In this document: in pieces, positions 1 through 64,000 of the stretch | Position numbering within the stretch: position 1 is the stretch's first letter | Layout of the letters: each line of letters opens with the position of its first letter | Assembly: GCF_039654945.1 (NCBI RefSeq) | Contig: NW_027361797.1 | Coordinates: forward strand, 5,890,001-5,954,000 | Direction: 5' to 3' | From: Dendrobates tinctorius | Taxonomy: Eukaryota | Length of the DNA: 64,000 bases | Program-made: the position numbers and the translations under genes | The notes under the pieces: generated by a model | The model's input: only the letters and a program-made list of their open reading frames with translations | What the model was told of the DNA's origin: nothing | Databases searched by the model: none

Positions 1-2536
1 GGTAGTCCAGTTAAGGGAATTAAACTAGGAACACTTGGAGGAGAGGAAATCTGTTCAGGTACATTAGTTGTAATGGCATGTCGCCGTAGGCTTGTGTGCC
101 TGGACCGACTTTGGCCCAATGCCCGCCTTGATAGATTTCGCCTTGAACTAGGGGCAAATATTGAATGTAGGTCCCCCGTCTGCTGGTGTGGCTGCTGCTG
201 CTGCTGAGGTGGCTGCTGCTGCTGCTGAGGTGGCGGCTGCTGCTGAGGTGGCTGCTGCTGCTGCTGAGGTGGCTGCTGCTGCTGCTGAGGTGGTTGCTGC
301 TGCTGCTGAGGTGGCTGCTGCTGAGGTGGCTGCTGCTGCTGCTGAGGTGGCTGCTGCTGAGGTGGCTGCTGCTGCTGAGGTGGCTGCTGCTGCTGCTCTT
401 CGTTGGCAGTGCTCGTCCTTGCAGGAGGACTGGTGGCGGCAGTGATGGTCCAGGTTTGCAGAGTGGTGGTGGCAGGGCTACTACATGTTGTTGTAGCGGC
501 AGGGCTGTTCCATGTTTGCCTAGTGGTGGCTGAGCTCCACGCATGCATGGGAGTGGCGGTGGTGCTCCAGAGAGGAGCAGCGCTTGCCATGGTGGTGTCG
601 GTGAAGTGACCAGCTGCACTCAGACTTGTGGTGGTGTAACGGTGGGTGTCCTGGCTTTGAATAGAGGTGTCCGTGCAGTGGTATGCAGCACAAGTCGGTA
701 GTGAGGTGAAGCGAGTCAATGGTGGCACAGGTGGAAATGACACCACTGACTGCTGACCGTACCGATTATGCTGCATAGCCTGCAAGAAAGCATTGTTGCA
801 GGCCTGCAGCACATTCAGCTGTTGCTCAGGACTAAGGTGTTCCGCCATGCCCTTTTCAATCTTACTAAAAAAATGGTGTGCTGGTCTGTTGAGGTCGGCC
901 TCCAGATGGTCAAGGCGCTGTTCTACAGAATTGAAGCGGTGTTCAAAGTGGTTAAAACCACGTTCCATGAGTGCAAAACCGCTTTCAACTCTGTCGGACA
1001 GTGACTTGAGGCTGGAATTAAAGGCCTCGCTCAAATGCATAAACTCGGGCAAGACATTCCGGTCCAAGGCCCTCTGCCGCTGGCGGGTAGTGCCCGCATA
1101 ACCAGTGGCAGAGACCTGGGACAGGGGAACACCTGATGGCCCAGCTTCCTGGTCACCAGCTGTGTGTGTGGTTGACCTGCAAGGTGCTTCCTGGCTGTCG
1201 GATGGCTGGGACGGGTCAGAGGACGTCCGAGGAAGGACCGCTCCAGGGCCAGGTTGCAGGGTGCTGCTCCAGGTGCTGTGGAAGAAAGGAAAATCATTAC
1301 TACCATGCCTTTACAAGAAGCATCAGCTGTGGATTAGAAAAACACAGATTAATAAAAATAAAAACCCAAAATTTATAATACTTACGATCTCGTGGCAAGG
1401 ACCGGTCTTAGGAACTGCAACGCGTGATAGTGACGGTATCTAGTTCTGGTCCTTGACGCAGATCCACTGCGAACCTGGCCCTCAGCACGAACATCACTGT
1501 TGAAGCGGTCCTTGATCGAACACCAACGTGTTCGGACTTTGTCCACTGTTGTTAAAAAAAAAACAGTGCCTTCAAGGACAACAGTCAATGCGGCACAATA
1601 TAGCAATACAATACTCAAAGCAGTCACTGTAGACCCCGATGACACTGTTGGGTTTCATGCTAGAATACACCTAGCACGAAACCCAACAGTGCCGTCAAGG
1701 ACAACAGTCACTGCGGCACAATGTAGCAATACAATACTCAAAGCAGTCACTGTAGACCCCGATGACACTGTTGGGTTTCCTGCTAGAATACACCTAGCAC
1801 GAAACCCAACAGTGCCGTCAAGGACAACAGTCACTGCGGCACAATGTAGCAATACAATACTCAAAGCAGTCACTGTAGACCCCGATGACACTGTTGGGTT
1901 TCCTGCTAGAATATGTCTAGCACGAAACCCAACAGTGCCGTCAAGGACAACAGTCACTGCGGCACAATACAGAGCAGGGAAATACTCACTAAACGCCTTT
2001 TTGGAGGATGCTGTGGCGCTGTCCCAGCCATCCATCAACGCTGCGGCCACCTCATTCCATAGCCGCCGGGTCACCACAATGTCCTTGTGCAGCCGGTCAC
2101 GGCTGTCCCACAACGGCGAACGCTCCTGGACCAGGCTGATGAGCTGCTCATTATCCAGGTAGACGTCTTCATCCCGTTGTGGAACCTAGACAAAACACAT
2201 TCATTAGAATAATCAAATTTAAATTGAATAAAAAGTTAAAAAAAAGAAACATAAAAAAAGAGTAAAAATAGAAGATAAAAAATAAAGAACATTACAAATC
2301 ATTTGATACTTACATTCCGTATCACCACCGGGACTTGGCTTCGCTGCTCCTGCTCTTCGCCCTCACTAGTCCCGTCCGCAGAAGATGATGATGACGATGT
2401 CTTAAAAAAGTTGAAAAAAACATAAGAGATTTGGAGAAGCTGCAGATATACTTACCAGATGCACGAAAATAATCACCTCACGGTCTGCTTGCGCCAATTC
2501 CTGCCGCGATGGGGAATACTCGGATTCTGAAGACAT
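1..2536 (-). CDS. Spliced MADF (Myb/SANT-like) DNA-binding protein with BESS-like motif and Q/P tract (Harbinger accessory protein); 3' end outside the window
   Basis: Hand-assembled exons 2536-2477, 2400-2314, 2185-1990, 1545-1386 and 1275-<1 have GT..AG introns with compatible phases (0,0,1,2). The protein reads MSSESEYSPS...LISLVQERSPLWDSRD..RRLWNEVA..MDKVRTRWCSIKDRF..YHALQFLRPV..HFFSKIEKGMAEHLSPEQQLNVLQAC..QQQPPQQQ with no stop down to position 1. Confidence 0.8.
183..397 (-). repeat. (CAG)n-CCACCT coding microsatellite (poly-Q/P)
   Basis: GCTGCTGCTGAGGTG units on the + strand read QQQ(Q)PP in the MADF frame. Confidence 0.9.
1562..1970. repeat. 120-bp tandem repeat (~3.4 copies) inside an intron of the MADF gene
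   Basis: AACAGTGCCGTCAAGGACAACAGTCACTGCGGCACAAT... recurs every ~120 bp. Confidence 0.9.
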
Positions 2537-2702
2537 ACTGCATGTAAAAATTATAAAAATCATTAGTACATACATAATTTAAAAGGACAGGCATATAATG
2601 TAATATACTCACATTCTTCGCTGATAGAAGATGGGTTCCTTGTTGACTGTCTGCTCTCCAATCTGTCAGTGTAGTAGTGGCAGAGTTTTGGCAGGCACCT
2701 CC

Positions 2703-2710
2703 TTTATATA
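2703..2710 (-). promoter_or_regulatory. TATA box of the Harbinger MADF gene
   Basis: TATATAAA on the minus strand is followed by a short non-coding exon (donor AAT/GTGAGT near 2612). An acceptor TGCAG sits one base before the ATG at 2536. Confidence 0.55.
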
Positions 2711-3099
2711 GACTTTTTTTTTTTGACTTTAGAAAATTATAACTAGTACAATAAGTGGACACCACCAAAAAAACGCAGCGCTAAAAAAACGCTTACATGC
2801 GCATGCCAGTGCGCACGTATGCGCATCCATAGGCTATAATGGCCATTTTTAGCGCAAAACGTGCGCATACGTGCGCATGCGCTTTTTTGCAGGGCCAAAA
2901 AATGCAACATGCTGCGTCTGGAAAATACAAACGCACACCCCAAAAAAACGCAGCGCATGAAAATCGCATACGTGCGCATGCCAGCGCGCAGGTATGCGCA
3001 CCCATGTTAAATATAGGGGAAAAAACGCATGCGCACGTAAGCGTTTTTTTCCAGCGCAAAAAAACGCAAATGTGAAACCAGCCTAAGGTCTGCAGACAG

Positions 3100-4071
3100 T
3101 TTTATATCACCACAGCACTAAATGACAAGGTGAGTTACAGCAGGCTGTTTAATATTTTTTCACTAGTTACACATGAATTAGAATGCTATATTCGTGCATG
3201 GAGCACAATAGAAGCAGTGCACAACATGTGCCATGATGGCTTTCTTTGTGCACCTCAATATGGCCAACAAAGAAAAAAAAGTGATGAAAGGTAAATTTAA
3301 TAGCCACACTGGACACTAGCTACCTACAGTACCTGACTGATATACAACCACCTAGCAAACTAGCTAAAATGTAGCATACAGCAGGCTTTTTCACATTTAG
3401 CTACTGAAAAAATATTATTTAGAATCCTATACTTGTGCATGGAGCACAATAGAAGCAGTGCACAACTCACTTGTAGGACAAGTGCCCTGCTGGCTTTGTC
3501 TGTGAACCTCAGTAATGCCCCTCAAAAAATAAAATTCTGGAAGGTAAATTTTACAGCCATACTGGACACTATCTAGCTGCACTATCTGACGGATATATAC
3601 AACCGCCTAACTAACTAGCTGAAATCTTGCTGTTAACAGTGCCAGTGTCAGGAGCAGTCTCTCTGCACTGTTGCAGTATCAAAATGGCACTAAAACAAGA
3701 TGTCTGCTCTGTCAGGACATTGTGTCAGGGAATTGTGGGTGTTTCCTGCCAGCCACAATGTGCACACATAAAGCTACGGAAAAAAAATGAATGTGCTGTG
3801 CATACAGGAAGACCGCACCTCTGAGCTATGCAAACCCCCTCCCCTCATCAAATACGTGAAAACACTCATGATACATCACCATTATCGTTGCAAAAGTGCT
3901 GAAAATATTTTTGTGGCAACGCAAATATTTTCCCGCACTTTTATCGAATGTTACCGATTTTCACCAGTTTTACAAAATTTTGCTCGGGTTTCCGATCATA
4001 AATCTGAATGTGCCAGACCTGTGCCAAACTTATGTTTGGCGATCATTTTCCAAACAAATTCGCTCATCGTT
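3100..4071. mobile_element. Degraded hAT-like element end
   Basis: Ends in AAATTCGCTCATCGTTA, matching the TAGTGATGAGCGAA-type TIR seen elsewhere in the window. Contains an internal ~240-bp duplication (3190-3370 vs 3430-3620). Confidence 0.45.
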
Positions 4072-5227
4072 AGTTGTGACGTATTCTTGATTAGGCCAGA
4101 CGTGTCTTACAGTGGATCCAGAGACCTAAGCTATAGAGATGAGTGAACACTAAAAAGCTTGGCTGCTTGTTCCTCGAACCAAAGAATTCTTAATGCTCAG
4201 ATGCTTGTTTCAAAGTACGGGTATAATGAGAGTCAATAGAAAACAAGAGCATTTTTCCGACAAACTTACAATTAGGTCTGAGATCAGGGAAAATGTTGAA
4301 ATGGATGGAAAAGTACTGAATGAAAGGTGAACAGCATCTCTGACTCTCAGATCACTGCTGATAATTATGGTGTCACCCTTTTACCCCACTTTAAGGACTG
4401 ACAATAAAACATTCAAAATCGACGAGAAATTGGAGTTTACAGGGGAAAAGTGTTAAGAAACATTCTTTCCTGTATAATGAGTTGTATATAAGGTAAAATT
4501 TACAAAGGATTTAAAAAAATAATAATTTAAGGAGACCAGCATTGACATTTTTATTAAAACTTTGGAATGTTCAGTGTACTTTATGAAGGAAGCAAGAACT
4601 TCCAAAAATATGATGGAAGAGGGACTCAGATACACCCTGTATTAGAGATAAAGGAAGGCCTCATACACATTCTATTCAAATTGTTATGTAGTGATACTGC
4701 TAAGCTCATAAAGGCTATGCACTAAGTGGAAAGCCTGCCAAAAATTACAAGCAGGGTTAACCATGCACCCTTGAAGGCACCAACTGTAGTACCGCATTCA
4801 AATATTGTGAACAAAGACTAGTTGTGGTACTTCAACACTCGCAAAAGCTCAGCACCCAGCATAAAACCTGCCAAAAATTACAAGCAGGATCATCAATACA
4901 TCCTTGAAGGCACCAACTGGAGTGCCTCATATAAAAAAAAATGTAGTTATTGCACGTCTACACTCATAAAGGTTCAGCACACAGTAAAAAGCCATGAAAA
5001 AAATTCTAAGAAGGTTAATACAGTCATCGAAAGACCCTTGAAGGTAACAACTTGAGGGCCTCATTAAAATATTTTGAAAGGATAGTTGATGTACTCCTAC
5101 GCACATAAAGGCTTTGCACAAACTGCAAAGCTAGGAAAACATTATAATTATGGTCATCAAGTCATTCATAGATTCTTGAAGGCAATAACTGTCAATCCTC
5201 ATTCAAATATTGACGATTAAAAACACT

Positions 5228-5929
5228 TTATGTGCTGCTGTTATCTGGTGGTGTGGAAAAGTTGGGGCTAGTCCAAGCTTTGCTCATTTTAATCAGAATG
5301 AGCCTGTCCACACTTTCTGTTGACAGGCAAAATAGTCTGTCTGTTTTGACCCCCACGGCATCAAAAAAACCCCGCTCAGACAACACTCTATCAGCAGGGC
5401 AGCAAAATACCTCCAAGCCATAGAGGGACAATTCATGCCAGGTGTCCATCTTTGAGACCCAATAGCTGAAAGTCTCAGAGGAATTAGTAAGTCCACTGAT
5501 GTCTTTGGCCATCTTTAATAACTTTTCCCTTCTTGTCAAAAATATAGGGTTATCAAGGCCTCAATGTTGGGAAGGTGTCTTGAAATTGGCACAGGTCTTT
5601 GAGAGTGTACCCCTGACCCTGCTGTACCTGGTGTGTGCCTCCGTTGCCTCTTCTCCTTGATTGGGCAAGGGAGCTTGTCCCCATCTGCTAGCATTACCTG
5701 ATTGGATCCCTTTCAACATATTTTTAACAATAACCTTCTGCTATAGCACCATTTTAGTAGACCTCTGCACCTCTGGAAGGAGAGATACAAGGTTCTCCTT
5801 GTAGAGTGGGTCTAGCAGGGTGAGCAACCAGTACTCTTTTTTGGGCAAGATGAATGTAATGCAAAGGTTATGGAAAAGGCAGTGGAACATAAAGTCTGCC
5901 ATATGTGCCAAGGTCCCTACAGACATCAC
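5228..5929 (-). pseudogene. hAT transposase C-terminal fragment (hATC dimerisation domain), degraded
   Basis: YWLLTLLDPLYK and FSYWVSKMDTWHELSLYGLEVFCCPADRVLSERGF..LSTESVDRLILIKMSKAW are homologous to the C-terminus of 19333-20376. A TAGAGATGAGTGAAC TIR-like end sits at ~4134. Confidence 0.8.
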
Positions 5930-6521
5930 TTTTATTGATGTGCGAGCACTAAAATGCTCGGATGTTCATTATTCGAGTCGAGCAAGTCGCAATGCTTTGG
6001 TGCTCGACCACAGAATCAAGTGTTAATGGGAAACTTAAGCCTTTTTCCGGCACCCCCCAGAGATCTGGAGGGGTCTAAAAATTGCTTAAATTAATGGAAA
6101 CAGCTCTGAAATGGCATGGGAATTACATGGGGAAAACCCCTGGAAGCATATCTGAATCTCAAGTCACTGATGGGAACAATATTGTCAGAGTATTGCACTA
6201 CTTTTACGGACAGACAATAAAACATACAAAACCAAAGATAGTAAAGTGAATTTTACTGGAAAAATTTTTTTCCGGTAATGACTAGTATATAGTGTTGAGC
6301 GATACCTTCCGATATTGGGAAATATCGGATCGGATTTGATCGGACCGATACCCCAAAAATATCGGGTATCGCCGATTCCGATACCGGAAACCCATGCAAG
6401 TCAATGGGACACAAATATCGGAATGAAAATAAACCCTTCTTTCCTTGCACATCCAGTTCGGGAGGGTGGAAGAGTGTGGGCGGTGCGTGGGCTGACACTG
6501 TGTGAGTCTGTGTGTGCGGGC

Positions 6522-6830
6522 GGGGTCTGTACGGGCCTCTCGAGGGTCTGTGCGGACCTGCCGGGGGGTCTGTGCGGGCCTGCCGGGGGTCTGTGCGGGC
6601 TGCCGGGGCTCTATGTGGTCCGGATCTGTACGGGCCTCTCGGGGGTCTGTGTGGGCTGCCGGGGGTCTGTGCGGGCTGCCGGGGCTCTGTGCGGGCCTGC
6701 CGGGGGTCTGTACGGGCCTGCCGGGGGTCTGTGCGGGCCTGCTGGGGGTCTGTGCGGGCTGCCAGGGGTCTGTGCGGGCCTGCCGGGGGTCTGTGTGGGC
6801 TGCCGGGGGTCTGTGCAGGCCTGCTGGGGG
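6522..6830. repeat. GC-rich 20/21-bp minisatellite (GGGGGTCTGTGCGGGCCTGCC); inverted copy at 10575-10765
   Basis: Directly visible tandem units. Confidence 0.9.
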
Positions 6831-6973
6831 TTGTGTGTGTGCAGGCATCGTCCAATGGGACTACAAGTCCCATCGGGCTATGCCTGTTACAATGACAGTG
6901 ATTGACACAATAGCCAATGATGGGACAGTAGTAGTCCCATCATCCGGCTAATGTGTCGAATGTAAAAAAAACC

Positions 6974-7560
6974 CATACATACTACATACATACTACATAT
7001 ATACAACATTCATACAACATACATACATACTACATACATACTTCATATATACAACATTCATACAACATACATACATACTACATACCTCATATATACTACA
7101 TTCATACAACATACATACATACTACATACATCATATATACAACATTCATACAGCATACATACATACTACATACATACTTCATATATACTATATTCATACA
7201 ACATACATACTACATTCATACAACATACATACATACATACTACATACTACATACATACTTCATATATACTACATTCATACAGCATAAATACATACATACT
7301 ACATACGTACTACATATATACTACATTCATACAACATACATACATAGTACATTCTACATATATACTACATACATACAACATGCATAAAACATGCTACAGA
7401 CATACAACATACATATTACATACATACTACATATATACTACATACATACAACATACATAAAACATGCTACAAACATACAACATGCATACTACATACATAC
7501 TACATACAATACATTCATACATTCATACAATACATGTAGAGAAACAGTACATATAACATA
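6974..7560. repeat. Complex (CATA/TACA) microsatellite; inverted (TATG) copy at 8050-8126 and 9754-10425
   Basis: Directly visible. Confidence 0.9.
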
Positions 7561-8126
7561 GAGTACATACTCACCATCACTTGTCACTTTGATCACCGAA
7601 GCCAGTGTCATCTGTAAAAAATATTAAAATAACAAACAACCAATATACTCCCTGATCCGCAGAAATCCACGAGTGTCCCACAACCATCTCCCGTGGAGAA
7701 CAGCAGCATCAGCTGATGCAACCACTCTATAGGGGCCCCAGGAATACAATGACAGGAGGTAGGTATCCTTCCGCACTGTATTCCTCCGCCACTGTAAAAA
7801 AATAGTCCCTAGTCTCACATTTGGCATTGCTGTGTGAGAAAGTTCCCACGCAGCTTTTGCCATAAAGTGAGACCAGTGAACTATAGTAACCTCTCAGTGA
7901 TGCACTGCAGGAGATCATCGTGGGACACTCGCGGATTTCTGCGGATCAGGGAGTATATCGCTTGTTTGTTATTTTAATATTTTTCACAGTGAGATGACAC
8001 TGGCTTCGGGGACCAAAGTGACAAGTGATGGTGAGTATGTACACTATGTTATAGGTACTGTATGTCTTTATGTATGTATTGTATGAATGTTTGAATGTAT
8101 TGTATGTAGTATGTATGTAGTATGTA

Positions 8127-9753
<1,627 letters not shown>

Positions 9754-12700
9754 TATGTAGTAAGTAGTATGTATGTATGTTGTATGAATGTAGTATATAT
9801 GTAGCATGTATGTATTATTTAGTATGTATGTATGCTGTATGAATGTAGTATATATGTAGTATGTATGTATGTTGTATGAATGTAGTATATATGTAGTATG
9901 TATGTATTATGTAGTATGTATGTATGTATGCTGTATGAATGTAGTATATATGAAGTATGTATGTATTATGTAGTATGTATGTATGCTGTATGAATGTAGT
10001 ATGTATGTAGTATGTATGTATGTATGTTGTATGAATGTAGTATGTATGTATTATGTATGTATGCTGTATGAATGTAGTATATATGTAGTATGTATGTATG
10101 TATGTATGTTGTATGAATGTTGTATATATGTAGTATGTATGTATTATGTAGTATGTATGTATGCTGTATGAATGTAGTATATATGTAATATGTATGTATT
10201 ATGTAGTATGTATGTATGTATGCTGTATGAATGTAGTATATATGTAGTATGTATGTATGTATGTATGTTGTATGAATGTAGTATATATGTAGTATGTATG
10301 TATTATGTAGTATGTATGTATGCTGTATGAATGTAGTATATATGTAGTATGTATGTAGTATGTATGTATGTTGCCTGAATGTAGTATATATGAAGTATGT
10401 ATGTAGTATGTATGTATGTAGTATGCTTTTTTTTTTTTTTAATTTCAACACATTAGCCGGATGATGGGACTACTACTGTCCCATCATTGGCTAATGTGTC
10501 AATCACTGTCATTGTAGCAGGCATAGCCCGATGGGACTTGTAGTCCCATCGGACGATGCCTGCACACACACACAACCCCTGGCAGGCCCGCACAGACCCC
10601 CAGCAGCCCGCATAGACCCCCGGCAGGCCCGCACCGACCCCCCTGCAGCCCGCACAGACCCCCGGCAGGCCTGTACAGACCCCCGGCAGCCCGCACAGAC
10701 CCCCGGCAGGCCTGTACAGACCCCCGGCAGGCCCGCACAGACCCCCGGCAGGCCCGCTCAGACCGCGCATCATGATGACGTCATTTCAGCAGCCAATCAC
10801 AGCCATGCCATTAGTTAACATGGCTAACACAACTGGCTCATTCCATTATGGGAACTTCCGATTCCGGTATTCGATATTGTAAAAATATCGGTACTCGGTA
10901 TCGGAATTTCAATACAGCTAATATCGGCCGATACCCGATATTTGCAGTATCGGAATGCTCAACACTACTTGTATATAAGGCAAAATAAATAAGAGACAAA
11001 ATGCTCCTCCACACCTTGGGCTATGTTCTCATGTAGCGATTTTGCTCCGTTTTAACATATCCTTCAATGGTGAAAAACAATTCCCCAGGAAGTGTATTTT
11101 TAACAATTTACTAACTTATCTGGCCATGCCATGTGGTATGAGAGACATGATCAGACACATCATGTTTATTTTATGAAGGAGGTACTCTCAAAATCACAGT
11201 TTTTTTTTCAGGTTCAGGGCCATTAGTCAGGCATCACTATTGCCTCTCAACAACAATTTAATACAGGGCAAGTTCATTGTGAAGGCTAGCTGTGGACTAC
11301 ACTTGTAAGGGCTGGAGCAATGGGATTTTGGCCTACTCAGTAATTTGAGGGCAATTCAGGACCTACATGAAGCTCCAGCGTACCTGATTTACCAGTAAGA
11401 AGGATATCTTTAGCTGTTTATGATTCCAGAAGGATCAACAGATGGGTGAGACCATTCCTTTTTAATTTTATTCATAGGACACAAGTTTTCTGGAATGAAC
11501 TGATATTTACAGTGTGTTAGTGATCCTGACTATAGTGAAACACTATTTATTGGTTTCATATATAAGGGATTTTTGAGTAAACTGCTTACAATTGATAATA
11601 GCCTATAGCACCTTATGTCTATAATGCTATTCGTGGTCAAGGTCCAGAGTAAATGCGAGACCTGGGCCTTTGATTGGTAAAAAGTTATGAGGCATATATT
11701 TAGAAGGTGTAGGGATTTTCTCTGGTAGGCAGTGGCAGGGCCGCAGTAATGAGGCAACACACAGGCTTAGAGTCCAACTTCAGTGGTTTAATGACACTTT
11801 TAGAGAGCAGGATAGCAGAAAGTAAAGAAAAACCTAAAACATACTCCAGCTTGGAGAACCACTGGTCTCAGACTCACCCTTGCATGGGACCCTTAACTAA
11901 GTGGCTGCCCGGTCAGCGGTGTCCGCCAGGTGCTATTCCCAGGGTTGATTTGAGTCTTGCTGCTAAAACTTTGCAGCACGGGTAGTCCAACAAAACAAGT
12001 TCAGGCTAGCTCCAGCCAAGTTCCTCCTATCTTCCACACACACACTCTCCATGTGCCAAACAATATCTGCATTACATAGCCTATAACCCCACCCACAGGT
12101 GAGGTACACATCACATGGGCTGATCACATGACCCTGACATCATTGCAGGTCCTCCACTTTAGAGAAAATCCTGGTCAAACTTTTTCCTGCTGGGAGAAAT
12201 GTATCTCCTATCCAGCACTATACCATTTGCTGCACCACAGAGACTATAATTATTATAGGAAGGTCTCTTTCCCTGGATCACACTTGAATTATGCTTGTCC
12301 GGCAATCTAGCTATTAATGTTTTATGTCTTGTTGTCATTTGTTTATATTTGTCATTTTTTAATATAATTAGGATTAAAAGTTATATTTTAGTATTAGCCT
12401 CACGCATTTGCTGCTGATTTATAATACTTGTGAGTGGGGAGGTTTAAGGTTAGGAGGGAATCCTCCACTGATATCTCCACTGATTTATTATCTAATAGAT
12501 GTGCCTTTACTGGGTGGCTGCATGCTGCTTTTTTTTAGACTGGGTGTTAGGGCTAGGGGAGCGCACCAAGAAAAAAGAGATGGAAAGACGGTGCGTTCGC
12601 AGCCCGGGGTCCACCGTGCAGAGATGTTACCTGCTGCTCGGTAATGGCGGAGGATATATGGCAACTAATAAATGAACACAAGCGGGTTAATGTCACCCGG

Positions 12701-13011
12701 TGTGCACTGGAGTGAGTTCTGTTGCTCCACAGAACCGTGCAGCCACACAGTGTAAACAGTGGAGCCTCCTAAGCTCACAGGTCTCAGCCGGATGAGCGCT
12801 AGTATGCAGACACAGGACTCTGCCCCAATGACACGGGGTGAGTCCTTCTAGTCCACTAACGCTCGGCACCACAGTCACAGTGCCAGCAAGGAAGCAACTG
12901 AAATAGTAACGCATCAATGCACTCTTCACCGCTCTGGCGGACGTCACTAACCACCCTGAACAGGGTAAGGATAGCGCTAGGATGCACACGGCGTCACGCA
13001 GGTGGATGCAG

Positions 13012-14612
13012 TGTTAGGGGCTAGTTATACGCACCAAATAATAAAGATGGTATTTAGGTGCGTTCGCAGCCCAGGGTGCACCGTGCAGAGGTATTAACTG
13101 CTGCTCGGTAATAGTGGATGTGATATGTATAATAAAGGGACACACGGGATTAACTCACCCAGTGTGTACAGAATCATAGAATCATAGAATCATAGAATTG
13201 TAGAGTTGGAAGGGGCCTCCTGGGCCATCTGGTCCAACCCCCTGCTCAAAGCAGGATTCGCTAAATCATCCCAGTCAGATGTCTGCCCAGCCTCTGTTTG
13301 AAGACTTCCATTGAAGGCGAACTCACCACTTCTCGTGGCAGCCTGTTCCACTCATTGATCACTCTAACTGTCAAAAAGTTTTTTCTAATATCTAATCTGT
13401 GTCTCCTCCCATTCAGTTTCATCCCATTGCTTCTAGTCTTTCCTTGTGCAAATGAGAATAAAGATGATCCTTCTGCAATGTGACAGCCCTTTAGATATTT
13501 GTAGACAGCTATTAAGTCTCCTCTCAGTCTTCTCTTTTGCAAACTAAACATTCCCAAATCCTGCAACCTTTCCTCATAAGACAGGGTTTGCAGACCGGTC
13601 ACCATTCTGGTCGCTCTTTTCTGAACTTGCTCCAGTTTGTTGATGTCTTTTTTAAAATGTGGTGCCCAAAACTGGACACAATATTCCAGATGAGGTCTGA
13701 CCAAAGAGGAGTAGAGGGAAATAATGACAGAGGCGGACTCTGTTACCTCACAGAGCCGCACAACCACCAAATAATAAATGCCGTAGCCTGTTTGTACTCA
13801 CAGAGCTCGGCAGTGTGAGTGCTAGCGTATAGTCACAGGACTCTGCCCCTAAGGCACTGGGTTAGAGTCCCTCTAGACACGCTAGTGCTCGGCACCATGG
13901 CTGCGGTGCTAGCAGGACAATAGCTGGAGGAAACGCCACTAACCTCCCTGACTAGGGCACGGAAAGCACATGATTTGCGCACGGCGCAGCACTGGCAGTT
14001 TCAGCTACTTACTGCGGTACTGTACTGAGTTGCCTTGTGCTGATGGGCACAATAGAGCGCTAAGAAGAGTGCTGTGACTTGGAGCACAGTGGTGTGAGCA
14101 CAGCCACCTTTTGGCACTGACTCTAACTCTGAATCCCTAGCGAAAAGCACAACCAAGGGTAGGGGTTTCCAATGAGTCAGTCACCAGATACATGCATTCA
14201 TCACCATACACACCATGAGTATTAGAGTCTATACCAGTGTATGGCCGTGCGGCCATGTGGCTCTTTTATAGCAGCGTCCTTCCGGGACCTTCCTGATGGT
14301 CCAATCTGAGCTGGAGAAGGACCTGAGCATGTGACCTCCGATCTCCAATGAGAGATCGTCCCAAGAGCATGCTCAGTGGACCGAAAGGAGGACTTAGTCC
14401 GTGGAGTAGCTCGCTGCTGACCAGCATGCGTTGCTATAGCTGGACCAGAGATGGCAGCAGCAACAACCAAACATACAGAGCTGGTCTGAGCAGAGCGCCT
14501 GGATCGACGAGTCTGCTGAGCAGCCTCCTCTGCGGCCAGAGAGGAATGGGAGCCAGCCGAATGCAAGGCTCAGGATCTCTGCTGTGCAGCTACAGAAACT
14601 TGATGCCTAACA
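13012..14612 (-). mobile_element. Solo LTR (inner), same family, interrupted by CR1
   Basis: TGTTAGG...CCTAACA termini with a perfect 5-bp TSD TGCAG (13007-13011 / 14613-14617). It is homologous to the outer LTR (GTGCGTTCGCAGCCC..., CCTTCCGGGACCTTCCTGA...). Confidence 0.85.
13170..13728 (-). mobile_element. CR1 LINE, 5'-truncated 3' end
   Basis: CR1 ORF2 C-terminus LVRPHLEYCVQFWAP..LQKRRLRGDLI..WNRLP and an (ATTCTATG)n 3' tail. Confidence 0.93.
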
Positions 14613-16122
14613 TGCAGTCACTTAGGTGCCTTGTGCTGAATGGCACAATATGGCACTAAGAAAGGTGCTGTGAATTGGAAGCACTGTGGCACTAGACTTA
14701 GGCGCTGACTCTGACTCTAATAGTCCTACAACATGCGTATCCAAGGGAGGGGAGTCATAATAAGTCAGTCACCAGATACATGCATCCATCATCACTCACA
14801 CAAAATATAACAAGAGTCTATACTAGCGCATGGCAGAGCGGCCATGCAAACCTTTTATAGCAGCATCCTTCCGGGACCTTCCTGAGGGTCCAATCTGAGC
14901 CACTTGAGGACCTGAGCATATGACCTCCGACCTCCAATGAGAGGTCGTCCCATGGGCATGCTCAGTAGGCTGCAAAAAGGAATTAGACTCTGGAGCTGCT
15001 CTCTGCTGGCTAGTGCTGATTGCTAAAGCTGAACCAAAGGTGGAAGCAGCAACCAACCTAACAGCACTCGCTTGAGCAAGACGCTGGGAACGACGTCTTA
15101 GCTGAGCAGCATCCTCTGCGGTCAGGACTGAATGGGAGACCGCAGAAGGCAAGGCTCGAGATTCCGCCTGTGCAGAGGAAGGAACCTGACGCCTAACACT
15201 GGGAGGGTTAATATCCATGGCCCTTTCCCAGCCTGAGAATACTAGCCCCCAGCTGTCTGCTTTAGCAACGATGGTTGTCAAAAATGGTGGCACCCCACAC
15301 TGTTCTTTCAACTTTTTATTTAAATAATTTAAAAAAACGGCGTGGGGACCCCTCTGTTCTTTATAATTAGCCTTGCAGAAGCTGACAGCTGAGGGTTGCC
15401 ACCCCCTGCTGTGAGTTTTGCCTGGCTGGTTAAAAAAATACAGTGGAACCCACACCAATTTTTTTATTTATTTATAGTGCAGACAGCAGGTGAGGAATAC
15501 TCCCATCAGGCGCTCCTGCTGTTGCTGTCATTAGTGGCAGCAGGCATAACTTTATGGGAGTAATAGTCCTAAAAGCCACTGCCTGCTGTTTTTGTGCAAA
15601 CTTGAATACAAAAAAGAGCGTTTTCTCCTGTTTTTTGGCATGTTTTTTGCTCCAGTTTTTTTACAGCAATGAAGATTTTTTAGCTAAATAAAGATATTTG
15701 AAAAACAATTTGTGATGTAATTTCTTGGTTCAACACCTTCTTTTTCATTCTGGTGCAGTAGCATTAGTGTAATGGGATTAGAGCTTGGTGTCAGCAGCTG
15801 TCATTGACACCAAGTCCAAGGTTTAGGAATGAAAAAGTGTCAGCCAGTTACCTCATTACTAGAGTTTAGCGAAACGGGTCGGTCAATTTCAAAAGTCGCC
15901 GACTTTCGCAAATTTCGGGTTTCATGAAACGAAACCCGACCATAGCGTGAGGTCGGCCACAAGGCACTAAAGTCGCGTTTCAAAAGATGCTTCCAGCGCC
16001 CATTTTCAGCCAATGATGGAGGATGCACACTGTGGGCAACGCGATGACATAGGCAGCGGTCACCACCATCTTTGAGAAGGGCATGCAAGTGATTGGCTTG
16101 CTTTGTGTGGCGTCACAAGGGC

Positions 16123-16130
16123 TATAAAAG
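16123..16130 (+). promoter_or_regulatory. Putative TATA box of the hAT transposase
   Basis: GGCTATAAAAGGG is preceded by GATTGG and followed by CCGCCATCTT (YY1-like). Confidence 0.4.
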
Positions 16131-16465
16131 GGCATGCACGCCGACCGCCATCTTACTTCTGCTGATCTCAGAATAGGGAGAGCTGCTGCTACTGCTGATT
16201 TTGTAGGGAGAGCGTTAGGCAGGGAAGAAGATACAAAAAACTGCTTCTGCTGCTAGCGATTTTGCCTGTACAATACACCAGTTAGTGTGCAGTGCAAGGG
16301 GAGGCTATATTTTGGTGCATTCAGCTCTGTTGGTTATTGGGCTGCCTTATAAGGCTCCCTGATAGCTGCATTGCTGTTTTCACAGTGCTGTGCAAACTGC
16401 TTTTTTAAAAGCAAAAATACTTTTCATCCTCTTTTTTGCCCAGTTACCAAGCGTTCATTTTTCCA

Positions 16466-16797
16466 CCTGTTATATTGAGGTGTAATCTACACTGGGTCTG
16501 AGATAATAGTTCAGTGTCCTCAAGTCTGTAGGGAGATTCAAATTCTCCCCAGTCCTATACAGACATTTTATACACCATCCAATTTCAGCCTGTTATATTG
16601 AGGTGTAATCTACACTGGGCCTGAGATAAGAGGTCTGTGTCCTCAAGTCTGTAGGGAGATTCAAATTCTCCCCAGTCCTATATAGACATTTTATACACCA
16701 TCCAATTTCAGCCTGTTATATTGAGGTGTAATCTACACTGGGCCTGAGATAATAGTTCAGTGTCCTCAAGTCTGTAGGGAGATTTAAATTCTCCTCA
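16466..16797. repeat. 123-bp tandem repeat (~2.7 copies)
   Basis: CCTGTTATATTGAGGTGTAATCTACAC at 16466, 16589 and 16712. Confidence 0.9.
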
Positions 16798-16870
16798 ATA
16801 CTATATACACGGTGTACCTTGTTTTACAGTACCATATTGCTGGTGGTATTTTGGGTACATTTTCCCAAAA

Positions 16871-19800
16871 ATGAGGAAGTGTGTTGGAAGAGGCCGTGGA
16901 AGTGGGCGGGGGTTGCCAGCTCGTAATGACGGTGTTGGTGGTGGATCTGCTGGTAGTGGCAAAAGCACAATAGCACCTAATGCAGGAGGTGTTGAGCCTG
17001 TGTCATCGTCTGGCTCCACAAGGCCTCGAAGGCTCCCTTTTCTGGCAGTATGTAAACCGCTTTTAAAGCCAGAGCTTCAGGAACAAGTTTTGGCTTACAT
17101 TACTGACACAGCCTCCAGCTCTATCGCCTCCTCTTCTGAACTTTCAAAAAATAAAAGCACTGAGTCGCCATTGGAGGCTCATGGTCAGGAACCACACCTT
17201 TCCTTGTGTCCTTCACCCCTACCAAAAGTAAAGGATGCGGCAGGCCAAACTACAGATTACTCCATGGAGCTCTTTTCACATACCATGCCTGGGTTATCAA
17301 GTCAAATCGTGAATTACCCAGTCCAAGATGAATCTGACATGGAGTGCACTGATGCACAGCCACTGCTAGATTTATCTGCTGGTACATTCACTCAGAGTCC
17401 TACATTGTCCTCACAGTGTACTCAGGTGCCCCTTCCCGCATACTATACCACCTTACATGGTGACACAGAGGTGCACATGACATTGAAGAGGAGGTGATGG
17501 ATGATCCAGTTGTTGACCCAGATTAGCATCCATTGGGGGAAGAGGGTGCTGCTGCCAATTGCTCAGAAGAGGAGGAAGAGCATCCGCAGCAGGCATCGAC
17601 ATCGCAACAGCTGTTATCTGGCAGGCCCGGAGCAGTCCAAAAATGGGTTACAAAAACCAAAAGAGTTGCAGGACCTCTAGGCCAGACGGTCAAATTAGCA
17701 CAGCGTGCAAGGCCTCAAAATGTCTTCCGTAGTAGGAAGAGTGTAGTGTGCCACTTTTTCATCAAAATCCTAATGATCAGGCAAAGGTTATCTGTAAGAA
17801 GTGCGCAAAGACCTTTAGCCGAGGGAAAAATCTGAGAAATTTGAATACCAGTTGCATGCTTAGACATTTAACCACCATGCACTTGCAAGCGTGGACGGAC
17901 TACCAAACCTAATGTACCACATGTGCAACTGATCCCAATGAAGGTAGTCAGCAACGCTACATCGTTTCCCCCCACTGTAAGCCCACGGGTTGGCACACCA
18001 CCAGCAGCAAATGTTGAGGTGTCGTCGCAAGGCCAAAGCAGTCAGGGAATCACAATGTTATTGCTACAAAAGACTGAATCTAAGCCATCAGAAAGAACAC
18101 CAACTCCATCACCATCATCAACCCTCTCTCAGTACGCCATGTCCACCACTAGTTCCACCATATGCAGCTCTCAAGTCCAGCTCACCCTACCAGAGACTAT
18201 GAGTAGGACAAGAAAGTACTCATCCTCTCATCCGCGAACATTGGGTTTGAACGCCCACATTGCCAAACTAATCTCGTTAGAGATGATGCCCTACCGGTTG
18301 GTTGAAAGAGAAGCTTTCCGCGATCTCATGGCCTACGCAGTACCATGCTATGACCTACCCAGTCAGCACTTCTTTTCTCGCAAAGCCATCCCAGCCCTCC
18401 ACCTTCATGTGAAAGACCGCATTGTCCACGCACTCAAGCAATCAGTTGGAAAGGTGCACCTCACAACAGATGCATGGTCCAGTAGGCATGGCCAGGGCCG
18501 TTACGTGTCCATCACTGCGCACTGGGTTAGTGTGGTGGATGCAGGGTCCACAGGGGACAGCGGCGGTGGGACAGTGCTGCCTAGTCCATGGTATAGGAAA
18601 CAGTTGGCTGTAGGTGTTCGACCCTCCTTCTCCTCCAGAAGCGAAAGCTCGTCCACAGAGCGCAGTCGCACGAGCACTCCATCCGCAGCTGCCAGTGTTG
18701 CACACTCGGTGTCCCACTATCGAACAGCTACTGTCAAGCATCAGCAGGCTGTGTTGAAGATGATGTGTTTGGGCGACAACAGACACACGGCGGAGGTACT
18801 GGCTGACTACTTGCAGCGACAAACTGAGTCATGGCTGGGCAGTCTACATCTTGAGGCAGACAAGGTAGTTAGTGATAACGGCCGGAATCTTGTGACAGCC
18901 ATAGCCCTTTCAAAACTCCGACACATACCTTGCCTGTCTCACACCTTGAACCTGGTGGTGCAGTGCTTCCTCAATAATTATCCAGAGTTAACAGGCCCGC
19001 TCCATAAGGTCCGAAGACTGTGCGCGCACATCCGCCGGTCACCCGTACACTCCAGTCGTATGCAGAAGCTGCAGCGATTGCTCCAACTTCCCAAGCACCG
19101 CCTAATTATCGACGTTGCAACAAGGTGGAACTCCACCCTGCACATGGTTGAGAGGCTGTGTGAACAGAGGCAGGCTGTAATGCATTTGTGGGAGGATACA
19201 CGGCCAGGCACTTTGAGGGCAGTCATGGAGTTGTCGGATGTGCAGTGGTCGAATCTTAAAGACCTCTTTAAAGTCCTTCAATGTTTTGAGGAATGCACAT
19301 GACTGGTAAGCGCAGACGACACCATCATAAGCATGAGCAACCCACTTTTACGTCTGCTCATGCAAACTTTGACACACATTAAGGAGCAGACGTCTGCAGC
19401 CGAGGAGGATGAGGAAGAGGGAAGCCTTGATGACAGTCAGCCATTGTCTCCTCCGGGACCTCTCCTGGATGAGGTGGAGGAAGAAGAGGAAGAGGAGGAG
19501 GAGGATGATGATGGGGATGATTATTTAGGGGAGGAGGATGCTTCTCATGGGGCAAGAGAAAATGTTAGCGTGGCAAGGTCAGGTACAGGGTTTGTGCGTG
19601 ACTGGAGGGATGTGGATTTGCCAGAAAGTGCTACTCCACCCAGCACTCGCAGTGCATCATTGACACCTGGAACATTGGCCCACATGTCAGATTATGCCTT
19701 GCAGATCCTAAAAAGGGACCCCCGCATTGTCAAAATGATGAACGATGACGACTACTGGTTGGCCAGCATCCTGGATCCACGCTATAAAGGCAAATTCCAA

Positions 19801-20376
19801 AACATCATGCCACAGGAGAACCTTGACCTAATATTGGCTAACAAACAAGCAACTCTGGTAAACAGTTTGGTTGAGGCATTCCCAGCACACAGCAGCGGTG
19901 ATGGTTCTCCAAGGAGCCGTTGGGGGCAACATGGAAAAGGTGTTCATGGTGCACACATCAAAAGTGGCGTTGGAGACAGGGGTTTCATGACCATGTTGTG
20001 GACTGATTTTTCAAGTCCCGCTCACACGACTGGTAATACTGCATCGATTGAAATTGACAGGAGACAGCAGTTGTCAACTATGGTTACAAACTACTTCTCG
20101 TCCCATATCGGTGTTCTCCCTCACAGGTCATTCCCCTTTGACTATTGGGCCTCTAAACTGGACACCTGGCCTGAATTGGCACAATATGCCTTACAGGAGC
20201 TCGCTTGTTCTGCTGCTAGTGTGCTATCGGAAAGAGTCTTCAGTACTGCTGGCTCAATCCTGACAGAAAAAAGGACCTGTCTGTCTACCCAAAATGTTGA
20301 TGATCTAACCTTCATGAAAATGAACCATGCATGGGTTTCCAAGGATTTTGTCCCACCTTCCCCTGATGACACATAG
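16871..20376 (+). pseudogene. hAT (ZBED-like) transposase, disrupted by stops and frameshifts
   Basis: RGRG-rich N-terminus, then a BED finger (KVICKKC..MLRHLTTMH, ~17735-17890), VHLTTDAWSS, VVSDNGRN, CLSHTLNL, DVATRWNS and the hATC motif SERVFSTAG. ORFs 17923-19302 and 19333-20376 are in the same frame, split by one TGA. Confidence 0.93.
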
Positions 20377-21049
20377 GTTGCCAGAAAAATGTCTCGCTTT
20401 TGTCCTCCTCTTCTTCGGACTTCTCCAATTCCTCCATTTGCAGCTGCTGAATGTCCAACATCAACATATGCCATTTTTTAAACCTCCCTATCTGGGCTGC
20501 CTCCCCCCATGGCCGGGGTCACCACCTAGCGCACGCAACCATGCGAATCCCATTTCCCTGGACAGGTGGGTGGGCCGACTCTTGGGCGCCGGCACTGGCA
20601 CAGGGTCCCTCATAGTGCAATCAAGTGTCTCTGACGGTGGTGGTGCACATCCGCCATCAGACACACCGGTGTACTATGAGGGACCCAGTGCCAGTACCGA
20701 TGCTCATGAGTGGGCCCTCCTTGCTTGGGCAGGGCCCCAGCATTTGCAATATTTACCTCTCCCTGCTCCTCCGCTGTGTAGTCTGGGCTGTCAAATCCTT
20801 CCCTGGGACTGCCACTACAAATTTGGTGAACTGATAGATGATGGTTAAGACATAGCTATGCCCTGTCCTGCTGGCTGGGCTCTAGCTTCAGATGATCAAT
20901 GGCTTCCATTTCTTATGGACATCGACTCACAATGAGATGCAGTGGTGGTTTATCATCAGCTTTCACAGTTTTCCTACTCACAGACGTGAAACTAATGAGA
21001 AACTGGGTCTGAGCAGAAAAAGGGTATTTAGTTAACATAATTTTGATCA

Positions 21050-22030
21050 TGGCTTCTACATTATTTTGATCAAAATTATGTTAACTAAATACCCTTATTA
21101 TTATTACTACCTCATGCAATTTTTGCAATATATTTTTTACTTTTTTATTCCAGGATATTTGTTTTGTGTTTTGTTTTTGGTTTTCTCTGTGTAAAGGTCA
21201 TGTGTTCATATGCAATTACATTTTGCATGCACATTAACTTACTTTTTCTGCTCAGACCCAGTTTCTCATTTGTTTTATTGTGCATTCTGTGCATATAAGG
21301 GTGTGACCGCCCTGTTTCTGAGTTGGAAAATCCATCCTGTCTGGCCTATACTATTACTGGTGGTTCAGTCCCTCTGTCCTTGTTCACATTTACGTCACTT
21401 GACAAGTGGAAAGGTTTTAAATACAAGAGTTAGGACTGTGCGACGGGGGTTGCCTTGACGTGGCGGGTTGGCTTCTACATTATTTTGATCAAAATTATGT
21501 TAATTAAATACCCTTATTATTATTACTACCTTCATGCAATTTTTGCAATATATTTTTTACTTTTTTATTCCAGGATATTTGTTTTGTGTTTTGTTTTTGG
21601 TTTTCTCTGTGTAAAGGTCATGTGTTCATATGCAATTACATTTTGCATGCACATTAACTTACTTTTTCTGCTCAGACCCAGTTTCTCATTTGTTTCATTG
21701 TGCATTCTGTGCATATAAGGGTGTGACCGCCCTGTTTCTGAGTTGGAAAATCCATCCTGTCTGGCCTATACTATTACTGGTGGTTCAGTCCCTCTGTCCT
21801 TGTTCACATTTACGTCACTTGACAAGTGGAAAGGTTTTAAATACAAGAGTTAGGACTGTCCCACGGGGGTTGCCTTGACGTGGAAGGATGGCTTCTACAT
21901 TATTTTGATCAAAATTATGTTAACTAAATACCCTTATTATTATTACTACCTTCATGCAATTTTTGCAATATATTATGTTTTACTTTTTTATTCCAGGATA
22001 TTTGTTTTGTGTTTTGTTTTTGTTTTTCTC
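21050..22030. repeat. 420-bp tandem repeat (~2.3 copies) inside the hAT
   Basis: GGCTTCTACATTATTTTGATCAAAATTATG at ~21051, 21471 and 21891; the duplicated ORFs 21210 and 21630 confirm the period. Confidence 0.92.
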
Positions 22031-22044
22031 TACTCACAGACGTG

Positions 22045-22340
22045 TGACATTCCTGCCCACATTTTTAAATGTGCCCTCTCATGCCAATTCAATAGAATCG
22101 CCTACAGCCGGTGGCTTCTGTCTTTTGCACTCCAAAGTTACCTGACAGATCATGATAGGCAGTGAAGACCATGTTTATATCTCTCCCTGTGATCAAAGTT
22201 TGATGGAGGTGAGTAACGGTGATGGGATCAATGGTACTGCGATACAACAACCCTTTCTTCTCAAAGAACTGTTTTCACTGTCTCCACCCACAAAGTAATT
22301 GAGGGTCAGCATCGCCTCTGAAAATTCTCCCGGGAGTTTT
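22045..22340 (-). pseudogene. Gypsy integrase zinc-binding (H2C2) fragment
   Basis: Hand translation: KKGLLYRSTIDP..VFTAYHDLSGNFGVQKTEAT..RRFY*IGMRGHI*KCGQEC. Confidence 0.7.
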
Positions 22341-22996
22341 TCCCGTGATTAGTAATTCCTAAATTTCTGCAATCACTCGACTTTATGTCTGTACTTTTAT
22401 CCATCTCGTTTCCTCTTGCAGAAAATCTGGACTGTCTTACTGAGACAGAAATATATATGCAGATTTACCCCAACAGTGTGTACCGGGGGAAAGCTTCAAA
22501 AACATTTCCTTTTTTCTACTTTTTAGTTTGCTGTCTAATCCATACTGAGGCTGTGAGTGTCTTTGTCGGACTCCGGAAATAAACACGGAGATTTTAAATG
22601 TTTAAACTATGCTATATATACCTGTTATCCGGTGATACTGTACCCTTTCTCAACTTTCTGCAATCTTGTCGAATCCATGCTGTGCCTGAGACTGTCTGAT
22701 TATGCCTTCTGATTACAGAATAGTGGTGTTTGAGTGGAACTGTTGGCCAAGTTCAAATTCTATCTGTTTTGGGTGTTGTTAGATCCGTTCGTCGAACTAC
22801 AACACTTTGATTAAAATTCGGCTGTTCGAGTTTCCGTTTAACGAAACGTTCTCGAACGGAAATGTTTTTCAATGATAATAGACAGTTTTAGGGCATAGTA
22901 GCGGTGTCTGGTAGCCAGCGATGTAGTACACCTGTGAAGGAGCTACACCGTGTGTGCTTCTAATAATTTTTTACCGCATATTGTCCTGAAAATCCT

Positions 22997-23243
22997 TTTG
23001 GGCCTAGTAACTGTGTCTGCTACTCAGAAGAGGAGCCCACTCGTGAACCGAGCTATGCCGCCTGTTTATGAAAGAACCAGTTTTTGACTGCATTTACACC
23101 ACTTAATACTTTGGGCCTAGTAACTGTGTATGCTACTCAGCAGAGTTGGCCTCCCGTGAACCAAGCTATGCCGCCTGTTTATGTAAGAACTGTGTGCTAC
23201 TCAGCAGAGGAGCCCAGCTGTTAAGCAAGCTACAGCACCTGTG
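22997..23243. repeat. ~113-bp imperfect tandem repeat
   Basis: TTTGGGCCTAGTAACTGTGT.TGCTACTCAG recurs. Confidence 0.75.
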
Positions 23244-23310
23244 GTTTGGACACTTAATTTTTTCACTTTCTTTCTGTAATGCCGTTTAGGCCTAATTCCA
23301 GAATTATGGT

Positions 23311-23732
23311 TGACCTGCACTTACTGGGAAATGCTTGTTCGCGGGGAAGAATTGTAATCCCAGATCCCCATCACTAACGGGGTTCAGCGTGTTATCCGCA
23401 CCTGTAAGCGATACACGCTGGTCCTTTCATTGTAGCACGCGTGCAGCAGCGGACATGTAAGGGCATGACAGACCTGTTATTGGCCGATCTCGTGTGCCAG
23501 AGCCTCGCGTGTCCCTCTAGTAAGCTGGACGCGGACCGCGGGGGTATGCCTGAGTCTCGTTCGTTAACGGAATTAAGCTTGCTATCTGTGCAGCTTTTTT
23601 GTGGATGGCATGGTTGAGGTTGTCCGTGTTGAGTCCAATTAAGCCGTAGGCTCCACTACTGGTCGTGCCCTTCTGGACATTCCTTTAAGGTTCAGCTTTG
23701 CAAACATACTGCCCCCGGAAACCAAACACTTT
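23311..23732 (-). pseudogene. Degraded 18S rRNA gene fragment (3' major domain) with internal deletions
   Basis: The + strand matches antisense 18S blocks recalled from memory: GCACTTACTGGGAA, GATCCCCATCAC, TAAGGGCAT.ACAGACCTGTTATTG, GAGTCTCGTTCGTTA.CGGAATTAA, CCGTGTTGAGTC.AATTAAGCCG.AGGCTCCACT, ATTCCTTTAAG.TTCAGCTTTGCAA.CATACT.CCCCCGGAA.CCAAA. Confidence 0.88.
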
Positions 23733-25179
23733 TCCTGACAGTGACATTCTGGTCAAAGAGCGCAATGACATCACGTCTGTACGCCCTCTGCCTAAACAGT
23801 CCAAGTGCAGAGAGATGGAAGATGGGGACGACAAGGAGTCCAGAGTACAGGGATTCCTTAGTGAGGAGACTTATTTAATTGTTTTAAAAGTTGGGAGCAA
23901 TTTTTGGGAAACACGATACTCTGGAGAATGATATCTGGGGCCCACCATACACTGGAGAATTCCAAAGGTGGACATCAGTCACTGGAGCAGCATTTACAGG
24001 GCCCATTATACACTGGAGCATTAGAAATGGGGCCCATTACACATGGAGCATTATTTGGGCCCATAAGACACTGGAGCTTTATCCATGGTGAACAACATAT
24101 ACTGTAGCATTATGTGGAGCTCATCATATACTGTATCGAACATTATATGGGACCAATGATTCTGTATGGAAAAATATATGGGCATCATTACTCTGTATGG
24201 CGCACTATGCGGTGGCCATAATACTGTATGGAGGAATATAATGTCTGTTTTTGGAGCTATTGGAGAATTTAAAATGGATATCAGTCATGTGATGTAAGAA
24301 TTGAAGTATTTTTCATTGTACTGTACCGCTATTTCTCTGCCGTATCAAAGGATCTTGAATTGTGTCATTTGTTAAAGGAGCCCAGTGACACTATTTGGCC
24401 CTGGGCCCATGAAAATCTGGAGCTATCCCTACCCCCTCACAACTTTAGCCAAATAACCCCCAGTTTTCAATGCCTAACTATTATTATAAAGTAAATTAAG
24501 GTTGACAAGCTTAAGGAATAAGAATTGAAGATTTTGGCATTAAAATGGGCACTCTAGGTGTGTTTCCTGTCCTCCACTCACTGCCGACTTTTCTTCACCA
24601 TTGACTTACATTGGGTTTGGTGTTTCAGTCGGACTTCGACTTTTCACAATAATCGGCCAATTTCATTCTACCCGACTTTTTGTAGTTACACACATGTGAT
24701 CATACACACACATGCACACACTATAACCAGGCTATGTAGGAGTGATAACAGATTGAACCTACATAGGCTGTAACCAAACAGCAACTGTTAATTTTTACAA
24801 AAAAGAAAAAAAAAATTACCAGCAGAATGAAAGCCGACGGCTGAGGGCTGATGATAATATTCTGTGAAGGAGCCAATAGCCATAAAGGTTCCCAGGCTAT
24901 TAAAATCATCTCACAGCTGTTTGCTTAGCCTTTTCTGGCTAGTTTACAGAAGACTCAAAGAAAAAAATTTGTCGTAGGGTCCCACTATAAAATCCAACTA
25001 GCAAAGACTAGGCAGACAGCTGTGGGCTGATCTTAATAACCTAGGAAGAGGCCATGGATAATGGCCCCCTCCCAGACTAAAAACATCAGCTCTCAGCCAA
25101 CCTCAGAAAAGGTGTATCTATAAGATGCGCCGACTCTGGTGCTTAGCCTTGATCTTCCCACTTTCCCTGATGACTGTCG

Positions 25180-26150
25180 CAATCCCCCAGTACGAGTTGT
25201 CCAATCGCCATTAGTTCTCTAAGAAAGATATGCCTGGGCTACACCAGCATGTCACAGAAAACATCACCCGTTCCTTGAAAAAATCTTTGTCTGCCAGGGT
25301 GTATTTCACCACTGACACCAGGACAATGAAGCATGGCCAGGGGCATTACAATTCTGTTACTGGGCACTTGATGACTCTGGTGGATGAAATGGAAAGTCTG
25401 CTCCACAAGTCTTGGAATCCCCAAGGCTTGCAGGGAGCAAGGCTGGAGAACTAAACTACTTGATCACACAGGTTGAAGAACTAAAATGCTAAACACCTGG
25501 GGTTGGATAACTAAACCACTACACACCAGTAAATGGTGAAATAAACCACTGGATACCAAGGGATGGATAACTAAACCTCTACACACCAGAAGATTGTGAA
25601 CTAAACTACTAGACAACAGGGGTCGGAGAAGTAAACTAATAAACACCTAGGGTCGGATAATTAAACCACTACACACCAGAAGATGGAGAACTAAACAACT
25701 AGATGTCAGACACTGAGTCTTGGAATCTCCAAGGATTGCAGGACAAACCTCTGTATCTAACACTTCCCCCACTACTTTTGCCTCCTCTAACTTCTCTATG
25801 GCCTTCATCGGCACCCTCAACCCCTCCTTTAATGAGACACGCATTCCAACAGTGCAGAGAGAATTCCCCCCACATCAGTACTGCGCAGCCAGGGCTCAAT
25901 GCAATCAGACAGTGTTTAAATTAATATGCCTTAGAGATTGTAGTCACACAGATCAAAAATTGTGGACAGCTATCCAGACCAAGTTGTACAATGGCTGTCT
26001 CCACCGAACCTGGAGGAAGGGAAGGCCATGTGCAATAATTGTGGAAAACTGGGGGTGGCCCTACACTGAGGCAACCTCACACATGTGCCTTGAATGGCGC
26101 CCTCAATTTGATGGTATAGCAATTTATCCACCACTATTTATTTTCTGAGA
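25180..26150 (+). pseudogene. Degraded hAT transposase fragment interrupted by a 30-bp tandem repeat (25440-25702)
   Basis: PGLHQHVTENITRSL..VYFTTDT..KHGQGHY and VFKLICL are homologous to the 17923 ORF. Confidence 0.7.
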
Positions 26151-26159
26151 TAGTATGTA

Positions 26160-26986
26160 TGGACCACAGAATTAGCACAAAAGATTTAGATGCGGAAATG
26201 TGGACTGATATCTCGACCAAACCATTAGCACAAAGGATTTATATAATGAAATGTATACTGCTAGCTGGACCATATAATTTGCCCAAAGGATTTAAAGGCT
26301 GAAATGTGAACTACTGGCTGGACCACACTATTAGCACAAACTATTTAGACTTTGAAATGTAGACTCCTGGCTGGGCCACGCTATTAGCATAAAGGATTTA
26401 GATTCATAAATGTGGACTCCTGGCTTGACCACACTATTTGCACAAACTATATTTTGAAAAGTTGACTCCTGGCTGAGCCACACTATTAGCAGAAAGGATT
26501 TAGATTCAGATATGTGACCTGATGTCTGAACCATACTATTAGCTGAAAGGATTTAAATTCTGAAAGATGGTTTGATGTCTGGCCCACACTAATAGCAGAA
26601 AGGATTTAGATTCTGAAATGTGGACTCCTAGCTAGACAACACTGTTATCAAAAAGGTTTTAGACTCTGAAATGTGGACTGGTGTTTGGACCACACTATTG
26701 GCAGAAAGAATTTAGATTCAATTACAGTAATTATGTTGCCTACAGTCAAAACTAGACCCCAAAAACTAGTCTTCACTGCTTTCAGTCAGCTGCAGCCAGC
26801 ACGGAAATCCACAAGTTTTAAGGAACAAGAAAAAGAAAGGTCCCAATCTGTCACGTTGTTTCCAACAGCACAGCAACATTGTTCAAGATGTTGTAGTCCA
26901 CAGGATGAGATTGTGTATATGAGCATGTGTGCGTACACCTGTCTGGGTGCCCACCTTCCATCGCACACACCCCCACCTCTCCTCTA

Positions 26987-27032
<46 letters not shown>

Positions 27033-28055
27033 TATATACTGTATATATAAAGTACTTGCAACCTTGAAAAGAAGAATAAGAGAAGAAAATGGAAAAGTAG
27101 AAAGTCAGCAAGAAGGAGAAGGGAAGATCTAATTTGAGAAAGCAAATGGGATTGGGGTGAGGAGGGGGGGAATTTAGGTAAGTGTCCAAATTCCAAGAGA
27201 CTGTATCGAATATTATTAGAATGAATGGCCCGCCAAAGGCGCCAACTATCAGTGAACTGTCTATGTTTCTTCGCCTCCCAACTTGCCAGTTCCTCTATAT
27301 ATTTGCTCTGCCCTGGTCCTCGAGTGTTGTAGTGATGGGGCATTATCCAATTTCCACATGCTAGGAACTAGAATTCTGGCAGATGCCAGGAGATGACTAA
27401 AGAAGGTGTGTTTATTTTTAGGGATGCCATCTGGGAACAGATGCAGCAAACACATCTCCGGGGATGCCTCTAATTGCAAGTCCAACATTTTATTTATAGC
27501 CTGGATTTTTTGTAGCTAGAAAGGCTTAATTTTTTGGCACTTCCACCACATGTGTATCATTGTACCCACCTCCGATGAGCATCACCAACAGTTGGGATTA
27601 ACATCTTTATTAATTTTATGGAGTTTTGCCGGGGTCATGTACCACCTCAACAGAAAATTCTACCCATTCTCTTGTACCCTTATTAGCAGAAAATATTTAG
27701 ATTCTGAAAAGTGGCCTGGTATCTGGACCACACTATTAGCAGAAAGGTTTTAGATTCTGAAATGTGGACTCCTAGCTGGACCACACTGTTATCAAAAAGG
27801 ATTTAGATTCTGAAATGTGGCCTGGTGTCTGGACCACACTATTAGCAGAATGGATTTAGATTCTGAAATGTGGACTCCTGGCTGGACCTCACTATATGCA
27901 GAAATGATTTAGATTCTGAAAATGTGGTCTTGTGTCTTGACCACACTCTTAGCACAAACTAGTTAGATTCTGAAATGTGGACCCTTGGCTGTACTGCACT
28001 ATTCACAGAAAGAACTTAGATTCTGAAATGCGTACTCTTAGCTGGACCACACTGT
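26160..28055. repeat. 53-bp satellite in two blocks (26160-26720, 27683-28055) split by insertions
   Basis: Unit TTAGCAGAAAGGATTTAGATTCTGAAATGTGGACTCCTGGCTGGACCACACTA. Confidence 0.88.
27040..27682 (-). mobile_element. L1 LINE 3' fragment (ORF2 C-terminal zinc finger), next to (TA)n at 26989-27029
   Basis: WYMTPAKLHKI..PNCW*C..GTMIHMWWKC..I.PF and HLLASARILVPSMWK. Confidence 0.75.
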
Positions 28056-31000
28056 TGGAGAATCTCAGGACAGCTGTTGAAAAGTATATAAGGGAATAGA
28101 AGAATTCAGGATATCTACTGTATAAACCGAACGATAGTGAGGAAACACTTAGCTAACCTAAATGAATTCAAGTCTCCAGGTCCAGATGAATTACACCCCA
28201 GAGTACTGAAGGAGATAACAGAAGACATTTTTGAACCACTCTCCATAATCTTTGAAAAGTCTTGGAGAACAGGAGAAGTCCCGGAAGAGCAAATGTTGTC
28301 CTATCTTCAAAAAGGGCAAGAAGGTGGACCCAGAGAACTATAGGCCGGTGAGTCTGACTTCTATACCAGGAAAGATCTTTGAATAACTTATTAATTAACA
28401 TGTACGTAAATACCTGGATAAAAATGAAGTGATTAACAGAGTCAGCATGGGTTTGTAACTAATAAGTCTTGTCAAACTAACTTAATTTCCTTCTATGACA
28501 GAATCACTGACTGGGTGGATAAGGGAAATGCTGTAGATATAGTATATCTTGACTTCAGCAAAGCATTTGACAAAGTATCTCACACAATTCTTATTAAAAA
28601 ACTAGGAGGGATAGCAAATACTAGAGAAGAGAGAGAGTATTCAAAAAGATATAAATAAACTGGAGCAGTGGGCAGCAACTAACAGAATGGTTTTAACAGG
28701 GAAAAATGCAAAGTACTACATCTGGGCAATGAAAATGAAAAAAGTATATACAGAAAGGTAGGAATAGAACTAAGCAACAGCACATGTGAAAAAGACTTGG
28801 ATATACTAATAGATCACAGACTGAACATGAGTCAACAGTGTGAAGCAGCAGCAAAAAAGGCAAATACAATTCTAGGATGTATTAACAGAAGCATACAGTC
28901 TAGGAGGAAAGTTTGGTTGTAGATGATGAGGAAAAAGCTAATATATTAAACACCTTCTTCTCCACGGTACTCACGCTGGAAAATGAAATGCTAGGTGAAA
29001 TGCTGAGAGACAAAGAAAACCCTATATTAAGGGTCACCAATCTAACCCAAGAAGAAGTGCAAAATCGGCTAAATAAAATTAAAATAGATAAATCTCCGGG
29101 TCCGGATGGCATACACCCACGAGTACTAAGAGAACTAAGTAATGTAATAGACAAACCATTATTTCTTATATTTAGAGACTCTATAGCGACGGGGTCTGTT
29201 CCACAGGACTGGCGCATAGCAAATGTGGTACGAATATTCAAAAAGGGCTCTAAAAGTGAACCTGGAAATTAGAGGCCAGTAAAGTCTAACCTCAATTGTT
29301 GGAAAAATATTTGAAGGGTTTCTGAGGGATGTTATTCTGGATTATCTCAATGAGAATAACTGTTTAACGTCATATCAGCATGGGATTATGAGGAATCGCT
29401 CCTGTCAAACCAATCTAATCAGTTTTTATGAAGAGGTAAGCTATAGACTGGACCAAGGTGAGTCATTGGATGTGGTATATCTTGATTTTTCCAAAGCGTT
29501 TGATACCGTGCCACACAAGAGGTTGGTGCACAAAATGAGAATGCTGGGTCTGGGGGAAAATGTGTGTAAATGGGTAAGTAACTGGTTTAGTGATAGAAAG
29601 CAGAGGGTGGTTATAAATGGTATATTCTCTAACTGGGTCGCTGTGACCAGTGGGGTACCACAGGGGTCGGTGTTGGGATCTATTCTCTTCAACATGTTTA
29701 TTAACGATCCGGTAGAAGGTTTGCTCAGTAAAATATCAATATTTGTAGATGGTACAAAAATATGTAAAGCAGTCAATACAAGAGAAGATAGTATTCTGCT
29801 ACAGATGGATCTGGATAAGTTGGGAACTTGGGCCGAAAGGTGGCAGATGCAGTTTAACAATGATAAATGTAAGGTTATACACATGGGAAGAAGGAATCAA
29901 TATCACCATTACACATTGAATGGTAAACCACTGGGTAAATCTGACATGGAGAAGGACTTGGGGATCCTAGTTAATGATAAACTTACCAGGAGCAGCCAGT
30001 GCCAGGCAGCGGCTGCCAAGGCAAACAGGATCATGGGGTGCATTAAAAGAGGTCAGGATACACATGATGAGAGCATTATACTGCCTCTGTACAAATCTCT
30101 GGTTAGACCGCACATGGAGTACTTTATACAGTTTTGGGCACCGGTGCTCAGGAAGGATATAATGGAACTAGAATGGTTACAAAGGAGGGCAACAAAATTA
30201 ATAAAGGGGATGGGGGAACTACAATACCCAGAGAGATTAGCAAAATTAGGATTACTTAGTCTAGAAAAAAGACGACTGAGGGGAGATCTAATAACCATGT
30301 ATAAGTATATAAGAGGACAATACAAATATCTCTCCGAGGATCTGTTTATACCAAGGAAGGTGACGGTCACAAGGGGGCATTCTCTGCATCTGGAGGAGAA
30401 AAGGTTTTTCCACCCACATAGAAGAGGATTCTTTACTGTTAGGGCAGTGAGAATCTGGAATTCCCTGCCTGAGGAGGTGGTGATGGCGAACTCAGTCGAA
30501 GGGTTCAAGAGAGGCCTGGATGTCTTCCTGGAGCGTAACAATATTGTATCCTACAGTTATTTTTAGGTTCTTTAGAAGGACATAGATCTGGGGATTTATT
30601 CGGACAGAATTTTATAGGCTGAACTGGATGGACTAATGTCTTTTATCGGCCTTACTAACTATGTTACTATGTTAGATCATGCAAAGTTATTATTGTCTTC
30701 TACTTCTCTTTGGTCAGACCTCATCTGGAATGCTGTGTCCAGTTTTGGGCACCACATTTTAAAAAAGACATCAACAAACTGAAGCAAGTTCAGAGAAGAG
30801 CGACCAGAATGGTGACCGGTCTGCAAACCATGTCCTATGAGGAACAGTTGCAGGATTTGGGCATGTTTAGCTTGCAAAAGAGAAGATTTTTAGAAGACTC
30901 AATGGCTGTCTACAAATATCTGAATGGCTGTCACATTGTAGAAGGATCATCTTTATTCTCATTTGCACAAGGAAAGAGTAGAAGCATTGAGATGAAACTG

Positions 31001-31218
31001 GATAGGAGGAGACACAGATTAGATATTATAAAAAACTTTTTGACAGTTAGAGTGATCAATGAGTGGAACAGGCTGCCATGAGAGGTGGTGAGTTCTCCTT
31101 CAATAGAAGTCTTCAAACAGAGGCTGGACAGACATCTGTCTGGGATGATTTAGGGAATCCAGCTTTGAGCAGGGCTTGGACCAGATGGCCCTTCCATTTC
31201 TATCATTCTATGATTCTA
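28056..31218 (+). mobile_element. CR1 LINE (internally deleted), split by a second CR1
   Basis: KSPGPDELHPRVLKE and the YLDFSKAFD region lie at 28056-28903. The element resumes at 30676 (LVRPHLECCVQFWAP) and ends in an ATTCTATGATTCTA tail. Confidence 0.85.
28904..30672 (+). mobile_element. CR1 LINE (second subfamily), 5'-truncated, RT pseudogene
   Basis: ORFs 28913-29272 and 29388-30566 contain YLDFSKAFD and GVPQGSVLG; the catalytic FADD is mutated to FVDG. Tail (ACTATGTT)n; TAG duplicated at 28901-28903 / 30673-30675. Confidence 0.92.
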
Positions 31219-31785
31219 AAGTCTGCCAAAAAAAACTAGCAGGGTCATCCATATGCTCTTGAAGGCACCAAATATTGTTAACACTGTGTATTTCTGGTAA
31301 TCCTACACCCATAATGGCCTCATTCGAATATTTTGAAAATGTAGTTTATGTGCAAAGTGCAAAGCCAGGAGAAAATGGTAAGGAGGGTAATACAATCCCA
31401 TTCAGGTGTCTGCTTCCTCTTCTCCATCTTTAGTAGGCTGGGGGGACTACCTCCACCAGATGCCTGGGCTGTAAGTGACCAAGATTTGGGTAGTGCCAGA
31501 GCACCCGACATGTAGAAATGGGTGAAAGCCTCATGTGTCACCTGCACCATCACAGGCTCCTGCATAGGAGGTGTGCAACTCCAAGGACAGTCCAATCTCT
31601 CAGGGATGGTAACCCCATCTCAAGCCGCCTCGAGGTGCCTCTCCCAAGTCTTCAATTCCCAAGAATGGTTCATCACACCCGCTTCATGCAAGGTTTGTTG
31701 CCCCTCCATTTTGAGGAACATGACCCTGGTTCCAATCATCAGCTCTTGAATCCTTCAAGGCAAGTGTTCGGTCTCTACTGTTCGG

Positions 31786-32917
31786 TTCCTTCCTCCACAT
31801 CCCCGCTGTCCATGCACCACACGCGGTGACGTTGGGACCAGGAGAGAGAGGTGCGCAGATTGTTAGTTTAGCCCGAGTGGGTGGAGCTGGATGGAGTGGG
31901 CGGAGCTAGAGCGGAGCTGCAGCGCATGTGATTGGGCGGCCTGTGGGGGGTGTGGCCTAACACTGTAGTAGGCCGCAGTAGAAGCCGGGGACTAAATTTA
32001 GGCCAGGAAGCTGCAGGGGAGAGGGGGGATAGCGCAGTTGGCGACGGGGAGCGCCGACTGAGCCGAGACAGGGTTGGGAGGGTGCGGGCACTATTCAGCC
32101 CCTGTCCTGAAGACTGTCTTCCTCAGAGCCCAGCTCTCCATGCACTGTCCTGCTGCATCCATCCTCTGCTGCTTCGTGATTGGTTGGTGTCCCACTCAGC
32201 TGGTGTCCCACTCAACACATTCAGATTTATATATAGAGATAGCTGATAGTATTTATCTATTTATTAAATGCAGAATGTATCTGATACAAACAGCAAAATA
32301 CTCACAAGATTAGCCCTTAGAAGGACTGTTAGTATGATGGTTCAGCATCGGCACCAATATCAACACTAGAGTACTCTGATTAGAAAAACTTTGCACACAC
32401 TGGCCTTGATATCTGCTCTTTTCCTTCAATCAGAAATATCCCTGAGCTGTTCAATATTTTTGGTGAACTGAGCATCAGTGAGTCCTTTAATAATCTCTGA
32501 TTAAGTAATGTGACCAACCAATTACTGTAATGTCACAATCAAGATGGCTACAGCATTATAGTGACTGGCAGGCAATGACCTCATACTTTTTGGCTGTCCA
32601 ACAGGTGCCAAACATGCGGGGTGGGGATTTGAGCTTCAAATTCTTGCACCAGCCAATGCTCAGCGTGTGCCAAGCACAACCAAGCAAACAGATACTTCAG
32701 TGATATCCAAGTATCACTGAGCATGTCCCCTCATCTCTGCTATCAAACTTTTAGACCATAGGTGGACATATAATTTATGCAACTTGCAACTTGTCTGGCT
32801 GCAGACAGGCCCTAAAGGTAAGGGGACAAAGCAAAAGAAGTTGCAATTATGCATTGTGATGAGCTATTGGGCTGCAAAGGGCACATTTTTTGTCCATTTA
32901 TAGTAGTCCTCTTCTGT
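31786..32917 (+). repeat. Near-identical copy of 35381-36522, flanked by 120-bp direct repeats (31668-31787 / 32916-33035)
   Basis: Direct sequence comparison; the ORFs at 31932 and 35527 are near-identical. Confidence 0.92.
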
Positions 32918-33489
32918 TCATCACACCCGCTTCATGCAAGGTTTGTTGCCCCTCCATTTTGAGGAACATGACCCAGGTTCCAATCATCAGCTCTTGAATC
33001 CTTCAAGGCAAGTGTTCCGTCTCTACTGTCCGGTTGTTGAGCAAAATGTGATGATGGGTCCCAAACTCTTCTATGGACCCCCATCTCCTCTGCCGATCAT
33101 ATGTAATGAACACACCCAGGATGCCAGGACTCGGTACCTTGAGTCTAGAGAGCCCACTAGCATGTATAGAGCTCTGGTCCTGGCTCACCTACCTTCTTTC
33201 TTCCTACTAGTGTAGGTCTCCCAGTCAGCTTGCCAGTTGCTGGATCATGGCTCTCATGTCTGCAGTCCGCAAAAACACCAGCGGTAAAGGATGTGGCCTG
33301 GATTTAGGCCTTGGTTCCAGGAAAGTGCTCGGTTCCGTACTTAAGGCTCCTGCCACCTCTGCTGTTGCAACAGCTTGGTCTGGCTCCGATATTCCTCCTG
33401 TCACTTCCTCAAGAGTCTCACGGGATTCTGCCATATTTTCTGCCTTATCACCAACTGAGCACTTTACACTGTATAAATTACAAATTCAA

Positions 33490-34305
33490 TCCAGAAAAAA
33501 AGTTAATGCTTTTTGGAGGTTTGTATAGAACTGTAATGCAACACTATCACATTAAACTCTATGGATAACTAATTGAATCCAGAAAAAAAAAAATTCAATT
33601 ATATTTTGGAGTTTTATATATCACCGTAATTTAAAACAAAGTACATAATACTCTATGGATAACAAATTTAATTCCGAAAAAAATTTGAACACTTTTTTGG
33701 AATGTTATAAAACACCGAAATGGAACACAAACAAGTTAATATTTTGTGGATGACAAATTAAATTCAGAAAAATTTTTGTATGCTTTTTTTTGAGTGTTAT
33801 ATACCACCTAAATGTAAGATAAAGCATGTAATACTCTATTGATGACTAGCTAAATCCAAAAAAAATTATGGATGCATTTTTGGAATGTTATATACAACCA
33901 GCATGTAACACAAAGCACATAATATTCTATGGATGAGAAAAAAATAAACACATTTTTGGAGTGTTATATATCACTGAAATGTAAACCAAATCATGTTGTA
34001 CTCTATGGATAACATATTGAATCTAGAAACTTTTTTTTAACTCTTGTTGAGTTTTATATACGACTGAAATGTAACACAAAGTAAGTAATTAAGTAAGTAA
34101 GTAATATTCCATGGATAACAAATTCAATCCAGAAAATTTTTTGAACGCTTTTGTGGAGTGTTATATGCCACCAAAATGTAAAACAAAGCATTTAATACTC
34201 TATGGATGACTAATTGAATTTAGAAAAAATTTTGAACGCTTTTTGGGAGTGTTATATACAACCAAAATGCAAAACAAAGCACACATTACTCTATGGATGA
34301 CAATA
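33490..34305. repeat. AT-rich ~88-bp degenerate tandem array
   Basis: TTTTGGAGTGTTATATA...AATACTCTATGGATGAC recurs about 9 times. Confidence 0.8.
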
Positions 34306-34989
34306 TAGTCAATTTTTTCACCCCCAAAAAAGAGTCCAATGAACAGAAAAATCCAGCTCTTGGTTCTTCCAGGGTTAAATTTATTCAAAGAGAAATGTTT
34401 TAAAAGTCCAACTTCATAAAGACAGCATAAATGTCACCACCATTCTTAGGGACACAAGAACAGATGCGATTCGAGCTTACAAGCTCTTAATCATTGCAAT
34501 GATTAAGACAAAACCACCTAGTTTGTCCAATAAAAACAATTTAAAAATGTATAACTTGTGCTATGAATGTACCCTAAAATAAAATAATAAGTAGATAAAT
34601 ACTATCAGCTATATAATAATAAAAGGCTTAGTAATAAAAAGCTTAGTAATAAAAATAAGTGCCAATAAAGGGTTACCTTGATATGAGTTCTGAACCTGAA
34701 TAGATGGGTAGCAGCCTTTAGAGGAAGCTCCTATAGGGAAAGCTGGATGATCCTCTTTTCAGAGCTAAAAAGAAAGGTGGTTACCATTTAAGGAAGGTCC
34801 TGTAGGAAAAGCTGGGTGATCCTGCCAATAAAGGGTTACCTTAATGTGAGTTCTGAGACTGAATGGATGAGTGGTAGCCTTTAAAGGAAGGTCCTATAGA
34901 GAAAGCTGGATACTCCTCTTCTCAGAGCTAAAAAGAGCTCTGAGAAGAGGACTATCCAGCATTTTATTACTTAGCCTTTTATTATTATA

Positions 34990-35852
34990 CTAGCTGAAGA
35001 GCCTGGCGTTGTCCGGGCATGGTACTTAACTGTGGGTCCCGCTGTCTTCCTTAACAGCCCCGCTCTCCACCCGCCATCACGCTCTCTCCTTCCGCAGCCC
35101 CACTCTCCACCCACCATCCCATTCTATTCCTCTGCAGTCGTGCTTTACATCCGTGTCCCAGTGTCCCTCCACAGCCCTGCACTCTTCTTCCACAGCCCTG
35201 CTGTTCCGCTCTCTCCCTCCACAGTCCCGGTCTCTTCGTCCACAGCCCTGCTCTCCCACTCTCTCCCGCCACAACCCCGGTCTCTTCGTCCATAGCCCTG
35301 CTCTCCAACTCTCTCCTGCCACAGCCCCCTTCTCTTCCCTCACAGCCCTGCTCTCCTGCTCCCTCTACAGCCCCGCTGTCTTCCTTCCTCCACATCCCCG
35401 CTCTCCATGCACCACACGCGGTGACGTCGGGACCAGTAGAGAGAGGTGCGCAGATTGTTAGTTTGGCCCGAGTGGGCGGAGCTGGATGGAGTGGGCGGAG
35501 CTAGAGCGGAGCTGCAGGGCATGTGATTGGGTGGCCTGTGGGGGGTGTGGCCTAACACTGTAGTAGGCCGCAGTAGAAGCCGGGGACTAAATTTAGGCCA
35601 GGAAGCTGCAGGGGAGAGGGGGGATAGCGCAGTTGGTGACGGGGAGCGCCGACTGTGCCGAGACAGGGTTGGGAGGGTGCCGGCACTATTCGGCCCCTGT
35701 CCTGAAGACTGTCTTCCTCAGAGCCCAGCTCTCCATGCACTGTCCTGCTGTATCCATCCTCTGCTGCTTCGTGATTGGTTGGTGTCCCACTCAGCTGCTT
35801 CATGATTGGTTGGTGATGCACACACACACACATTCAGATTTATATATAGAGA
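34990..35852 (-). mobile_element. Non-autonomous Helitron (863 bp)
   Basis: The minus strand starts A|TCTCTATATATAAA and ends CAGCTAG|T, with a subterminal GC hairpin (GCCTGGCGTTGTCCGGGC, 35001-35018). It sits at an A|T site with no TSD and carries an internal CACAGCCC minisatellite. Confidence 0.85.
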
Positions 35853-37066
35853 TAGCTGATAGTATTTATCTATTTATTAAATGCAGAATGTATCTGATGC
35901 AAACAGCAAAATACTCACAAGATTAGCCCTTAGAAGGACTGTTAGTATGATGGTTCAGCATCAGCACCAATATCAACACTAGAGTACTCTGATTAGAAAA
36001 ACTTTGCACACACTGGCCTTGATATCTGCTCTCTTCCTTCAATCAGAAATATCCCTGAGCTGTTCAATAGTTTTAGTGAACTGAGCATCAGTGAGTCCTT
36101 TTATAACCTCTGATTAAGTAATGTGACCAACCAATTACAGTAATGTCACAATCAAGATGGCTACTGCATTACAGTGACTGGCAGGCAATGACCTCATACT
36201 TTTTGGCTGTCCAGCAGGTGCCAAACATGCGGGGTGGGGATTTGAGCTTCAAATTCTTGCACCAGCCAATGCTCAGCGTGTGCCAAGCACAACCAAGCAA
36301 ACAGATACTTCAGTGATATCCAAGCATCACTGAGCATGTTCCCTCATCTCTGCTATCAAACTTTTAGACCATAGGTGGACATATAATTTATGCAACTTGT
36401 CTGGCTGCAGACAGGCCCTAAAAGTAAGGGGACAAAGCAAAAGCAGTTGCAATTATGCATTATGATGAGCTGTTGGGCTGCAAAGGGCACATTTTTTTCC
36501 ATTTATAGTAGTCCTCTTCTGTCTGTGTCCACCATGATCTCAGACTCTTCCCTTTTCAGCATTCTCCAGCCTCTTGTTTCTCTGTTTGTCTTGCCATGCA
36601 AATTATGACCTTATTTTTACTTTATTTTAGCGAACAGAGACATAGTCAATTCCCTGGCTCTTTGATACTATAGAGCAATAGGAACTCCAAGTGCCATAAT
36701 ATGTTAAAACATAGAAATGTTAAAGGATGTTATCCACTAAAAATAATGCATTGAGGAGAGAATATCCCCATTTTGAGGAACTGGCCACTGACTAAAAACT
36801 ATTGGACCAATGCACTTAGAGCGGAGTCCACGGTGCTACAGGTTGCCGACTTTTCTAGCACGGAGAACCTGTTGCATTGATATTGTTGTGGTTTAGATTT
36901 ACATGCTGTGTTTTATTAGTGATTTGCTTGCTTGTCAGTAAATCCTCAGGAATCAAGGTATCTATTCAGTGACAGGAAGCAGAGGAAGGCTTGCATGCTG
37001 GAACTTATGTATACCTAAGGACAGACAGGAAATTGCCAAAGGTAAATGTAAACAAACATTCTGTTA

Positions 37067-37409
37067 AAGCCCCATTACATTTAGCAATGCACCAGTGATC
37101 CCGACCACGATATCACCCGGTCAGGATCGCTGGTGCATCGCTAAATGGTCGCTAGTGAGCTGACAAACAGGCAGATCTCACTAGCGATGCAGCAGCGGTC
37201 GGCGGTCGTACTCACCTGTCAGACGCGGCGAGGGTGACCGTCTTCCGCCTGCGTCCATGGCTTGCTTCTCGGCACCAGCAGGAAGACGATGACGAGGAAT
37301 GGACCAGGCCGATCTCGCGCGATCACCGATAACCAGCGGGGGAGCCGGTCGGAGGTGAGTATCACATGTAGCAATATCGCTAGCGATATCGCTATGTGTA
37401 ACAGGCCCA
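37067..37409. mobile_element. Harbinger-type MITE (GCGATC-rich family), copy 1
   Basis: Homologous to 46259-48502 and 50917-51322, with imperfect terminal IRs. Confidence 0.65.
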
Positions 37410-40400
37410 TCTCATCTTTATCTCACGCCATTGTACTCCCAGCCCTAGGTCGATTGTGTGGATAGGTATCATAGACCCAAGGGAGCTATCACCACAGGGG
37501 TCTCACATGCAGTCCCAGGTGATGGGCTTATAGAATATGCTTCATTCTTTGAGCTAAAGGAAAATGTTTAAGGGGGAGAAAAAGATGCCACATGGTTTAG
37601 TCAGGCAGTAGTTGGAATGCGTTTAAAGGTTGGGGATCCCTGTCTGAGGTGGACGGATGCCCTGTGGAATTTTGGAGACCGGTTGCCGGCTGGGCTGGAT
37701 CCCCCTGCTGCGGTTGAGGGATTTGTTTTCTGGATTACACAAACTTTTTTAAGAATTGTTGGTTCTGGATACATGGATGTCGGTTGCGTGATTTATCATC
37801 TGGAGGAGCCTGGACTGTGACTACAGACTATTCCAGCTGGAGAACAAAATCTGTGGGTCAACCAAAAGTTGGGAGACAGTGAGCATTGCTGGTACCAACC
37901 TTGGGGAGGGGATTTTTGGACTGAGGACATTGTATTTTGGCCATCTACCTGGATTTGTTATAAAACCATGAACACATGGAATAAAAAATAGTTGCATCGG
38001 TAACCTGCCTAGGTGATTATTATAACCAACAACCTTATATCTTCACACCCATAGCAATGCATGTGCTTGAAAATGGCACTTATATGAGTGGTAAATCATG
38101 GATCTGTATAACTTATTGTTGCATGTATGATCTATAAAGGAAATAAAAATACGACTATGTATTAATTCAAAAAGCATTTACAGTTTAATTACAAATGTTT
38201 GTGCCAACTTGCTTTACTTTACTAAGAGTATTATACAAGTTTGGTTCTATTTTCTTGTTTCTCAAAGTTCATTAGTAGTTGTATAGCTGAATTTTAACGT
38301 TTTACTTGTTTAAGTGAAATAGCGTATTTGTTTTGTTGAGCTTTGGCAAACAAAGTTAACTTATGCATATTTTATGTTCATTTTTTACCCTTCATTTAGT
38401 AAATTACATATATTTGGTGCTACTGTTTTGTTCATAATAAACACCCAATATGTTCAGCTTTTCCTAAGGGAGAAAGAGGCACATAGTACTTCTGCCAACT
38501 TATGTAATATAAAACAGTCAGTAAAACTCTTGCCTTGCAACTTATGGCATTCTATAAAATGGGCTCCCTTCTGCAGTGAATAGTAGCTTATAACTCAGTA
38601 TTTTAAATTGTACTGTACAAAGTGGCAATTTGCCTGTGTTTATGTCCTGCAGTAAAGAGAAAAAAAAATTGTTATGACTGTGTGTGCCTTTAATAACCCT
38701 AAACCCAGCTTAATTGTAGAAACTTTGATCTATAAGTATAACGGAAAGATAGATATGGCACATTTAAAATAATATATCCATGCTATGGCAAAAAATAATA
38801 TTAAATTCTTTAATACTAAAGATGAGTGAATATATTCAAGAAGAATTGAAATCTACAAAAATCATTAATTTCCAAAAAGCACATATTTTTGGTAAATCAC
38901 TTTTGTGCAAACCATACAGTGTAATCAAAAATTAAAAAAAAAAACCTTTATACTCACCTGAGCATAAACCTCACTGGCCTCGGTGGTGAGTGGTGAGATT
39001 AGTATAAGAATTTTTTTATTCTCTACATCTTACCTTTATTATGCTTTGGGGTCTCTTCACAGGGCTGTCAGCCCTGCTGTACTGCCCCTTCTCCCACACT
39101 TGCTACCTTGAAATAAAAACTGTGTTAGTGTTAGTAATTACACTCAGCTTTGCTCGGTTTCACTCAAATTTCTAACCTATTGTCTAGGTGTAGGGATGGG
39201 CGAAGAGGAGGATGGGATAATTAGGTGGTGCTGCTGATGCCGATAGGCAGGGAAGGTGTGCTGATCCAACAGGGTGGGGGTGACCCACTTCTTGACGCAA
39301 ACAGACTAGAGACTGAGACAGGAAAGTGCGTTCAACAGGTCCGTGTTTTATTCACCAACTTCCTTGACGACTTCCACAAACCTTGACAGGACTTTTGGCA
39401 ATCCCTTTTCACACACACCCGGGCACCTTCTTTTCCTGTCTGTGTCACCATCATGGTGTCCTCTGTGGTTCTCCTCACTGTGGCTGCCCTAGGTACTTCC
39501 ACCACAGCGTTTCCCCGATCATAGTACACTGTCCCTTAATTCGCCCAGACTGTCTCCGTCTGATGCTTCTGTCTTCCTGGGTCACCCCCCGTGACCGTCT
39601 CTACTGTCTGGTTCTCTCTGAGGGTTCTCCAATGTGCAGCAGACCCTCTTTACTTGTGAGCTCCCCTTCCCTGACTGACTTTCTGGAAGCTTCTCCCAAC
39701 CTTTATACTCCCAGCCTAGGTAGCTCTGCCCACTGTCACCTGACAATTACCTTTTGACCAATGAGTATGAACTTGACCTGTGGCAGTTATGAAACCACTC
39801 TCTTCTGTGCTCCCCGATGCCCTCTAATGGTCACACTCAATACGGCATCCTTTTCTTCTCCATCTCAGTGTTTCTATTTCTACACTGAATTATTCCCTCT
39901 GCCTTTTACTAAAAGCAGATTTCTCTGTCAGGTCAACCTCCCCACATAGGCATGTTCTTCTTTCTCCTGAGTGTTTCTTTCTATTGAGTGTTCTTTTTTC
40001 TCCCAAAAAATTGCCTGCTTTTGATTGGCCAATTTCATGCAGGGGAAGAAGTACATGCCCACTATGAAAAATGTCTCTTAACGCCCCCTTCTACTCATCA
40101 TAAATTATAAGAACCTAAGCTTTACAAGTTAATATCTCCGCCATGGAGGGGAGAAATTTTATTTTACTCAACGCTACAGCCACTATTCCATGATGGGGCC
40201 CGTTCAACATTCTCAAATTGATAATGGTCATATTTAAAGGGCATTTTTGCATAACTTGGGAGATTAATCCAAATCATAAAGTCCATTTGGAGACATGTTT
40301 TGGGGTGTTTGCCCAATTCATCAGTATAGAGCAGAAGAACCCATTTGGGTGAATGAAAGATCTCTGACAGTCAGTGTAAGGGGCAAAGTTTCTCCTTGTG

Positions 40401-41300
40401 AAGAGCACCAAGTTGGTGTACGGAGACTTAGAGGCTGTACATTCTTCACCTGGGAATTAACACATGAATTAACCTGAGAGAACAAGAGGTCAACAGCATG
40501 CAGTAAAAATAGTAACTTGTCTAGTTATATTTCTCATTACAATTGCAATTGTACCACTACATTTATTTTTCGCAGTGAACTATTCATAAAATCAGTCTTA
40601 TTTTCTGCTAGAAGTGGAACTTTAAAACAACAGATTTAATTTAATTTAATTTAACTGTGCTGCTTTCTGTTCCTCTAAAAGATTTGAGTCAGTGATCAAT
40701 TAATTGTTTCAATAACGCTTTTAATTACATGGTAATGGTAACACTGAAAAGCAACCTATTAGGCCTAAGGAGGTTTTAGTTGTAGAAGTATCCAGCACCA
40801 AGTCTGGTAGGATTAGTTAACATACATATATATATATATTGTGAGAATCATGTGGGAATAGTGGATGAGGGCAGGTATATCTCGCCCAGATTCCTTTCCT
40901 ATGTGGCCTAGTCTGGTCAGTATCGCACCTGCTTGCTAATGAATAATGGGAGGTGGATATAAAAGGATGCCAGGTGGTTGTGTGAGTGTCTCAGCCTGGG
41001 AACACAGAGAGCCTGTCTGTGTGAGAGACACATGTGAGTGAGAGCAGTGCCCACTGCAACTGTGGTTTGGCTGGACGGGAGAAGCCCGCCAGTTGGTAGT
41101 TAGGTTGTACTTTGTTTAGTTAGTGCCGGACAGGCAAGGATTTGTTTTATGTTTTATTTCTTTATGCATTGCTTTCACCATTAATAAACCTGACCCAGTG
41201 TCAGTTATACCCGAATCCCAGCTCTGCGCCTGAGTTTCATGCTGAACGCACGTGACCTTTGACCCCAGCAAAGGCGATCCCGGAGTGTTTTATCACATTG

Positions 41301-41318
41301 TGGTGGAGAACGCGGGCA
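41301..41318 (+). promoter_or_regulatory. Primer-binding site, tRNA-Ala-like
   Basis: TGGTGGAGAACGCGGGCA lies 3 nt after the 5' LTR and is complementary to a tRNA-Ala 3' end (...TTCTCCACCA). Confidence 0.8.
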
Positions 41319-41331
41319 TCACATTGCAAGC

Positions 41332-44300
41332 ATGAGCATGGAGGACGTGGTGAAAGTGCTGGTACAGTCCACCGCCGTCCAGCAAGAAGCTAATCGGGTG
41401 ATGATGGCCCAGCTGAAGGAGTTGGTGGACATGACAGCTTCCGATCGTTCACTTCTCCAGCAGGTGGCGCAGCGCCTGGCAAGCCTACATGAGGTTAACC
41501 TGGAAGCCGAGTCGAGAGTGATTCACGTGAGTCCGTACTGGCAGAAGATGACGACTGAAGATGACGTCGAGGCATACCTGACCACGTTTGAACGGACGGC
41601 GGTACGAGAAAAATGGCCGAAGGCACGATGGGCCGGCCTGATTGCCCCGTTTCTTTCCGGGGAGGCCCAAAAGGCTTATTATGACTTAGAGCCTGAAGCT
41701 GCGCAGGACTTTGACAAACTGAAAGCCGAGATCTTGGCCCGGCTGAGAGTGACGACCGCTGTCCGTGCACAGAGAGTGCATCAATGGACTTATCAGCCGG
41801 ATAAACCACCGCGGTCACAGATGTTCAACCTGATCCACGTGACGAAGTGGCTACAACCCGAGGTGCTGACAGTGCCAGAGATAATCCAGAGAGTCGTCAT
41901 GGACAAGTACCTGAGAGCTCTACCGCCAGCCCTGAGGAAGTGGGTGAGCCATGGAAATCCTACGACGGCAGATCAACTGGTGGATCTGGTTGAACGTTAC
42001 TCCATGGCGGAAGGACTCCGAGACGATGTTACCCCACCTCGTTCTTCATCATCTCCACGTGGAACCGGTAAAACTGTTCCAGGGAGTAGGGGAGATGGAA
42101 AAATCCCTAAGACAGTGGGGGAGGAAAATGGGACTGCCCGCACTGCGAGGCCGAGAGTAACGAACTATGGTCTAAGCAAGGGGCCCGTTAGGTGTTTCTG
42201 CTGCCAAGAGATGGGACATATTGCTGCGAACTGTCCGGTCACTACTGAACCCATGCAGTGCGACGTCACAGACTCTAAAAACCGCATGCCTATGGTTGCA
42301 CGGGTAGTGAGTGTGAATGCCGGTCAAAAGGATGCGGAAAAACACTTGTGTGATTTAACTGTTGATGGCAAAAATGTGGTGGCATTGTTAGACTCGGGAA
42401 GTGTGGTGACTCTGGTGAAGGCCAGTCTGGTGTCAGCCCCGACTGGACCATCAGAAAAATTTTCTGTAATGTGTGTGCATGGAGACACCTGTTCGTACCT
42501 CACCACGGTCATATGCATTACTACTTCCTATGGGTCTGTGCAACATAAAGTGGGACTCGTCCCGGCGTTATTGCATGATGTTATCCTGGGCCGGGATTTT
42601 CCCCACTTCTGGCAATTGTGGGAGAATCAGTTGATGCCCTTGGGTAATCGTGTACATGATTCTTCTCCCAGGGCGCGTGGGGGTCCCGAACCCCTGGAAG
42701 AGGTCTCCCCAGAAGACTCGGGGGAAGAGTCTGCAGGAAATGACCTGCAGTTCCCGTTTTCAGTCATGGCGGGTGATACGGAGGAGACCGGGGAAGAGGA
42801 GGAGGCCGACAGCCGTCCACCTCCCCGTTTGCCGGATTTAGAAGTTCAGAAAGATGACTTCCAAAGCGAGCAAATAAAGGATCCTACCCTTTCTCAGGCT
42901 AGGACAAATGTAAAAGTGATAAATGGGGTACCCGTAGAACCTGGCTCTAGGCTGGCATATCCTTACATGGTTCTGGAGAATGATTTACTCTATCAGATAG
43001 AGAAAAAGGGGGAAGGTACGGTGCAACTATTAGTCATGCCAAAACCCTACCGGCGGCAGGTGCTGGACCTGGCCCACGGACATGTGATGGGAGGTCACCT
43101 GGGAGTCCAGAAAACCACCGAAAGGATATTACACTATTTTGTTTGGCCAGGCATGCATCACGATATTCGTGTATATTGTGAGTCTTGTCCTGACTGCCAA
43201 GCCTCTGCACCTAAGCCCCGGTTCTGTAGCCCTTTGGTACCCCTACCTATTATTGAAGTCCCGTTTGAGAGGATTGGGATGGATTTAGTTGGACCCCTTC
43301 CACGGTCTGCACGTGGACACCAACATATCCTGGTCATCTTGGATTATGCCACTCGTTACCCGGAGGCCATCCCTTTGCGTATCACGGCCACCAAGACGAT
43401 TGCCAAGGAACTGGTGCATGTGTTTAGTCGGGTCGGTATACCAAAACAGATACTCACCGACCAGGGGACCCCCTTTATGTCCAGGGTAATGAAGGAGCTC
43501 TGCCGATTGTTACAAATCGAACTGTTACGCACATCCGTGTATCATCCTCAAACAGACGGGTTGGTTGAACGGTTCAATAAAACTCTGAAGCAGATGCTGA
43601 GAAAGGTGATAGACAAGGATGGGAAGAACTGGGACTATTTACTTCCGTATTTGCTTTTTTCCATCAGGGAAGTACCCCAGTCTTCCACGGGATTCTCGCC
43701 TTTTGAGTTATTGTACGCCCGACGTCCTCGCGGACTGTTAGACGTTGCAAAAGAAACCTGGGAGGGTCAGGTCACTCCGTTTAAAATGGTGATAGATCAC
43801 GTCACACAAATGCAGGACCGTATTGCGGCTGTTATGCCTATAGTCAAAGAACACATGATGCAGGCTCAAGGAGCCCAAAAAAGAATCTATGATAGGGGTG
43901 CCAAGATCCGTACTTTTGCACCCGGAGATAGGGTGTTGATCCTGGTCCCCACGGTGGACAGTAAGTTCCTGGCAAAGTGGCAGGGCCCCTTTGAGATTAA
44001 GGAAAGAGTTGTTGAAGTAAACTACAAAGTATACCAGGCAGGTAAGCGGAAACCTGAACAGATTTATCATGTAAATCTGATAAAACCCTGGAAAGATCGG
44101 TCTGCCTTGTCAGCGGAGCTGGCCCGTCCCGTCTGCTCGCATACCATACCGGAGGTACGGGTTGCAGAGACTCTCTCGGAGCAGCAAAAGACTGAGGTCA
44201 GGCAGTTTCTACTTCACAACCAAAAGTTTTTCTCAGAAAAACCCGGGCAGACTACGCTAATGAAACATGACATCGTAACAGAACCTGGTGTCACAGTTCA

Positions 44301-45621
44301 CGTAAAGCCCTACCGAATCCCGGAAGCGCGCCGTGAAGCCGTTTCCCGAGAAGTGAAGGCAATGTTAGAGTTAGGTGTCATTGAGGAATCGCACAGTGCT
44401 TGGTCCAGCCCGATTGTGCTAATTCCTAAACCAGACGGCACCATCCGGTTCTGCAATGACTTCAGGAAACTGAATGCGGTCTCAAAATTTGATGCCTACC
44501 CTATGCCCCGGGTCGACGAGTTAATAGATCGGTTAGGAAAAGCCCGGTATATTACGACCCTAGACCTAACAAAGGGGTATTGGCAGATCCCTCTGGCGGA
44601 GGCTGCCAGAGAAAAGATGGCATTTGCTACCCCAGAAGGTCTATTTCAGTATGTGTATATGCCGTTTGGACTGCACGGAGCACCGGCAACCTTCCAGAGA
44701 CTGATGGATCGAGTCCTGAGGCCACATAGGCAGTACGCTTCGGCCTATTTGGACGACATTGTCATTTACAGCTTGGACTGGGAGACTCATCTCCAGAAAG
44801 TACAAGCTGTGACTGAGGACCTGTGGGAGGCAGATCTAACCGCGAACCCCAAGAAATGTCACATCGGGCTAGAAGAAGCCCGGTATTTGGGGTATGTAAT
44901 TGGGAGGGGTGTTGTTAAACCCCAGGTTGATAAGATTCAGGCGGTTCAGGACTGGCCACAACCTGTCAACAAGAAGCAGGTGCAAGCCTTCCTGGGGATC
45001 GCCGGCTATTATCGCCGGTTCATACCCAATTTTGCAGCCATCGCTACCCCCCTGACAGATCTTACAAAAGGGAAAGACTCCGTCATGATTAAATGGAGTT
45101 TAGCGGCTGAAGAAGCCTTCCATAGCCTAAAACGGGCACTTTGCTCTCAGCCCGTACTGGTGACTCCGGACTTCCGCAGCGAGTTTGTGGTACAAACAGA
45201 TGCCTCTGATACCGGTATCGGGGCAGTACTCTCACAAGTGAGGGACGGAGTGGAACACCCAGTCCTCTATCTCAGCAGGAAGCTGAATAAACACAAGCAA
45301 AGGTATGCAGTCGTAGAAAAAGAGTGCCTCGCCATTAAGTGGGCTCTAGAGGCCCTCAAATATTACCTGGTGGGCCGAAAGTTGAGGCTGATCATGGACC
45401 ATGCCCCTCTCAAGTGGATGCACTTGAACAAGGAACGGAATAGCCGGGTGACCCGGTGGTTCCTTGCCCTGCAGGCCTACACTTTTACGGTGGAGCACAG
45501 CCCAGGGGTACAGATGGGAAATGCAGATGCCCTGTCCCGAGTGCACTGTTTGGCGGGTGTCATTGCTCGACCGGAGAGGTCTGAGCAGAGGGGGGGATAT
45601 GTGAGAATCATGTGGGAATAG
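41332..45621 (+). CDS. Gag-Pol polyprotein: capsid/SCAN-like, CCHC, PR, IN, RT, RNase H
   Basis: DDVEAYLTTFER; CFCCQEMGHIAANC; LLDSGS; LAHGHVMGGHLG..CESCPDC, GMDLVGP, ILTDQG, VERFN, WQGPF; then RFCNDFRKLN, LDLTKGYWQI, YLDD; TDASDTGIGAVL. 1429 aa without a stop. Confidence 0.95.
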   Translation: MSMEDVVKVLVQSTAVQQEANRVMMAQLKELVDMTASDRSLLQQVAQRLASLHEVNLEAESRVIHVSPYWQKMTTEDDVEAYLTTFERTAVREKWPKARWAGLIAPFLSGEAQKAYYDLEPEAAQDFDKLKAEILARLRVTTAVRAQRVHQWTYQPDKPPRSQMFNLIHVTKWLQPEVLTVPEIIQRVVMDKYLRALPPALRKWVSHGNPTTADQLVDLVERYSMAEGLRDDVTPPRSSSSPRGTGKTVPGSRGDGKIPKTVGEENGTARTARPRVTNYGLSKGPVRCFCCQEMGHIAANCPVTTEPMQCDVTDSKNRMPMVARVVSVNAGQKDAEKHLCDLTVDGKNVVALLDSGSVVTLVKASLVSAPTGPSEKFSVMCVHGDTCSYLTTVICITTSYGSVQHKVGLVPALLHDVILGRDFPHFWQLWENQLMPLGNRVHDSSPRARGGPEPLEEVSPEDSGEESAGNDLQFPFSVMAGDTEETGEEEEADSRPPPRLPDLEVQKDDFQSEQIKDPTLSQARTNVKVINGVPVEPGSRLAYPYMVLENDLLYQIEKKGEGTVQLLVMPKPYRRQVLDLAHGHVMGGHLGVQKTTERILHYFVWPGMHHDIRVYCESCPDCQASAPKPRFCSPLVPLPIIEVPFERIGMDLVGPLPRSARGHQHILVILDYATRYPEAIPLRITATKTIAKELVHVFSRVGIPKQILTDQGTPFMSRVMKELCRLLQIELLRTSVYHPQTDGLVERFNKTLKQMLRKVIDKDGKNWDYLLPYLLFSIREVPQSSTGFSPFELLYARRPRGLLDVAKETWEGQVTPFKMVIDHVTQMQDRIAAVMPIVKEHMMQAQGAQKRIYDRGAKIRTFAPGDRVLILVPTVDSKFLAKWQGPFEIKERVVEVNYKVYQAGKRKPEQIYHVNLIKPWKDRSALSAELARPVCSHTIPEVRVAETLSEQQKTEVRQFLLHNQKFFSEKPGQTTLMKHDIVTEPGVTVHVKPYRIPEARREAVSREVKAMLELGVIEESHSAWSSPIVLIPKPDGTIRFCNDFRKLNAVSKFDAYPMPRVDELIDRLGKARYITTLDLTKGYWQIPLAEAAREKMAFATPEGLFQYVYMPFGLHGAPATFQRLMDRVLRPHRQYASAYLDDIVIYSLDWETHLQKVQAVTEDLWEADLTANPKKCHIGLEEARYLGYVIGRGVVKPQVDKIQAVQDWPQPVNKKQVQAFLGIAGYYRRFIPNFAAIATPLTDLTKGKDSVMIKWSLAAEEAFHSLKRALCSQPVLVTPDFRSEFVVQTDASDTGIGAVLSQVRDGVEHPVLYLSRKLNKHKQRYAVVEKECLAIKWALEALKYYLVGRKLRLIMDHAPLKWMHLNKERNSRVTRWFLALQAYTFTVEHSPGVQMGNADALSRVHCLAGVIARPERSEQRGGYVRIMWE
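45587..45599 (+). promoter_or_regulatory. Polypurine tract
   Basis: AGAGGGGGGGATA immediately precedes the 3' LTR. Confidence 0.85.
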
Positions 45622-46258
45622 TGGATGAGGGCAGGTATATCTAGCCCAGATTCCTTTCCTATGTGGCCTAGTCTGGTCAGTATCGCACCTGCTTGCTAAT
45701 GAATAATGGGAGGTGGATATAAAAGGATGCCAGGTGGTTGTGTGAGTGTCTCAGCCTGGGAACACAGAGAGCCTGTCTGTGTGAGAGACACATGTGAGTG
45801 AGAGCAGTGCCCACTGCAACTGTGGTTTGGCTGGACGGGAGAAGCCCGCCAGTTGGTAGTTAGGTTGTACTTTGTTTAGTTAGTGCCGGACAGGCAAGGA
45901 TTTGTTTTATTTCTTTATGCATTGCTTTCACCATTAATAAACCTGACCCAGTGTCAGTTATACCCGAATCCCAGCTCTGCGCCTGAGTTTCATGCTGAAC
46001 GCACGTGACCTTTGACCCCAGCAAAGGTGATCCCGGAGTGTTTTATCACAATATATATATATATATATTAGACAAACTTAAAATTCACCACTATATTAAA
46101 AAATAGCTTATCCCTGGAGTGTGTGTGGGTTCAAACTGATGTGTTTCAAACTGTACGTTCTTAGTCAAAGTTATAGAATGTATCCCTGAGGATAGAGGGT
46201 TATTTTATATTGTGAATAGAGATGATTTGATGTATGCCAGAGCCTTATTTCACAATTT

Positions 46259-48502
46259 GGGTCCCATTTCACTTAGCGACGCACCAACGATCCCGACAAC
46301 AATACGACCTGGTAGGGATCGCTGGTGCGTCGTTAAATGATCCCTTCCTGCATCTCCCCTGGCTCACTTTCCACATTTGATCCCATCACAGAAGAAGAAG
46401 TCTCCAGACTCCTCTCTTCTCGTCTGACTACATGCACTACCGACCCCATTCCCTCATATCTCCTCCAGTCTCTCTCTTCAGTCGTCACAACCCACCTAAC
46501 TACAATCTTTAATCTCTCACTCTCCTTGGGCATTTTCCCATCCTTCAAACACGCCATTGTTACTCCATTACTAAAGAAACCCGCTCTCGACCCATCCTGC
46601 ACAAACAACTACAGACCAGTCTCCAATCTCCCCTTCATCTCTAAACTTTTGGAGCGCCTAGTTTACTCCTGCCTTACCCGTTACCTCTCCACTCACTCTC
46701 TTCTAGACCCTTCACAGTCTGGCTTCTACCCCTACATTCGACTGAAACTACACTAATCAAAGTGACCAATGACCTTCTGACAGCAAAACGTAATGGTGAC
46801 CACTCTCTGCTCATTCTTCTTGACCTTTCTGCAGCTTTCGATACTGTTGACCACCATCTCCTACTCTCTAGGCTCCAGTCACTAGGCATTAAGGACACTG
46901 CTCTCTCCTGGTTCTCTTCCTATCTCTCTGACCGCTGCTTCAGTGTTTTGTTCTCTGGCTCCACTTCATCTCCTCTTCCTCTTGCTGTCGGGGTACCTCA
47001 GGGCTCAGTCCTTGGCCCCCTTCTCTTCTCTCTCTACACAGCCCCAATTGGACAGACCATCAGCAGATTTGGCTTTCAGTAACATCTTTATGCTGATGAC
47101 ACACAACTATACACGTCATTCACTGACCTTACCCCCTCTGTACTACAGAACGCCAGTGACTGTCTGTCCGTAGTCTCCAATATCATGTCCACTCTCTATC
47201 TGAAACTCAACCTCTCCAAAACTTCTGCTCCCGCCATCTACTAACCTCCCTAAATCAGACATTTCCCTCTCCGTGGGTGTACCACAATGACACCCCAGCA
47301 GCAGGCGCACTGTCTAGGCCTTATGTTTGACACCAATCTCTCCTTCACATCCCATATACAATCTCTTGCCCACTCTTGCCGCTTACACCTAAAGAACATC
47401 TCTAGAATCCGCCCTTTTCTCACCATGGAAACAACAAAAACCCTCACTGTAGCATTGATTCACTCCCGCTTGGATTACTGCAACGCTCTATTAATTGGCC
47501 TCCCCGTCACTCGACTATCCCCTCTCCAGTCCATACTTAATGCAGCAGCCAGGGTTGTCCATCTGGCTAATCGGCACTCGGACGTGTCCTCTCTTCGTCA
47601 GTCATTACACTGGCTGCCCATTCATTATAGGATCCAATTCAAAGTACCTGTTCTCACCCACAAAGCTCTCCACAGTGCAGCACCTCCCTACATCTCCTCC
47701 CTCATTTCGGTCTATCGGCCTAGCCGATCGCTGCTCTCTGCAAACGACTTTCGACTGACCTCTGCACTAATCTGTACTTCCCACTCCCGACTCCAAGACG
47801 TCTCCCGTGCTGCTCCTATCCTCTGGAATGCTCTACCCCAAGAAATTAGGACTAACCACAATTTGCATAGTTTTAGGCGCTCCCTCAAAACACATTTGTT
47901 CAGAGTGGCTTATCACGTTCACTAATCAAAGTCATTCTATGTGTAAGTGTGCATGTGTAGCCCATTCACTATATCCATCCATCCTTCACTCCCTCAAGAT
48001 GGCTGGACCTCCATTGTAAATTTACAATTGTAAATACACACCTGTACTTTGTATCTCCCCCACCTCATGGTAGATTGTAAGCTCTCACCAGCAGGGTCAT
48101 CTTATTTCGTCTTATTTTGCTTTATTTATTGTATTGTTAATGTTGTTACTTATGGCTTATGTTTTGAAACTGTTAAACTGTAAAGCGCTGGGGAAAATGT
48201 TGGTGCTATATAAATAAAGATTATTATTATCACTAGTAAGCTGCCAAACAGGCAGATCTCGTCAGCGATGCAGCAGCGATCCAGCGATCAAACACAGTGA
48301 TGCATGCTGGCCAGCGGGACGACGAAAAAATGGCCCAGGACATTCCTGAATGATCAGCAATTTCCACAGGGGGGTCGGTCGCCGGTCGGTCGCTGCTGTG
48401 TGTCACATGTAGCAAGATCGCAGGTGAGATCACTGTTGCATCACAAAATCGGTGACACATTAGCAATCTCGCTAGCGATCTCGTTATGGGAGACGGGGCC
48501 TT
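46259..48502. mobile_element. Harbinger-type MITE copy 2, split by the L2 insertion
   Basis: 46259-46340 joined to 48231-48502 restores the same MITE as 50917-51322. Confidence 0.75.
46341..48230 (+). mobile_element. L2-clade LINE, 5'-truncated, RT pseudogene
   Basis: [44 protein letters not shown] (47089-47100), SRLDYCN, LHWLP; 3' end AATAAAGATTATTATTAT. Confidence 0.92.
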
Positions 48503-48559
48503 TAAAAGCAGCTCGATTTTATTTTCACTTGTTTAATAACTATTCAATAAATATACATA

Positions 48560-49350
48560 AAATCCATTCTAATAGTTAAGCCATTTGGTACTATAGTATT
48601 TAATTTTAGAATAGTGGATGCTTCTTTATACTTTAAAATACAAGATCAGTCACCTTGCCTTTTTGGTGAATGAACCATTTCAATAGCATTTACTTTGAAA
48701 GCACTGACATCTTGCTGATGACAGTTTAGAAAATGTTTTGAGGCTCCAGATAAACTTTGGGTAGTTTTATTTTGTGCTTCATAAAGATGCTCAGAACTTT
48801 GTTTTCTCAATGTTCTAGTGGTGCAACCCACATACTGGAGCCCACATTTTTCGCAAGTTATCAGATAGATTACAAATGTGCTACTGCAGTTAAAAAAAAT
48901 CATTAATACCAATTTTTTTGTTTTCACTAGTTAAAGTATATCTTTTGGAAGTGTACATACTGTAAAAGGACATAAACCGCATAGTCTCTGTCCTCATTTG
49001 TTAGAATCACTTGTTAACAACCAGTTTTTCTATTTTTTTGTTTTGCCAATGTTTATATGCTTACTTGGTGAGACATAATTGCCTATTGTAGTGTCTTTTT
49101 GGAGACAAATGTATACCCTTGATCTAAGGTCGATTTTAGTATGTATATAAAATTGGTAAATACTTTTAAACAATATTTATTATTTGGTATTAGTTTGGGC
49201 TATATTGAGTAGAAAAAAACACTGGCTGTTCAACTAAGTGGGTATTATCATGAGGTTTAGTCTGTATCTGTTTGGCATGATTTATAATTTTGCCAGAGTA
49301 TCTACATTTTTGGGAAACATTAATCAATATTGGAGCATTCCCCAGAGTAT
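48560..49350 (-). mobile_element. Penelope-like element 3' fragment (GIY-YIG endonuclease)
   Basis: NCSSTFVIYLITCEKCGLQYVGCTTRTLRK..SEHL..KHF (48646-48927). Confidence 0.82.
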
Positions 49351-49459
49351 TTATGCTTCAGATTACAACACCATTTAGCCCTAATATATTCCCCAACAGT
49401 AACATTTTGTACAACATGTTTTGGGTGACAACTAGTAGCAAATAACAATGAGTTATCAG

Positions 49460-49770
49460 TAGTGATGAGCGAGTATACTCGTTGCTTGGGTTTTTCCGAG
49501 CATGCTCAGGAGTCCTCCAAGTATTTTGGCATGCTCGGAGATTTAGTTTTCGCCATCTCATCTGCATGATTTGCAACTTGTAGACAGGCTGAATACCTGT
49601 GTGGAATGCCTGTTTGTTAGGGAATTCCCACATGTATTCAGCCTGTCTACAAGTCCTAAAACATGCAGATAAGATGACGAAATCTAAATCTCCGAGCACG
49701 CCAAAATACTTGGAGGACACCCGAGCATGCTCGCAAAAACCCGAGCAACAAGTATACTTGCTCATCACTA
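49460..49770. mobile_element. Palindromic hAT MITE (311 bp)
   Basis: TIR TAGTGATGAGC; 8-bp TSD GTTATCAG/ATTATCAG; the two halves are reverse complements. Confidence 0.9.
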
Positions 49771-50916
49771 ATTATCAGGACTAGGTTTTTCTGAATAGGC
49801 CTAAGTGTATGTGCTCAAGATTTTTTATATGGTTGAGGGAACTCGTAATGTCAAGTCTCCACCAGAACCTTCTCCTTCAACTTCTTCTTCTGTCGCCAGA
49901 TGCTGCCGTATTCACTCTGCGGGAGGTACTGGTTATAGAGGAGATGTCGGACCAAGAATCTCTGGACGGCAGGTTTTGTCTAGCCACTAAGGTTAGAGTG
50001 GCCTGGACCTGTAGTGCCATCCAGTCTGGCGGTCCGTATGTGTGAAGCTGAAGTTATCAGGTCCCTGCTCCAGCCAATTGGAGAGCACCACACCTTACTA
50101 AGGCTGCCATCTTTCTGGTGGAAGCTGCCAGGCATAGCTTAGTGTTTCCCTGGCTAGATGTGTATATTTTGGTTTAGTGTGCTCCTGTTTTGACCCTGGC
50201 TTGTTTCTGAATATTCTTGCGGATCCTGATTTTGTCCTTGACGTGACCGCTCAGCTCTGAGCCTGCTTGGCAACAATTTATACCTCCATAATAGTATTCC
50301 ACTGGATCCTATAGTATAAACAGATCCTTTACAGAGGTTTAAAAGATATTGGGGCTGTTTGGATTCTGCCAGATGTAGGGGCTTGTACCAAGTCTGTCCA
50401 AGGCAGCCTTTTGACTCTGTGACCTCATGCAGATGTTACAATTAAGTTTTTCAAGAGGAAGATGCTTCAAGACACATTGGTCTCCTTTGTCTTGGAGCAT
50501 ATTTTTTGTGTCTTTTCAGCCATTTCCCCATTCCTCTCTGAAGGAATCAGACATCACGTCTTCAGCCTTTGCTGTGTTTCATTTTACTTGTATTGTATAA
50601 ACTTGTATGCAGCCTGAAGAACTGAGAAGCCACTTCTTTTATCAGCTTTTTTGGAAACCTGTAGTGGTTAAAAGAAGCTCAAATCACTGAATATATGCAC
50701 AGCAAGTCATTTTAACAATAAATGCATATGTCCATTATTTTTAGCATTTATTTAGCCAATTTTGAAGTAGGTTATGGGCACACAACACATTTTTTAGGCA
50801 GGTATGATTCATAACCTAAGTCAGATGCATATGACAGGCCTGTGCTAGGTCCCTAGCTACAAGTCATTGACCAGTGGGCTGAAAGGTGGACTCCCCATTC
50901 TCTATCGAACCCCTTA

Positions 50917-51322
50917 GGGTCCCGTTACATTTAGCGATGCACCAGCGATCCCGACAACAATACGACCTGGTCAGGATCGCTGGTGCATCCCTAAATTATC
51001 GCTAGTGAGCTGCCAAGCAGGCAGATCTCACAAGCGACGCAGCAGCGATAAGCGATCCGTCGGCGGTCGCTCTTACCTGTCACACGGCAGCGATGATGAC
51101 GGCTTCTGCCTGCGTCCATGCGTCGCTAGTCGGCTCCAGCGGGATCCCAATGAGGAAAAAATGGCCCAGGACATTCGAGCGCGATCAGCGATATCCAGCA
51201 GGGGGGCCGGTCACAGGTACATGTCACACAAAGCAAGATCGCTAGCGAGATCGCTGTTACGCCACAAAATCGGTGATGCTTTAGCGATGTCGCCAGCGAT
51301 CTCGCTATGTGTAAAAGGCCCT
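50917..51322. mobile_element. Harbinger-type MITE copy 3
   Basis: TTA|GGGTCCCGTTACATTTAGCGA ... TCGCTATGTGTAAAAGGCCC. Confidence 0.75.
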
Positions 51323-52315
51323 TCAGTCACTATTGATTGGTATTTAAGAGGATAAACTATCAAACTATCAAAGATCAATTTTATCTATCATTGTTTGTTG
51401 CCCAAAGATGCTAGCATCAATTAGGACATCATTATGGAGGATCACATAGAAATGCCCCTTAAAAAAGTCAGAAGAACAGAAGAAGTACCCTTAATGGCAA
51501 ATGTAAAAACACTATACCGAGTTTGTTAATGGGTTAATTTTCAAATACATAACAGTAAAAATTAAATTTTTATTATTTTCCCTTTTTAATTACTATTATT
51601 TAGTTTAAAGCCCTTTGGAATATCACAGCACTGCAAATTTTGCCCCTCTAGTTATTGCTCTTCCAAAAGATAGACTGACTTGAATTATTTTGTTTGATAT
51701 TTTTAATGGGAACAATGTTTAGTTGGTTTGTGGCTCTAATTTCTTTTTTCTCTAAAAGCAGAATCAGCAGTTATATGAGCCATACTGTACCGTCCTTTAT
51801 TCCCAGTTTGCAAACTCAAACTTTTAAGAGGTGTTTTGTATGTTTAATAATCAAACTCCAATAAAGATAACTTGCGTAGCACGTTTTTAATAAAGTAACT
51901 ACTGGTCTGTACTAAACATAAACTAATTAAGATAATGTTACTACAGAGTAATGGAAATTGCATTATTTGTATTTAGTCATTGTTTGTTGTGTCATTTACC
52001 GCTTGACAGATGCTTTAACATATGGTTTGATGTCATTAGATAGCTTCATAAAGTTGTTGCTCAAGAGTGTGATACATTATCTTAATACTTAAGTAAAAGG
52101 CAAAGGTACATAAAAGTGGTGGGTAATCAATGAAGGAATACATAAAAATGCAGCAATTGATGCCTTCTTATTTGTTCACAGCAAGATGTTATTACCGTCC
52201 AACATTTATATACGAAGTAAGATATATGAATATGGGCACTTTAGAAAACTGAATTTCAAATTTTTTTCCAAGTACCTACATGCATTATCTAATTAATATC
52301 TCTTTATGTATATAT

Positions 52316-55300
52316 TGAGCACCCCGCGGGGCCTGGGGGTACTCGGTACCAGGCCCGTCGACTTCAATGGGGGACGGTGTCACGGCGGCGGCGACCCGGT
52401 CCGTGGCCCAGAGGCATCCAGTAAATGGAATAGGGGAAAGTTGTGTGGTATTTTTGTGGTAAAAATAAATGAAAATAAAGTTATTAGATGGTGAAATACG
52501 TGACGCCACCTGTGGTATTCTAGTCAGAGGTGACCAGCGCTGCGGTGTTGCTTCTCTGGGATGGATGTTGGGCGCAGCTGTGATGTTGTAGCCCTCTACA
52601 GGTAGGGCTGTAGTCCCAGGGCAAAGATGTTAAATAAATAGTACAAATGGCTGTAAATGTTGGGGTGCAGATAAATGAAAGAAACAGAGAGGTGCAGTTT
52701 CTTTACCTTTTACTGGTAATAGGTTGCAGTCCGGAGTACCACATACAGGTGATGGAATGAGTCCGGCTTGCCTGGAGGCATTCAGGGGATCCACCTTGCC
52801 AGGTGGGGATTTAGGACCTTCCTTTCTGCGCTTTTTGTGTGGGTCTCCGCTGTATATAACTATGCTGCAACCCTCTATTCGTGATGGTTTCACTAACCTG
52901 TATGGCTGTCAGCGTGAGCCTATTCCACGGGTACCGTCCTTTTCACCGTCGACACCGGGCTCCTTATCTGCTGATGTGCCCTCAGGTGTTCAATGTGCAC
53001 AGGAATTTACAATCCCATGTGCTTTCAGATTCAACTATCAGGGCATACAGTTACTGTCAGCCTAGGACTCTGATGTCCCTTTTCCTCTATTAGCGTTTCA
53101 CTCAGGGGTCTGCTATATACAGTATTTTAGCTTCCCCAGAGTCTCTCAGTCTCTGCTCTTGTACTATTCCTTCTTCACAGATCAGCTCCCTGTCTTCAGC
53201 TGACAGGATCTTCCAGAAAGATCCGTTTACCTCACGTCTTCACGTTTAACTGTCATCTTTTCCTCACAGCTCACAGCTGCTTCGTTTCCATGACAACCCC
53301 CTCAGCTGATTTCTAGCTGACTCACCAACCCCCTCTGCTGGCCAGAATTTAAAAGGCATCTCCCTTTTCTGACTTGAGGCAGGAAATTGTGATTAAATTT
53401 ATTACCTGGCATGGGGGGCCCCTTTCTGCCTCCAAGCATGACTTCACCTCTTAGAGGGAGGCGATGTCACTGTGACAACCAGACTGTAGGGTGTCACATT
53501 CCTCCCCAGTTAAGTTCAGTACTCCTGGACTGAGGAAACATAACAAGAATTGTTAACAACAAAAATTAATGGAAATCTACAAAGTCTTAAAAATGTAAAA
53601 ATTATCAAAAACCAGACAAGAGAAAGAAAACAATAGCACAGTTACTGCAGCGACCAGTCCTTACGCTGCTGTCCAGGAATTGTCTTTGTGCTTGTACCTG
53701 GAGTTTAGTTGGTGAGAACCACCTTAACCCACTTTGTGTGTCAACCCTGGGTGTGGCTACAGGGCACTCTGTAGATGGGCCTGTTTTTCGGCCATGCCGG
53801 CGGCTTATTTCCAAGGCCTTTTTGGAGTAACTATTTACAGTACAAATACAGTCCTGACCACACATAGTCCTGTGGCCCAATTGTCCTTTAACTGGTTATA
53901 GCGAAAACTTAAAAAAAAAGGTTCTTACAGTAAGTCTCTGTAGGCTCTCATGCTTAGCAGTTACTACTATACATTCTTATTACTTTATTTACATTATGTA
54001 ATCTCTGTAACGGGCAAGGATTTGACCTCTTGTACTATGAGTGGATCTATGCAGTATAGGTATTTCTGATTGCCTGACCTGTTCTCTGATGTCTACTGTT
54101 GGTGCATTAGTCACTATGCTATATGTAGACTTGTGTAAGATAGGTATTATAGACTGCCTTCTCTCTACTCCTAGACTCACCATGAGATTGTCAGATTCGC
54201 TGTTAGCAGGGGACAGATTTCCGCATTCCTCTGCAGATGTGGTATCTGTCACTGGAGCCATTTCATTTAGACTCTCTTCTTTATCTGGTGCAGTAGGCTG
54301 ATGAAAGGTTAGTACTGGTACTACTATTGCCTGATTTACTTGTGTCCATGTCCGAGGAAATTCTCCAAGTATAGCTTAAATCTTTTCTTCCACCTCTACT
54401 ATGGGCTGTGGAGTGTCTTGGACTTCTTTCTTGTCCTTCAATTGATCAGGGCACATCTTTAGATGATCTCTTGAGACTGCTTCGAAGGGTTCTCCTCCAT
54501 CTTTGCTGTTGATACATACTTTGGTGTTATTAAAGTCTGAAGGTATCACAGTGTATGGCTCTGCTTCCCACTGGTCATCTAGTTTGTGAACACGTTTCTT
54601 TCTTTTAAGTACTTGTTCTCCTGGTGTTAAGGGAACTGCAGGTGCGTTTTGATTGTAATTTCTTTCCTGCCTCTGTCTTGCTTGGGACAAACTTTTCTCC
54701 ACACATTCTTGCACTTTGCGGTATTGTTGCTTGCACTTGATGGTGAAGTCGTAGTTGGACAGCCGGGCCATCCATCGCTGCTCAAGTGCCCCGAGCTTTG
54801 CCGTTTCAAGTTGGGTTAGCGGATTATTGTCCGTGTAGATGGTGAACTTTGCGGAAGCCAAATAGTGCTTGAAGCGCTCTGTTACCGCCCAGACTATGAC
54901 AAGGAACTCCAGCTTAAAGGCCTTTATGGGCAGCACGGTGGCTCAGTGGATAGCACTGCAGCCTTGCAGCGCTGGAGTCCTAGGTTCGAATCCCACCAAG
55001 GACAACATCTCCAAGGAGTTTGTATGTTCTCCCCGTGTTTGCATGGGTTTCCTCCAGGCACTCCGGTTTCCTCCCACACTCCAAAGACATACTGATAGGG
55101 ATTTTAGATTGTGAGCCCCATTAGGGCCAGTGATGAAAATGTGTGCAAACTGTAAAGCGCTGCGGAATATGTTAGCGCTATATAAAAATAAAAGATTAAA
55201 AGATTATTATAGATTAAAGGAACTGTAGTTGTCGGGGTTTCTCTCAGTGGGACGAAGCTTCCTGCTGGCATAGGCAATCACTCTCTCTCTGCCTTTCTGC

Positions 55301-58300
55301 ACTTGTGACAGCACTGCTCCCAATCCCACATTGCTGGCGTCAGTGTAAAGTACAAATGGTTGGTCATAGTCAGGGTAGGCCAGGACCTCATCTCCTGTGA
55401 GGGCCAATTTCAACTTGGTGAAGGACTCTTCTATCCTTTTCTTCTACTCGAACGGAAGATTTTTGCTCTTGGCCTTCTTGGATTGGCCCACTAGAAGATC
55501 TTGCAGCTGTGCTGCTATCTTGGTGAAGTTCTTGATAAATCTTCGGTAGTAGCCTACTAACCCAAGAAATTGCCTCACTTCATGGATAGTGCTGGGTCTT
55601 TTCCAGTCCCGGATAATGGTGACTTTGTCAGGATCGGGTGCCACACCTTCCGCGCTCACAACATGGCCTAGGTACTGCACCTTGGGTTTCAAAAGGTGAC
55701 ATTTGGACGGTTTTATTTTCAGGCCAAAGTTTGAGAGGGTTTCGAATACCTCGGCTAGGTGCTTCAAATGGTCTTCGTAGGTTTTGGAGAAGACGATGAT
55801 GTCATCCAGGTACAGCAGAACGGTTTCAAAGTTTTTATGTCCAAGGCAGCATTCCATTAACCACTGAAATGTTCCTGGTTCATTCCTGAGCCCGAACGGC
55901 ATGTAGTTAAATTCGCAGAGGCCCATTGGTGTTGTAAACGCTGTCTTCTCTTTGTCTGCTTCTTCCACAGGAACCTGCCAATACCTTCTGGTGAGATCTA
56001 AGGTAGAGAAATAATTGCGGTTCTCAGTGCAGCTAGTGATTCCTCAATTCTAGGCAATAGGTACGCGTCTTTATGTGTAATGCTGTTAAGCCGCCTGTAG
56101 TCTAAACACATTCTCATAGTACCATCTTTCTTCTTAACGAGGACTAATGGAGCTGCCCAGGGGCTGCAACTAGCTCTGATTACCCCAGCCTCCTTCATCT
56201 CTCGTAAGATACTCTTGGCACATTGGTAGTGTGCTGGGGGTACAGGCCGGTGTCTCTCTTTAATGGGTGGATGATCTCCGGTGGGGATATGATGTTGAAC
56301 CCCTTTTACCTGCCCAAAATCTAGAGGATGCTTGCTGAAGACCCGTTCAAATTCTCGAGCTACCCGGTAAGCCCCATGCTTTTGGTGTGAAGGGGTGGAG
56401 TCAGTGCCTACGTGAAGCTGCTGACACCAATCCTCCTGTTGCCTTTCAGAGCCATTCTCTTCCACCTTGTCAGATGGAAGCAATGGTTCTAGTGCCTCTA
56501 TTGCATTGTTACTGACGGTGCACAATTTAGCAAGGGTGGCATACCGGGGTAACTGGACCTCTCTCTCCCCATAATTTAAGATGCATATTGGTACTCTCCC
56601 CTTGTGGACATCAACTACCCCTCTGGCTGTCAGGATAGTGGGCCTACAATCAGAGTACATGGGTTCTACCAGGGCTTGGTAATCTTGAACCCTTAGGCCT
56701 ATTGCTGCTCGACACCAAATTAACATTTCACTTCTGGGAGGTACAGCAATGGGGAAAGGATCACTTACTCTGACACTGCCGACTTCTCCACCAGACAGCT
56801 CTACCTGTCTCTGCATTAGGGCTCTGATCTCCTTTTGCTGGACCCGCTGCTGACTGGAGCTGGCGGTCTCAGGTACCTGTTGTAACAAAGCAATCATTTC
56901 TCCAAGACAATTTTCAATTACGTCAGTGCCTAAAGTGATCATAGGATGGCATTCTCGTTTGTCAATATCAACTATTATCAAACCTTTGCATTTGCAATTC
57001 TACTCGGCCAATCTTGATGGTCTACTCTTTATATCCCATCTGAGGCAAGGGCTGACCATTGCTGGCAATAATGACAAGGTCTTTATCTGGGCTGTGAGTA
57101 ATGTCTGAATCTGCCCAGTACTGCTTAAAAAGAACATATGGCATCGTTGTCACCTGGGAACTGCTGTCCAGTAAAGCGTTCATCGGAAAACCGTCAATCA
57201 CGACAGGCAAGACTGGTCGACCTCCTACGTACTTGTCTCGCCAATTTGGTGGGCCCGGTGATCTTACTCCTGGGGGTTGGCCCTTTGCCCCAGGGGTTGC
57301 TTGTTTAAATTACAGTATCTTGCTAGATGTCCTTGTTGCAGCGGCGACAGATGGACTGTCTGTCCTCGTCGTAACAATAGCTGTCTCTCCCTCTGGTCTG
57401 TGGGATCCTCTTCTGCTGTCGCCACGGGATGTTTTCTGGACTGGAGACCAGCTGGATCTTCTTCTTTGGAATCACTTGCAGGGACTGCACAGTTTTTGTG
57501 AGTGTAGCCACACTTTTGGTTAGTTACTTTACTTGGAGACATAAGTCTGCAGCAGAATCATCATCTTGGGACAGCTTGTCAGTCTCAATAGGGGTCTTTG
57601 GAAAGGATGCTGCCTCCTGCTGGTATGTAATTGCAGGATGTTGAGAGGGCTCTGTGCTGCTAGGGTTCGGTTCACGCAGCACTCTGATGGCTCTATCCTT
57701 AAAGTGTGCAAAATCCAATTCAGGATTTTGTAGGGCCATTATACGCAGCTGTGTCCTTTGGTTGTTAGACTGGAGTCCCTCTATGAACTGCTCTGTTAAT
57801 AATCTATCTTCATCTTGCACGCTCTCAGGATCAACCTGCTTTACATCCCATAGTGCCTCCTGAAGATTAAGGGCATAGTCCCTTATACTGTTCTGCACTC
57901 TCTGTTTGCACCCAAAAAATCTCATTTTTATCTCTGTTGCATTGCGGGTATCAAAAGTGTCTTTCAGTCTGGCTAAGACTTGTTTGACAGTTCCTTTATC
58001 AGTGTCCGGCCAGGACTTTACTTCCCTCTGAGCTGCACCAGTTAACTGGCCAATGAGGATACTGACTTTTTGTCTTTCTGACAGGGGGTACACTTTGAAC
58101 AAACTACATAGTCTTTCTTTAAAATCGCTCAGGGTGTGCGACTCCCCTGAGTACTGTGGTAACGAGGCTGCTCCTGGTATATATGGCATTGATAGCGGCA
58201 TTATTGAGGATGCAGCTGCGACCGCCACTGAATCTTCACCCGAGTTGAGCATTTTATTCCTGCTTTTTCACTTGCTCACTAACGTCAGAGCATGGGCAGG
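52316..58300 (-). mobile_element. Ty3/Gypsy retrotransposon, degraded; 3' LTR present, 5' LTR lost
   Basis: The LTR (52316-53498) ends GGGTGTCACA next to a PPT (TTCCTCCCC on +). Gag is at 57524-58252 with a CCHC at ~57330, followed by PR LLDSSS, RT YLDD (55444-55968) and RNase H TDASNVGLGAVL. The integrase core is deleted. Confidence 0.88.
54928..55210 (+). mobile_element. tRNA-derived V-SINE with an L2-type 3' tail, inserted in the Gypsy RNase H
   Basis: A box TGGCTCAGTGG (54939), B box GGTTCGAATCCC (54983), V-domain GGAGTTTGTATGTTCTCCCCGTG...CTCCGGTTTCCTCCCAC, and TSD TTAAAGG. Confidence 0.9.
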
Positions 58301-58613
58301 GGCTTTGCATCGAGAGAAGCCGTATGGGGCCCATAGCCTCACTGGGAGGCTAACATGACAGGGTATAGTGGGAGTAAGGAAGCGTACAGGACCTGAGCTA
58401 GCAGAAGGGTTAATCTACTTAGGAGGCGGGTTTGTGGAGTTGGGAGTTTTGGTTTAGCCTGGTAGAAGGAATGAGGAGGGGTTAAATTGTAAAAGGGGGT
58501 GGGCTTATGGAAGGGGGGTGGAGGACCAGTATATAGGTTCCGGCCATTTTAGTTTGGGTACCATTTTAGGTACCTTGGCTGAGAGGAAGAAGCTATTTGT
58601 GGTACCTGACATT

Positions 58614-60595
58614 ATGGACGTGGAGTCCTTGTTGCAACGGCTGCGTGAGGTGGCGGTCTCACAGGGGACAGGCTGGCTGCAGGCTTCGGTGGACAGCCTG
58701 CTGCAAGGGTCGGCGACCAGAGCTTCCCTGGTTCCTGAGAGTGGACGCTGGCCTTGGAGGTCACGAGGTCGCACCCAGGGCCCGGCGCCGTGTTAGGAGC
58801 CCCTCTAGGGACCCTCCGGTAACGAGCGCTTGACGCAGGCCTGCGGTTCCACCTCAGAATGCCGGGAGGAATCCTTCTGATCGGCATGGCCTACAGCGGG
58901 GGGGAGGAGTCGGCCTCCCTCCCAGCATCTGCGAGACATCGGTGGTTCTCTGGAGCCGGAGCGGCGGGCTCCTGTGTGAGAGTGGAGCCTGCTCGGCGTG
59001 GAAGAGGCAGGGAGGTGAGACAGTTGGGGCCTCAACGGGCGGTCCCTCAGCGCATGGAGAGCGGCGGCCAGTCACGGTCTGTGGCTGGCTCAGGCAGCGA
59101 CGCTCTGCACCCAGCGGTGCAGGAGTTAGGGAGTCAGCTCGGTGGTGGTTCGGGGGCTGGGGAGCCCGGGATACAGTCAGGAGGAGGCGGGCAGCCGGCA
59201 GCTGCCTCGGTCTGCGCTCATTCCAGCCTGTCAGCAGAAAGCACAGGCAGTTACCGATATGGGCAGCCGGACGCTGGCCTGCTACAGCCACCAACACCTT
59301 CATCAGCAGCTCCGGGGGTCCCTGGCTCGGTAGTGGATGCGGCTATGGGGGACGGCCGGCTGCTGCCAGGTCGGGGAGTCTCAGGAGCTGCAGGATCATC
59401 TCTGGACCAGCTCAGGAGCGGACCTGCACATGGCCCTTCATCCCTGGATTCTGGACCTTCGGCTGCTGGGCTCACAGCACCCAGGCAGCTAGGTGAGAAT
59501 GCTAATCTTTATCCTTTTCATTCCTATTTAGCTTCCCCTGAATCTAGAGGGCAGGAGGGCTATTGTGGGGGTCGTGCTGGGGGAGCTGGTTTGATTTTGC
59601 ATGGCTTGAGGGAATTGGCCTTGATGTGGGGGTCAGGGGGGTGGTATACAGCTAACTCGCCTTCAGCAGCGTGGGTAGGTGGTCCCAATACACCGGTGGG
59701 TCTTACGGATATGTCAGTGGTGTCAGATAGTTTAGGGGATGCGCGTGCGGGAACTCATGCGGCTTCTGGTGATGGCAGTGAAGCGGCAGGGAGTCGTCTT
59801 CGGGCTGAGGAGCCATCGGTGGTGGCGGAGACTGCCAGCGAGAAACATAAGGAGTCTGAGGTGCGCTTGGATGACGCTGCTAAAGGGGAGGTGTATGTGT
59901 GCTTTGAGAGTCCATTGGGGGCTCACTTGAAGCAGGAGATGAGGGAAAAAATATGGAAAGGGGAGTATGTTGAGATATTTTCATTATTACCACTGGAACG
60001 TTTCAATTTGGACAGGCAGAGGAAAGATGATTTTAAAAAGGATGAGGAAGAAAGGAGGAGGTATCGCTTGATACCCAGGACCTTCCCTAATTGGTTACAA
60101 GCATTTGCTATTTTAGCCAGCATTATTGGGGAAAAGGCCCCGGAGAATTGTGCAGGCCTATTTTGTTATATGGACGCGATTGTGGAGGCGTATCGGGTTT
60201 ATGGGGGTCAGGGTTGGCTGCGTTATGACGAGCAATTTCGTCAACGGAAAGGAGTTCACCCCAATATACGGTGGGATCATAAGGACATCGCTCTTTGGAT
60301 GAAGGTAATGGTTCCGTCTAGGTTGGGGTCTGGTAGTCAGCCCTTTCAGGGGGGAACCGGGGGTTTCGGGCAGTCAGGACACTCAGTTGCTATGCAGAGA
60401 GGGCTGTGCTTTGCATTTAACGAAGGGACATGTAAATTCGGGAGTAAATGCAAGTTTAAGCATGAATGTGTAGCCTGTGGGGGCTCTCACGGCGCAGTTA
60501 AATGTTTTAGGAATTCCAGAGCAAAGGGCGGTGACAATGTTGAAAAGAGGGGAGACACCAGTGTGGCTGGACGCGATGGCGGGTTTCCTAAGTAG
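58614..60595 (+). pseudogene. Ngaro ORF1 (Gag-like, CCCH zinc finger), frameshifted near 58770-58830
   Basis: MDVESLLQRLRE...; EKIWKGEYVEIFSLL, WLQAFAILAS, WLRYDEQFRQR, CFAFNEGTCKFGSKCKFKHEC. Confidence 0.8.
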
Positions 60596-62061
60596 GTACC
60601 CGGATGCTGCTGCTGCAAGCTTGTTGTACGAAGGTTTTAGGGATGGTTTTAAGATCCCTTTTGTTGACCAAGAAATACGTTTGAGTACAAAAAATTTGAA
60701 GTCGGCATTACAATATCCGGAGGTGGTGTCTGATAAGTTAGGAAAAGAAGTTAGTTTGGGCAGGATGGCGGACCCGTTTGCTGAAGTACCACTTAATAAT
60801 TTGAGGGTTTCACCACTTGGTGTGGTCCCTAAAAAAGAGCCCAACAAGTTCAGGCTTATTCATCACTTATCTTTTCCTAAAGGATCATCGGATAACGACG
60901 GGATTGATCCACAGTTGTGCTCAGTACTGTACACGTCCTTTGATGCGGCCATGGATTGGGTTTGGTTGTGTGGCAAGGGAGCATTGTTGGCAAAGACGGA
61001 TATTGAGGCCGCGTTTCATTTGTTGCCTGTTCATCGTGATAGTTTGCACCTACTAGGTTGTTTCTGGGATGGCAGCTTTTCCGTGGACCGTTGTCTTCCA
61101 ATGGGTTGTTCGCTTTCGTGCGCATACTTTGAAACTTTCAGTACGTTTTTGGAATGGGTTGTTAAAGACGTCTTGGGCTTGAGCTTTTGCATTCATTATC
61201 TTGACGACTTTTTGCTTGTTGGCCCTGCTAACGCGTCAGATTGTTCTTTGCTGTTTCATACTATGGAAAGCGTGTCTAAAAGGTTTGGGGTTCCGTTGGT
61301 GGCTGAAAAAAACTGTTGGGCCATTGTCAGTGTTGAGTTTCCTGGGCATTGAAATCGATACCATGGCTATGGAATGCAGATTGCCCTCTGATAAATTGAT
61401 TGCATTGTATGAGGAAGTCTCGAGGGCCCAAGGTTCTCAAAAAATTATGCTATGAATTTTACAATCGTTGCTGGGCAAGCTGAATTTTGCATGTAGAATA
61501 ATGCCGATGGGTCGTGCATTTTGTAGATGTTTGTCACTGGCGACAGTGGGGGTGAAATCCCCTGTCCATTTTGTTAGACTCAAAAAAGAATTGAAAAATG
61601 ATTTGAAAGTATGGTCTCGTTTTCTCGAGGAGTACAATGGCAGATCTATTTGGATTCAACCAGTGACAGATGCTGAAGTGCTCGGTTTTCTCCTTGACAG
61701 CGATTCGAGGCGAGGTTTTAGTTTGTACTTTCGTGGAAAATGGGTGGTGGCGAGTTGGCCGAATGCGTGGATTGAACTTGGCTTATTGGCGAACCGGATT
61801 TTGGTGCACCTATTCCCAATTGTAGTGGCTTTGGCTTTGTGGGGAGAGGAAGTTAAGAATTCAAAGATTAATTTCTCATGCGAGCTACCGGGAGTGGCGA
61901 CGGCGATAAATGCTTTATCTGCTGATACCCCAGCAGTGGTAAAAGTGTTGCAGCATTTGGTTTTTGTGGGTTTATCGTTTAATCTATGGATCGTATCTGA
62001 GGTAAAGGCGAGTCCGCGTAATCCTATCATTGATGCTCTTTCTCTTTCACAGTGGGATTGA
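60477..62061 (+). pseudogene. Ngaro reverse transcriptase / RNase H, frameshifted
   Basis: SPLGVVPKK, FRLIHHLS, KTDIEAAF, LPMGCS, HYLDDF. A frameshift falls in the A-run at ~61306. RNase H: LFPIVVALALWG..IDALS. Confidence 0.9.
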
Positions 62062-62117
62062 TTTCGGGAGCTGGCGCCACATGCGGAACCGGTGAGCCGG
62101 GAATGTCCAATGGAATT

Positions 62118-63011
62118 ATGGAATCTTCCTTGCGGGCAGTGAGGGATTTGCTTTCTAGATCATTGTCAGACAGGTCATGGAAGCAATACGGAAAGGCATT
62201 GAACATGTGGGACGGTTGGGGTTCATCATTTGGGGATTTTATGGATGGTGAGAGTAAACTAGTTTTTTATTGGGTCATTGTTGGGAGTCAGGTTGGTCGG
62301 TGTCTATGGTAAATAAATTCGTGGCTGGCCTTGGTTTTGCTTTTAAGTCAAAGGGCACAAAGGATTTGACTAAATCCTTTTTGGTGCGTCAGGTATTAAG
62401 GGGTTGGAGGAAGGGTTGGAGATCAGCAGACACTAGGAGGCCAGTTTCGTACGAGATTCTGCTGAGTATTGGTCAACATTTGACACAAGTGTGTTATTCG
62501 AGTTGGGAAGTGGAATTATTTAAGGCGGCTTTTGCTCTAGCTCTTTTCAGGGCCTTTCACCTGGGGGAACTGGTAAGTCCGTCTAGGTACAAAAAGGGGG
62601 GGTGCTGAGGGAAGAAGTGGACGTGTTTGAGGATAGAGTGGTGGTATTTTTACGTTCGTCAAAACAGACGTTACGGGGAGGGGATGCAAGGTGGTTTTGT
62701 TCGCAGTCCCTGGTTCACCTTTGTGTCCAGTGGCTTGTGTGAGGAACTTTATGGGTAGGGGAGGAATCCCGCAGGATCCGCTGTTGGTACATGCCGATGG
62801 TTCATTGTTATCTCGGTTTCAGTTCGTGGCAATATTTCGTCGCTGTTTGGAGTTGAGAGGTTTATCGGCAATGAATTATAGTGGTCATTCTTTTCAAAGC
62901 GGGGCAGCCATGGAGGCAGCTAGACGGGGCCTCGGTGACGAGGTGGTTAAAAGGATCGGACGGTGGGAATCGGCTAGATTTCGGTCTTATGTTCGCCCGA
63001 ATTTGGTTTAG
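62118..63011 (+). pseudogene. Tyrosine recombinase, frameshifted
   Basis: DTRRPVS, AF(R>H)LGEL, CPVA, GHSF(R>Q)SGAA, IGRWES..FRSY. Confidence 0.88.
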
Positions 63012-63077
63012 TGTGGGCGGTCGTCATCTTGTTAGGTTGGGTTTAAATTTGTTGGTGTTTTTTCTGCTTTATTGCAG

Positions 63078-63544
63078 GGCTTGGTCAACCTCTCGCTTGG
63101 CTAATGGGCCATTCATATGTGTTCTGGGTGGCAATTCGAGCAGCGGTTCGGCCAGATGGGCGTCAATTAGGCTTCCCTCGTGAGACAGTGGTTCTGCATT
63201 GAATCGGAAAGAGGGGGATGGTGTGGAGGCAGTTTCTTCCGGAATTTCATCGTTTTGCCCATCTGTACCGTGCTCCTAATGTTGTCATTCATTTGGGTGG
63301 TAATGACCTGGGTTCGAGGCCGTGTAGGGAGTTGATTAAGGATATAAAATTTGACATGTTAAGGCTGTGGGCTGAATTCCCGAAGGTGGTGGTTATTTGG
63401 TCGGACATTGTTTTTCGTAAAGTTTGGAGCGGAGCTCGGTCGGTAGAAGGGGTAAACAGGGCAAGGATAAAGGTGAATAAGGCCATATCTCATTTCATGG
63501 CGAGGAATGGGGCCGTGGTGGTTCGCCATTCATACTCAAAATGA
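63078..63544 (+). pseudogene. SGNH/GDSL-type hydrolase exon, truncated
   Basis: After a strong acceptor the frame reads WLMGHSYVFW (block I), H*IGKRGMVW (block II Gly, one stop) and VIHLGGNDLG (block III), then NKAI. Block V (DxxH) is lost with the truncation at ~63535. Confidence 0.8.
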
Positions 63545-63694
63545 GTATGTTCTAATATATTTGATGCAATTGTTTTTTTTCACTTGAAAAGAATGCTAGT
63601 CCAGCTGTGAAACGCATTGTGGAAATAAAAACCATTCAACACATCTTAGTCCTAAGGATTCCTCATTACAGGAGCGCAGCCTGATAACGTGTAA

Positions 63695-63889
63695 GGCCAG
63701 AGTCACACTACAGCGAGATACGGCCGAGTCTCGCAGGTTAAAACCAAGCTCTGGCACCGGCACTCCAGAGCAGAGCGTGCAGCTCCATGTATTGCTGTGC
63801 GGCTGCACGCTCCGCTCCGGGGTGCCGGCGCCAGAGCTTGGTTTTAACCTGCGAGACTCGGCCGTATCTCTCTGTGTTTGATCCTGGCC
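63695..63889. mobile_element. Palindromic Harbinger-type MITE (~195 bp)
   Basis: TAA|GGCCAG...CTGGCC|TTA with an almost perfect internal palindrome. Confidence 0.8.
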
Positions 63890-64000
63890 TTAAAGTCAAA
63901 ATTAGTAAACTGTTTTGGAGGAGATCATCCCCCAGCCACGAGGCAGCAGCAGCTGATTTCTCCAGGTGTCCATAAGAGTTGTTCATGCATACAACCTGCT

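Follow-up and report, generated by a model that had tools for sequence, protein, structure and literature searches.

How can the last open reading frame (ORF) of a retrotransposon be expressed when it has no usable start codon? The question is raised by a locus in a 64,000-nt window of the Dendrobates tinctorius genome (contig NW_027361797.1; features are on the forward strand), where an SGNH hydrolase lies downstream of a tyrosine recombinase (YR). An earlier note had proposed that a single splice removes the Gag core, RT, RNase H (RH) and YR and fuses the Gag N-terminus to the hydrolase (Gag-N::SGNH), much like retroviral env splicing.

A decayed Ngaro-type element and its hydrolase

The locus is a decayed, 3′-truncated Ngaro-type tyrosine-recombinase retrotransposon (Ngaro superfamily, order DIRS). 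A gag-like ORF1 (58614..60595), an RT/RNase H ORF (60474..62142; RVT_1, E 4.4e-7) and a YR ORF (62053..63011; Phage_integrase, E 0.008) lie in overlapping frames, and an SGNH hydrolase ORF follows 3′ of YR, as in amphibian Ngaro members. All three overlapping ORFs are broken: the 5′ part of ORF1 by two frame changes, RT/RNase H by a frameshift and stops, and YR by a frameshift. RNase H passes directly into the overlap with YR, with no methyltransferase and no Pfam family there. ORF1 is ordered as an N-terminal helical hairpin, an Arg-rich/low-complexity linker, a conserved core and a C-terminal CCCH finger (zf-CCCH, Pfam, E 1.9e-4), and its matches include Xenopus proteins at 51–58% over the core. 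The hairpin (58614..58712) is common to full Gags and Gag-N::SGNH fusions; residues 5–35 of one fusion, P0101, aligned by tblastn to 58620–58712, and the predicted structure of another relative, P0008, places the two helices at residues 2–18 and 20–30. A probable promoter (58530..58550) lies in the 5′ repeat A1 and combines a TATA-like box (58530–58535) with GCCATTTT (58543–58550), which we take to be an Inr/YY1-type motif. The first ATG 3′ of these elements is at 58614, with none between.

The hydrolase exon (63078..63529) retains blocks I (GHS) and III (GGND). Its frame follows a stop at 63044, and the first in-frame ATG (63104) falls within block I, as the Met of LMGHS, which agrees with the claim that the hydrolase has no usable start. 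The decay described previously was accurate as to the stop (63200–63202) and the truncation, and its end point of 63544 needs correction: homology to the element ends at approximately 63529–63532, and block V (DxxH) is missing for this reason. A perfect 8-bp inverted repeat (63531..63549, in the printed sequence) sits at the truncation point, and the 3′ repeats of the element are lost. Because the copy is 3′-truncated, a check for split repeats (A1…B1-A2-B2) found no direct repeats of at least 30 nt in 57000–64000; a distant relative from the metagenome scan described below (L011) has 55 nt at its 5′ edge repeated without change in its 3′ region. The Gag N-terminus is also broken. When aligned by tblastn, a relative's Gag changes frame twice within 58766–59444, so the ATG at 58614 is out of frame with the donor discussed below. 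With a frameshifted Gag start and a hydrolase that both contains a stop and is cut short, this copy is unable to make the fusion itself.

A gag donor and acceptors for hydrolase and recombinase

The 5′ splice donor placed by the earlier note in ORF1 was recovered at TAG|GTGAGA (59490..59498), with the cut at 59492|59493 (…CAGCTAG|GTGAGA) in phase 1 of the gag frame open from 58823. Site scoring, a peptide trace in relatives and read contigs that depart from the element at this point all identify it. The exon end before it (59446..59492, …GPSAAGLTAPRQL) is conserved, with a similar pre-junction peptide in P0101, P0003, P0037 and P0075. Taken alone the donor is ordinary: it has 5/7 consensus matches, and its score was reached by 13 of 367 GTs, or about two per kb across the window.

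The hydrolase acceptor (63058..63077) consists of a polypyrimidine tract and CAG, with 14/16 pyrimidines and 40 nt upstream that are free of AG. As proposed, it lies just 3′ of the recombinase stop: the last base of its AG is 63077, and the exon begins at 63078, 66 nt past that stop, giving a phase-1 intron of 3585 nt. Of the joins at 63078, 63079 and 63080, only the first keeps the hydrolase in frame (PRQL-G-LGQPLAWLMGHS). Its pyrimidine count was the joint highest among the 347 AGs in 58560–63550, a value reached by four of them (three being YAG), and exceeds chance expectation. A T-rich tract with CTAAT and TAG (59499..59531; 39 nt past the donor; T 52% vs 19% over the 200 nt upstream of the donor) ranked third among acceptor-like sites and is too near the 59492 donor to pair with it.

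A single splice from donor to hydrolase is an incomplete description of this element. A second acceptor (TTGAT, CTCTTTCTCTTTCACAG|; 62030..62052) ties for the top acceptor score and leads in phase 1 into the recombinase frame, with an intron of 2560 nt. It overlaps the RNase H C-terminal motif D-A-L-S-x-x-Q; its CAG doubles as the conserved Gln codon, and protein constraint could be a partial explanation for its presence. The equivalent acceptor is used in gene models P0127, P0131, P0140, P0004, P0006 and P0080, and in three of three non-frog loci where the end motif of RNase H was located, the YR frame is entered through a phase-1 CAG. Isoform sets in Ranitomeya variabilis (P0005, P0103, P0189) and Bombina (P0236, P0280) join one common exon to either SGNH or YR. 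One gag donor thus probably feeds both the hydrolase and the recombinase, the acceptor at 62052 being new here. Candidate RT acceptors at 60510 and 60519 are in phase 1 but weak (7/16 pyrimidines), and we make no claim for them.

Joined proteins and splice sites in relatives

Database proteins contain the predicted fusion. Seven of 15 long hydrolase matches carried Gag-N without the Gag core, RT or YR. Among the best 150 matches to a profile, which favours fusions because it was built from them, 147 were SGNH-bearing; 44 of these 147 had Gag-N, 43 of the 44 lacked the Gag core, RT, RH and YR, and pieces of RT, RH or YR were present in 16 of the 147. Most of the fusions are RefSeq models without a name, drawn from many genera of frogs; those looked up come from Bufo, Hyla, Engystomops, Hyperolius, Rana, Eleutherodactylus, Rhinoderma, Dendropsophus and Ranitomeya. 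A Hyla cluster has 10 members spread over many loci. The nearest clusters in a protein atlas were unnamed or SGNH-type, from Chordata and Mollusca, and serve as leads only. No relatives were found among viral contigs.

The joins in these models fall near the predicted sites. The junction of P0101 (Bufo, isoform X4) is close to the 59492/63078 join, and in three of three Xenopus-type pairs Gag and fusion diverge where Gag has Gly and the fusion has Val. The donor also leaves a trace in unspliced Gags, Q-[PLS]-G-[EK], which corresponds to G|GT-RAG read through. This motif, defined after inspection of the D. tinctorius copy, occurs 123–161 codons before the core in 7/10 non-Xenopus Gags (136 in the D. 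tinctorius copy) and in 2–10% of shuffled sequences; it is absent from the three remaining Gags and from 14/14 Xenopus-type Gags.

The hydrolase acceptor might be real and yet have another usual partner, either a middle exon that follows the YR acceptor (Gag-N::x::SGNH) or a donor in the YR N-terminus (YR-N::SGNH). All three Xenopus-type models (P0127, P0131, P0140) insert a 28-codon YR-leader exon, six models (P0174, P0200, P0205, P0228, P0229, P0231) join the YR N-terminal helix to SGNH, and the D. tinctorius copy has a 5/7 donor at 62091 in phase 1 of the YR frame. However, neobatrachian models have no insert and place the Gag donor peptide 3–6 residues before block I, and the three-exon form retains Gag-N, so that it modifies rather than overturns the direct Gag-N::SGNH splice. 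We consider these other partners unlikely to be the usual ones.

It is quite improbable, in our judgement, that the fusions are gene-prediction artefacts built on strong cryptic sites, and that the hydrolase instead has a start or promoter of its own, or depends on reinitiation past the recombinase, with YR made by frameshifting. Predictors do join Ngaro sites in several ways, for example the gag donor to mid-RT (P0003, P0004, P0006) or YR-N or RT to SGNH. In the excerpts of PMC9210276 SGNH is treated as a fourth overlapping ORF, from ORF calling that used ATG only, and an excerpt of PMC13003380 cites Poulter and Butler (2015) for YR being probably translated by frameshifting. Yet an XXXYYYZ slippery heptamer was present in none of four RH/YR overlaps (three non-frog loci and the D. 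tinctorius copy). No start codon upstream of block I is conserved among relatives, and the D. tinctorius copy has no in-frame ATG before that block. In all six read-assembled stand-alone ORFs that reach at least 8 residues before block I, this stretch is rich in Phe, Cys and Leu and closes with [PILTA]-[GD].

Further evidence against artefacts came from unannotated DNA of distant animals. When metagenomes were scanned with an alignment of the hydrolase alone, 16 loci were obtained. The upstream ORFs of L012–L016 marked these as LINE-type or bacterial esterases, and they were excluded, as was L008, in which block I could not be found; a scan with the fusion alignment confirmed none of 600 pattern matches. 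Of the 10 loci with a locatable block I, 8 have an open YAG in phase 1, with 10/16 pyrimidines or more, 14–41 nt before the block-I Gly; these 8 include 5/5 unannotated non-frog loci with YR upstream, and the chance of such an acceptor is 2–6% per locus. At L004 and L005 a good acceptor is lacking and in-frame ATGs are present, as an artefact would allow. A phase-1 donor with 5/7 matches is absent from the gag of L009 and L011, the only two of the non-frog loci with a gag.

Read assemblies contain joined and unjoined forms. Forty-three Logan members encode a contiguous Gag-N::SGNH (the 15 listed are all 458 aa, on contigs of 1.4–1.6 kb), and P0266 is an unjoined form that diverges from the joined one at the same residue. 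The joined form belongs to a clade that is catalytically altered and probably host-adopted, and not to an active element. The earlier note had called for a search of RNA data for the junction. In three runs from one study, added by species label and with RNA status guessed, no contig joined 59492 to 63078 or to 62053. One contig per run, in all three, matches 59446–59493, the sole part of 58752–59631 that it covers, and continues into non-GT sequence in which only the phase-1 frame is open; this 30-letter continuation matched none of the proteins compared with it. Unspliced contigs cross the 62052 site in all three runs. A joint from 59638 to 61801 in one run (GG..TT, 21 letters between) is non-canonical and was assigned to a deleted copy, and a contig beginning at 63084, near the hydrolase acceptor, was left out of the evidence.

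Alternatively, the splice might serve the host, or be neutral, through exonisation of element copies or as a route to defective RNAs, and the fusion would then be of use only in genes that the host has adopted. Catalytic motifs are altered in a 12-member clade that ranges from Hyperolius to Dendropsophus, the R. variabilis locus splices a single exon into several element-derived exons, and the donor contig may run into a host exon. Of the 49 Gag-N fusions in the tree, however, 30 retain the block I Ser, the block III GxND and the block V DxxH, spread across the whole frog part of the tree, and the multi-locus clusters in Hyla and Bombina resemble mobile families. A purely host-serving or neutral role is, in our view, most improbable.

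A phase-1 splice producing Gag-N::SGNH is therefore supported by gene models, site traces in relatives and distant unannotated DNA, and as a prediction from sequence it is well supported for the Ngaro family. None of the observations that the earlier note had listed as counting against it (absent junction reads from intact copies, non-conserved or phase-incompatible sites, an independent ATG or promoter for the hydrolase) was made for elements with a recombinase upstream.

Known systems and a proposed expression programme

The predicted structure of P0008 consists of a hairpin, a disordered linker and a soluble alpha/beta/alpha SGNH domain. Pfam identified only Lipase_GDSL_2 in the fusion. The best PDB match by sequence was the ZfL2-1 ORF1p esterase 4C1B (E 9e-5); 133 PDB matches were obtained at E ≤0.001, those listed being GDSL/SGNH-type, with 4C1B at rank 7. 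No signal peptide, fusion peptide or transmembrane anchor was found in the P0008 model or by Pfam. The predicted fusion thus resembles a LINE esterase ORF1p more than env, and the analogy to env splicing fits the RNA logic but not the product.

The spliced message of murine leukemia virus (MLV) SD′ RNA reportedly also uses a donor inside gag. The env leader of avian leukosis virus is Gag-derived, and foamy virus pol is expressed from a spliced message. Ngaro elements would share with these retroviruses a subgenomic RNA from a gag-internal donor and an enzyme made from a spliced message; unlike them, they give no sign of an envelope or of an extracellular stage, and they integrate by a tyrosine recombinase.

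Among transposable elements, the Xenopus DIRS-53_XT and DIRS-54_XT, as described in excerpts of PMC9210276, have the same order as the D. tinctorius element (gag, RT/RH, YR, then an SGNH ORF, with no methyltransferase). There they have four separate overlapping ORFs, whereas we propose that splicing from gag gives access to SGNH and YR, and the D. tinctorius copy lacks their 3′ split repeats. According to excerpts of PMC3905857, zebrafish ZfL2-1 ORF1p likewise has an N-terminal helical self-association module, an Arg-rich stretch, a poorly conserved linker and an SGNH esterase. In that non-LTR element the entire protein is ORF1, with a coiled coil of 5 heptads as its N-terminus, whereas the Ngaro layout would be built by splicing on a short Gag hairpin with putative self-association. 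The bdelloid Vesta GDSL-esterase ORF3 is also a 3′ accessory esterase from a spliced message (excerpts of PMC5408684). The Vesta elements differ in order, coiled-coil and membrane domains are missing from their GDSL ORFs, and those excerpts describe no Gag fusion, while the Ngaro splice retains ~290 Gag codons and the integration enzyme is probably spliced likewise.

From the observed sites, their phase and conservation, and the joined database proteins, we infer that this splice is the route by which active elements express SGNH and YR. It is highly probable that Ngaro elements splice a phase-1 gag donor to an SGNH or YR acceptor and so express both ORFs. In intact members a single RNA would start in the 5′ repeat and, when left unspliced, serve as genome and Gag message, and probably as RT message too. 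A fraction would be spliced from the single phase-1 donor, where the low-complexity half of gag ends, either to the acceptor directly before the SGNH hydrolase, giving Gag-N::SGNH, or to the one at the start of the recombinase frame, giving Gag-N::YR. We suggest, with some reserve, that the hairpin and Arg-rich linker may tether the esterase and the recombinase to the Gag particle or the element RNA, with the esterase acting on lipids or membranes, as proposed for the LINE ORF1p esterase. More speculative still is a one-donor/two-acceptor programme for animal Ngaro elements from invertebrates to frogs and lizards, in which the shared hairpin might load YR and a lipid esterase into the Gag particle without frameshifting, with the YR acceptor inside the RNase H C-terminal motif, the LINE esterase-ORF1p layout rebuilt by splicing, and repeated host adoption.

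We found no description of a Ngaro gag-donor splice in the literature searched; reviews by Poulter, Goodwin and Butler, which lay outside that search, may mention it. The terms "splic" and "intron" do not occur in the main text of PMC9210276, and excerpts of PMC7192593, PMC9341512, PMC8547959, PMC6681497 and PMC4495291 do not mention such a splice. If true, splicing would explain how downstream ORFs of the order DIRS are expressed, including a hydrolase described in excerpts of PMC9210276 as being "with no proven function" and for which they give no expression route, and it would offer an alternative to the frameshifting assumed for the recombinase (quoted in an excerpt of PMC13003380). The real proteins to assay would become Gag-N::SGNH and Gag-N::YR in place of start-less ORFs, and the exact junctions named here are testable in existing frog RNA data. 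Many frog proteins labeled "uncharacterized" or "collagen-like" in RefSeq would be explained as retrotransposon splice products, and the result points to host-adopted copies of the Ngaro fusion.

Element structure and splice sites in the window copy

The window carries a single plus-strand element at 58530-63530 in the order gag (with a CCCH finger), RT/RNase H, tyrosine recombinase (YR) and SGNH hydrolase, the same layout as the amphibian Ngaro elements of PMC9210276. The closest hydrolase relatives (up to 76% identity) are from Ranitomeya imitator and the closest Gag-core relatives (up to 77%) from Dendrobates tinctorius itself; the element and its hydrolase are already known. As the earlier note held, this copy is decayed and truncated. 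Every ORF is broken, homology ends at ~63530, ahead of the catalytic Asp/His, and a search of 57000-64000 for direct repeats of 30 nt or more found no remaining terminal repeats. The window copy produces no fusion protein, and the question concerns its intact relatives. The truncation breakpoint bears a perfect 8-bp hairpin (63531-63549), possibly a repair scar, and a MITE-like, 200-nt self-inverted repeat (86%) lies immediately beyond (63692-63892). A Gypsy-type LTR retrotransposon, also decayed, occupies 55207-58267 on the minus strand (PNMA-like gag, E 1e-6; RVT_1, E 7.5e-28); it faces the Ngaro copy head to head, ~260 nt away from the TATA-like box of the latter.

Re-reading the sequence confirmed the donor (59492|59493), the acceptor ending at 63077, their phase 1 and the in-frame join to the hydrolase. 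The hydrolase indeed has no usable start of its own, with a stop in frame at 63044 and its earliest ATG inside block I. When the 347 AGs of the element were ranked by pyrimidines, the top YAG sites were 63077, 62052 and 59531 (14/16 each). The 62052 site enters the recombinase frame in phase 1, with a branch-like TTGAT 22 nt upstream; both downstream ORFs thus open with a top-ranked acceptor in the phase of the donor. The donor is of moderate strength only (5/7 consensus, a score found at 13 of 367 GTs). Right behind it, 59499-59531 holds a branch-like CTAAT, a pyrimidine tract and TAG, which could serve as a splicing brake preserving genomic RNA or as acceptor for an upstream donor such as 59014. 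The ~16 codons ahead of the 59492 donor (59446-59492) are kept across families and the remaining linker is unalignable; this stretch is a candidate splice enhancer or peptide motif.

The join between Gag N-terminus and hydrolase

Longer relatives of the hydrolase numbered 15 among 156 candidates, and seven carried the Gag N-terminus (Gag-N) without Gag core, RT or YR. A profile built from 10 Gag-N plus hydrolase proteins matched 2884 representatives at E 0.001. Of the best 150 examined, 147 had the SGNH domain, 44 of these had Gag-N, and 43 of the 44 had no other element part, counts that show abundance and not proportion because the query was biased to fusions. Names were checked for 20 of the 150 and for 10 of the initial 15; most of these records were RefSeq models titled "uncharacterized" or "collagen-like", from Bufo, Hyla, Engystomops, Hyperolius, Rana, Eleutherodactylus, Rhinoderma, Dendropsophus, Ranitomeya, Spea, Bombina and lizards. 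For the Bombina and lizard proteins a gag origin is presumed, as their N-termini gave no match to the Gag-N profile. Several fusion records carry isoform numbers, and RefSeq isoforms are usually backed by transcript evidence. The junction of Bufo P0101 (…AGFTAPGQLG-GAPLLVWILGHS) is near the join predicted in the window. In other gene models the same donor leads into mid-RT, or the hydrolase is preceded by RT or YR pieces; given such varied joins, models by themselves cannot settle the splice.

We also considered evidence independent of gene models. The peptide Q-[PLS]-G-[EK] is the translation of G|GT-RAG and was picked after viewing the window copy; it lies 123-161 codons ahead of the core in full Gags for 7 of 24 Gag-N records (2-10% of the time in shuffled sequences). 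It was present in 7/10 non-Xenopus Gags vs 0/14 of Xenopus type. Xenopus-type Gags and fusions diverge at a Gly in all three pairs. In the metagenome loci L009 and L011 no strong gag donor was found; a phase-1 site at L009 position 1173 (4/7 consensus) is a weak candidate.

The hydrolase acceptor was traced in proteins and in DNA. Six of 12 read-assembled stand-alone hydrolases reach far enough upstream (the rest begin at or after block I), and all six show a pyrimidine-codon run that ends with a residue pair fitting YAG|G in phase 1. Among 16 metagenome loci, 11 have a hydrolase of the element's type, and in 10 of them block I could be located; 8 of these 10, including 5/5 with a recombinase upstream, have just before it a YAG that is open, in phase 1 and preceded by at least 10/16 pyrimidines. 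Chance predicts 2-6% per locus, and the related L002 and L006 together weigh less than two loci. The exceptions, L004 and L005, have in-frame ATGs and no recombinase. These hydrolases share 27-39% identity with the frog query, and the loci appear to be invertebrate, with L001 probably from a fish.

In three runs presumed to be RNA and chosen by species label, no contig joined 59492 to either acceptor, and the junction reads sought for the window splice did not appear. Each run gave one contig (796, 1592 and 1014 nt) matching 59446-59493 with 6 differences and then non-GT sequence, whose 30 visible letters past 59493, read by hand, stay open in phase 1 only, the other two frames being closed. 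This contig comes from a related copy, so it shows donor use and not the window junction. On contigs of 1.4-1.6 kb, a 43-member Logan read-assembly cluster encodes Gag-N::SGNH as one contiguous protein of 458 aa. In P0266 a translated pyrimidine tract comes before the same hydrolase, and the sequence diverges at the same Asp; the two are joined and unjoined forms in read assemblies, from a catalytically altered clade. Fusion proteins, donor and acceptor traces and read assemblies together support the proposed fusion, and the splice route to the hydrolase is well supported at family level. Our literature search, which did not extend to key reviews, found no description of this route, and the main text of the Xenopus study (PMC9210276) does not mention splicing.

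Access to the recombinase

The RNase H C-terminal motif and the 62052 acceptor overlap. Five non-frog loci were examined for this motif and three had it; at this position all three have a CAG that opens the YR frame, again in phase 1, and the first in-frame ATG lies 28, 79 and 86 codons in. Frameshifting is favoured for YR by a 2015 review, as cited in PMC13003380; an XXXYYYZ heptamer was absent from the RNase H/YR overlap of these three loci and the window copy. Gene models of Xenopus-type and R. imitator proteins splice at the YR-start acceptor, and isoform sets from R. variabilis and Bombina lead from one common exon to SGNH or YR. The CAG is also a Gln codon and contigs run unspliced across the 62052 site; with these reservations we consider it probable that YR is also reached by splicing from the donor to 62052. 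In P0005, P0103 and P0189, which stand for Ranitomeya variabilis LOC143805314 and matching records, a single upstream exon leads to two different hydrolase exons or a recombinase exon, apparently a host-type Gag-N gene capturing exons of neighbouring element copies.

Probable host-adopted relatives and proposed working

Twelve Gag-N::SGNH proteins, ranging from Hyperolius to Dendropsophus and altered in their catalytic motifs, form a clade (support 0.999; P0013, P0014, P0099, P0107, P0113, P0114, P0119, P0120, P0180, P0215, P0222, P0266). It has the look of a pseudo-esterase gene adopted by neobatrachian hosts, with the element's intron position retained. Eight very long proteins in which 2-6 catalytically altered SGNH domains of the same family stand in tandem (P0097, P0098, P0112, P0116, P0129, P0130, P0136, P0142) are probably host genes made from the retrotransposon hydrolase; P0097, from the gecko Sphaerodactylus, has six in 3112 aa. 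On the fish-like contig L001, a hydrolase exon with a phase-1 acceptor (4036-4680) lacks a recombinase or RT in the 4 kb before it and is possibly another host-adopted copy.

A structure model of a Bufo fusion predicts two helices folded as a hairpin (residues 2-30), then a disordered linker (34-267) and the SGNH domain; Arg, Gly and Trp of the hairpin are among the near-invariant columns of 37 fusions. Among solved structures the ZfL2-1 ORF1p esterase is nearest in sequence, and PMC3905857 describes that protein as a lipid-binding esterase that also has an Arg-rich motif and a dimerising N-terminal coil. We propose that a single transcript would serve the element, with unspliced RNA providing the genome, Gag and probably RT, and spliced RNA joining one donor to either the hydrolase or the YR acceptor. 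The analogy drawn with env splicing holds for this RNA logic and extends no further. The retained Gag-N may tie both enzymes to the particle or to RNA, and the esterase may act on membranes.
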